A stretch of DNA of 62,000 nt, from NCBI GenBank assembly GCA_951406725.2, contig OX597815.1, positions 35,608,001 to 35,670,000 of the forward strand, given 5' to 3'. Below the pieces are notes generated by a model. The model did no database searches, had not been told where the DNA came from, and worked only from the letters and a program-made list of their open reading frames with translations. A program made the position numbers and the translations under genes. Source of the DNA: Octopus vulgaris. Lineage: Eukaryota. Below are positions 1 to 62,000 of this stretch, one piece after another. Every line of letters begins with the position of its first letter. Position 1 is the stretch's first letter.

Positions 1-94
1 TTTTATATATTCCTCACGAAAGTTTGCCAACCATCTATTTATTTGTATATAGATATTTAGATGAACTTGCTAGTGAGATGAACCATATGTTAAT

Positions 95-575
95 CTAGGT
101 AAGATGTTTTCCATTCGTTCCGAAGAAGTTCTTACGTTTGCTCGGACATCTCCAGATGTGTTGCCACCAGCATACATAATAGATGACATGTCACACGATT
201 TATAGATTCTTGTTTTAATCTCTAGTTTGAAACTGTTAATCCCAATCTTTAATGGTTTTCCTATCCATACCAGCGACTGCTTTGATTCTTACGAGGTGAA
301 ATAAATATCGAAGATGCTTATAGTACCACGAAGAAACTACAGGAGCTACTCGGAAGGTTTGGAAGCTCTTCTCTTAAATCCATTGCCATGTTGGAAACCC
401 TTCTGTATCATCAGCACGTATATCAGGGTCACAACCATTTCGCTTGTACACTTCGCATGAGTTAGACAGCGAGAACTAAGTTAGACGTCGCCTGTGGAAG
501 GGTTCTACCCGCGGTCTCTTGAGCTGGTTTCAGCTGTCATGACTATCTCCTTGGTGTTAACGATTTTGTCATATA
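95..575 (-). pseudogene. Highly decayed RTE-like LINE fragment (C-terminal RT region)
   Basis: Manual minus-strand translation gives VNTKEIVM...EMVVTLIYV...FKRRASKPS...KLEIKTRIYKSC..SSIMYA with stops. This resembles the RTE motifs INTKKTEVM / VVDxFxYLGS / TKLRIYxSCVLSxLLYG. Confidence 0.45.
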
Positions 576-760
576 TTTTGGTAGACATATTTATCGATGG
601 CGGTAAAACGTAGTAAAAACTGTTTCAGTATACAAAAGGAAGGGAAAGTACTCAATACATGCTGTAGAGTAGGTTCCCAGATGATTATTTCGCTCCGACT
701 ATACCCTAGTCAGCATATCTCGCAACGTGCAATATTAAACAAAACAAAACTGTGTACGCG

Positions 761-796
<36 letters not shown>

Positions 797-1621
797 CTCT
801 TGCTCTCTCTCTCTCTCTCTCTCCCTCCAAGCTTCCATACATAATTACGTACATGTCTACCTACATACATATGATCATACATCCGTATGTACATACACAT
901 TTATGATACTAATAAATTGATATAAAAGTAGACACATACACACATTCATGCACTCACTCACATGATTGCTCATATCCGTAAAATACACATCGTTTAAAAA
1001 CTTAGATAAGGAAATTTTGACCTCCCAATTACATATATACACATATACATTCAACACTCTTAACTATTTCATACATGACATACAGGCATACATACCCCAC
1101 ACACACACACTCACATAGCGTGCACGCATACACAGATTCTGGATTCCATAATTGCTCTCTGTCTGTCGCATAGATATCTACCATGAAACCAGTTCCAATA
1201 TGGCGAGGTTAAGCATTAGCCATTAGCGTTTAAGCTACCGTGTAGACAATCTTGTTTACATCTTAATGAATAATTTTCTGTTATTGTTGCGCGTCATCTT
1301 GGCAGGAAGAGGCGAACGACCTTCGATGAGTTGTTAAAAAGCAAAGAAATTGATTAGTTGCATTTTGATCCCAAGCTGCCGGAAGTCTCTCGAAAGGTCT
1401 AATTTATAATGGAACTAAATACATTAGAGTATAAGACTACATATTTATTTACTATTTAGAAATATAATCACTGCCAGGCTTCCATATGAAAGAAGCCTTG
1501 CAGTGATTATACGTAAGCGCTGCTTCCGCTCACACACACATACACACGCATACATTCACACGGTGACTGAGATTAACAGTTAATAGGCTGATTATTTTTG
1601 TTTGATTTGTATATTGTATCT

Positions 1622-1847
1622 CTTTTATCTTTTTATTTGTTTCAGTCGTTAAACTGCGGCCATGCTGGGGCACCGCCTTGGAAAATTTTGAGAACAATGA
1701 ATCGATCCCAGTACTTATATCTGATTTTATTTTAAGCTTGGTTCTTATTCTATCAGTCATTTTGCCGAACTGCTAGATTACGGGACGTAAACACACCAAC
1801 ACTGGTTGTCAAGCGACAGGGGAGATAAACACAGATACGCGCGCGCG

Positions 1848-1886
<39 letters not shown>

Positions 1887-1986
1887 ATATATACATATAC
1901 AACAGGACTGTTTAAATTTTCGTCTCCCAATTTCACTTAGAAACCCGGAACCATTTGGCTGGGAAGTAAACTTCTTATCACACAGC
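1622..1986 (-). mobile_element. SINE family B, degenerate copy with internal (CA)n
   Basis: Contains tttcagtc..gcggccatgctggggcaccgcc, gccgaactgctag..acgtaaacacacc and aacccggaaccat..gggaagtaaacttcttatcacacagc. These match the reverse complement of the full copy at 41708-42118. Confidence 0.75.
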
Positions 1987-2152
1987 TTGTGTTTATTTTA
2001 GCAGAATACTTTGTTATAATTATTGCTGGCATCACTAATCGTTTATTCTAAATTGATGCATTTGGGATTTGAAAACAAAAAGGTATTAATTTCATACTCG
2101 AGAGAACTATCATGGGTATGGAACCGCCTTATGAGTGTGAGCACATACCTTC

Positions 2153-2224
2153 GCCATTAGAGTCTGACGAGTCAGCCGTAGGGCTGAGCCTTTATATATA
2201 CGAAACCATTGGTCACGCTATGGC
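2153..2224 (+). ncRNA. Type I hammerhead-ribozyme-like fold with a 13-nt insertion in stem II
   Basis: Stem I gccattagagt / acgctatggc; core CTGACGA (2164-2170); stem II gtcagcc-gtag-ggctga; inserted gcctttatatata; CGAAA; stem III c-c-att-g-g; GTC cleavage triplet (2212-2214). Confidence 0.55.
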
Positions 2225-2292
2225 CGGATATATACTTAATTGCATATAAATAAATTACTGTTCTATGCTTTAGAGTGTGCCTATTTTTCGGA

Positions 2293-2329
<37 letters not shown>

Positions 2330-2360
2330 ATATATATATATATATATTATACACTGGCGG

Positions 2361-2409
<49 letters not shown>

Positions 2410-2539
2410 CTCTCTCATGCACCAAATAGCAGTTGCTAAAAAGCCTCCATGAAGTGAAACCAAGTAGCAACACCAAATGGCGGTGCCCCAGCATGGCCAC
2501 AGCTCATAAGCTGAAACTAGAATCAATCAATCAATCAAT

Positions 2540-2608
<69 letters not shown>

Positions 2609-2612
<4 letters not shown>

Positions 2613-2979
2613 GTGAAGGGAAGAAGTGGAGCCGAACGAAGATTCTACAAAATTCCTTTTTATTATTTTCTACACATGTTTCAAAGGCTGCAAATTCCCA
2701 AATTCGGATTGTATAAGGAGACCATTCTGCAGCTTTCTCTTCAAGAAAATCCAGGTGCCATTTTTACCATGGGCTCCTAGGGAGCGTTTTGTTCGAAAAG
2801 CTTGCTGCGCATTTGTTTTGAGATTTTAAATTCCTGGATTTTCCTGAAGAGAATGCTGCAGAATGGTCTCCTTATTCAATCCGAATTTGGGAATTTGCAG
2901 CCTTTGAAACATGTGTAGAAAATAATAAAAAGGAATTTTGTAGAATCTTCGTTCGGCTCCATTTCTTCCCTTCACTAAA
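2609..2979. mobile_element. Foldback MITE with ~147-bp near-perfect TIRs in a TA context
   Basis: 2609-2755 (tttagtgaagggaagaa...gaaaatccagg) is the near-exact reverse complement of 2833-2979. The spacer is ~77 bp and both ends abut TA. Confidence 0.85.
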
Positions 2980-3131
2980 TATATAAAACTTCAATTATCC
3001 GCGCTAAAGCACGGGGGCGAAACCCCATGGTCGTAACCTCAACCGTGTCTTTTCTGGTGTGATTTTTGCTACACAGGTATCGGTTAAATTTTGAATAATC
3101 CATAACAAGATAATTCATTTATCCATTTCAT

Positions 3132-3187
<56 letters not shown>

Positions 3188-3895
3188 ATTATATATGTTT
3201 TGGGCATTATTGGCTCAGACTTTGACTAATTTAATACAATCGATTAAGTAAATATCCTAGTAAATAGTTGTTGTTGACTAAGATATATTCAGGTATACGT
3301 AGTTTGTCCAGATATCGTTTGAAAGTTATGAGATCTTTATATTTGACTTTGTTTTCGAGGGAGGGGGAAAACGAATGCATCGACCCCAGTACTCAACTGG
3401 TGCTTATTTTATCGACGCCGAAACGATAAAGATTGTTACCGCTAAGCATTTCGCCCGGCGTGCTATAAGGAGACCATTCTGCAGCTTTCTCTTCAAGAAA
3501 ATCCAGGTGCCATTTTTACCATGGGCTCTAGACCCCGAAAGGATGGAGCGTTTTGTTCGAAAAGCTTGCTGCGCATTTGTTTTGAGATTTTAAATTCCTG
3601 GATTTTCCTGAAGAGAATGCTGCAGAATGGTCTCCTTATTCAATCCGAATTTGGGAATTTGCAGCCTTTGAAACATGTGTAGAAAATAATAAAAAGGAAT
3701 TTTGTAGAATCTTCGTTCGGCTCCATTTCTTCCCTTCACTAAATATATAAAACTTCAATTATCCGCGCTAAAGCACGGGGGCGAAACCCCATGGTCGTAA
3801 CCTCAACCGTGTCTTTTCTGGTGTGATTTTTGCTACACAGGTATCGGTTAAATTTTGAATAATCCATAACAAGATAATTCATTTATCCATTTCAT

Positions 3896-3951
<56 letters not shown>

Positions 3952-4199
3952 ATTATATATGTTTATGTTTGGCATTATTGGCTCAGACTTTGACTAATTT
4001 AATACAATCGATTAAGTAAATATCCTAGTAAATAGTTGTTGTTGACTAAGATATATTCAGGTATACGTAGTTTGTCCAGATATCGTTTGAAAGTTATGAG
4101 ATCTTTATATTTGACTTTGTTTTCGAGGGAGGGGGAAAACGAATGCATCGACCCCAGTACTCAACTGGTGCTTATTTTATCGACGCCGAAACGATAAAG
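2712..4199 (+). repeat. Near-identical ~730-bp tandem duplication (2712-3432 and 3464-4199)
   Basis: Both units start tataaggagaccattctgc and end tttatcgacgccgaaacgataaag. They differ mainly in (TA)n length, one small indel and a short insertion in the MITE spacer. Confidence 0.9.
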
Positions 4200-4303
4200 G
4201 ACAAAGTCGACCTCGGCGGAATTTGAACTCAGAACGTGACGAGGGACGAAATACCGCTAAGCATTTCGCCCGGCGTGCTAACGATTCTACCAGCTCGTTG
4301 CCT
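4145..4303 (-). mobile_element. SINE family A (tRNA-derived), older copy
   Basis: Reverse complement has an A-box-like tggtagaatcgttagc, a B-box gagttcaaattcc and the shared core gtcgactttg..tttcgg..gtcgataaaataag. Confidence 0.85.
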
Positions 4304-4319
4304 TGTTTCCGAATAACAT

Positions 4320-4898
4320 TCTTTTCTATTCTAGGTACATGGCCCGAATTTCTGGGTATGGAGGCCAGTCGATTAGATCGATCCAGTATGCAACTGGTAC
4401 TTAATTTATCGACCCCGAAAGGATGAAAAGCAAAGTCGATCTCGGCGGGATTTGAACTCAGAACGTAAAGACAGACGAAATACCTATTCCTTTACTACCC
4501 ACAAGGGGCTACACACAGAGGGGACAAACAAGGACAGACAAACGGATTAAGTCGATTACATCAACCCCAGTGCGTAGCTGGTACTTAATTTAACGACCCC
4601 GAAAGGATGAAAAGCAAAGTCGATCTCGGCGGAATTTGAACTCAGAACGTAAAGACAGACGAAATACCTATTTCTTTATTACCCACAAGGGGCTAAACAC
4701 AGAGGGGACAAACAAGGACAGACATAGGTATTAAGTCAATAACATCGACCCCGGTGCGTAACTGGTACTTAATTTATCGACCCCGAAAGGATGAAAGGCA
4801 AAGTCGACCTCGGCGGAATTTGAACTCACAACGTAACGCAGACAAAATACCGCTAAGCATTTCGCCCGGCGTGCTAAAGTGTCTGCCAGCTCGCTGCT
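4320..4898 (-). mobile_element. SINE family A stacked array: one head, two young-tail units, one old-tail unit
   Basis: Head at ~4860-4898. Tail-to-internal junctions gacgaaatacctatt at 4474-4490 and 4658-4674. The last unit has a different tail (ggccatgtacctagaatagaaaag). Confidence 0.9.
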
Positions 4899-5040
4899 TT
4901 GTTTCTGAGTAATATTAAGAAGGGAATAAAAACGCATGGCCTGTTGAGGAAAAGTAATTGTGTTGCAATGCGATTATGTTTGGTGAACCTGGATTGCGTA
5001 TAGAGGAGAATCCGAGCCTTTCCTGACCATTTGTGTAGAC

Positions 5041-5274
5041 CAGTGGTTCTTATATATATAAGATTTTATTGTTCGAATTTATGTGCAATGAATTGTTTAT
5101 ACTTCTACAATACGCAAGATACTGTAATTTTGGTGGGACAGTTCCTAATAATATTTAATTTATAAAAATACAGTTAGATAATTTTTTTATATACAGTAAA
5201 TAACTATGGAGGTCCAGTAAAGTTAATAAAGGAATCACAGGGGTCCATAGGCAAAATATGGTTGAAAAACACTG
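5041..5274. mobile_element. hAT-type MITE
   Basis: Termini cagtggttct... and ...ggttgaaaaacactg, subterminal ggggtccat. The 8-bp flanks gtgtagac / ctgcagat resemble a decayed NTCTAGAN TSD. Confidence 0.6.
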
Positions 5275-5384
5275 CTGCAGATAGTCAACGGCCGATGAGT
5301 TTGACGTGGCTATAAGTTCTTAGGACTCTACCCAGATACATACATACATGCATACATACATACACACGTACGTACGTACGTAGT

Positions 5385-5640
5385 GAATAGCTTCCTAGAT
5401 TCTTAGTCAAGATTCGAACCCCTACGAGGTCCTTCCTATTCTTCTCGGCACTTGCGCTAATTTTTCGTTTCTTAGCTGCCTTGACCTAAGTTTGACTTGA
5501 ATGGTTAATGAAAGAAGAGAAACTAATATGTATGTGGCAGTAGACTCTCAAAAACTCGTTCTTGAAGAAAAAATGCCGAGAATAATAGAAAAGAATTCGT
5601 AGAAAAATCTAGACTGAGTTTCGAATCTAGGAAGCTATTC
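5385..5640. mobile_element. 256-bp MITE-like element with perfect 18-bp TIRs
   Basis: gaatagcttcctagattc (5385-5402) and gaatctaggaagctattc (5623-5640). No TSD recognised, superfamily unassigned. Confidence 0.65.
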
Positions 5641-5817
5641 GAGGTTGGTAGGTAGTGTAATCTTTGTTTTTAATGTTCGGTAATAATAAAAACAATTTTA
5701 CTGTAATCTTATGGGTTACTATATACATTTGTAGAGTACAAATTTATTATTCTTATACAAGAATGTTGTTGACAGTGACTTCGAAGTTTCGGCCAGCTAA
5801 GCAATCGTCGAACTGCA

Positions 5818-5900
<83 letters not shown>

Positions 5901-6411
5901 TGTATGTATGTATGTATGTATGTATGTATGTATGTATGTATGGATGGATGGATGGATGTATGTATGTATGTATGTATTATTATTTTTTTTAAGAAAAAAG
6001 ATAGAGTAGGAGTGTGCGATTGTTAATGAGCACATTACATGTGCTCAGTGGTGGACAACATTGACATAAGTACAATCCACTGCGTTAAGGGTGTATTGCA
6101 TTCCTGAGTTTGCCGCAGGGCGAAATCGTGTAATGAGGAATTAATTTTCTCATTGATTTTACAAACGGTTTTGAAAAAAGAAGAAAAGCTTCAGAACCTC
6201 TTTTAATTATGAAAATATTTTCAAGATGTAGATAGTACAATATATTTATATAAAAACATTTGAAAATAAATACATTAGAGACTAGGCATGACTCATAATA
6301 TTCTAAAGGGGTACGTTTTTACTTCGAAAGATGTTGACTAAAGTGTGAGGATGCGGGACACTATCTTCTTCCGTACAGTTTAATCATCATTAATATCTAG
6401 TTGATTAGTAA

Positions 6412-6632
6412 GGTGGCGAGCTGGCAAAATCGTTAGCACGCCGGATAAAATGCTTAGCGGCATTTCATTCATCCTTACGTTCTGAGTTCAAATTCCCCCG
6501 AGGTTGACTTGCCTTTTATCCTTTCGAACTCGATAAAATAAGTACCAGTTGAGCACTGGGGTCGGTGTAAATCGACTTCTCAACTCCTCCAAAATTGCTG
6601 GCCTTATGCCAAAATTTAAAATCAATATTTAG
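6412..6632 (+). mobile_element. SINE family A, older-tail copy
   Basis: ggtggcgagctggcaaaatcgttagcacgccgg...gagttcaaattcc...aaattgctggccttatgcc. Confidence 0.85.
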
Positions 6633-6779
6633 ATAGGGCGTGAAGAACTTATCCATAGTTGTTTGATATTTATGGTGCATCATCCTCAATGGTGGAACTA
6701 TCCACTTTGTAGACACCACATATAATCTTTTTTTCCTTCCCGATTGCGGTCGTTATCAGCAAAAACTTAAATGCCCTCT

Positions 6780-8032
6780 GGTGCTACTATAGTGTGATAT
6801 CTACCTTACTATTTGTGATCTACCGTAAATGGCAATGCACTCTACCAAACAACCCACTTACGGCCTTCAGCAATTAATTCTAAGCTATTTAGTTGTTCAC
6901 ACTAGCACCATGCTGGCCAGAGACTTTTACTCAAGTGATGATGAAACGGTGTCTTTTTTTGAGAGAGCACAATCTTATTGACCAGGTAGGAAATGTGTCT
7001 CCTTGTCATAAATGCGGGACACAAATGAAAAAAAAAAAAGAAAGAGGATTAGAACCGGAGAATTCTGGCCAATATTGAGATGTCCAAATAAAAGGCGCCA
7101 AGCTCAGTTCGGGAAGGAAATCAGTTTTTGCACTATACCGTCTTAAATGGGAAGATGAATAGCAGATTGAATGTGTTAAAATTTTAGAATTATTGTCCTA
7201 TTTTATTCACGAAATCCTGATGAGTACTTTACTGGAAAGTTGCCTACTACTATTACAGACTGGTTTAATATGTGTCGTGAAGTTTGTAGCGTGATAATAT
7301 CACACCAAACGAGGAGTGAAATGATTGGTACACAGGAAAATCCTATACAGATCGACGAGGCATGGTTTGCTGGTTGTTGTAAATATAACTGTGGTCGTAT
7401 GTTGACTGGTGATCAACCTCCGAACTCAAAGGAATCTGATGACGAACTTAGAAGAACCATGGGGCATAAATGGCCCCTGAGTTTTTGGTCTGTAAAATGG
7501 GCTTGATTGTCGGTACTTTTATGTTCAACGAAGAGATAGGGTCACTTTGATTCCTATCATAGAACGTGAATGTAAGCTTAGCTCTATGAGTAGCCGTCCT
7601 ACCGTTGCTTAAAGAATATCGGCTATCAGCACAAAACCGTCAATCATCAAGTGTATTATATGGACCCGACATCAGGACCTCACATACAAGCTTTTGAGCG
7701 ATCGTGGCTTGAGGCCAAGATTGAAATATTCAAGAAAAAAAAGAAGCGTACCTACTCAACATTTTCAATCACTTTCGGATCATTATTGTTGGAAAATACT
7801 TAGGAAGAACGATGACCTGTTTACTGCTTTTTTTTAATGATATCAGATCAGTTAACAAACACTAAAATCAATATCTGATGATTTAAAAAAAATTATATAT
7901 AATGTGTTACTGATTTTGAATAAATTTTACACAAGCTGTTTGTTATACTCCTTTCTTCTTCTAGTATAAATGTTTAATGATTTTTAACATATTTCACATT
8001 ACCAACATTTGGTAGATATCATATCATGGTAG
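6780..8032 (+). mobile_element. Merlin (IS1595/ISXO2-like) DNA transposon with decayed transposase
   Basis: ORF 7240-7506 has IGTQENPIQIDEA..AG..KYN.GR. Manual continuation gives RDRVTLIPIIEREC...GYQHKTVNHQ..MDPTSGPHIQAFERSW. Imperfect TIRs: ggtgctactatagtgtgatatctacc (6780-6805) and ggtagatatcatatcatggtag (8011-8032). The GGTGC start fits Merlin GGNRM. Confidence 0.85.
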
Positions 8033-8039
8033 AAAATTA

Positions 8040-9164
8040 ATGGCGCGCTTAAAGTAGAATTTCGCCGACTTAGGATCTTACCACACTTGTGTGTTACTGA
8101 AATGTTTAACAAAATACTTAACTATTTAACATAGTGAGATGAATATTAGATGACTCACTAAAACCTTCATATAAATGAATAATTTTGACGTCAGTTTCCT
8201 ATCAGGGAACACATTTCAGTTGATCGTCAACAACGTCTCTCTTCTGTCTGCCATCCCTTCTCTCTTTTATGTGTGTGTTTGACATAAATACAGAAACGAA
8301 TACCTCACTAAACTAGAACATCAAAAGTCATGATTCTCACGATCCTCCAGTAAATTTCCCATAATTTTATAGGTTCCGAAATACCGCCAGAAAAACTAGC
8401 TGTGATAATAGGCCATCGATGTACACAGTCGTAAAGGTGCTTGACCTCTGCTTAGGATATTGCATTCATGATCACAAAATCTTGATTTCGATTCTACCAA
8501 CTTCACTTAAATTGATTGCAAAGAATATTACAAACGTTTTGGCATTTATAGAGGAAGGTGGGTGCTACTATTGTATATCCAACATCCATTATGTAGATAT
8601 ACTATAGTAGAAAATGGATGTTGGATATACAATAGTAGCACCCACCTTCCTCTACAAGTGCCAAAACGTTTGTAATATTCTTTGCAATCAATTTAAGTGA
8701 AGTTGGTAGAATCGAAATCAAGATTTTGTGATCATGAATGCAATATCCTAAGCAGAGGTCAAGCACCTTCACGAGTGTGTACATCGATGGCCTATTATCG
8801 CAGCTAGTTTTTCTGGCGGTATTTCGAAACCTATAAAATTATGGGAAATTTACTGGAGGATCGTGAGAATCATGACTTTTGATGTTCTAGTTTAGTGAGG
8901 TATTCGTTTCTGTATTTATGTCAAACACACACATAAAAGAGAGAAGGGATGGCAGACAGAAGAGAGACGTTGTTGACGATCAACTGAAATGTGTTCACTG
9001 ATAGGAAACTGACGTCAAAATTTATTCATTTATATGAAGGTTTTAGTGAGTCATCTAATATTCATCTCACTATGTTAAATAGTTAAGTATTTTGTTAAAC
9101 ATTTCAGTAACACACAAGTGTGGTAAGATCCTAAGTCGGCGAAATTCTACTTTAAGCGCGCCAT
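8040..9164. repeat. 1.12-kb palindrome with ~550-bp arms and a 22-bp centre
   Basis: 8040-8590 is the reverse complement of 8613-9164, with ~8 differences counted by eye. ORFs 8419-8607(+) and 8602-8784(-) are mirror images of each other. Confidence 0.97.
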
Positions 9165-9249
9165 ATAAGCCCGCATAATTTTTTAATTCTTGGTTTCAGA
9201 AAACTTGTGTACTCAGAATTTGTGTACTCCACACGGGAATTCACACAAC

Positions 9250-9826
9250 TATATATGAATATAAGTATACATATATATATATATATATATACATACACAT
9301 ATATATATATACACACGCGTATATTCACACATATATGTATACACACACGCACACACATATATATACACAAACAAACACACATATATATACACATATATAT
9401 ACATATATATACACATATATATATACATATATATATATACACATATATATACACATGTATATATACACATATATATATACATATATATACACATATATAA
9501 ACATATATACATATATATACATATATATACACACACATAAATATATATACACATACATATATATATATACATACATATATATATATATATATATACATAC
9601 ATACATATATATATACACATACATATATATATATATATACATATATACATATATACATATATACACATACATATATATATAAACATATATACACATACAT
9701 ATATATACACACACACATATATATACATATATATATACACATATATCTATACATATATCTATATATGTATGTATATATATACATATATATATAAATACAT
9801 ACATATATATACACATTTATACATAC

Positions 9827-9858
<32 letters not shown>
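9250..9858. repeat. Compound degenerate (TA)n/(TACA)n microsatellite
   Basis: Low-complexity tract that produces the YI/CV/HT ORFs on both strands. Confidence 0.95.
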
Positions 9859-9879
9859 TGATGTGAATAAACTTTAAAT

Positions 9880-12375
9880 TCCGTCAGTACGCAGTGAGTT
9901 TATGAGTGGGATAAATAATTTGTCCTGTGATGCAAGCTGGAGGTTTTTCAAAGAAAGAGTGTACGAGATTTGTAGTAACATTCTTGGCTTTGTTGTAAAA
10001 AAAAAAACACCAAGTTTGGTTTGACGATAATGATGAAGTTAATCTTATCTTAGAGGAGAAGCGAAAGGCAGTGGCTACATATTTCAAGGCTGTAAAAGCA
10101 ACAGTGCAGAGGAATTGGTGGTGTGATAGATGCGATAAAATCCAAGAAGCCTCAAATGCTAACAATTCTAAACTTTTTTACTCTCTTGAAAAATGTTTAT
10201 GGACCAGTTTCATCAAAGGTTGTGCCACTTCGGTGCAAGGATGGCACAGAATTATTAACAAATCCTAAAGATATTGTTGGGAGGTGGAAAGAACATTTTG
10301 ATGAGTTGCTCAATAGACCCACTGAAGTTGATCTCTCTTTTCTTGATAATATACCCGAGAGACCAATAAAACGTCTTATAGCAGAAGTTCCAAACCTGGC
10401 TGAAATAAAAGCAGCAATTAGGAAATTGAACAATGGAAAAGCCCCTGGTATGGATGGACTAGATGCAGTGATATATAAATATGGTTGTGATCATCTTTGT
10501 GCAATGCTGACGGATGTGATTCCTCCGGATTGGCGTGATGCAACTATTGAGATACTATATAAATCTAAAGGTGGAAAGGATGTTTGTGATAATTATCGCG
10601 GCACCTGTCTGTTACCTGTTGCTGGAAAGGTCCTTTGTAGGTTAATGCTGGATAGATTGCTTCTGCACATTGCTGATGAGGTTCTACCAGAATCGCAATG
10701 TGGGTTTAGGGATAGTAGTAGTACTATTGATATGATATTTTCGGCTAGACACTTGCAAGAGAAGTGCATCGAACAGGATATGGACTAATACCTGGTTTTC
10801 ATTGACCTAACAAAAGCGTTTGACTCTATCAATAGAATTGCACTTTGGGAGACCCTAAAAAGCTAGGATGCCCTGAAAAATTTGTGAGAATTTCATAACA
10901 AGATGGAAGTGAGAGTTAATGTTAGGGGTACCTTATCAGATCCAATTTCTGTAGAAAATGTTCTAAAGCAAGGTGATATTCCTGCTCCTGCACTGTTTGC
11001 TATACATTTCGCAATAGTCTATCAAATAGCTTTTAAAGATTGCCTTGAAGGGGTCTACATAAGATATAGGACAACAGGAAAACTGTTTAATCTCAAAAGA
11101 CTCTGTGCCAAAACGAAAGTTCTGCATTCTCACCATGTTGAGTTTCTGTGTGCAGATAATTGTGACCTGTTGGCACATTCTCAGAAAAATATGCAGCACA
11201 AAGTGAATGCGATTTCTGCAGCATGTGCAGTATTGGGTCTAACAATCAATCTAAAAAAAACTGTTGTAATGTACCAGCCCGCTCCCTCCAAGATGTATGT
11301 GGAACCTTTTATAACTGTGAATGGTCAAAGGTTGGAGACTGTACCTAGATTTAGTTATTTAGGAAGTACCTGGAGCACTGCTGGTCTTGATGATGAAATT
11401 TCATACAGAATCAGCAGGGCTAGTAATGCTTTTCGTAGGATTGATAGGCGTCTGTAGAAACAACATAATATATCTTCACGGATTAAAGTGAAGGTATGTA
11501 ACACATGCGTCTTCCCATCAATGTTATATGGAAGTGAGGCAAGGGTTGTTTATTGTAGGCAGGTAAGGTAATTGGAACGATTTCATCAATACTGTCTGAG
11601 AAAAATTTTGGGGATAAACTGAAAAATGTCCATTAATAATGTGGAGGTGCTTGAGAGGAGTGGCAGTAGAAGTATAGAGTCAATGATTTTGCAAAGACGT
11701 TTGAGGTGGGGGGAGAACATTCGGTAAGGATGAGTGATGAGCGACTGCCCAAGCAGCTATTGTATGGTGAGCTGGAAGATCGTAGGTGACCAGCGCATAA
11801 GCCTAAACTAAGGTTTAAGGATTGCGTTAAAATTGCTCTAATAAAGAGAGGAATTGCAGCTTGTAATTGGGAGAGGGAGGCACAAGACCGTGATGGATGG
11901 GGGAAGATAGTGCATGATAGTTGTTCAAGGTTTGAGAGGGAGAGAGTGAAGTATGAGAGAATAAGGAGGGGGCTTAGAAGGGGGGAACCTGTGGAAAGAG
12001 AGAGAGTTTTGCTTTTTATATGTGTGGCTTGTGGGCGGAGGTGTTTGAGTCGTGCAGGCCTGGTGAGCCACGAAAATTCTTATAGAAATCGACCCATGAT
12101 AAACAATGATGTGGCTATTAAAATTCATAGCAAAACGTGTCTAAAATGTGGAAAGGTGTGCCTCTCAGTTGGAGGTTTAAAAAGATATGTTAAGAGAGTG
12201 CATATGGTGGCACCTGTTACTCCTGCCAGCCAGCACAGTTGTCTAGTATGTAATAAAATGTGTAAAACACTGGCTGGGCTTAAAAGTCATATAAGAGCAT
12301 CACATGGCAACAATCATGAATCATGTCAGTAAGTCTTCTTGGCAATGGTTTTTCTCGTGCAACGAGGATGCAGCT
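9880..12375 (+). pseudogene. 5'-truncated RTE-clade LINE: RT domain plus three C-terminal C2H2-like fingers, with stops and frameshifts
   Basis: ORFs 10123-10788 (KAPGMDG, DWRDATI..LYKSKG, NYRGTCLL, LPESQCGFR, TIDMIFSARHLQEKC), 10903-11457 (LKQGDIPAP.LF, LCADNCDL, GLTINLKKT, FSYLGS) and 11910-12332 (CxxC...H). Confidence 0.93.
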
Positions 12376-12473
12376 GTTATATGTATATATGTATGTATAT
12401 GTATGTATGTAAATATATATATATGTACGTGTGTATATATGTATGTATATGTATGTATGTACAAATATATATG

Positions 12474-12529
<56 letters not shown>

Positions 12530-12569
12530 AGTATATATGTTTATATATATATATATATATACACACAAA

Positions 12570-13084
12570 AAAGATAGATGGCATGACAGGCCTCGACTAT
12601 TGGGGTCGACTAGAAAAGCTAAAACTCTATTCTCTCCAACGTCGTCGTGAGCGCTACATCATCTGCATGATGTGGAAAATATTCCATCAGCATTGCCCAA
12701 ATGATGTTGGCATCACCTTTAAGGTACATCCAAGGCTTGGGCCCCGTGCCATCCGCCCAAAACAAAAATCGCACTCTCATCTCATAACAACAATACGGCA
12801 CAATTATTTCACCTCAATTGGCCCCGCTCCCTTTAACATTACACCAAAACACATTAAAACAGAAACTGACCCTATAGGGTTCAAGAAGTCTTTGGACAGA
12901 TTCCTTCAAGAAATCCCGGATAAACCCCCTACACCCGGATATGTCTCTGTAAACAATAACTCTCTACTTGAGTGGGCCATAGTGCCCAAATTCTGACTTG
13001 AAAGACTTCACCAGGTGGTGCTATTAAGTTAGACATGGCCTGGGCCAATAATGGCCGAAACCTATCAAAGTATCAAAGTAAAGT
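12570..13084 (+). pseudogene. CR1/L2-type LINE 3' end (ORF2 C-terminus and 3' UTR)
   Basis: [22 protein letters not shown]...FKKSLDRFLQEIPDKP, stop at 12996, then a short UTR ending in tandem atcaaagt repeats. Confidence 0.8.
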
Positions 13085-13122
13085 ATATGTGTGTGTGTGT
13101 GTATGTATGTGGGGGGGTGTAG

Positions 13123-13472
13123 AGGCGCAATGGCCCAGTGGTAAGGGCAGCGGACTCGACGTTGTAGGATCGTGGATTCGATTCCCAGACCGAGTGTTGT
13201 GAGTGTTTATTGAGCGAAAACACCTAAAGCTCCACGAGACTCCGGCAGGGGAGGGGGGCACCCCTGCTGTACTCTTTCACCACAACTTTCTCTCACTCTT
13301 TCTTTCTGTTTCTGCTGTACCTGTATTTCAAAGGGCCAGCCTTGTCACACTCTGTGTCACGCCGAATCTCCCCGAGAACTACGTTAAGAGTACACGTGTC
13401 TGTGGAGTGCTCAGCCACTTGCACGTTAATTTCACGAGCAGGCTGTTCCGTTGTAACAGACGGAGTGCCAGG
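13123..13472 (+). mobile_element. SINE family C (tRNA head) with tail X
   Basis: Head ggcgcaatggcccagtggtaagggc...ttcgattccc, core ctctttcaccacaactttctctca, tail tacctgtatttcaaagggccagccttgtcac...ttcacgagcaggctgttccgttg. Confidence 0.85.
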
Positions 13473-13474
13473 TA

Positions 13475-15083
<1,609 letters not shown>

Positions 15084-15086
15084 TAT

Positions 15087-15171
<85 letters not shown>

Positions 15172-15174
<3 letters not shown>

Positions 15175-15455
15175 CAGCTCATCCCATATGTTCTGTCCGA
15201 TTTTACCTTTTTTAAAATTGAATGAAATTTAATAGTATTTTAGAATGTCTAATGGAATTAAAATTATTTTTATGCATTTGTGTACATTTAAACTAATTAG
15301 ATATTATAATACAGAATAATAAAATTAAAATTTCTTTGAATAAAACCCTTTCTAACATGTAAGTATCCAAATAACATTTAAGGCACATAATGCTTTATGA
15401 GTACAAAAAAGGAAAGTCTGCAGCCGAAGCGACTCGAAACATACACTCAGAGATC
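15172..15455 (+). mobile_element. Mariner 5' fragment, same family as 45014-46273
   Basis: TIR tatcagctcatcccatatgttctgtccgatttt, then the same leader and ..MLYEYKKGKSAAEATRNI start. Confidence 0.85.
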
Positions 15456-15459
15456 TTCG

Positions 15460-16190
15460 ATGCTGCCATCCCGAACTACAACCGGGCTCTGGCTGCCAGC
15501 GATTTTAAGGATAGTATTAGTTACATACCAGACCCTATCCCCACCAAGGGAAAGCGCCACCGGAAAGTACTGTGGTTCACACTGCCATTCTCTTTAAGCA
15601 GTAGATAAGAACTTCCTTTGTTTAATTGATAGACACTTTCCTCGTACCAATATAGTTTACGAAATATTTAATAGACATACTCTGAGACTATCTTTTAGCT
15701 GTGCACCTAGATTAAAAAAAGATTTTAGTAGGTAGACCCAGACCCAAGACTGAAGCATGATGCTCATGTAGGGTTAACACAACTTGTCCACTAAACGGCC
15801 AATGCAATACAGAAACAGTTGTTTCCGAGGCAGAAGTACAGCTTCAGGACCCAATGGACAACCGATCGTGCAGAAATATGTGGAGGCAACGGAAGGCCCC
15901 TTCAGAACCCGCTATAATAACCACAAGTCCTCATTTAACATTCTAGAGAGACTAACGCCACGACCCAAGCCAAGCACAACTGGGCTTTAGAAGAAAGCAC
16001 CACGGAGTACAGCATAAAGAGGAAGATCATGGAAAGATGCAATCCGTACTTCAATAGTAGCAGGAAGTGCAGACTATACGTGGCTGAGAAGAGATCGATT
16101 TTAAAAGGTACCTAACACCCAGATGTTTACCTCAGTAACAGGAGCGAGGTGTTTAGTCCTTTTCTGCATGAAAAAAAGTATATTCTGTCG
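15460..16190 (+). pseudogene. Penelope-like element fragment (RT thumb to GIY-YIG region)
   Basis: AIPNYNRALAASDFKDSISY...KRHRKVLWFTLPFS (compare RxIIWFNPPFS) and QKYVEATEGPFRTRYNNHKSSF (compare YIGxTExxFKxRYxNHxxSF). Confidence 0.75.
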
Positions 16191-16702
16191 TACCTACGCG
16201 ACCCACCATGACTGCAACCACAGGTCCCGTGCCTCGACCTTCCGTAAACGACCTCCCGCCAATGCCCTTGGGCCCACCAAAAAGATTTTGACCAAGACAC
16301 ACACCAACGCACCCATGTACACACGCCCATCCCCATAAGGCGGACACCCCGCATATAATTATCCTCCAGCACATACACCCTCACGTAAATTGTACCCCCA
16401 CATATAAACAGACACCCCCCCACACACACACACACACATACACATATATTACACACCGTACCTAATATATAAAAAACACCAAAGTGTTGTCCTTTACAGA
16501 AAGAAAACAGAGCAACGAACACAGCGCTATATATATCTACACCCCGCGAAAAATTTATACATATGACACCGCTACACATACTATACACCACGCAGAAACA
16601 CCACATTATTAATACAAACTCTTGCCGACTTCACAACATACCTAACCAAGGGACATAACTCCCAGCTAAATCCCTGGGCCTTTTTTTCATTTCACCGACA
16701 CA

Positions 16703-16856
16703 CGACGGGCTTCTTTCAGTTTTCCGTCAACTAAATCCACTCACTTTGATCAGCCCGAGGCTATCGTAGAAGACACTTGCCCAAGGTGCCATGCAGTGGA
16801 ACTGAACCCGGAACCATGTGGTTGGGAAGCAAGCTTCTTACCACACAGCCACGACC
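16703..16856 (-). mobile_element. SINE family B 5' half
   Basis: cgacgggcttctttcag...gacacttgcccaaggtgcca...cttaccacacagccac. Confidence 0.85.
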
Positions 16857-16892
16857 ACATATAAATCTCTGAACGAGGTATAGGGCACAGAA

Positions 16893-17121
16893 GGCGGCGA
16901 GCTGGCAGAAACGTTAGCTGGCCGGGCGAAATGCGTAGTCGTATTTTGTCTGCCGTTACGTTCTGAGTTCAAATTCCGCCGAGGTCGACTTTGCTTTTTA
17001 TCCTTTCGGGGTCGATAAATTAAGTACCAGTTACGCACTGGGGTCGATGTAATCGACTTAATCCGTTTGTCTGTCCTTGTTTGTCCTCTCTGTGTTTAGC
17101 CCCTTGTGGGTAGTACAGAAA
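16893..17121 (+). mobile_element. SINE family A, full-length young copy with TSD
   Basis: Intact head to the tail gtgggtagtacagaaat. TSD agg(t/c)atagggcacagaa at 16876-16892 and ~17122-17139. Confidence 0.92.
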
Positions 17122-17245
17122 TAGGCATAGGGCACAGAAAGTGTGTCAATAGCCAGCTGGAGATGATGTTCTCCCGGAGCTACAAGCTACAGTAGCATCC
17201 ACCCTTAGTGGTTAGCCACATTTAAGTGGCAAATATACTTCAAAA

Positions 17246-17344
<99 letters not shown>

Positions 17345-17691
17345 TATTGTGTGTCTTGCTTATAGGAAAATAACGAGATGGACACAGTTGAAATACTTTC
17401 AATCATAGGTTTACTTAATCAGGACCATCCCGAGATTAAACAACAACGACAATCAAATATTTATCCGCTGATATTCATTTTATCAATTAAACTATTACTC
17501 ATTCTCTGAATGTGAATCTCCCATAATTAACATCTAACTGATTTTTTTGACAGTTTTATCCCAAACTAACATTACTGATTTAAGTAGGTAGCTGTGTGCG
17601 TCAAATTCATAAGCACTGAGTACTCAACTATAACCACGGGTTAATAAATTTCAAGTGCAATGATATAGCCTCTAGGATGTCTATAATGTGT

Positions 17692-17744
<53 letters not shown>

Positions 17745-18499
17745 TGTGTGTGTGTGTGTTTCACTGTAGAAGTTCCATTCCCAAATTAAATGCAACTGAA
17801 TACAAGTAAGGCTTATCTATTCCTTTATTTAAAATACGATACGTCACAAAGTCTCTTTATTTTTGAAGTCAGAAAAGTCTCCAGAATACATCAGCTTACA
17901 AAAAAACCTGTCTATCTTTAGTAATCACTAGTGTATCTTTCAGAAACAAAATATTTGTATCTAGAAAACTTTTCGTTCTTGCGACCTTAGACTACACTCA
18001 AAAACATTTATGCACACGTACACTTATCAGCGTTTGTATAACTATTTTTGTTTGTGGATAACTGCGTAGTGAGTGCAAATTTTGTTGTGTAGATGTCACG
18101 TATGCACTCATAACACCGACCTGTGTCTACCTATTGAACTACAGCAGTACAAGATAATATATTAAACAAATGTTATCAGGGAAGATAACACTCATCTGCC
18201 ATAAATATAGTAAGATCCTGTTAGTATTAGAATATTTGGTTACAAATTTCTAGAATGAGAAAGCTAAGTATGGCAATACTGAATTCATGAACTGAAACTA
18301 GATTAAACTAAACAACGATGGTCCAACGGCAACACCTACAAAACATAGGCAGGACCATTATTGAAATAAATAATCTGCTTGCGTCAGATATGATAGAGAA
18401 ACCGTGTTTCATGAGCTGGAATCAAAATAGAAATCCACTACGCAGTCGTTTGATGTGCTGGAGATAGTAACCAAATCTCTATCGAATTACTCTCACAAA

Positions 18500-18653
<154 letters not shown>

Positions 18654-19683
18654 AACGGTGGTTATCATAGCAGCATTGCCTTTGACCATCGTCCACTCGA
18701 TTCAGTTGGAATCGTCGGGAAAAACAACCTAATCTGCTAGAGTGTATTTTAGTCATATTTACTAGTTATTCCTATCAGCACTACATACAGCACCTAACAG
18801 CCAATACTGTTTCTAGCATCTCCAAAACAATGCCATAACAATCGTTACCACCACTACTGTCACCATCACCACCAAAAGGAATCAGGGAACTTCTGTCTGA
18901 TCAATCGACCTGTTAGAAACTGAAACCAAGTTTCCCTCAAACCATACCCGCCTTTCTTGAAATTCTAAGAAGGAGAAATTAGATAATGCAATCTTAGATA
19001 CACTATATTCGATAAAAAACGGTATGGTCAAGTTTGGGACACCTTTGATCATAGGTTTAACGCCACCGAGGCTGACTTGGAGCAAAACAGTAAGAACAAC
19101 ATTAACAAAGCAACAACAACCCAACTACAATCATTACAAATGCCATTGCGACACCTTCTACCACAACCGCTAACCCACCATGACCATCAACATCACCATC
19201 ACCACTGTCATAACCACCATAACTACCTAGCAACAACCCAAACACCACCACCACCACCATCACTGTATTCATCATCATCATCGCTATCAACACTATGAAA
19301 ATGTCCTATAACTTGTATCGGATCGTTATAATTCGAACCCCGTCTTCGTGGCATTTCCTATGGGTCAATCATGCCCTTATCGACTAAGGAGGGGAAAATC
19401 TCAAATACGAGATGCAGCTGAAACCAAATGGCTTAATCAGGTATCGAAACTGCATCACATTTACTCCAAAGGACTTTACTAATGTGTGGTTGGTAATATT
19501 AGTGCATTTGTTGCCCAGTTTAACACCAACATCTGGTCCTTGGAGGGCTTTAACAGTGTCCGATTACCTGACTGGGGCTAAACAACAATAACTATTAAAA
19601 GTACCAGCAATACACTTTCTATCCAACAACACTGCACTATCACTATTAATATTAGTCTTCAATCCCAATACACCACCAATCAA

Positions 19684-19763
<80 letters not shown>

Positions 19764-19775
19764 ATACTACTACTA
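19684..19775. repeat. (TAC)n microsatellite within a CAC/CAT-rich low-complexity zone (~19090-19990)
   Basis: Direct reading; explains the poly-V and poly-T ORFs. Confidence 0.9.
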
Positions 19776-20186
19776 ATACCATGAAAACAATGATCCAATC
19801 ACTGTCATCATCATCATCATTGTTATAATCGCGACCACACGCCCCATAACTCCCTAACAACAATACACCACCATCACTCACCAATGAAATTTCACAACCA
19901 ACACCACTCCCCGCCCACAATAATGCCCCTACTTTTACTACTACTACTACTACCACCACCACCACCACCACCACCACCATCACCATTCCTCATCAGATAT
20001 TCGGATTGCATGTATTAGAACTGAGTTTCAGCTTTGAAGATAACTCAATGTATCGAGGCATTGCTTCTAGGAAACGTTCACTGGTCCTACAAAAAATAGC
20101 GTTCAAATCTCTTTCAAATCACACCCTAGAGGATCAAGAGAAGAAGGATATATTGAGAAATGTAGTCCTAGATACACCATATCTGA

Positions 20187-20217
<31 letters not shown>

Positions 20218-20574
20218 CCACAGTATGATCAAGGCTACAGCCTAATTTGATCATGGCTCATCAAACAGAGGTAAAACAAGAGCGACAAGGATAACTATCT
20301 AAGGAGGAGGAAGAGGAGGAGGACAGCAACAATAACAATTACAACAGCTAAAAGTCACAAGTCATGATTTCTACCTCCAGTCGCAGGGAAGCTTTGCAAA
20401 GGTCGTGGGTGGTGCTCTTCCTCCTCTGACTAGGCCATAAAATATAAATTTAATTAAAAATGTCCTTGTTTAATAATACATTTACATGTGCGTGTGTATG
20501 CACGCGCGCGCGTGTATTTATATATGTGTATATCTATATAAATATGTATACATATATACATGTATGCATATATT

Positions 20575-20873
20575 GTTTGTTCCTTCTCGAGCCACCCCTG
20601 GCTCATAAGGGCAGGTTTCCCGGTTTCCTTAGCGTATAAGTACCCCACCTAGACGGGACGCCGGTCCGTCGCAGATGAACTGCAAGATGCAGGAGGAAAG
20701 ATGAGAGAAAGTTGTGGCGAAAGAGTCAGCAGAGGTTCACCATTACCTTCTGCCGGATCTGCGTGGAGCTTAGGTGTTTCGCTCATAAACACACACGTCG
20801 CCCGGTCTGAGATTCGAACCCGCGATCCCTCGACCGCGAGTCCGCTGCTCTAACCACTAGGCCATGTGCCTCC
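20575..20873 (-). mobile_element. SINE family C head and core with tail Y
   Basis: Reverse complement starts ggaggcacatggcctagtggttagagcagcggactcgcggtcg, has the core ctctttcgccacaactttctctca, then a tail unrelated to that of 13123-13472. Confidence 0.85.
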
Positions 20874-20978
20874 ACATGCATATATGTATGTATGCATGTA
20901 TGTATGTATGTATGTATGTATGTATGTATGTATGTATGTATGTATGTATGTATGTATGTATGTATGTATGTGCATGTA

Positions 20979-21019
<41 letters not shown>

Positions 21020-21049
21020 CATGATAGACCGCTAACCATTATACATTCT

Positions 21050-21175
21050 TCATTTTCTCTCCTTGTTTCTTTTTGTGGAAGAGCGCAGGCTCGAAACGTT
21101 AAAAACTTTTTCACTTCCCGAGCGTTATACTAATACATCTGTTTGTTGTCTACACCACCTGCCTTCGTCTTAAAT
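21050..21175 (+). mobile_element. Penelope-type terminal-repeat remnant with degenerate minimal hammerhead
   Basis: ttgtggaagagcgcaggctcgaaacgtta: mutated CUGANGA, stem II gagc/gctc, then GAAAC-GUU. The stem matches 55381-55411 on the minus strand. Confidence 0.5.
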
Positions 21176-21200
21176 TTGTTTGTTTTTTGTGAATTCACCC

Positions 21201-21231
<31 letters not shown>

Positions 21232-21934
21232 GACACACACACAAACACATACACGCAAACATACACACACACACATACACGCACACATATACATATGTAT
21301 ATAATCACCACCATCGAGATGGCTATCAAGGCCGCCGTCACTACTTCCACCAACACCAATATCATCTTCAAAACCACCAACAGCGAAGTCAAGGTTTTAT
21401 TGTTTCTTTACAACAGTCGTTGAAACTAAAATCGCAAGACACTTGTGTCACTCTCTTTCTCTCTACTATTATATCTTGTTCACCTTCCTTTCTTCCTCTC
21501 TCTCAATTACTTCTTATTACTTGACCTTTCTTTATATTCATTCTTTTTAAGTGAAATTATACTTCATTTACGTCATCGGATGCCATATGTTGCCAAATGT
21601 CTGCATGCGTGCGCCTGTATGACTGTGAATATGTATATGAAAATAATGTGTACGAGTATATGTGTGCATGTGTACATGTGCACGTACGTGTCTGTGTGTG
21701 TAGGTTAAAGATGCACACGTGCTTCATAGTAAGCCTTTTGATTCATTTAGAAAAGGAAAACGAGGAATTTTTTTTTTGAAGTGTCCAATAATTAATTAGA
21801 ATTTAACGAAAACTATAACAATAAATATCTGTGTAGGAAATAAAATGAGATGGTGGGGTATCTCGAACATCATTTAGGAGACACACGGACGCACACGCAC
21901 AGTTATGGCAAAACATAAGTCTGTATGTATGCAA

Positions 21935-22064
21935 ATAGTGATAAATCTTATTGCTTCCCAAGCACATATTTCCAGGTTCAGTACCACTGCATGCCACCTA
22001 CAATCTCGGGTCGACAAAAGTCTTGCGAGTGGATTTGGTGGACAGAAATTGAAAGAAGCCCGTC

Positions 22065-22101
<37 letters not shown>

Positions 22102-22865
22102 CAAAATAAGCAACAAGGATATCCATAGTTAATGCAATACGATCGTTTCATGCGACTCCATTTAACTGATCAATGTAATCATTTCATTACATCAATTTAA
22201 AATGTAGAGCAATCTTCAGCTGCACAAAGACATAGAATTTAATTAAATTAGAAGGACACATTAGTATAATTTTACCTAAAATCTCCAACAGGATAAGGAG
22301 ATAGACAAAAAACATGTTTTACCAACATCATAGTTGTAACTTATCATAGTTGTAACTACACATTAGGTATAATTATACTAATGTGTCCATCTGTTCTAAT
22401 TTAATTAAATTCTATGTCTTTGTGCAGCTGAAGATTGCTCTACATTGTAATTTGATGTAATGAAATGATTGCATTGATCAGTTAAATGGAGTCGCATGAA
22501 ACGATCGTATTGCATTACCTCTGGATATCCTTGTTGCTTATTTTGATTTAAATCACTTTATTTTGAAATTGTATGGATAATACCGTACTAAATTCTGGTG
22601 CCTCAACCTAAGTACCATATTCATCTGAATCTAAATTTATATATATATATATATATATAATGTGTGTGTTTGTCACCCACCACCGCTTTCCAACCGGTGT
22701 TGGTGTGTTTACGTCCCCGTAACTTAGTGGTTCGAGAAAGGGATTAATAGAATAAGTACCAGGCTTTAAAAAAATTGTACTGAGGTCGACTCATTCGACT
22801 AAAAATTCTACAAGTCGGTGCCCCAGCATGGCTGCAGTCTAATAACTGAAGCAAGTAATAGATAA
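21935..22865 (+). mobile_element. Old SINE family B copy split at its internal (TA)n by a foldback element
   Basis: 5' half ends gaaagaagcccgtcgtatat (~22070). The 3' half resumes at ~22665 with gtgtttgtcaccc...ggtgccccagcatggc. Confidence 0.75.
22099..22640. mobile_element. Long-TIR foldback element (~175-bp arms), left arm truncated by (TA)n
   Basis: 22099-22272 is the reverse complement of 22371-22548. The right arm continues ~90 bp further and is homologous to 40965-41190. Confidence 0.8.
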
Positions 22866-24413
22866 AAAGAATAGATGATTTGCCATAAACATCCCCAAGA
22901 AATAACGATAAAATAAATCAAATATTAATCAATGGCATAGTTAGTGTGTGCGGCCCGAAACAGCCCTTGTTTCCCCACCTGCTCACGGCCCCACCAATCT
23001 TATACAGGCTTATACAACAAACTCAAAATACCGCCCCACCATAATAGCGTCGCCCGGACGAACCGTCTCCAAGTACCCGCTCCCTAACTATTCTATTGAT
23101 ATTAATTCATGAGGTTCATGCAGAACCGTGAGACTCCAAACAATAATTTGTCTGTCCATTCTAAATACGTTCTGGAAGATTCTGGTCGCAGTTATTTTTC
23201 ATCATTGGAGAACATTTCCTTTTCGATAACGTCAATGACCAGTGTAAAAGAACTTAGCGACATCGTGGTGTTTCAACCTTTTTGAGTGTCTCCTCAGATA
23301 AAGCTACCCGGACCGATAATTCTAAAAGGAGTACAGGCCCTTGTTTATAGAAATCAGCAAACAAATTATTTACTGGTATATGTTTATGTCTGCGAAACAG
23401 ATGATAATTCATGAGGCACACACAAAAAGCGAGAATCCAAACAAAAAAGTATGTATTCATTCTCAAGGCATTTTGAACACAAACATCTTGTTCTTTTTGT
23501 TATTGGAGAAGAGCCTGTATTCTTGTTAGATTCATCGGGCTGACGGAGTAGCTTCGACTGAGATGCTCAATAAGGTCGAAACACCGTGGTTTCTCATGTT
23601 CCCTTACATTTGTGAATTGCATGTGTTTTGAACAGACATCGACTAAAGAGAGATATTCTCAGACAAAAAAGAAAAAAAACCACAAAGATCAGATATTCTC
23701 ATTAGAAACTTCTAGGATATAGGGTGCACTGAGTATGAATAAATACATCATTGTAAATCAAATATCTTAAATGAATCTATGAATGGATGACATCTTAACT
23801 ACGATGTAAATGATGGTTTTAATAAGAAAAGCTACAAGAAAAATATAGACAACAAAATAGAGTAAGAACATAAGTAAGAAATTAGTGGTGACGAATAAAA
23901 GCTAAACAGAAATTATTCATCACAACGGCTTTCATTCAACATGTTCAGTCTATGTATCTAAGATCTGAATGAAAGACATCGTTTTCTACAGAGGCATGCC
24001 ACCTACATCATCGCATGTCTGTTGACTCTGTCTATGAAGAATAGATGGTGCTGTTGTTTGCTTCCATATCAGCGCATTTGTTTGTGTGTGAATGTATGCA
24101 TGTGTATTTGTATATGTAAGCGTGTGCGTCAAGAATCGTGTCTGTTTGTCTCTTACGAAGAGAGAAAATATGGCAATCGCTGATTCCAGTCATTGTTTGA
24201 ATACACTTAATCTGGTTCTTTGCGTTCTGAGTTCAAATCCTGTTATAGCCTAGATGTGTGGTAGACTTCATTCGTCGCCCAGTTTAATACCATCACTTAA
24301 TTCTTGGCTACCTTTAATTGAGTCTATTCTATTGCAAGAATTCAGGCCACAGTGTCTCCTGCTTGATGATAACAGTATGTCTGTTTGTCTGTCTGTCTCT
24401 GTCTCTGTCTGTC

Positions 24414-24487
<74 letters not shown>

Positions 24488-24872
24488 GTCCCGTAGATCC
24501 TATAAAGATTCTTTCCTGACAGAAAGATTTAAAAAAAAAACCGCCTTCGAATGTCGTATCATTTCCTTTTGATGGTAACTACTAGCGTCGAATTACACAA
24601 ATCATTAGAATCATGAGAGCGGAGCAAGAGCTCCTTGCAAACTATTCCTTGGTTGATAACCAGGGAAAGATACACATCCAGAGAAGTTGCGCAGCTTTAG
24701 AGCAAAAGATCATCAGACGAAAAACTTTGGCTTATCAGCAGAAGGTCCATGCATGGCTATGTTGTCAGAAAACTTCAACGTGAGATAGAGAGAGGTGGGG
24801 AGCCAAAGAGACAGAGATAACTAGAACACTCTATTTATCAAGCAACTGTTATATTAGCTCTTTGAACGGTAT

Positions 24873-25027
24873 AAGTAGCGTAGCTGGGGGAGGGGGTCAG
24901 CCCCGGGCGACGCTTTTATGGGCAACATTTTTGGATCTACTGTAAAAGCTTGAATAGGCTTGGGAGCTCGGAAGGTTTGCACATTCTAGGCTTGCCTTGG
25001 GAGGCACACACTCAAGCTACTCCACTG
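24873..25027. mobile_element. Decayed hAT-like MITE
   Basis: Termini aagtagcgtagct / agctactccactg resemble CAGTGGCGTAGCT TIRs. No TSD found. Confidence 0.4.
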
Positions 25028-25469
25028 AGTGCATTTACAGGATCTAGTTTTTTCCTTTGCAAAATATGCATTTTGTTTTTAAAAAGAAGTAAAAAATCTT
25101 AAAATCGCCTATATTAATGTAGCCTACCAGTCTCACTGCTTTGAAGGTATGATGATGTGGAGAATAAAGTTACAGAGGTTTAAAAATCGAAAAAAAAAAA
25201 CTGTATTTATAGCTAATAGCGAGACAGAATTTCTTTTTTTTCTTTTTTTTTTCTTTTTTTTTTTTTTGCGTTTAGCGGAGCGGTGTCGACTTCAAGGTTG
25301 TACCCTGTGAAATTTATAGTTTAGCGTCTGACCTGTACATTGTAGGTTTCTAAATAAACAGAAATACCTAATAAAATCAACATGTATCATCTTACTATTT
25401 CTTTTGTCTCTTCATTCATTGTATTTTTTATTATTTTTTAAAAATTTGCTATATTAATATATTTGTCTG

Positions 25470-25754
25470 AATACCCTAACCACTAAGCCACGCGCTTTCA
25501 CATGTTCCTGTTGAAGCCTGTCTAAAACTTTATTTGTCCATTTGTGTACCAATCATGTAAAGTTGGACTTCATGAAACCTGAAAAGTCACGACTAATTAT
25601 GAAATTAATTTACAATTCACTAATAGAAAAGTGAAAATATGTAAAGCATTCCAAAAAATTTAGACCTTTGTAGATACATATTCATGCGCAGAGACCTAAA
25701 AGCATATACGGTAAAACATACAGAACCACACATGCAATAACACCATGCGTGCAC

Positions 25755-25785
<31 letters not shown>

Positions 25786-26105
25786 TGTATGTATGTATGT
25801 ATGTATGTATGTATGTATGTATGTATGCATACATACATACATACATGCATACATACATACATGTGTATATGTATATACACACATACATGTGTATGTGTGA
25901 AAAAAATATATATAAATACACACATACATTTATATATGCATACATGGCTAGCTAGTTAATGTTTTCTAAATTCCATTGAAAACAGACTTTTTTCAGTTTG
26001 CAAACCGGCTCTTTTTCTATTGGTGAGAAATTTTAATGATAAAGCCAGGCGATCATACATACATACATACATACATACATACATACATACATACATACAT
26101 ACATA
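25470..26105 (+). mobile_element. R4/Dong-like LINE 3' end (copy 1), preceded by a SINE D head stub
   Basis: Translates LDFMKPEKSRLIMKLIYNSL..KVKICKAFQKI* (compare TVKICKTFQKFII* at ~30330). The UTR aaattccattgaaa..ccggctctttttctattgg ends in (CATA)n. Confidence 0.65.
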
Positions 26106-26944
26106 CCTTATGCGTATTTCAGTATTATGTATACATGTCATGTATTTGCGTACATCGTTAATGTATGTGTGCGTGTGTGTGTGTGTGTGAAAGGGGCATT
26201 TGTCTTCAAAACTCCAAAGTTGAGTAACGTTTTTCATACTTGGATTTGTAAACTACGGTAAGAGTAACACTGGTCAACAAAGAATTTGTCCCAAAGAAAA
26301 GAATACCTGTAACTCGTGTGTTTTTGCATGCAGAATTCAAAAATAATGTCAAATTATCTGTATCACCAACAGTTTCTCTGTTCCCCGATGTCCCTCTCAG
26401 TTCCTGTTACGTAGGCTAAATTTCAGTTAAGCTGTTGAAACGTGAAGCTAACGGTTTAAGAAATACTCTTAATTTAGATTTTTATGAATAGAATTAACCT
26501 AGTGAAATCATAAATCCAGCTGAGTCAATGAGTCCCGAAAGAAGAATCAAGTGTGAAAAATCAACACAGACAACAGTGAACCACAATACAGCGTGCGGTT
26601 GTCATGGTAACAAGCTGCTAATGTCACGCCGTCTGTTGATTGGCTAAAATTACCCAAATTTCCCAACTTTAATTCCAAATAACGTCAGATTTTAAAATTT
26701 ACGTGATATAGTAATTGGTTGATCGTAATCAACATTCAAAATTGCATCGATACGCCCAAACTGAAAGCAATCTGAGCAAAATTATTTTCCTAACACAGAA
26801 AATAACAAAATACATGATGCAGAAAAAGGATAGAGACGCAGATTAAAAAACACCTGAATACACTTTCGTGGGAATTGATACTTTATATGTCACACATATC
26901 ATAAGTAATTATCTAGAGAGGCCTCCTGATGCTATCTACGTATG

Positions 26945-27375
26945 AAGCATAATGAGGTGGCTAAACACGGCACGTTGCGAAAATGACAGTCCTGGAGAGG
27001 AAAGGAATTTCAGTGATGTAAAGAGCGATATCCATAAAAAGGAATACGCGTGGAATATTTCTGTTTCTGGCACTCAGTCGATTACGACGACGAGGGCTCA
27101 ACGGAACCGCCAGCTCGTGGAATTAACGTGCAAGTGACTGAGCACTCCATAGACACGTGTGCCCTTAACGTAGTTTTCGGGGAGATGCAGCATGACACAG
27201 AATGTGACAAGGCTGGCCCTTTCAAATACAGGTACTACTCATTTTTGCCAGCTGAGTGGACTGGGGCAACGTGAAATAAAGTATCTTGCTCAAGGACACA
27301 ATGCGGCGCCGGGCGGGAATCGAACTCACGACCTTACAACCGTGAGCCGAATACCCTAACCACTAAGACACACGC
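26945..27375 (-). mobile_element. SINE family D: distinct tRNA head, CORE-like segment and tail X
   Basis: Reverse complement: cttagtggttagggtattcggctc..gagttcgattccc, tgtgtccttgagcaagatacttt..cagtccactcagctg, then tacctgtatttgaaagggccagccttgtcac, shared with 13123-13472. Confidence 0.8.
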
Positions 27376-27902
27376 TTTCACATGTTCCTGTTGAACCTCT
27401 GCAAAATGAAGGCACAGCAAATTTGACAATGATCCGGAACGAAGAAAAAGTGCACATTAGTCGCATTCAATTGTCGGTTGTCTTGCAGATTTAAAGAAAA
27501 AAAGGAAAGCCTGTCTAAAACTTTATCTGTCCACCTGTGAATATATTGGCCTGCCTCAGTACCAATCATGTAAAGGTGGAATTCATGAAACCAGAAAAGT
27601 TACGACTAATTATGAAATTAATTTACAATTCACTAATAGAAAAGTGAAAATATGTAAAACATTCGAAAAATTTAGACCTTTGTAGATACATTATATTCAC
27701 GCGCAGAGACCTGAAAGCATATACGGTAAAATATACAGAACCACACATGCAATAACATCCATGCGTGCACACATATATGTGTGTATATATACATACATAC
27801 ATACATACATACATACATACATACATACGTGTGTATGTGTATATAAACACACATACATGTGTATGTGTGAAAAAATATATATGCATATATATATATATAT
27901 AT

Positions 27903-28218
27903 ATCACCGTGATCACCGTGATCACCGTGACCGACCAGGCTATCAGATGTAGTTACACATCGCTGGTCACAATGTGTTCGCATTGTTTTAGCCTTCGAAT
28001 GACGCCACCCCGCTGGCTATGCGAGCAGGCCAACAGAAGAAAGAGTGAGAGAAAGTTGTGGTGAAAGAGTACAGCAGGGATCACCACCCCCTGCCGGAGC
28101 CTCGTGGAGCTTTTAGGTGTTTTTGCTCAATAAACACTCACAACGCCCGGTCTAGGATATCGAAACCGCGATCCTACGACCGCGAGTCTGCTGCCCTAAC
28201 CACTAGGCCATTGTGCCT
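27903..28218 (-). mobile_element. SINE family C head and core with tail Z ending in (cacggtgat)n
   Basis: Reverse complement starts aggcacaatggcctagtggttagggcagcag, has the core ctctttcaccacaactttctctca, a third unrelated tail and three 9-bp terminal repeats. Confidence 0.87.
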
Positions 28219-28508
28219 TTGCAAACTGAAAAAAGTCTTTTTTCAATGGAATTTAGAAAACATTAACTAGCTAGCCATGTGTGCATGTATAAATGTGTGC
28301 TTGTATTCATATGTATATGCATACATATTGATATATATATATATATTTATATATATGTATTATATATACATATATATAAATATATATATTTATCAATATG
28401 TATGCATATACATATAAATACAAGCACACATTTATACATGCACACATGGCTAGCTTGTTAATGTTTTCTAAATTCCATTGAAAAAAGACTATTTTTTTCA
28501 GTTTGCAA
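28219..28508. repeat. Local inverted duplication (~115-bp arms) abutting the 5' end of a SINE
   Basis: 28219-28333 is the reverse complement of 28391-28508, with a TA-rich spacer. The paralogous segment (25925-26000) has only one arm. Confidence 0.88.
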
Positions 28509-28850
28509 ACCGGCTCTTTTTCTATTGGTGAGAAATTTTAATGATAAAGCCAGGCGATCGTACATACATACATACATACATACATACATACATACATACA
28601 TGCATGCATGCATGCATACATACATACATACATACATACATACATACATACATACATACATACATACATACATACATACACTAATTACACGAGTGCGAAC
28701 AACATCCACACATCCACCCACATATACGCACACCATATATTCACACATACCCACGAATCCTAAGAACTGTCTTGATTCAAACAAACAAGCCTTATCAGTT
28801 TCTTAGTAATCGGCTTCATTTCTCCAAAATAGAACTTAACTATTACTTAA

Positions 28851-28913
<63 letters not shown>

Positions 28914-28916
<3 letters not shown>

Positions 28917-30550
28917 TACAGTCGAATAAAGAAAATTTGGACCTCGGAACTCTACATTCAATAAAGCAGAGGCCCACAATGTGTTTACAGTGCCAGTGCT
29001 CATGCCGACATTCGGGCCGCTTAATGAGATCCGAGCCATTGATGTGAAAACCCGAAAAAATACTAACCAGCACACATAATTTCCACTTCGACAGTGACTC
29101 AGTCCGCCTCTAACGAAAACGAGGCGGCAAAAGATTCACATCGATCCAGACTGCCTTTGAATGTTGTTTCATATCCCATCGGCAACTCTTGTCGAAGTGC
29201 ATCACTTGACAAAGTTTGTATTCATGACGCTGATAACATCATAAGACACGGAAAGCAGCTCATTGAGCAGCACTCCTTGTCTGATAACCTTCAATACTTG
29301 CCCAAAGAAGTCACACGACTCTACTGCTATGTATCATCAGATGAAAATATGAAAGTATGTCAGCAGGATATGTTAATATATTTATTTCTTTACTACCCTC
29401 AGTGGGCTTAACACAGAGGTGACAAACAAGGACAAACGGACCAAGTCGATTAGATCGACCCCAGTGCGTAACTGGTACTTATTTAATCGACCCCGAAAGG
29501 ATGAAAGGTAAAGTCGACCTCGGCGGAATTTTAACTCAGGACGTAACGGTAGACAAGATACCGCGAAGCATTTCGCCCGGTGTGCTAACGATTCTGCCAA
29601 GCTCTGAGATGATAGTAACATTGATCGTCAAAGCAGTCTATCATGGACCGACTAAATTACTACCTCACACTTTGAAGAGTATGCGTTTGCAATCTAGGAA
29701 CAGGGAATATCAACCAAATACCTGATGCACAAAAGGAGCAGAGATACAGGAAAAGCTGCAAAATGTGACAACCGATGCAGACTTTGTGGAGTTAACACCG
29801 AACATATCACCCACATCATAAGCATTTGTCGGAAAATGTAATCACGGTATTATCTACCGATGAGACATGATGTTGTAGCTCGGACACTGTATAATGAAAT
29901 CCGTCGGAAGGATAACCGCGAGGACAAAGAAATAAGAACCCACAGTATGGAGGAAGCCAACGCTACTCATCATAAAAAGGAGACTCGTAGAATGTCCCAG
30001 AGAAAACCTCAATAAAACCTAAACAAATAGACCTGACACAATGATTTGGGATAGAGAAGAGAAACTGTACAGTTCTGGAAATCAGCAGCCCAGCGGATGC
30101 TAACATAAAGCTAAAGATCAGCGAAAAACAAAATACCTACGTTGAAATATTGAGAAATTTGACGCTACTCTATCCAGATTACAAGTTGAGGCTTGTACCT
30201 GTAATTATTGGGACATTGGGATATGTGACACACTACCTAAATGCCAATTTGAGAAATTAGGCTTCTCAAAACTAGAAAAGAAAAAGCTGACTCGAAGACT
30301 GCAGATCCAATCCATCACTGGAACTGTAAAAATCTGTAAAACTTTCCAGAAGTTTATCATTTAAATATACATGAGCATGTCTAGATATGCAACTATAAGC
30401 ACAAGAAAACACACAAATCTGCGCATATACATACATATAAAAATATCCTGTTGATGTTTGTTGAAATTCCAATGAAAGAACCTTGGATCTAGGTTAGAAG
30501 CCGGTTCTTTCTCTATTGGCAAAAAAAAATTTGAAATAAAACTGAATAAT
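28914..30550 (+). pseudogene. R4/Dong-clade non-LTR retrotransposon, 5'-truncated (RT C-terminus, CCHC knuckle, restriction-like endonuclease, 3' UTR)
   Basis: Manual translation: YYSRIKKIWTSEL..NKAEAHNVF.VPVL..IDVKTRKIL..RKRGGK; CRLCGVNTEHITHIISIC (CX2CX8HX4C, ~29775-29828); RHDVVAR; RPDTMIWDREEK; PVIIGTLG; TVKICKTFQKFII*. Confidence 0.85.
29383..29605 (-). mobile_element. SINE family A inserted in the Dong element
   Basis: Young tail tttctttactaccc..acacagagg..acaaacaaggac through the head gctaacgattctgccaagctc. Confidence 0.88.
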
Positions 30551-31549
30551 GACATTCATACATACACATATGAATACATATACACATACACACATGCATA
30601 CATACATACATATGTTAGCAACCGGGTTGAACATACATACACACACATATGCATACACCTACATACGTATATACGTACGTACGTACGTATGTATGTATGT
30701 ATGTATGTATGTATGTATGTATCTACGTATATACGTACGTACGTACGTACGTATGTATTGTCTGTCTGTCTGTCTGTATGTATGTATGTATGTATGTTAG
30801 CAACTGGTTTGAACCCTCTCAAGAACTTCAATTAAACTGAAAAATCATACTACGCATATACATGCAAACATGCATGCCTACACGATGGCTGTCTACCATC
30901 CGTGTCAATCTCGTTTACAACTCATGAACCGTAAAGTATTGCTTCAAGTCCGCTAGCGAGTGTTAGTCTTTATTGCATACCGCGCATACCGATCAGTAGC
31001 ATTTATATGAAAAACTGCTTGGTTACCCACAATTCAATCGAATCATACCCGTTCTTCGAGTAGACAACTGAAGCTTGATCAAAATTATTTTACAGGCTCC
31101 TTACGCGTGGGTTGGGTTTTACCTGCTTACTTCTAATTGGTAAACTTATACACGTCACCAAATATCTAACCGTCAATAGACTTTCAAATATTTATATCAA
31201 TGGAAATCGCCTGACAATGTAACGTTAACAAAAGATAACTGTATGGGAACTTTTTATAATGAACTGAGATTGCACTTCACATAATTTACTTTTTTAATTT
31301 TCGGCGGAATAAAAGATTAGGTTTTATATCACACAGTAATTCAACTTTTAATCCTCTCCAAACAAAGAGACCCAGCAGGCGTTTGAATTCAGAATTCTCC
31401 CGCTTTCAAATACTTCCCACAACCACCACTACTACCACCACCACCAAAAGCAAAGAGCTCTATTTACTCCTCTGATAGATACATTTATTCTTGGAGTGCA
31501 AACATAAACAATTGTTGTTGTTTTTTTATCGAACGAGCCTAAATACATA

Positions 31550-31778
31550 TTTCGTTATTACCCACAAGGGGCTAAACATAGAGGGGACAAACAAGGACAG
31601 ACATAGGTATTAAGTCGATTACATCGACCCCAGTGCGTAACTGGTACTTAATTTATCGACCCCGAAAGGATGAAAGGCAAAGTCGACCTCGGCGGAATTT
31701 GAACTCACAACGTAACGTCAAACGAAGTACCGCAAAGCATTTCGCCCGGCGTGCTAACGCTTCTGCCAGCTCGCCGCC
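31550..31778 (-). mobile_element. SINE family A, full length
   Basis: Complete head ggcggcgagctggcagaagcgttagc to tail gtgggtaataacgaaat. Confidence 0.92.
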
Positions 31779-31904
31779 TAAATACAGTTGAAGGAAAGGT
31801 TGGGTATGTAATACAGATTCAACCAGAGCTAGCTGAAGGCATTGGCAACTTAGGCAGTCTCCTAGGGCCATGCGTGCTAGGGGACTCTAAATCATATTCT
31901 TTTC

Positions 31905-32270
31905 TTTTCTTTATTTCTTTTATTTGTTTCAGTCATTTTACTGTGGCCATGCTGGAGCACCGCCTTTAGTCGAGCAAATCGACCCCAGGACTTATTCTTC
32001 GTAAGTCTAGTACTTATTCTATCACTCTCTCTTGCCGAACCGCTAAGTGACGGGGACGTAAACACACCAGCGTCGTTTGTCAAGCGAAGTCGGGGGGACA
32101 AACACAGACACACAAACTTATACACACACACACACACACACATACGACGGGCTTCTTTCAGTTTTCGTCTACCAAATCCGCTCACAAGGCTTTGGTCAGC
32201 CCGAGGTTATAGTAGAAGACACTTGCCCAAGGTGCCACGCAGTGGGACTGAACCCAGAACCATGTGGTTG
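31905..32270 (-). mobile_element. SINE family B with internal (CA)n
   Basis: Collinear with 41708-42118. Confidence 0.9.
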
Positions 32271-32669
32271 GAAGAGAAAAGAGTTACATGTGTTGTAATT
32301 GACATGTATCCGAGGATAGTGGAAATAATGGTTTCTAACATTGATACAAAATCTTATTTTTGAGGTGGTGGGAAGGAAACGTAGTTATTAAATTGATCCC
32401 AGTATTTGGTTCATACTAATTTTGTCTTTCCAGGAAGAATGCAATGCAAAGTTGATCAAAGCGAGGAAAAGACAAAGTATGGTTTTCCACAATAGACATC
32501 CGCCACACAGGTGGTGGCACACAAACCACCATACAATGACCCCCAAGAACTATGCCAATTGGGCGCAAACTCCTTGTAGAGCTTCCTATGCTGGATAGGT
32601 TAAAGGATGGGGGCCAAACTAATATTGGTTTCAAATTTTTAGTACAATGCCAGAAAGTTCGGGAGAAGG

Positions 32670-32842
32670 GTTAAGTCGATTACATCGATCTCAGTGCTCA
32701 ACTGGTGCTTATTTTATAGACCCCGAAAGTATTAGAGGCAAAGATGGCCTCAGCAAAACAAAGAAACCAGAACGTAAAGACGGATGAAATGCCGCTAAGC
32801 ATTTTGCCCGGCGTGCTAACGATTCTACCAGCTCACTGTCTT
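32670..32842 (-). mobile_element. SINE family A, older copy
   Basis: taagtcgattacatcga..atagaccccgaaag..ccgctaagcattttgcccggcgtgctaacgattctaccagctc. Confidence 0.8.
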
Positions 32843-33778
32843 ACGCCAAACTTATATTGACCACCAAATGGATTTGCTTAAGGCCAACAACACTAACTAG
32901 AAAAAAAAAAAGCAAAGTTACAGAAGTATCGATGTTAGCTCAAAACCAAACTACAGAAAAACCGTCGATGGCCTATGCTTCATAGGAAGCGAATGACTTA
33001 AGTTAAATATGTAACGATAAATATGAATACGATCACAAATTTTGGGGAAGCGAACGGTCGATTAAATCAACCTCAGTAACTGATACAAACTTAAGGCTGG
33101 CGGGATTTAAATTCAAAAAATGTAAAAGGACGTAGCTAAATACCGCCCGATATTCTATCCGATGCTCTAGTATAAAGAGATTTGAACGCATCAGTACAAA
33201 TTAAGAACATTTACGTTTATATCTGCACTTACTTGTTTAGTAACCTCGCCTCCCGTTCAGCTCTACTCATCACACCTAATAAACTGAAAAGCGTTTCAAG
33301 CGTGACTATCCCATCTTTCACTCAAACGTAGTGTATCTAGAATTACATTACGTAATGTGTTCTTCCTACTTAAAGACGGTGGTTGTATGATTAGACGGTA
33401 ATTGGACTGCCAGTGGAGCAGATACGTAAAGACTCCCGCGAGCATCATGTTTGCCAGAAAATTACTACGATAGAGGAAATCTGAACTGACATAAATCTTA
33501 AATAAACATACACTGTATAGAGGTGCCTGTGTGTACTGCGTGTTGAGGCATGTCCACGGTTCTTTATAACGAATATATATTATACTGTTCCCAATAAAGG
33601 TAGATATAAATATATATGTTCAATGGACAGCTAGGTCGGTAAATTAAGAATCATTTCAAACGGTTTATATGTATTAACACGTCATTCGGTTATTCGAGCT
33701 CTGTGAGTCAGTAATATTTTATCACCAACACACACGTACTTACACACGCGCACACGGAAGTATACGTTACAGTGGGTG

Positions 33779-33856
<78 letters not shown>

Positions 33857-34127
33857 GTGTGTGTGTGTGAAAACCTAATTAAAAATTATCTAATTAAAAC
33901 TTAAAACTTAGAGAACAAATTCACCTAAACCGGAAAGAAATATGTTAATTTAGGTTAGAAAACACTTTACGAAGATATATGAGTAAGTTTTAATTTTTAT
34001 AACACTGTGGCTGTATAGAACTTAATCAGAATTTCCGCTAGGTATGTTCTGTTAGTATTGACAAACCACTCATACAGGAAGCCGACTAGATAATGATAAT
34101 CTACGTCAATCTCTAACTGTACACACA

Positions 34128-34200
<73 letters not shown>

Positions 34201-34218
34201 CGCACGTGTGTGTAGGTA

Positions 34219-34310
34219 ATTATTCAGTTTTATTTCAAGGTTTCTTGCCAATAAAGAGCCGCCCTCTAACCTAAATCCAAGGCTCTTTCGTTGGAATTTC
34301 AACAACAACG
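34219..34310 (-). mobile_element. Short 3'-UTR end of the Dong-like LINE
   Basis: Reverse complement gttgaaattccaacgaaagagccttggatttaggttagag..ttggcaagaaaccttgaaataaaactgaataat matches 30455-30549 and runs into a (CA)n tract. Confidence 0.75.
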
Positions 34311-34529
34311 AGGTACTTTAGTGTCTGTATATGCAGTATTTTGAATCGTATGTATGTATATATGCATACATGCATACAAACACTCGCATACTAATACAGT
34401 GAACCCACGTTAAACCGTACTAATAGGGTGGATGATAATATTTTTTAGCTGATTCTCTGATTAAACCAAAACTATTGGGATAATAATTTAATTGGGTGTC
34501 TTTCAGTCAGGAAGAAAATTTAGTACCCA

Positions 34530-34928
34530 CTAGCAGTATCGCCCGGCGTTGCTCGGGTTTGTAAGAGAAATAACTATATAAGCATTTTTAGAGAGTTATA
34601 GCCAAAAAATAGCAAAAAAATGCATTAAAAATGGAAAAAAATTAAGGTAAATTTTTGTTATAAATCGTTGACACATCGTAGATATTTTTAGAGAGTTACT
34701 TCCCTTATATAATAGCGAAAAAAAATGCATTAAAATGGAAAAATATGATGGTAAATTTTTTTTAAATCGTAGACTCATCGTAGACGCGCGCTAATACCCA
34801 GAAGGGCTCGATATGACTCACGACTTTAAGATACCCGCTTTTGGTTAAACTGCACCGCAAAATGTGGGAGTAGTTACGAATCTAAATCGTAGGAGACAGA
34901 CACACAACTTCACTTTTATATATAAAGA
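34530..34928 (-). mobile_element. Non-autonomous Helitron, 399 bp
   Basis: On the minus strand it starts TCtttatatataaaag and ends cccgagcaacgccgggcgatactgCTAG (hairpin plus CTAG), inserted between A and T. Confidence 0.88.
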
Positions 34929-35040
34929 TATAAGCCACGTAGTTATATACACATACTTTGTTATATACACATTCTTAAAAGAAAATGTTATTTTGAACAC
35001 AACATTTATAAAGAATAAAATATTTTTTGGTTTTTCTTAA

Positions 35041-35790
35041 CCCTTTCGTTACTATATTTCTGACCAAAATACACCCCTTATGTGTTTCAATTAATTTCTA
35101 ACGTAATCATAAATTCAGTCTGGTTTCATTAAACATTTATAACTTTTTTATTTATCAATGTATTAACGTGAATTTTGGAAGATAATTTAATGAAATGTTC
35201 TCAACCAATTCTATACTATAATTTTTGTCACAAAGTGACTCTAATTGCAGGTAGATACAGGTAAATTCAACAAAATATAAAATTATTAAAATTTTGTTCA
35301 AACATCGCTATAGAAAATGGGTTATTAGCTAATATTCAATTGGGTATACAACAAAATTTTACGATAGAATTTGTTATTCTGGGTAACTTTCTGATACCCA
35401 TAATAATATTTATGGCAAAATAGGCCTTAATTTCATTTAATGTTGTGGGAAATAACAAACTATCCTTTCTTTCGCTTTGTTTACGTTTAGCGTAACGGTT
35501 CGTTTCCGCCATAATGATTTCAAATGGGCTCATTCGAAAAAGTAAAAAGAAATAGTCGAAGGCTTTACTCTTCTGGGAAAGTCTGTGGCTTGGTCCAGTT
35601 TCTTCAGAAAAATCACCGAAAGAAACAGTTTTTAAATTTTCACTCCATTCAGGTGCCAATTCATTTTCTTTATCGCTGTCGGAGCTCTCGGATTCACTGT
35701 TTTCACTTTAATCGTTGCACACTTGCAAAGAGACAGGAGGAGATATTAGGGTGATAGCATCAGTGAAGCAGATCGCTCCCTTTTTGTGTG
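35041..35790 (-). mobile_element. piggyBac deletion derivative (PGBD-like transposase fragment)
   Basis: ORF 35336-35659 has FEIIMAETNRYA...TTLNEIKAYFAINIIMGIRKLP. One end reads TTAA|ccctttcgttac at 35037-35052; the other end was not found. Confidence 0.75.
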
Positions 35791-35899
35791 TGTGTGTGTG
35801 CGTGTGCTATAGCCCACACTAAGAAAAGCACTTGACTAACACACCAGAATGTGAGTTTTCTCTAAATTTTGCTTAATTGGGGTTGAAATTTTAAAAACT

Positions 35900-36029
35900 G
35901 GACCTGGCACGACCCGATTTATTCTACTCTTAAAAATGCTAGGTAAATTGTAATTGAAGAAATCCTATATTGTAGATTTCTATAAGAGACAAAGGGAGGC
36001 AGATAAAATCTGCCTTTTATAATAACAGA
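35900..36029 (-). mobile_element. Possible Helitron 5' stub
   Basis: Minus strand a|TCtgttattataaaaggcag resembles the 5' end of the 34530-34928 element. Confidence 0.4.
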
Positions 36030-36130
36030 TGACTCTACATGGCCGGCGAGACCCCGACTTTCCGCCGCCGCCCAGCCCGCCCCAACCAGGCCTTTCGCGA
36101 TACCCTTAAAGTCGTGAACGTTCAGCACCT

Positions 36131-36209
<79 letters not shown>

Positions 36210-36604
36210 TGTGTGTATTCTTTTACTTTTATTTTTTTACTTGTTTCAGTCATTTGACTGCGGCCATGCTGTAGCACAACCAACTGGGCCTCTGCAACTA
36301 CTAATAGTAAGGAGGAGGCAGAGAGGCAGAGAGGAAAATATTCTCAAGCTGAGAAGGTGACCTGAATAATTGCAATCGTGGATTGTGTAAAGACATACAA
36401 GATTCCAGGAGTGGTTTTTAACTGGGAGACAAATTACGTATAACCACCCATGTGTCAATATCATCACCTGCAGGTTTTACAAGGTTCAGATGATTAGGAC
36501 GAAGTTGAAGAATGAATCGGACCTTTGCGATGTTTCTGCTCGTTGGTGCCAATCCTGGGTAATGTGGTACTTTTAAGGTTCTGAGATACTCTTTACTCAT
36601 TTAC

Positions 36605-36824
36605 TCTTTTACCTGTTTCAGTCATTTGACTGTGGCCATGCTGGAGCACCGCCTTTAGTCGAGCAAATCGACCCCAGGACTTATTCTTTGTAAACCTAGT
36701 ACTTATTCTATCGGTATCTTTTTGCCGAACCGCTAAGTTACAGGTACGTAAACACACCAGCGTCGGTTGTCAAGCGATGTTGGGGAGGGGGACAAACACA
36801 GACACACAAACATATACACACACA

Positions 36825-36866
<42 letters not shown>

Positions 36867-37025
36867 TACGAAGGGCTTCTTTCAGTTTCCATCTACCAAA
36901 TCCACTCACAAGGCTTTGGTCGGCCCGAGGCTATAGTAGAAGACACTTGCCCAAGGTGCCACGCAGTGGGACTGAACCCAGAACCATCTGGTTTGGTAAG
37001 CAAGCTACTTACCACACAGCCACTC
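36605..37025 (-). mobile_element. SINE family B, full length, internal (TA)n
   Basis: Collinear with 41708-42118. Confidence 0.9.
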
Positions 37026-37136
37026 TTGGAACATCTGAAGTTTCCACTAAGATATTGTTAACCAAGGGATTCTCGTTTGACAGAAAGGGTGGTGAGATTG
37101 ACGACATCGATATCCAGCGTGAATACTTATTGGTTA

Positions 37137-37362
37137 ATACCTATTTCTTTATTACCCACAAGGGGCTAAACACAGAGGGGACAAACAAGGACAGACATAG
37201 GTATTGAGTCGATAAAATCGACCCCAGTGCGTAACTGGTACTTAATTTATTGAACCCGAAAGGATGAAAGGCAAAGTCGACCTCGGCAGAATTTGAACTC
37301 ACAACGTAACGACAGACGAAATACGGCTACGCTAAGCATTTCGCCCGACGTGCTAACGTTTC
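37137..37362 (-). mobile_element. SINE family A, young tail
   Basis: aatacctatttctttattacccacaagggg...tgctaacgtttc. Confidence 0.9.
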
Positions 37363-37651
37363 TCGGCAAAAAATAAATACATGGTGAAGGATTCGTGGTC
37401 TTGTTCGAATACATGCCATAGAATGAACTCCATTGTATACATCTAAAAACCGATTAGCGGTGGTAAACCAGGTGGCATATTGGGATATTCATTGACATAA
37501 CACTGGGTTGCCTCTCGCACATACACTTCACCATCTGATGATAGATGTTTTATCATATATATATTTTGGGAACAATGGCATCATCGATTATATATTTTCT
37601 CTGGTTCACTTACATTTCGGAGAATAAGAGTGAGATGGGAATGTATGTTTC

Positions 37652-38300
37652 GACTCTAGGTCAACACAAATCGAGAAGACTCTATGGCAACACTAATCGA
37701 GAAGACTCTATGGCAATACTAATCGAGAAGACTCTAGGGCAACACTAATCGAGAAGACTCTATGGCAACACTAATCGAGAAGACTCTAGGGCAACACTAA
37801 TAGAGGACACTCTAGGGCAACACTAATCGAAAATACTCTAGGGCAACACTAATAGAGAAAACTCTTGGGCAACACTAATCGAGAAGACTCTAGGGCAACA
37901 CTAACAGAGAAGACTCGAGGGCAACACTAATCGAGAAGACTCTAGGCCAACACTAATCGAGAAGACTCCAGGGCAACACTAATCGAGAAGACTCTATGGC
38001 AACACTAATCGAGAAGACTCTAGGGCAACACTAATAGAGGAGACTCTAGGGCAACACTAATCGAAAAGACTCTAGGGCAACACTAATCGAAAATACTCTA
38101 GGGCAACACTAATAGAGAAGACTCTAGGGCAACACTAATCGAAAAGACTCTAGGGCAACACTAATCGAGAAGACTCTAGGGCCACACTAATCGAGAAGAC
38201 TCCAGGGCATCACTAATCGAGAAGACTCTAGGGCAACACTAATCGAAAAGACTCTTGGGCAACACTAATCGAGAAGACTCCAGGGTAACACTAATCAAAG
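37652..38300. repeat. 26-bp minisatellite, ~25 copies
   Basis: Unit gggcaacactaatcgagaagactcta, head-to-tail with point variants and no spacers. Confidence 0.95.
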
Positions 38301-39014
38301 GTTTTCTAATCATGACTACTCCGGTTTTTAATTATTTATTTATTTATTTATTTATTGTTGTCTTTACAGTCGTATCTAAGACTACATGAATAATGTCCGA
38401 ATCTTATTTAAAGTTGGGATTTGAAGGAGATTTGGCTACTATTTCTAATAGATCGAACAACCACCTTAGAGGCTTCCTCGTTGGCTCTGGTGAATAATAC
38501 TTGCGTGGTGCTCTCCCAGCATGTGATAGGAAGGCTGGTATTGAGAGTAGGGTTAGCGGGGGCTGCGAGTGCATTGCTTGCACCTGGAGCATTGACGCGG
38601 AATTGGTAATGCAGATTGACTACTCAGAGCATCCTGATTAAGTTTAAAAATACACTCATACGGAGAAAAGATGACGAGGAGGAAGAAGCGAAAGAAGGGA
38701 ATAAGGAGGAGAACAACAAAGAGGAATAGGAGGGTAGTGCTGATATATTTCGCTCACCAATTTTGGTATACATTTCACCATCGAATAATGGATGTTTTAT
38801 CATATATATATTTTTGGAACTATGGCATCATTGATTAGATATTTCCTCTGGTTCACTGACATTTCGGAGAATAAGAGTGATATGGGAGTGTGTGTGGATT
38901 GACCCAACAATTTACTGAAATTTCAATGATGATGATAAAGATGATGAAGATAATAATGGTGACGGCGACGTCGCCGGCGACGATGACGATTATAATGATG
39001 ATGATAGCGTGGAG

Positions 39015-39497
39015 GGCGGAGAGCTGGCAGAAACGTTAGCACGCCGGGCGAAATGCGTAGTCGTATTTCGTCTGTCGTTACGTTGTGAGTTCAAATTCCG
39101 CCGAGGTCGACTTTGCCTTTCATCCTTTCGGGGTCGATAAATTAAGTACCAGTTACGCACTGGGGTCGATGTAATTGACTTAATACCTATGTCTGTCTTT
39201 GTTTGTCCCCTCTATGTTTAGCCCCTTGTGGGTAATAAAGAAACATATAATGATGATGATAGCGTGGAGGGCGGCGAGCTGGCAGAAACATTAGCAGGCC
39301 AGGCGAAATGCGTAGCCGTATTTCGTCTGTCGTTACGTTGTGAGTTCAAATTCCGCCGAGGTCGACTTTGCCTTTCATTCTTTCGGCGTCGATAAATTAA
39401 GCACCAGTTACGCACTGGGGTCGATGTAATTGACTTAATACCTATGTCTGTCTTTGTTTGTCCCCTCTATGTTTAGCCCCTTGTGGGTAATAAGGAA
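39015..39497 (+). mobile_element. Two full-length SINE A copies in tandem, each preceded by the same 24-bp sequence
   Basis: tataatgatgatgatagcgtggag at 38991-39014 and 39246-39269. Copies at 39015-39245 and 39270-39497. Confidence 0.92.
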
Positions 39498-40010
39498 AGA
39501 AAAAATGGTGGTGACAATGATGATTATCTTGACAACGACCGCAACTACGGCGACAACAACGACGTCACCAAAGACTGCGAGGACGACGATGATATATTTC
39601 TTGTACGTTTAACGATGGTAATAACCATGACCCGACGACGACGACGACGACGATGGTGAGGATTATTAGCGTTTAACATGACAGGAATAGTAGCAGTAGT
39701 TAGTTTCAGCAAGTGAAAAAGAAAACAAGTGTATGACCTACTCACAACATCCTAATACGTCACACATTAGTTAGTGTATGCGCGCGCTTGTATGTACGGG
39801 ATCTTTTACTCGTTTTAGTCAACGGACTAACGTCCATGCTGGGGCATTGCCATAAAGGATTTTAGTCGAAGAAATCGCCCCCAATTTTTTCTTTTGGAAG
39901 GGCGGGGTTGTCTTTTTAAAGTTTGCTATTATATATCGGCCTCTTTAGGCTAAGTTACAAGGACACCCGATGGCAAACCGTGGTGGATAACAAACACAAA
40001 GACACAGGCA

Positions 40011-40085
<75 letters not shown>

Positions 40086-40088
<3 letters not shown>

Positions 40089-40301
40089 AGAGGTGGGGGC
40101 GAAAAGTTCCTGGCTTTGGGTAAAAGAAAATGCAGGATAATCAGTTAATTATGATTTTATTCAACACGTTCCCCACTCAGATACACACACTTATTGCAGC
40201 GGTCCTTCTGATCCTTTTAAGCCCTGAAAAAGAACTCAGAAGGCTGGACCTCCAGCCAGGCCTTTCGCGACACCCTTAAAGTCGGGAACTTTTCAGCCCC
40301 T

Positions 40302-40307
<6 letters not shown>
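40086..40307. mobile_element. Mariner-derived MITE (~220 bp); an end fragment of the same family lies at 36075-36136
   Basis: TIRs taagaggtgggggcgaaaagttcc / ggaacttttcagcccctcctcg. ccaggcctttcgcga.acccttaaagtcg is shared with the 36075-36136 stub. Confidence 0.7.
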
Positions 40308-40364
<57 letters not shown>

Positions 40365-40374
40365 CATGTGTGTG

Positions 40375-40589
40375 TATTCTTTTACTTTTATTCTGTTACT
40401 TGTTTCAGTCATTTGACTGCGGCCATGCTGTAGCATCATCTTTAGTGGAACGAATCGACCCCAGGACTTATTCTTTGAAAGCCTAGTACTTATTCTATCG
40501 ATCTCTTTTGCCGAACCGTTAAGTTGCATGAACGTAAACACACCAATATCGGTTGTCAAGCGATGGTTGGGACAAACACAGACACACAA

Positions 40590-40600
<11 letters not shown>
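40375..40600 (-). mobile_element. SINE family B 3' half
   Basis: cttttactttt..tttcagtcatttgactgcggccatgctg...gacaaacacagacacac. Confidence 0.85.
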
Positions 40601-40679
<79 letters not shown>

Positions 40680-40964
40680 GTGGGGTCATAGGGTTGTGAG
40701 GGTTGTAATATAATATTTATGGCCATACCTAGTCATGAGCTGTCAACTCACTCTATTCTTTTATTTAAGATAGACACAGTCGTCTAGGCTCAGATTTATT
40801 AGCTGATAAAGAGATATATGAATTAGAAATGAATTACAACCCTTACAATCCAATGGCTCCACTATACTCCATGTGATTCCTATAAGTTGTAGTCTATTCC
40901 TAGCTACAACAACAACAACATGAATTTCCTCCATCTTTTTACTCTGTTAAATTATTTAAGAAAA

Positions 40965-41190
40965 ATTATATTAATGTGTCCTACTTGATAAAATTCCACT
41001 TATTTGGGCAACTGAAGATAGCACTGCATTTAAACTGATGTAATGAATGCATTGTTCAATTAAATGGAGACGCTAGAAACGGTCGTACTGCATTTGATAT
41101 TCTGTTGCTTATTTTGATTTTACTCACCTTACTTCGAGGTATGCGGATAATACCGGACTGACTTAGTGCTTTAACTTAAGTATCTAATTC
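40965..41190 (+). mobile_element. Diverged single arm of the long-TIR element at 22099-22640
   Basis: aattatattaatgtgtcc..ctgaagatagc..aaatggagacgc..gttgcttattttgattt..ggataatacc..ctaaatct followed by (TA)n. Confidence 0.7.
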
Positions 41191-41198
41191 AACTAAAT

Positions 41199-41263
<65 letters not shown>

Positions 41264-41707
41264 CAAAAGATGGGGTGTATTTCCACGCAGGAAAAAATAA
41301 AGGCAAATTTGTTGTTGAAAATGCACCTAAATTTGAAAAACTTGTAATTGCTTGAAATAAATTTATTTACATATATACCAAATAAGTTTCAACAATACGT
41401 TTTGTTTATCAATGGTAAAAGTTTTAAATTATGAATCAGAAAAACAGCATTAAAAGTTTCAATGTTGACAAATTAAAATGTTCGTAACAGACAAATTTAG
41501 AACATTGAATTAGGAAAACATGTTCAGAAATTTCGATGTCGACAAGTCTAAATGTTCATAACAGTCAATAATATTAGACCTGTGCATCAATTTATTTGAA
41601 TGTACAAAGCTCATTAGTGTTAGTAGTAATCGACAAGAAATGAATATCATAAAACTTTTAATCATACTGAGTTAAGAGGGAAAAAGACAAGGGAAAAAAT
41701 GGAGATA

Positions 41708-42118
41708 GGCGCAGGAGTGGCTGTGTGGTAAGTAGCTTGCTAACCAACCACATGGTTCCGGGTTCAGTCCCACTGCGTGGCACCTTGGGCAAGTGTCTTC
41801 TGCTATAGCCCCGGGCCGACCAATGCCTTGTGAGTGGATTTGGTAGACGGAAACTGAAAGAAGCCTGTCGTATATATGTATATATATATATATGCATGTG
41901 TGTGTGTGTTTGTGTGTCTATGTTTGTCCCCCTAGCATTGCTTGACAGCCGATGCTGGTGTGTTTACGTCCCCGTCACTTAGCGGTTCGGCAAAAGAGAC
42001 CGATAGAATAAGTACTGGGCTTACAAAGAATAAGTCCCGGGGTCGATTTGCTCGTCTAAAGGCGGTGCTCCAGCATGGCCGCAGTCAAATGACTGAAACA
42101 AGTAAAAGAGTAAAAGAG
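41708..42118 (+). mobile_element. SINE family B, full-length reference copy
   Basis: tRNA-like head ggcgcaggagtggctgtgtggtaag..gggttcagtccc, CORE-like caccttgggcaagtgtctt, internal TA/TG microsatellite, tail ggcggtgctccagcatggcc..(agtaaaag)n. Confidence 0.92.
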
Positions 42119-42129
42119 ATAGTAAAAAA

Positions 42130-44030
42130 GGGGATTTGGTTTACTTTCTCTGATCCTCTTTTCGTCGTGCGTAGGAACTTTCGCTTGTAGCGATGTGCTT
42201 TGGAATCCGGTGTATTTATAATTTATTCCGCGAGCGGATCTGATTTTTTATTCATTAAAGTACAGGTGCGTCTTGTTTTTCTGGTTGTCAAGTTTGTCGT
42301 TCTGCCTGGTTGGCTTCCTTGTGGGGTACGGGCATCAGTCTTTCCGGTTGATTGATTCTCTTAAAGTGTCATTTTGTTGTATTTGCTGATGTTCGGTTTC
42401 GATTTGTCTAGAGTTAGGCGACGTCAGCAACTAGCGTTTGTAAAATTTCATTGGTCTAGACATAGGTGACGTCGGCAATTGGTGTTTGTATGGTGATTTG
42501 GAGTTGCAGTTTCGAAACCCGGGTGGAAGACTTTTACTAAAGTATTTAAAATTGTTTGTTGTTCCTAGTTATTATTTTTGTTTTTGTGGAGAAATTGAAC
42601 CTTTTTCCCTTTTTCTCTTTAGTGTTTTTTCTTCTTTCTAAAGCTGTGCTTTATATTTTTTAATGAACACACTTTCCTTATTTAAACGGAATTGGGTTGA
42701 TAGAGAGGGAAGATATGGTATTTCAGGTTTATATTTACAGGGCATTGGTCTAGATGTTTGCTTACGGGAATTAGTCTGTCCCTCAAGGTTAAACTAATTT
42801 GACCTATGTAGTCTCCACCACACTCTCCACATTTGGGAACATAGACTAAGTTCTTCAAAGCACAGGGGAAGTGATTTTTTAATGGTAAAACTTTGACCTG
42901 ACCTAAATTTGTATGTTGAGCCCTCTAAGAGGAAGATGCAAGTTCTGCAGTTAGGGCGGTTGCGTATTTGGCTAATGAGGTTGTATTTTTGGTGGGTAAT
43001 TTGGCGCTGGTGAATAACTTTTTTTAGGGATTGCGGTTGTCTTTTGCTTTTAATAATCCAGTATTTCCAGTGCCTTTTCTATTCGTGGGTCCTTCATATG
43101 GAGGGGTATATTTTGGTGGGTGATGTTTTATGCTTCCATGTTCCTCAGAGTGTGTGTTGATATGAAAGATAAAGTTTTCAGTGTGTCATGGTGCCTTCTT
43201 GTTTTCCGTAATTCTTGGTTGTCTATCATTTTTGCGCATTCTATTCCGTTTTTTATTAGATTGGCCGGGTATTTTCTATCTAGTAATGTGTTTTTAAGTT
43301 CTTGGAGTCGCTTTTCTCGGGTTTCAGGATATGATGCAATCGTGCAAATTCTTCCAGCTAAGTTAAACGATATATTTATTTTAGTATGTTTTGGGTGGCA
43401 GGAGGAGAATAGAAGATATTGTTTTGAGACCGATGGTTTGAAGAAGATGTCGGTTTCAATCTTAGTATCTCTCTTTATTATTAAGATGGCCGGGAAGGGT
43501 AGTTGTTGGTGGTTGTATTCCATAGTGAATTGGATACTGTGATCAATGCTGTTGATTAAGTTTTTAAATTCTGTGAGTTGTTCAATGTTATGCGGCCAAA
43601 GGATGAAACAGTCATCCAGATAGCGTTTCCAGTTGGTAAGTAGGTATTTTTGGAAATTTTCCCCAAATTTTAATCTTGCGTGTTCGTATATTTGGACTTC
43701 CAAGTATGCCATGACAAGGTTGGCAAAAGTAGGTGCTACTCTCGTTCCCATCACCGTGCCCGATTTTTGTCTATAAGGGTTTTCGTTGAAATTGAAGAAG
43801 TTGTTCTGTAGAATGAACCTTATTCCTTCAACGATGAATTCTTTTCCAATTTGGTCAGGAAAGTCATTTGAGAATTTTTCAAGTCAGTATTGCTTGGCTA
43901 TTATTCCGAATTCGTGAGGAATCGAGGTGTAGAGGTTTATTACATCGAATGAAACCAGAAGGGAGTCCTTGCTGGTTTTGCTCGGGAGATACTTTAAAAA
44001 GTCCAGATCATCTCTTATAAAGCTTCGTAT
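42130..44030 (-). pseudogene. Penelope-like element: RT plus C-terminal GIY-YIG endonuclease, decayed
   Basis: SFIRDDLDFL..LVSFDVINLYTSIPH (~43920-44030); ORF 43128-43754 MGTRVAPTFANL..WKRYLDDCF..SSCHPKH; KNLVYVPKCGECGGDYIGQ (~42800-42860). Confidence 0.92.
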
Positions 44031-44089
44031 ATGTTGGAGAATAGGTTTAAGGTGAAGATGCATATATATATATATATATTATTATTATA

Positions 44090-44982
<893 letters not shown>

Positions 44983-45013
44983 GTGTATGTATGTATGATT
45001 GTATGCATAAGTA

Positions 45014-46273
45014 TAACAGATCCTCTCATAAGTTCAGTTCGATTTTATCTTTTTTTTAATTGAATAAAATTTAATAGAATTTTAGAATATCTAATGGAAT
45101 TTAAAATTATTTTTATGCATTTGTGTACATTTAAACTAATTAAAAATTATTTTACAGAATAACAGAATTAAAATTTCTTTGATTAAAACCCTTTCTAACA
45201 TGGAAGTATCCAAAGAGCATTTGAGGCACATAATGCTTTATGAGTACAATAAAAGGAAACTCTGCAGCCGAGCAACTCGAAATATACACTCAGATTATGG
45301 GAAAGAATGCTTGAATCAAAGATGGTTTGCAAAATTCAGAAGTGGAGATTTCAACCTCAAAGATGAAGATCCAACAGGACTTCCCGTTGAGTTTGATGAT
45401 AAGCTCCTTAAGGTATTACTTGAAGAAAATCCTGCATTATCAGTTGAAGAATTTGGCAATAAAGCTTAGTTCAAACCACACAACTGTTCATCGTCATCTT
45501 CAACAACTTGGAAAGGTTCCTAAACTTGGAAAATGGGTGCCTCATGAATTGTCCGAAAACAACCGCAAATCCCGACTTGACATCTGCTCTTCTTTCCATT
45601 CCCGCGAACTCATTTCACCCTTTTTGGATAGACTTGTGACTGGTGACGAAAAGTGGATCTTCCATCGAAATGTTAAACGTTGTAAACAGTGGCTTGGTAA
45701 AAAGGAAAAAGTTCAACCACAACCGAGAAGGGAACTTTATGGGGAAAAGGTTCTTCTCTCTATCCGGTGGGATTGTAAAGGAGTAACTCACTTTGAATTG
45801 TTACCACCTAATGCAACAATCAAAGCCCAAGTCTACTGTCAGCAATTAGAGTATTTCAACCAAACTTTGAAGGAAAAGAGACCTGCTTTAGTGAATCGGA
45901 ATGGAGTGATGTTTCATGAGAACAATGCGCAACCCACACACAGAAGGTCGAAGAACTTGGGAAAAAATTCCTCATCCACCTTATTCTCCCGACCTTGCTC
46001 CTTCAGACTACCATTTGTTTCGTAGTTTACAGAATCATTTAGGGGACATAACTTTCGCAAGCCAGGAGGAGGTCGAAACTGACATTTCAGAGTTGTTCGC
46101 TTAGAAACCAAAAGAGTTTTACATTGATTGGCTTAAAAAGCTTGTAAGTAGATGGAAGGAAGTCATAGATAATCAGGGAAAGTACATTGATGATTAAATT
46201 TCGATTAAGTATAACATTTGACCACTTGTTTTCTTTATTCAAAATTCGGACAGAACTTATGGGATGACCTGAT
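45014..46273 (+). mobile_element. Full-length mariner element (~1.26 kb) with frameshifted transposase
   Basis: WVPHEL, LVTGDEKW and HPPYSPDLAPSDYHLF motifs. Right TIR aaaattcggacagaacttatgggatgacctgata, decayed left TIR, TA flanks. Confidence 0.93.
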
Positions 46274-46410
46274 ATATATATAGCGGACTTATTCATTTGC
46301 CACCCACCAGATCCGCTCACAAGGTTTTTGGTCAGCCCAGGGTTATAGTAGAACACATTTGGCCAGAGTGCCACACTGAGACTGAATTCAGAACTATATA
46401 GTTGGGTATA

Positions 46411-46635
46411 GGCGGCGAGCTGGCAGAAACGTTAGCAGGCCGGGCGAAATGCGTAGCCGTATTTCGTCTGCCGTTACATTCTCAGTTCAAATTCCGCCGA
46501 GGTCGACTTTGCCTTTCATCCTTTCGAGGTCGATAAATTAAGTACCAGTGACGCATTGATGTAGATATAATCGACTTAATACTTTGTCCTTGTTTGTCCC
46601 CTCTATGTTTTGCTTCTTGTGGGTAATAAAGAAAT
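46411..46635 (+). mobile_element. SINE family A nested in a reverse-strand SINE B head (46290-46680)
   Basis: Full head and young tail. The flanks tatatagttggg / tatatagctggg resemble a TSD. Confidence 0.88.
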
Positions 46636-46806
46636 ATATATAGCTGGGAAGCAAATTTCCTTCCATATAGACACTCCAGCGTCTTTAATATATTTTTAAT
46701 GTGTTTATCTTTTATTTTTCACTTGTTTGACATTAGACCGCAGCCATGTTGTGCAACACTAGCATCACTTGTCAAACGGTGAAGGGGGACAAATAGACAG
46801 AAACAG

Positions 46807-46851
<45 letters not shown>

Positions 46852-47039
46852 AATACATACGACTGGCTTCTTCCAGCTTCCCTCTACTGAATCCCCTTAC
46901 AACCATGTGGTCGGGAAGCAAGCTACTTACCACACAGCCACGCCTTCTTTATTTATTAGTAACCAAGAAGGAATTTTTTTTATTTAAAAACTTAACTTAT
47001 TTATTATTTCTTATCATTAGTCATAGTCTTATTATTTTA

Positions 47040-47266
47040 TTTGTTTCAGTCATATGACTGCAGCCACGCTGGAGCACCGCCTTTTAGTCGAGCAAATCGA
47101 GCCCAACACTTATTCGACTCCAGTACTTATTCTATCGGGCTCTTTTGCCGAACCGCTAAGTTACGGGTGACGTAAACTCACCAGCATTGGTTGTCAAGTG
47201 ATGTTGTGGGGGACCAACGCAGATACCACAAACATATACACACACGCACGCACACACACGCACACA

Positions 47267-47330
<64 letters not shown>

Positions 47331-47445
47331 GGGGCTTCTTTCAATTTCCGTCAACCAAATCCACTCACAAGGCTTTGGTCGGCTGCCCAAAGTGCCACGC
47401 AGTAGGACTAAACCCGGAACTATGTGGTTGGTAAGCCACTCCTGC
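47040..47445 (-). mobile_element. SINE family B with internal (CA)n; another fragment at ~46720-46945
   Basis: Collinear with 41708-42118, with small deletions. Confidence 0.85.
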
Positions 47446-47809
47446 GCTTATGTTAACTAATTTCAATCAGTTTCGGATGTGGATTCCACGTGATAGAAGT
47501 TTACAAACTTCACAAGTTCAAACCTAGAAGAGGTCAACTTTGACGTTTATTCTTCCAGGCTGGATATTATTAGTACCAGTTGCTGTTGCTACTGTTTAGC
47601 CCATGGTCAATCTTGAGCAAGTACACCTGTGTATCCCAGTCTTCCTGTATCTAAAATTACACAATGGAAATGTGTCTCTATTTTAAAGTATGGTTTGGGA
47701 GAGATTTGACTGCTATTTCTAATCGATGGAAAGGCTATGTAGTGGTTTCCTTTTTGGTTCGACACGTACCAGTAAAATATTCGGATAAGTTTGATTATGG
47801 TCTCTAGAA

Positions 47810-48007
47810 GAATCGTTAGAGCGACGGTCAAAATGCTTAGCAGTATTTCTTCCGACTTTATGTCCTGGGTTCAAATGCCTCCGAAACCGACTTTAGTTTT
47901 CATCCTTTCGGGGTCGATAAAGTAAGTACCAGTTGAACATTGGGGTCGAGCTAATTGATTTATTCCCCCTCACCTAAAATTGCTAGTCTTGTACCAAAAT
48001 TTAAAAC

Positions 48008-48083
<76 letters not shown>

Positions 48084-48527
48084 ATTATTATGTAAAAGGT
48101 GGCGAGCTGATAGAATCGTTAGCACGCAGGGCGAAATGCTTTGCGGCACTTGGTCTGTCTGCACGTTCTGAGTTCAAATTACGCCGAAATCGACTTTACC
48201 TTTCATCCTTTCGGGGTCGATAAAATAAGTACCAGTTACGCACTGATTCGATGTAATCGTCTTAATCCCTTCCCCCAAATTTGAGGCCTTGTGCTTCCAG
48301 AAGAAATAATTATTATTATTATTAAGATAGTCAGGTGGCAGAACTGGTAGCACGCCGGGTAAAATGCTTAGCGGCATTTCGTCCGTTTTTGCGTTCTCAG
48401 TTGAAATTCCACCAAAGTCGACTTTACCTTTCATGCTTTCGGAGTCGATAAAATAAGTACCAGTTGAGCACTAGTTTCGATGTAATCGACTTAGCTCCAC
48501 CCCCACCTTGTGTCTTTAATAGAAAAG

Positions 48528-48545
<18 letters not shown>
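47810..48545 (+). mobile_element. Three old-tail SINE A copies head-to-tail, each ending in (ATT)n
   Basis: Copies at ~47810-48010, ~48098-48310 and ~48333-48530, with tails gccttgtgc / cttgtacc followed by attattatt runs. Confidence 0.85.
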
Positions 48546-48584
<39 letters not shown>

Positions 48585-49319
48585 GAGTGCCACGTAGTAT
48601 TACTGGCTCATTCGTCTCAAAAATTAGTCGTAGACCGTTTAGAGAATAACTAACGTTTTGGGTGGATCACGTTATAAATAGATTCTCCTACTCTTATACA
48701 GAAGTAGTGGAGTTATAAAAATATATATTTATAGCAACATAAACTGAGACAGCGAGACAAGTTAATTGATCAAGCCATACAAGTGGATCGGTGTTGGTAA
48801 CAACAGGATGTCATTCGTCGTTCCGTCATCTCGTAATCCAAACAACCAACCGCATCTGTCAACAGTAGCTATGTTTTTGAATCCTTGTCACAAAAATCTA
48901 AACACGTACATTTAAAAATGATCAAATTTCAGGTTCTGTGACCGAAACAGTTATTCTCTAACAAAATACCTTGCTGTATTTGATTGAAATTTCTTCACGT
49001 TTTGATTTCAAATCTCACCGAGGTCTTTCATCCCTCTGAGGTCGATAGAATAAGTTTCCAGTCAAGTACTGGAATCAATGTAATCGACTCCCCCACCCAC
49101 ACACACAGCCTCAAAAACTGCTGAAATTATTGGAGAGGTGGATGAAATGTCCGAATCGTTGGAACGTCGAAGAAAATGCTTTTCCGTATTTGTTCCAGCT
49201 TCGTATGCTCAGAGTTCATATGTCACCTTTTGGAATCGATAAAGTAAGGTACCAGTCAAGTATTTATAATTTTTCGTTATAATCGAATATTGCAGCCTCC
49301 CTCAAAATTGCGCTTGAAT

Positions 49320-49930
49320 TGGTTTCAAATGTGTGGCACAAGGCCAGCAATTTCGATGGCGGAGTTAAGACGATTACTTCGACTCCAATGTTCAACTGGT
49401 ACTTATGTTATCGACCTTGAAAGAATGAACGGCAAAGTCGACCTCGGCGGAATTTGAACTCGGAACGTAAAGATGGACGAAATACCTATTTCTTTATTAC
49501 CCACAAGGGGCTAAACACAGAGGGGACAAACAAGGACAGACACACGGATTAAGCCGATTACATCGACTCCAGTGCGTAACTGGTACTTATTTAATCGACC
49601 CCCGAAAGGACGAAAGGCAAAGTCGACCTCGGCGGAATTTGAACTCACAACATAACGGCAAACGAAATACCTATTTCTTTACTACCCACAAGGGGCTAAA
49701 CACAGACGGGACAAACAAGGACAGACAAACGGATTAAGTCGATTACATCGACCCCAGTGCGTAACTAGTACTTATTTAATCGACCCCGAAATGATGAAAG
49801 GCAAAGTCGACCTCGGCGGAATTTGAACTCAGAACGTAACAGCAGACGAAATACCGCAAAGCATTTCGCCCGGCGTGCTAACGTTCTCACAACGTAACGG
49901 CAGACGAAATACCGCTAAGCATTTCGCCCG
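49320..49930 (-). mobile_element. Second SINE A stacked array (duplicated head, two young-tail units, one old-tail unit)
   Basis: Junctions acgaaatacctatttc at ~49477-49492 and ~49662-49677. Old tail ggccttgtgccacacatttgaaacc at ~49320-49350. ~55-bp head duplication at ~49835-49930. Confidence 0.9.
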
Positions 49931-50200
49931 GTGTGAAAACTTGCTGCCTTAAAAGATTGTGTCTAAATTAAAGATAATTAAGGGCAGCGAATTAGCAGAA
50001 TCGTTGGCGCATTGGGCAAAATGTCTTGCAGTATTTTGTTGCATCATTCTGTTTTGAGACCAAATCCATTTTGTGCGTGATGTAACATTACGACGACTGA
50101 TGACAACATTTCGACAACGAAACATTCAACGATGGAAGTTTTAACGAGTTTTAAAGAATAAAGTCATGTGAAATGTTCGGACAGGCATGTAATGCGAAAA

Positions 50201-50245
<45 letters not shown>

Positions 50246-50365
50246 ACACACACGCACACACAAATACATAAACTGAAATTAAACGTTAAATTACAAAAAA
50301 ACTTTTTTTTTTTTTTTTAGTAATTCAACTCTTGGAGTTTGTCAAACAAATTACAATTTTCGGCG

Positions 50366-50878
50366 GAATTCTGGTTTAAGCACCCCCATAAGCCCCCAGA
50401 ACTATTTTAGTTTTTGGAATCTACAGAAAATTTTCGCGAATTTCTATTCTAGACACAGGAATTCATACAATTATGCAAAAAAAATAATAATAATTTCTTT
50501 AACCATCAACCCAATAAACTCTTCAAATTCCACTGTTTTCGAAATTTTTAAAAATCAGGGTTTAAAATAAGGACACTCCGAATTGTTTGCTTAAATCCCA
50601 GCTGTAGACCACACTTGAGTGCATCATCGTTCAGTTTAATGATATTATAGAGAAAAGGGTATTGAAAACATCAATACATGTCGGAGTGACAAAGAAACGA
50701 GGAAGGTATCAGGTGGTCGTGAGTTGTGCTAAAGCAACAACTAAATCACCTTTAAATCACACACTTTTTTTTTTCATAATCGTATAAATTCCCGTGTGTA
50801 GAACATAAAATTCGCAAAAATTTTCTGTAGATTCCAAAACTTTTTTAAAAAAAGTTATGAGTGCTTAAGTCAGCATTC
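50366..50878. mobile_element. Old MITE with ~120-bp diverged TIRs
   Basis: ttttggaatctacagaaaattttcgcgaattt..catacaattatg (50411-50485) is inverted at 50766-50840. The outer gaattctggtttaagcac / gtgcttaagtcagcattc also pair. Confidence 0.7.
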
Positions 50879-51128
50879 TGCCCAATTTTCATATCTCATG
50901 AGCCATATCAACTCGCAGAAATATGAATCAACCATAGAAGGGTGGATCCCACAGCGACAGTAATAGACGGGTACAAGCAGGAAACCACAATGCTACTGAC
51001 GAGTCAGCAAGCTACAAAACAGCTTGGCTTGGAAACAGGCACCAATATATCTGTGGTTTTCGACAAGCTAAAATTACCCCAAATCTGCTAACTTCAAAAG
51101 CTATTAACTTTTTATTAATTAATTTATA

Positions 51129-51532
51129 GGCGCAGGAGTGGCTGTGTGGTAAGAAGCTTGCTTACTAGTCACATGGTTCCGGGTTCATGCCCACTGCGTG
51201 GCACCTTGGGCGTTTTCTACTATAACCTCGGGCCGACCAAAGCCTTGTGAGTGGATTTGGTAGACGGAAACAGAAAAAAGCCCGTCGTATATATGTGTAT
51301 ATGTATATATATGTATGTATGTGTGTGTATGTTTGTGTGTCTGTGTTTGTCCCCCCAACATCGCTTGACAACCGATGCTGGTGTGTTTACGTACCCGTAA
51401 CTTAGAGGTTCGTTAAAAGAGGCCGATAGAATAAGTACTAGGCTTACAAAGAATAAGTCGTGGGATCGATTTGCTCGACTAAAGGCAGTGCTCCAGCATG
51501 GCCACAGTCACATGACTGAAACAAGTAAAAGA
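51129..51532 (+). mobile_element. SINE family B, full length
   Basis: ggcgcaggagtggctgtgtggtaag...gactgaaacaagtaaaagag. Confidence 0.92.
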
Positions 51533-52069
51533 GTTCTGATGGAAATGAATTTCATTTCCATAATTAGCATACAAAACTAAATCAATACTCCAAATTTGAA
51601 ATCAATTGGAACAAAATTGAAGGAATTGAAAAGTGAAAGCCAAACAGAGAAGATTCGAAATGGATGATTTTGTTGCACACTTCATGAGTAATACTAGCAT
51701 TTCAAAGCAGAAAGAGCATTCACCGAAGGCGATCGCTAATCCTTCCACGAAGGCTAAACCTTTCACTACAACGGACAACGACAACATTGAGAAAGAGAAA
51801 ATTGTTGCGTGAAGTTCCCATGAAGATCGTGCCACATGACTTTGAGAGAAAAATTAAGGTTAATTGTTTTGCCGTAAAAATGTGCAGACAGAAAGAGCAC
51901 TGAGTCATAGTCAGTCGGAAGCTTTCGAAATATGATAAAAACTTTTCTGAAAATGTGAGAGAACAAATGGTGGAACGTGGGTGGATGGCTACGACGTTGA
52001 GACAAAATGACAGTCGGTCATCGACATTAGTTGGGTCATCATCGCTGTGGGGAAAGGAAAAGCTTGTCA

Positions 52070-52256
52070 ACACAACAGCCGTTACCTCCACCGCTACCAC
52101 CATAATCACAGCCACCACCAGCAGCTCCACCGACATCATCACATCGCCACCAGTTCCACCACCATCACCATCACCACCACCACCACCACCACCACCACCA
52201 CTCGAATCACTATTAACATTATCACCAGCACCACCATCGATACCATTAAAATCAAC

Positions 52257-52290
<34 letters not shown>

Positions 52291-52625
52291 ACAGTGCCGC
52301 CACTACCACCACCATCACCACCACCACCACCACCCGAATCACAATTAACATTATCACCAGCACCACCATCGATACCATTAAAATCAACACCACCACCACC
52401 ACCACCACCATCATGATCATCAACAGTGCCGCCACTACCACCGTCATCACCAGCAAGACGAAGCATCGCAGAAGCAACTCCACAGGCTGGCATTAAATTA
52501 CTCACAGGCACGCTTCAGCACTACAAGCAGCGACACCACCAACACCACATCCTACGGTACTGCTACCAGCTCCACCAACACTATCGCCACCATGAAACAC
52601 CATAAAACACCACCACGCCTGTCAC
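52070..52625. repeat. CAC/CAT-rich low-complexity tract with an internal ~130-bp duplication
   Basis: cgaatcac.attaacattatcaccagcaccaccatcgataccattaaaatcaacaccacc occurs twice (~52200 and ~52335). Confidence 0.85.
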
Positions 52626-53014
52626 CACTTACTTGTCGGTAGGAAGCGGCGGCTCACTGTTAGGCAACGTTGGCCTTGACAGACACACCACATTGTTTGA
52701 TTATGTAAGAGGCCAGTGAATCAGATGTTTGTCACACTAACGTCACGATTGTCCTCACCACACGCACTCGTATGCGACGTATGTGGTTGGTTGTGAGCAC
52801 TTTATACACGCGCGCGCACTTCTAGGGCCTCATTGAAGCAGAACAAGTAATCTTCGAAGATAATTAAACTACGCTAGGTTCTCACAAAAGTTGACATATG
52901 TGAGAACGTACTGAATAAGTTATTTAGTTTGGAGAACACTCCTCTGTGAGATTTTTCCCTAACCACATTGTTCATGACTGAATACAGTCTGATTTGATGT
53001 GGGTGGATAATTTA

Positions 53015-53103
<89 letters not shown>

Positions 53104-53687
53104 ACACACAGAGTATACACATCACATGCGCGCACGCACACATAACATTACACACACACAGGTATTCTTTCTCAAACACAAGCATAAACTTACATAAATT
53201 GGTGCATACAAGCACCTATACACACACACACACATACACTAACATTTTCTTGTGTCCATAGAATGCATACACACCAAGACATGCCTATATGCACATATAA
53301 ATAATTATATTCACATAAGAAAAATTATATGCATAAGCTGATATTACCAGGCATTTAGTAGATAAAAACTTTCGCCAGAGAGTATTTTAATATCTAAGAA
53401 CAAGCAGGGATTACAATTCCAATAATTTGAGATAACTGAAATTTTTAGGCAATATCAATAATGTAGACGTGATCTTTAAAGCAACTTGTGAAAGTAACAG
53501 ACAGGTTTTGGTCTTATTAGACGTCCTTGGCATACCATATTCTATTCATTTTGCAAGTCTTAGACTGATTAGTATAGAGAGAAAAATACAAGGATTATAA
53601 TGATACAGTTTGGGTTGGTTACTGGAGTTCTGAATGTGTAATTCAAATACAACGGGGTCTTACATATAAAATGTAATGTTGAAAACG

Positions 53688-54190
53688 CAGGCATAGCCAT
53701 AGCCGTGTTGTAAGAAGTTTGCTTTCCAACCACATGGTTCTGGGTTCAGTCCCACTACAAGGCACCCTGGGCAAGTGACTTCTACTATAGATCCGGGCCG
53801 AACAAAGCCTTGCGAGTGGATTTAACGGGCTGAAACTGAAAGAACCCCAACCTCATTATGTGTATGTGTGTGTGTGTGTGTGTGTGCGTGTGTGTGTGTC
53901 TGTGTGTGTGTGTCTGTGTGTGTGTCTATGTGTGTGTGTGTGTGTGTCTGTGTATGTGTATGTGTGTGTGTGTGTGTGTGTGTGCCTTTGTGCTCTTGTT
54001 TGTCCTCCACCACCTCTTTACAACCGGTGTTGGTTTGTTTACGTCCCCCGTAATTCAGCACTTCTACAAAAGAAACTGAAAGAAAAAGCACCAAGTTTAA
54101 GAGACTTCTGGAGTCGGTTTGTTCAGTTAAACCCTTCAAGGCGATACTCCAGCATGGCCGTAATCCAATGACTTAAACAAGCGAAAGAGA
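53688..54190 (+). mobile_element. SINE family B, older copy with internal (TG)n
   Basis: ccgtgttgtaagaagtttgctttccaaccacatggttctgggttcagtccc...cagcatggccgtaatccaatgact. Confidence 0.8.
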
Positions 54191-54255
54191 TGCAAGTAGT
54201 AGACAAAATCTCGTTCTCATCTCCTGTCTTTGTCATTTGTTTTTTTGTAAATTCC

Positions 54256-54317
<62 letters not shown>

Positions 54318-54599
54318 GGAGATGTACTTGCATAGCGAGTGACTTGATCTGAGATCGTGTGCTGGAACGAAAACAATTAAGCGTGGAAGGTGTTTATAAG
54401 CCATTTAAGAAACACACAAAAACCGTTAGATTCACTTCAACATTTAAATTTAATTTGTCAAAATATTTTCGTCGCTTTGAGACCGCAACCTGTTCACTGA
54501 CAAAACTTCGTTCTGCATCTCAGAGTGCAGTGAATATATTGTCGTCTAAATTACGCAAAAATGAAAATAACACGGACATCTCATTTTAACAGATGTATT

Positions 54600-55320
54600 T
54601 ACCAAAATTATATAAAAATATCTTGAAATACTAAAGAGTAAATTTATTCAATAAAATCACCATTGGCTTCAACCACAGCCTCTAGACCACTTCAGAATTT
54701 CCTGCAACTCCACTGGACGGTTTCCTTGTTTAAATTGGTCAATGCTGCCGTAATCCTTACCGACAGTTCATCATTTGTGTTACAAAAAGTTTAATTGGTC
54801 TCTCGCTCAACTGCGCTCCACACATAATAATCAAGGGAGTTGCATTCTGGGGAGTTAGGTTGCCAGATGTTAGGGGTGATGTGGTCGAAGAAATTGTCTG
54901 ACAGCCATGACTGGCTTCTCTAGTTTGTGTAGCTTGGTGCAGTGTCCTGTTGCCACTCCTCCAGGCACTTAATGTCCGCCTCGGTATTGAATCTGAGGCC
55001 GTGAGGGAAGATGAATGGAGGCATAACGTCGCCATCACTAGTGATCACTCAAAACACCATCATGTTGACTGTATGTTTGATTTTTATCACTCTCAGTACA
55101 CGCACTGTCCTCAGATCGACATCCAATCACTCTGAAATGTTCATATTGAAGCTTCCGGTGCGAATGCCAAGCAGTACAGTATGTTGTTTCCAAATTTCTG
55201 GAAGAGTTAATTTCGTCATGGTGCTGTTTTTCTCACAGACAGTCCAACTGACCCTACTATACTGTGTAGTCAACAAAATCAAAAGCTAACAATGCGCATG
55301 CGTGAAATTAAAAATACAAC
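54600..55320 (-). mobile_element. Internally deleted maT-type (DD37D) Tc1/mariner element
   Basis: Manual translation VITSDGDVMPPFIF..QQDTAPS..(37 aa)..NSPECNSLDYYVW..LEAVVEANGDFIE*. The D-to-D spacing was counted as 37. Confidence 0.8.
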
Positions 55321-55344
55321 AACGCGAGGACGTGGAACAAGTAT

Positions 55345-56286
55345 AGTGTTACTGGGCGCTCATGAAAGGAAAGAAAGAAGGATTTAACGTTTCGAGCGGA
55401 GCTCTTCGTCATATATATAATGAAAGAATGGATATTACTAATGAGTGAAACGTAAACACACAAGAGATAAGTACAAGACAAAATTCCAAAAACATACGCA
55501 ATAAGTACAGGACATCACCAACGAGTGAAAAATACGTAGACACACGCGAGAAAAGTACAATGCAAAATACTAAAAGAAGATAATTCCTCATCAGTTGTCG
55601 GACTGTTTATTACTCCTATTTCATGCTTTTAATGACAATATAGGGACCTTCATAAGACAGCAGCATCCAGAAATTTAAAAAAAATTTTAATTTAAAAATT
55701 CATGGAAAGCCAGAGCTTCGAACGAATAAATAACGAAAGAGTGGACGTACAGAGTAAACAATCGACAAAGGGCTGTTAGGCCAAGACGAATCGTAATGAG
55801 TAATGCCTGGGAGAAATTTTATCAAGGAAATAGGATAACAGAAGGGAAGAAAATAGTAGAAGAGAATAATTAGAAGAGAAGAAAATAGTAGAAGAAAAAA
55901 ATTTCGAGAGTCGAGAAGAATTACATCCAACCCGATGAACGACCAGTCCAGAAAAGAAAGGGACAATAGAAATAGCCTGTAGTCACGTGTGAGTAACAGA
56001 GGTAGAGTGGAAGATGAACAAAAGAAATGATGAGGGAAAGAAACAAAAGAAGTGAGGAGAAGGGAGAAGGAACGACAGATAGTAGGGAGTGGAAGAAAGA
56101 CAGATAGGGGAAGCAAAGGTTATAGTGGGATAGAGAGAAAGAAAGAAAACAGTATGAAATCGCAGAAATTATGAATAAAAGTAAGAACTTGCTGTGGTCA
56201 AGGCTGCGTTGTTCTGTACACAATGTGTACTTTTCGTTTTATATATTCATAATTGAACGCCACGCAGTTTTGACCACAGTAAATTC
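55345..56286 (-). mobile_element. Penelope-like non-coding segment with hammerhead remnants and a short inverted 5' duplication
   Basis: Minus strand TGACGA-agagc-tcc-gctc-GAAAC-GTT (55381-55411), acagtccgacaaCTGATGAgg (~55590), CT-rich tract, tcacacgtgac, and an inverted repeat at 56185-56286. Confidence 0.6.
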
Positions 56287-56288
56287 TC

Positions 56289-56342
<54 letters not shown>

Positions 56343-56422
56343 GCATACCTCGTTTTACGTAACCCCGATTTACGAAACCTCAACTTTACGAATTGTTGAC
56401 GAGAAACAAAAACAAATGGTTA

Positions 56423-56451
56423 GTTACCATGGCAACGAGCGTCACTTCCGG
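56423..56451 (+). promoter_or_regulatory. RFX X-box plus ETS-type motif in the Tigger 5' leader
   Basis: GTTACCATGGCAAC (56423-56436) and CACTTCCGG (56443-56451), about 220 bp upstream of the transposase start. Motif match only. Confidence 0.45.
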
Positions 56452-57041
56452 CCTGGCAGCACTTGTTATCTCCAGCGATCGTCTGCAACTACTTTTTGGA
56501 TTTGAAGTGTGTCAGTGCCTGCCCGACTGGCTTCGCGCTAGCCTGCATTTTATCTTCCTTCATTCTATTCACTTCTTTATTTTTATTTTTATTTTTTACG
56601 CATTTTATTCTTTTGACTACCCTTGTGGTGGCTTCGAAAAGAAAGAATTCTGGAATGCAAAGCAAATATAAGAAGAAACGTAAAACAATTAATCTAGAAA
56701 TATAATACGGATTGATTAAACAACACGAAAAAGGTGCAACTTTTAAAGATTTATCAAAAAATTTGATATGGCTCCTTCATCTGTTTGTACCATCTTCAAG
56801 CCAAAAGAAAATTATTTCGATAAAGTTAAAGGATGTCATTCTCTAAATTCAACTTGGTTACGAAGAAGAGATAATGAAAGTTTAGTCTCACGCACAGAAA
56901 AACTTTTGACAGCTTGGATTAACGATCAAATTCATAGACGTCATATGCCACTTAGTCAGGCAATAATTGGTAGTAAAGCAATTTCACTTTTTAACTTGCT
57001 TAAGGATAAATCAGATGGATTAAATGAAGCCTTTTTAACAA

Positions 57042-58891
57042 GCAATGGTTGGTTCGATGGTTTCAAAAAAACAAGCAAATCTACACTTTTGCAATGGTTG
57101 GTTTGATGGTTTCAAAAAAACAAGCAAATCTACACTTTTGCAATGGTTGGTTTGATGGTTTCAAAAAAACAAGCAAATCTACACTTTTGCAATGGTTGGT
57201 TTGATGGTTTCAAAAAAACAAGCAAATCTACACTTTTGCAATGGTTGGTTTGATGGTTTCAAAAAAACAAGCAAATCTACACTTTTGCAATGGTTGGTTT
57301 GATGGTTTCAAAAAAACAAGCAAATCTACACTTTTGCAATGGTTGGTTTGATGGTTTCAAAAAAACAAGCAAATCTACACTTTTGCAATGGTTGGTTTGA
57401 TGGTTTCAAAAAAACAAGCAAATCTACACTTTTGCAATGGTTGGTTTGATGGTTTCAAAAAAACAAGCAAATCTACACTTTTGCAATGGTTGGTTTGATG
57501 GTTTCAAAAAAACAAGCAAATCTACACTTTTGCAATGGTTGGTTTGATGGTTTCAAAAAACAAGCAAATCTACACTTTTGCAATGGTTGGTTTGATGGTT
57601 TCAAAAAAACAAGCAAATCTACACTTTTGCAATGGTTGGTTCGATGGTTTCAAAAAACAAGCAAATCTACACTTTTGCAATGGTTGGTTTGATGGTTTCA
57701 AAAAAACAAGCAAATCTACACTTTTGCAATGGTTGGTTCGATGGTTTCAAAAAAACAAGCAAATCTACACTTTTGCAATGGTTGGTTTGATGGTTTCAAA
57801 AAAACAAGCAAATCTACACTTTTGCAATGGTTGGTTCGATGGTTTCAAAAAAACAAGCAAATCTACACTTTTGCAATGGTTGGTTCGATGGTTTCAAAAA
57901 ACAAGCAAATCTACACTTTTGCAATGGTTGGTTCGATGGTTTCAAAAAAACAAGCAAATCTACACTTTTGCAATGGTTGGTTTGATGGTTTCAAAAAAAC
58001 AAGCAAATCTACACTTTTGCAATGGTTGGTTCGATGGTTTCAAAAAAACAAGCAAATCTACACTTTTGCAATGGTTGGTTTGATGGTTTCAAAAAAACAA
58101 GCAAATCTACACTTTTGCAATGGTTGGTTCGATGGTTTCAAAAAAACAAGCAAATCTACACTTTTGCAATGGTTGGTTTGATGGTTTCAAAAAAACAAGC
58201 AAATCTACACTTTTGCAATGGTTGGTTCGATGGTTTCAAAAAAACAAGCAAATCTACACTTTTGCAATGGTTGGTTCGATGGTTTCAAAAAAACAAGCAA
58301 ATCTACACTTTTGCAATGGTTGGTTCGATGGTTTCAAAAAAACAAGCAAATCTACACTTTTGCAATGGTTGGTTTGATGGTTTCAAAAAAACAAGCAAAT
58401 CTACACTTTTGCAATGGTTGGTTTGATGGTTTCAAAAAAACAAGCAAATCTACACTTTTGCAATGGTTGGTTTGATGGTTTCAAAAAAACAAGCAAATCT
58501 ACACTTTTGCAATGGTTGGTTTGATGGTTTCAAAAAAACAAGCAAATCTACACTTTTGCAATGGTTGGTTTGATGGTTTCAAAAAAACAAGCAAATCTAC
58601 ACTTTGCAATGGTTGGTTTGATGGTTTCAAAAAAACAAGCAAATCTACACTTTTGCAATGGTTGGTTTGATGGTTTCAAAAAAACAAGCAAATCTACACT
58701 TTTGCAATGGTTGGTTTGATGGTTTCAAAAAAACAAGCAAATCTACACTTTTGCAATGGTTGGTTCGATGGTTTCAAAAAACAAGCAAATCTACACTTTT
58801 GCAATGGTTGGTTTGATGGTTTCAAAAAAACAAGCAAATCTACACTTTTGCAATGGTTGGTTTGATGGTTTCAAAAAAACAAGCAAATCTA
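57042..58891 (+). repeat. 49-bp tandem satellite, ~38 copies, inside the Tigger HTH-coding region
   Basis: Unit gcaatggttggtt(t/c)gatggtttcaaaaaaacaagcaaatctacactttt. First unit at 57042, last at 58850. Variation is essentially one C/T site and A6/A7. Confidence 0.98.
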
Positions 58892-59843
58892 AACAATGTA
58901 AAGATCCAAGGAGAATCGTCTAGCGGAGATCAAAAAGCCGCAGAAACAATTCCTCGCCAATTAGAAGATTTGGTTGAAGAAGAAGGCTGTCTCAAATATT
59001 TAATGTGGATAAAACGGGTCCATTTTGGAAACGAATGTCTTCAAGGATTTTTATTGCGAGAGAAAAATCTTCAAGGCCAGGATTCAAAGCTGCAAAAAAT
59101 GGGATAACATTGCTTCTGGGAGGAAATTTTGAAGAGGACTGCAAACTCAAGCTCATACTTAATTATCGATCTGAAAACACCCGTACTTTAGAAGGAATAG
59201 ACAAGACGAAACTTCCTATAATCTGGAAGCATAACAAAACAGTTTGGATGGCAGGAACTCTATTTGAAGATTGGTTTTCTTATCACTTTGTTCCCAAAAT
59301 GGAAAAAAATATTGTAAGGATAAATAATTCCTTTCAAGATTCTTTTGATAATGGATAGTGCTCCCAACCATGCTGCATTTTTAAAGCATCACCATCAAAA
59401 TATTAATGTTTTTTTTTTATACCTCCTAATACAACATCTTTATTGCAGCCTATGAATCAAGGAGTCATTTCATCGTTTAAATATTACTAATTCCTTTTCA
59501 CCTTTGAAAGACTCATCGGAGTGACTTATAAAGAAAATGGTTCTACGATTCAAGAATTTTGGAAGCGCTTCAACATCCTTGATGCAATAAAATTGATAAA
59601 GAAAGCATTGGATAAGATCGCCGTAAAGAACATGAAAGGAAATTGGAAAAATCTCTGTCCCAAATTAATTGACAATTTTGAAGGATTTGATAATCTTCAT
59701 GAAGGTCTTCAAAAAGAAACTGACACGCAAAGGAATCGAACTTAGAAATTTCACCTGAAGATATAAAAGAAGCTCTTTATGCTCACAGTGATGAAATTAC
59801 AAATGAAGAATTGCTAGAAATGAAGAAGTTTAAACGTGACAGA

Positions 59844-59984
59844 GAAGAAGAAGAAGAAGAAGAAGAAGAAGAAGAAGAAGAAGAAGAAGAAGAAGAAGAA
59901 GAAGAAGAAGAAGAAGAAGAAGAAGAAGAAGAAGAAGAAGAAGAAGAAGAAGAAGAAGAAGAAGAAGAAGAAGAAGAAGAAGAA
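59844..59984 (+). repeat. Pure (GAA)n, ~47 copies, in the acidic C-terminal region of the Tigger ORF
   Basis: Direct reading; transposase-like sequence resumes after it. Confidence 0.97.
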
Positions 59985-60485
59985 TGCCGGAGTGCATGAA
60001 ATCTTTGAGCAGCAAGGTGCCGATTTTGAAAGAAGCTCAACTGTTACTGCAAATTTAATGAGAGGTCATGCTTGTTATCGTGATATCTACTGTGAAATGA
60101 TGAAGAAATCTTTTCAACAAACAACTTTAGATAAGCTTTTAACGAAGAAAACTAATTCGGACCAAACAACAAAACAAAAAGAAACTCAACAAATGGAATT
60201 GACATGCTCTCAAGAGGCCCCAGTGACGTTAGACCCAATGGATACGAATTAAATTTCATGGGTTGAATATTTTGTTTTATAGGTTTTTCTATTTTTCATT
60301 CTGTAGTTTGTGATTATTTATATCTTAACCTTTTTTTTTTCAATTTTAGAAAGTTTAAGAATCAACTTCTTTAGTGGGAACTAATTAAAGGTATATTCAT
60401 TGTTTTCCATGGACGATAATACCCCAACAATACGAATTTTTGACTTTACGAATCTAGTCAGGAACGACTATATGTATATATGTAC

Positions 60486-60518
<33 letters not shown>

Positions 60519-60520
60519 CA

Positions 60521-62000
60521 CTAGCAGAGATACCCGGCGTTGCCCGGTTACATTCAATAGAAGAATTAGACTTTTCTGTTATATATATATATATGGATAC
60601 ACAAACACATACACACACAAATATATGTATATTAATATAAATACATGAAAGTACATGAATTTTGTTAAAAAAAAGGGGATCTTGTATATACCTCCTGGCT
60701 GTTGAGATTATAACACCTCGTTGTAAACAATGTTCCTTGTTTTTCCTTGTGGAGCATATACAAGAAGGTTTCTTTTGGTTCCTACTCTTGAGCAGCCAAC
60801 ATACAGTTGCCTATGCGAGAAGCAGGGCTCTTCCAAGAGAAGACCAGCTACAGAGAGGGTTTGACCCTGAGATTTGTTAATGGACATGGCAAAGCTGACA
60901 CGAAGGGGGAATTGCAGTCTTCTGAATGTAAATGGAATTTCTGCTCCTGATGGAGTAAGAGGAAATCTTGGAATAAAGACGTCATCACCTTTTCCACATC
61001 CAGAAAGAATGATCGCCTCGATAACGTGTGATATCATTTTCTTTATCACCAGTCGTGTTCCATTGCAAAGTCTTGGTGGTTCCAGATTGCGGAGTAGCAT
61101 TACAGGAGTTCCAACTTTAAGTGGTAATATGTGTGGAGGTAGTCGAAGAGGCTCCAGTGAATTGAGAAATTCAGGAGGATAGTTCACAACTTCATTTATA
61201 TCTGGAATTGTATCAACAGACTTGTAAGTGTGTCTAGTGCCGGGAAGAGAATGCATTAGCTGTTGATTAATTTTGTTAACAGCGACGTTTTTTGGAGCTA
61301 ATATGGCTCTTTCACACCGCCAATTGTGATTTTGGTAGTTTTGTGTGAAGTTGGGAAAGACTTTGTTTTTGAGGTCATCTACAGAATGAACAACAGAGGA
61401 AAATGACCACATGTTCCATTTGTCCTGCAGCATCGAGAGGCATCTTGCCTTCACCAAGTGTCAAAATGTCGTGTGCAAACTTTGTGGACATTTTGTCGCC
61501 TTGTAGCTGAGCTCTCATGTTAGTGGTGAGACTAAAGATTGCAACATGATGACATAGGGTAGAGGACTTTAGGCATGCTTGAACTTCATCAGCTCTAGTG
61601 CCTTTCGGAATGATAGGAAGAGTTTGCCTGAAATCACCTGACAACAGAAGCGTTACACCTCCCATTGGAGCCTGACAGTCACGGATGTCTTTCAGGGTTC
61701 TATCTAATGCTTCCAAAGCTCCCTTGTGAGCCATAGTGCACTCAGCCAGACAATTACATAACACATTTTAAGTACTTGTCCCTGATCTGAGCTTTTGTTG
61801 ATGTTGCATGAGAGGGAGTTTAAAAGTTGAGTGTGCTGTCCTGCCACCGGGTAACAAAGTAGCTGCAATGCCAGAGGAGGCTACAGCTACTGCAATGTCC
61901 TGATGCTACCTAACTTCTGCAAGGAGAAGCTTTGTAATAAATGTTTTTTCTGTCCCTCCAGGAGCACCGAGGAAGAAGATTGGTCCCTCGCGTTGGCGTA
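60521..62000 (-). mobile_element. Helitron 3' portion: PIF1-like helicase pseudogene and 3' terminus
   Basis: FFLGAPGGTEKT (mutated Walker A), VASSGIAATLL.GGRTAHS, LLSGDFRQTLP, RAILAPKN, GTPVMLLRNL, RLCNGTRL, QFPLRVSFAMSINKSQGQTL, QLYVGCSRV. Ends ccgggcaacgccgggtatctctgCTAG at 60521. Runs off the window. Confidence 0.95.

What the first reader, a model, noticed from the sequence alone, without database searches (positions are those of the whole stretch)
4320..4898. A SINE stacking into older copies of itself at one exact internal nucleotide (locus 1)
Seen (sense strand): a single head, then [body + young tail] twice, then body + a different, older tail. Each young tail ends ...aaag(a/g)aatagg and runs directly into tatttcgtc, the sequence between the A and B boxes, forming the junction GAAATA-GG-TATTTC. 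The identical architecture and junction recur at 49320-49930, giving four junctions in this window. The free-standing young copy at 16893 has a TSD beginning aggtat, and the copy at 37137 is followed by ggtatt. Inference: the tail primes on GGTAT-like targets, and the element's own anticodon-stem region (gcGGTATttcg) is such a target. The 5' end would resolve by homology with the resident head, building promoter-sharing multimers and a possible route from SINE to satellite. An alternative is a multimeric master element. I am not aware of a description of this in these SINEs, but I cannot search the literature.
Basis: partly seen in the sequence, partly recalled or inferred. Interest (0 to 1): 0.75.

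Follow-up and report, generated by a model that had tools for sequence, protein, structure and literature searches.

The report
Self-targeting SINE that stacks into arrays
A very abundant short retroposon in this 2.8-Gb, probably octopus, genome tends to land in the head hairpin of earlier copies of itself, making head-to-tail arrays that share one exact junction tens of thousands of times; this is a large-scale variant of known nested-SINE and SINE-to-satellite behaviour.

Summary
Both window loci are one head followed by [118-nt body + 61-nt Y tail] units and a last body with a different tail (O1 at locus 1, O2 at locus 2). All four junctions read (G/A)AATAGG|TATTTCG.

The 17-mer junction occurs 42,654 times in the genome (reversed control 0), about 58,000 junctions after correction. 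About 37% of Y tails run into another body. Arrays reach at least 7 units.

The GGTAT target bias holds. About 30% of terminal tails are followed by GGTAT against about 0.1% expected, and 6 of about 17 clear target-site duplications (TSDs) start (A)GGTA(T).

Insertion into resident heads is shown directly: two-head copies with TSD stubs at L025, at window locus 2, and 238 exact stubs genome-wide. One array (L038) has a 79-bp TSD that runs in register into the new body, which shows homology-resolved 5' joining.

A single master multimer is excluded.
- "Older" resident units are not demonstrated.
- Heads of O-terminated arrays are Y-type, so the resident promoter is not simply shared.
- Arrays also grow by local unit duplication, and junction-bearing RNAs are themselves retroposed.

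The shares of these routes are unresolved. I rate it a new variant of a known kind.

The parts
4898..4913 (-). Locus 1, outer TSD, 5' copy (attactcagaaacaaa)
   Evidence: Matches 4302-4317 at 12 of 16 positions; all 4 differences are transitions. Read. The TSD finder gave an 11-nt core with 1 mismatch.
4847..4897 (-). Locus 1, single head (51 nt): A-box-like motif and the 5' arm plus loop of the head hairpin, ending ...GCGGTAT
   Evidence: BLAST to the head consensus, 90%. Hairpin fold. No tRNA call from Rfam or ARAGORN.
4669..4846 (-). Locus 1, unit 1: body 4730-4846 + Y tail 4669-4729
   Evidence: It differs from unit 2 at 17 sites and shares no rare variants with it.
4658..4674 (-). Junction J1 no. 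1 (GAAATAGG|TATTTCGTC)
   Evidence: The 17-mer occurs 42,654 times genome-wide.
4485..4663 (-). Locus 1, unit 2: chimeric body 4546-4663 + Y tail 4485-4545. Body positions 1-86 match unit 3 (2 mismatches); the rest is Y-type.
   Evidence: The shared a40+t51 36-mer is rare, 59 exact copies genome-wide.
4474..4490 (-). Junction J1 no. 2 (variant GGAATAGG|TATTTCGTC)
4318..4479 (-). Locus 1, unit 3: O-type body 4367-4479 + O1 tail 4318-4366
   Evidence: The body has almost no singleton variants (0.1 vs 1.9 for the Y units), so it is not shown to be older.
4302..4317 (-). Locus 1, outer TSD, 3' copy (gttattcggaaacaag). The next SINE head starts at 4301.
49909..49948 (-). Locus 2, upstream (resident) head remnant with an internal deletion
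49886..49908 (-). Locus 2, 23-nt body stub after the resident head. Read as the left copy of a ~28-nt TSD (GGTAT + body positions 1-23).
   Evidence: The sequence match to the right copy (2 mismatches) is not discriminating: 69 of 155 bodies match as well. The reading rests on the structure, on the shared rare G19 allele (8%), and on 238 similar stubs genome-wide.
49672..49885 (-). Locus 2, incoming Y monomer, 5'-truncated: head positions 17-51 at 49851-49885, body 49733-49850, Y tail 49672-49732
49660..49677 (-). Junction J1 no. 3 (variant ...TATTTCGTT). The right TSD copy follows at about 49644-49671.
49487..49666 (-). Locus 2, resident Y unit: body 49548-49666 + Y tail 49487-49547
49476..49492 (-). 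Junction J1 no. 4
49318..49481 (-). Locus 2, terminal unit: body 49365-49481 + O2 tail 49318-49364
16894..17128 (+). Free-standing Y monomer whose 17-nt TSD begins AGGTAT
37142..37363 (-). Free-standing Y monomer (head from position 14) followed by ggtatt; TSD unclear

Best explanation
Three SINE families share a 51-nt head and a 118-nt body and differ only in their tails: Y, O1 and O2.

How the junction forms. The RNA of the Y family carries ...GAAAUAGGUAU at or just past its 3' end. During target-primed reverse transcription the nicked target pairs with this stretch, so insertions favour (A)GGTAT sites. The same word sits next to the loop of the head hairpin of every resident copy (GCGGTATTTCG). 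Resident heads are therefore frequent targets, always in the same orientation, and the join always reads GAAATAGG|TATTTCG.

How the 5' end is joined. If it is joined without homology, two heads remain, separated by a TSD stub of about 16 bp. More often only one head is left. I infer that the new cDNA anneals to the homologous resident sequence, because the surviving head is of the incoming (Y) type from about position 14 onward.

How arrays grow. They grow by further hits, by local duplication of 184-bp units, and because Pol III transcripts read through the junction (the consensus has no TTTT run) and are retroposed as multimers.

Shown: the junction and its abundance, the target bias, two-head nested copies, in-register joining, local duplication, and one retroposed junction-bearing RNA.

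Inferred: pairing of the RNA 3' end with the target, replacement of the resident head by annealing, and the share of each route.
For: Abundance: junction 42,654 exact copies, control 0. Exact tails 95,614, tails + GGTAT 52,719, tails + GGTATTTCG 30,576. With proband estimates this gives about 58,000 junctions, about 37% of tails internal, and about 30% of terminal tails followed by GGTAT.

Target bias: TSDs start (A)GGTA(T) in L007, L023, L025, L050, L038:3538 and window 16894, and TGTATTT in two more.

Insertion into resident heads: two-head nested copies at L025:1276 (17-bp TSD, old head kept) and window locus 2. 238 exact stubs occur genome-wide, typically GGTATTTCGTCTGCCG|AAGGCGGCGAG.

Homology-resolved 5' joining: L038 has a 79-bp TSD including 51 bp of unique flank, continuing in register into a new body. 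Locus 1 units 2 and 3, L047 and L029 share 5' body blocks and then diverge by family.

Specificity: only Y tails run into bodies; O1 tails never do.

No single master: haplotypes are mosaic and terminal O1 units are a random sample of O1 copies.

Local duplication: L038 units 2 and 3 are identical; L047 units 2 and 3 differ at 1 site and share 4 rare variants.

Retroposed junction-bearing RNA: L028 is H-B-Y-J1-B(1-22) inside a 23-bp TSD. Template-derived TAGGT or CAGGTAG precedes the TSD in L027:736 and L032.

Second junction of the same logic: tail to head position 14, with AGAAA microhomology, 2,078 exact copies.
Against: Two-head copies, the only direct proof of insertion into a resident, are rare: 2 of about 70 arrays in the sample and 238 exact stubs against about 58,000 junctions.

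With a ~16-bp TSD and in-register joining, adjacent bodies should share positions 9-11. At least 10 of 58 adjacent pairs differ there by family alleles.

No age difference was found between incoming and resident units.

Heads of O-terminated arrays are Y-type. That needs an extra step, head replacement, under in-place stacking, but follows directly if the arrays were made from RNA.

Two O-terminated arrays have perfect 17- and 18-bp outer TSDs.

The analysed sample is only 336 kb and was ascertained on exact junctions.
Confidence: 0.55

Rival explanations
1. Multimer transcripts are the main route. The junction arose in few or many nested insertions. Most single-head arrays are then retrocopies of Pol III transcripts that start at the downstream (incoming) head of a nested or arrayed locus and read through the junction into the next unit. 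Reverse transcription starts at the last tail, either Y or O1.
For: L028 is a TSD-flanked copy that ends inside a second unit. The consensus has no TTTT terminator. Heads of O-terminated arrays are Y-type and the first body is Y-type right up to the junction. L025:2409 and L037 have perfect outer TSDs. Units within an array show no age difference. Template-derived GGTA lies 3' of the tail in L027 and L032.
Against: Terminal O1 units of 14 arrays show no clustering or shared rare variants. The L037 O-unit 42-mer with 4 variants is unique in the genome. This route cannot by itself create the first junction. L038 and the two-head copies are DNA-level events.
Confidence: 0.3
2. Template switching during reverse transcription. 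The reverse transcriptase copies one SINE RNA up to the hairpin, then moves by GGUAU microhomology to the 3' end of a Y RNA. Each retroposition event then builds a chimeric multimer cDNA.
For: It explains Y-type heads on O-terminated arrays, heterogeneous O units, fresh outer TSDs, and why only Y tails are internal. Reverse transcriptases of non-LTR elements are known to switch templates end to end (bioRxiv 10.1101/792986, found; abstract only).
Against: No direct trace was found. It needs Y RNAs that end exactly at GGUAU, and no terminator is there. It does not explain the two-head stubs or L038's TSD with unique flank.
Confidence: 0.1
3. Purely DNA-level tandem duplication (unequal exchange or replication slippage) created and expanded the arrays.
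For: Adjacent units in arrays of three or more are near-identical (L038, L047, L035, L001, L018). Units within an array are closer than units between arrays (0.086 vs 0.106; no permutation reached the observed value).
Against: It cannot give the same junction at about 58,000 loci with different flanks. Most dimers have unrelated units, with pairwise distance about equal to the sum of their divergences. It accounts for expansion, not origin.
Confidence: 0.03
4. One master dimer or trimer, or one duplicated locus, gave rise to all arrays.
For: None beyond the shared junction.
Against: Unit number varies from 2 to at least 7. Terminal tails are Y, O1 or O2. There are no position-specific alleles and haplotypes are mosaic. 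Flanks and TSDs differ at every locus.
Confidence: 0.01
5. Rolling-circle copying of a circular 184-nt unit RNA, as in retrozymes. It was suggested by the palindromic unit ends UAUUUC...GAAAUA.
For: The unit ends are reverse complements. A headless array appeared to start exactly at TATTTCG (L038), but explains this as a TSD.
Against: No hammerhead or other ribozyme family was found at E<=10. Units within most arrays are not identical. Arrays normally carry one head.
Confidence: 0.01

Closest known systems
Nested Alu-in-Alu insertion hotspot (Levy, Schwartz and Ast 2010, PMC2836564; abstract read)
   Same: A SINE inserts into earlier copies of itself at a preferred, near single-nucleotide internal position, in a fixed orientation, as a result of the target preference of the LINE machinery.
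   Different: Here the inserted copy usually loses or merges its head, so headless 184-bp units stack. About a third of all tails of the family are internal. The target word matches the element's own 3' end rather than an A-rich EN site.
SINE-derived satellites of squamates (Vassetzky et al. 2023, PMC10702118) and tandem-like SINE arrays of bivalves (PMC11481361)
   Same: Head-to-tail arrays made of parts of SINEs. The authors propose unequal recombination and repeated insertion into one locus.
   Different: Those papers give no defined junction-forming mechanism. Here one exact junction is dispersed at about 58,000 sites, with TSD evidence for how it forms. Arrays are short, 2 to at least 7 units, and not shown to be heterochromatic satellites.
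Homology- or microhomology-mediated 5' joining and chimeric L1 formation in L1 retrotransposition assays (from my own knowledge: Symer 2002; Gilbert 2002 and 2005; Zingler 2005; not checked here)
   Same: The new cDNA anneals to a resident homologous element and the 5' junction forms in register.
   Different: In those assays it is an occasional outcome. Here it would be the usual outcome, because the target itself is a homologous copy.
R2 initiation guided by downstream 28S sequence on the RNA template (from my own knowledge: Luan and Eickbush 1996; not checked here)
   Same: Sequence 3' of the element on the transcript pairs with the nicked target and sets the start of reverse transcription.
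   Different: R2 has a sequence-specific endonuclease and a single-gene target. Here the target is a dispersed repeat family and pairing is inferred, not shown.
Dimeric and composite SINEs (Alu; tRNA dimers and trimers cited in PMC4758252)
   Same: More than one SINE-derived module lies behind a single Pol III promoter.
   Different: Those have a fixed architecture inherited from a master copy. Here unit number and terminal tail vary from locus to locus and there are no position-specific alleles.

Membership tests
tRNA-derived SINE | Head recognisable as a tRNA, with internal Pol III A and B boxes | tested here: inconclusive
   A-box-like TTAGCACGCCGGG and B-box-like GAGTTCAAATTCC are present. 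Rfam at E<=10 and ARAGORN find no tRNA.
tRNA-derived SINE | Short, very high copy number, dispersed, flanked by variable TSDs | tested here: met
   The monomer is about 230 nt. There are 95,614 exact Y tails. TSDs of 9-29 bp differ at each locus.
tRNA-derived SINE | 3' tail shared with a partner LINE | tested here: inconclusive
   Another short repeat shares the last 42 nt of the Y tail (L031:1945, L036:6011, L049:8301). No LINE with this tail was found in the 336 kb held.
Nested self-insertion at a hotspot (Alu-in-Alu type) | Inserted copy flanked by a TSD made of host-element sequence, with the host head kept upstream | tested here: met
   L025:1276 (17-bp TSD) and window locus 2 (stub 49886-49908). 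238 exact stubs genome-wide. This form is the minority.
Nested self-insertion at a hotspot (Alu-in-Alu type) | The same target motif at non-element sites | tested here: met
   TSDs begin (A)GGTA(T) in 6 of about 17 clear cases. About 30% of terminal tails are followed by GGTAT against about 0.1% expected.
Nested self-insertion at a hotspot (Alu-in-Alu type) | Host copy older than the inserted copy | tested here: not met
   Singleton variants: 2.51 in O units vs 2.19 in Y units, p=0.64. First vs last body of Y arrays: 1.91 vs 1.79. The larger consensus divergence of O units reflects family heterogeneity.
SINE-derived satellite | Head-to-tail units derived from part of a SINE, expanded locally | tested here: met
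   184-bp units. Identical or near-identical neighbouring units. Runs of six exact junctions.
SINE-derived satellite | Long homogenised arrays in heterochromatin | not tested
   The longest run seen has at least 7 units.
Master-derived dimeric or multimeric SINE | Fixed unit number and position-specific diagnostic sites | tested here: not met
Retrozyme / circular-RNA tandem repeat | Self-cleaving ribozyme in each unit | tested here: not met
   No Rfam family matched at E<=10.

The most novel reading that the evidence does not exclude
The Y SINE is a self-homing retroposon. Its read-through transcript carries, just past the tail, the start of the next body (GGUAUUUCG...). This stretch acts as an RNA guide that pairs with the nicked head hairpin of any resident copy. 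Homology at both ends then inserts a headless unit seamlessly. A SINE would thus turn itself, by retroposition, into a dispersed family of growing tandem arrays. This would be a defined molecular route from interspersed repeat to satellite.
Probability: 0.3. Interest if true: 0.8.

Novelty: new variant of a known kind. Interest (0 to 1): 0.6.

Why it matters
SINE-into-SINE hotspots and SINE-derived tandem repeats are both known, but the step that links them has mostly been attributed loosely to unequal recombination. Here one family supplies tens of thousands of identical junctions. It also supplies the rarer unresolved intermediates: two-head copies with TSD stubs, and a long TSD that joins in register.

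The route from interspersed element to tandem array can therefore be dissected in sequence data and tested at the bench.

There is also a practical consequence. In this genome about a third of the tails of a major SINE family are internal. Repeat annotation, copy counts and age landscapes that treat each array as one or several independent insertions will be distorted. A 2026 repeat annotation of Octopus vulgaris (PMC13282606) reports 893 'unclassified SINE' families among recently active elements. A term search of its text found no mention of nested elements or satellites and no discussion of SINE arrays.

Tried and rejected
All locus-level statistics rest on 336 kb ascertained on exact junctions.

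3. Consensus divergence as an age clock. It suggested a young head and Y units on an old O unit. I withdrew this after two results: O-head mismatch does not track O-body mismatch, and singleton counts show no age difference.

4. A TSD-like excess of shared variants at the start of adjacent bodies: not found in positions 1-20.

5. Linkage between head alleles and unit alleles, to tell whose head an array carries: linkage in solo copies is too weak.

6. The locus-2 stub-to-copy sequence match as proof of a TSD: not discriminating, since 69 of 155 bodies match as well.

7. tRNA and ribozyme searches: negative.

8. LINE partner: the other family that shares the tail is a ~200-nt element between (CTAT)n runs, not a LINE.

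9. Sibling search for L037's O unit: the 42-mer is unique. The locus-1 'private' 36-mer proved to be a rare lineage marker with 59 copies.

10. The Albertin 2015 paper could not be read.

Full report
What is there

The window is G000:C2:35608001-35670000 of a 2.8-Gb assembly in 227 contigs. That size equals the Octopus vulgaris assembly described in PMC13282606, where SINEs make up 11.6% of the genome. The species assignment is my inference and was not tested.

A 51-nt head ends in GCGGTAT. A 118-nt body follows, beginning TTCGTC. A 61-nt tail ends AAAGAAATA and is followed by GG and directly by TATTTCGTC of the next body. The last body carries a different tail.

Comparing about 200 bodies in 336 kb (the window plus loci L001-L050) shows three families with a common head and body and different tails. 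Locus 1 ends in O1 and locus 2 in O2.

The head is tRNA-like only through A- and B-box-like motifs. Rfam and ARAGORN call nothing. RNAfold predicts a 13-bp hairpin in the head, CGGGCGAAAUGCU-UAGC-GGUAUUUCGUCUG. The junction point lies 2 nt 3' of its loop, and the junction GAAATA-GG-TATTTC is itself a 6+2+6 palindrome.

How common it is

- The 17-mer GAAATAGGTATTTCGTC occurs 42,654 times; the reversed control occurs 0 times.
- The exact Y tail (20-mer) occurs 95,614 times. 52,719 of these are followed by GGTAT and 30,576 by GGTATTTCG.
- I used the other junctions of multi-junction arrays as an unbiased sample. This gives P(exact 17-mer) = 0.74, P(GGTAT | junction) = 0.97 and P(TTCG | GGTAT) = 0.88.
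- From these figures: about 58,000 junctions, about 37% of exact Y tails internal, and about 30% of the remaining terminal tails followed by GGTAT. Base composition predicts about 0.1%.
- In the first 3.6 Mb of contig 1, 100 exact junctions fall into about 80 arrays, with up to four exact junctions in a row. A run of six at 184-bp spacing lies at C1:4037446-4038366.
- In the sample the element tally is 20 H-B-Y, 17 H-B-Y-B-Y, 6 trimers, a few tetramers, about 15 H-(B-Y)n-B-O1/O2 and 18 H-B-O1.
- Only Y tails ever run into a body. O1 tails never do.

Not one master

Flanks and TSDs differ at every locus. Unit number and terminal tail vary. Haplotypes at 14 polymorphic sites are mosaic with no position-specific pattern. 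The 14 terminal O1 units of arrays are as far from each other as solo O1 copies are (0.188 vs 0.195). They show no clustering and no shared rare variants.

Target bias

Among terminal Y tails with clear TSDs, the TSD starts (A)GGTA(T) in L007, L023, L025, L050, L038:3538 and window 16894, and TGTATTT in window 31728 and L027:2406. Across all 56 terminal tails the next five bases are GGTAT in 12, and TGTAT, GATAT or AATAT in 12 more. In L027:736 and L032 the letters TAGGT and CAGGTAG lie between the tail and the TSD. At least some template RNAs therefore extended past GAAATA into GGTA.

A second exact junction follows the same logic. It joins the tail to head position 14 (AAAGAAATA|AGAAACGTTAGCAC, with AGAAA microhomology) and occurs 2,078 times.

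Direct evidence for insertion into resident copies

(a) L025:1276. A full-length Y monomer sits inside a strongly diverged resident. The old head and 14 nt of body lie upstream, and a 17-bp TSD reads aggtatttc[a/g]tc[t/c]gtct.

(b) Window locus 2. The resident head remnant plus body positions 1-23 (49886-49948) abuts a head truncated at position 17 (49851-49885). That head belongs to a Y monomer whose tail runs into GGTAT plus body 1-23 of the next unit.
- The two 23-nt copies differ by two CpG transitions and share the rare G19 allele.
- The match itself proves little, because 69 of 155 bodies match equally well. The case rests on the structure.

(c) Genome-wide, GGTATTTCG followed within 14 nt by GGCGAGCTGGCA occurs 238 times against a control of 0. 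Most cases read GGTATTTCGTCTGCCG|AAGGCGGCGAG. That is a resident head, a stub of about 16 bp, and then a new full-length head.

(d) L038:4660. A four-unit array is flanked by a 79-bp direct repeat made of 51 bp of unique flank plus body positions 1-28 of an old headless resident, including its private 4-nt deletion.
- The left copy continues in register into a new body.
- This shows that a 5' end can be resolved by annealing to resident SINE sequence.

(e) Locus 1, units 2 and 3. They share body positions 1-86 (2 mismatches) and then diverge into Y-type and O-type sequence.
- The shared block includes two variants whose 36-mer occurs only 59 times genome-wide.
- The 3' half of unit 2 is unlike that of unit 1, which argues against unequal exchange within the array.
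- L047 and L029 show similar shared blocks.

Other growth routes

Units within an array are closer than units between arrays (0.086 vs 0.106; none of 2,000 permutations reached the observed value). The nearest neighbour lies in the same array in 22 of 84 cases, against 1.5 expected. This comes mostly from arrays of three or more units: L038 units 2 and 3 are identical, L047 units 2 and 3 differ at 1 site and share 4 rare variants, and L035, L001 and L018 behave likewise. These are local duplications of the 184-bp unit.

Most dimers have unrelated units, with pairwise distance about equal to the sum of their divergences.

L028 is H-B-Y-junction-B(1-22) inside a 23-bp TSD, within an antisense older SINE. 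This is most simply a retrocopy of an RNA that already contained the junction. The consensus has no run of four T, so Pol III should read through arrays. This last point follows from the sequence and from general knowledge of Pol III termination.

What does not fit simple stacking into older copies

1. Age. Bodies of first and last units of Y-terminated arrays are equally diverged (0.036 each).
- O units looked more diverged from their consensus than the Y units beside them (0.073 vs 0.044, p=0.009).
- However, O-head mismatch does not correlate with O-body mismatch.
- With an equal-sized reference panel, singleton variants do not differ (2.51 vs 2.19, p=0.64).
- The extra divergence is family heterogeneity, not shown age. 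In locus 1 the O1 unit has almost no singletons.

2. Heads. Heads of O-terminated arrays are Y-type: 2.3 mismatches against 4.6 in solo O copies with comparable bodies (p=0.001).
- Positions 14-51 look like Y heads. Only positions 1-13 are intermediate (0.153 vs 0.094 and 0.237).
- If a resident O copy was hit in place, its head was almost wholly replaced by the incoming one, with the crossover near the 5' end. Otherwise the array was made from RNA.

3. Body starts. With a ~16-bp TSD and in-register joining, adjacent bodies should agree at positions 9-11. At least 10 of 58 adjacent pairs differ there by family alleles.

4. Outer TSDs. L025:2409 and L037 have perfect 17- and 18-bp outer TSDs. 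On the other hand L037's O unit carries a four-variant 42-mer that is unique in the genome, so no sibling or source copy is visible.

Verdict on mechanism

I take as established:
- the junction is created by target-primed insertion of Y copies at the GGTAT of resident head hairpins;
- homology can resolve the 5' end;
- arrays are then expanded locally, and junction-bearing RNAs are retroposed.

I cannot apportion the roughly 58,000 single-head junctions among three routes: in-place stacking with head replacement, retroposition of read-through multimer RNAs, and template switching at the same GGUAU microhomology. My estimates are 0.55 for in-place self-targeting as the origin and a major contributor, 0.3 for multimer RNA as the main multiplier, and 0.1 for template switching.

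Comparison with what is known

- A single-nucleotide hotspot for Alu-into-Alu insertion is described (PMC2836564).
- SINE-derived tandem repeats are described in squamates, with unequal recombination and repeated insertion suggested as causes (PMC10702118).
- Tandem-like SINE arrays are described in bivalves (PMC11481361).
- Homology-mediated L1 5' junctions and R2 priming guided by downstream sequence are known to me from memory and were not checked here.
- In the held literature I found no description of this junction or of SINE arrays in cephalopods. Albertin 2015 could not be read.

This is therefore a new variant of a known kind, notable for its scale and for preserving intermediates.

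Noticed in passing
genome-wide; sample cases L004:722, L008:1337, L013:1817, L034:5074, L040:2970, L041:5145: A second exact junction: the Y tail (mostly the GGGCAATAAAG allele) runs into head position 14 as AAAGAAATA|AGAAACGTTAGCAC. It has 2,078 exact copies against a control of 0. Position 14 is about where a tRNA 5' end (RNase P site) would lie, counting from the A-box-like motif.
   Followed up: partly
window 39016-39498: Two Y monomers lie in tandem, each preceded by the same 29 nt (tataatgatgatgatagcgtggagggcgg). This is either a tandem duplication of SINE plus flank or a 29-bp TSD next to a pre-existing copy.
   Followed up: partly
window 3200-3465 and 3990-4301: A local duplication of about 770-bp period lies next to locus 1. 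A SINE (head, body and a third kind of tail, gcattcgttttccccctccctcg) and more than 180 bp of its flank occur twice. The copy at 3372-3465 has an internal deletion that joins the head to body position 53. The array itself is not duplicated.
   Followed up: partly
L031:1945-1986, L036:6011-6052, L049:8301-8342: Another short repeat of about 200 nt ends with the same 42 nt as the Y tail (...tgtggctaataaagaaa) and sits between (CTAT)n or (CT)n microsatellites. It may use the same LINE partner, and it contains AATAAA.
   Followed up: partly
G000:C1:194001252 and 194001317; also C6:120813009/120813068 and C5:38515285/38515515: Two-head stubs recur at 59-, 65- or 230-bp spacing. This suggests tandem runs of head + stub, either from repeated hits or from duplicated stubs.
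   Followed up: no
L016:1276-2263; window 48101-48493: O1 elements lie head to tail in chains (H-B-O1-H-B-O1...), often with (ATT)n between them. This suggests that the O1 family inserts into its own microsatellite tail.
   Followed up: no
L028:1512-1540; window 49886: Body position 22/23 (..CTGAG|TTCAAAT, just before the B-box-like motif) is a break point in two unrelated contexts: the 3' end of a retrocopy and the end of a TSD stub.
   Followed up: no
L041:9084-9260: A 5'-truncated Y copy with a 14-bp TSD ends in about 13 A's right after AAAGAAA. Some Y RNAs may be polyadenylated; the tail contains AATAAA in one allele.
   Followed up: no
G000:C3:169056740-169057143; C18:27888147-27888370: The rare body variant pair seen in locus 1 units 2 and 3 (36-mer, 59 copies genome-wide) also occurs in consecutive units of other arrays. 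It could serve as a lineage marker for tracing how arrays spread.
   Followed up: no
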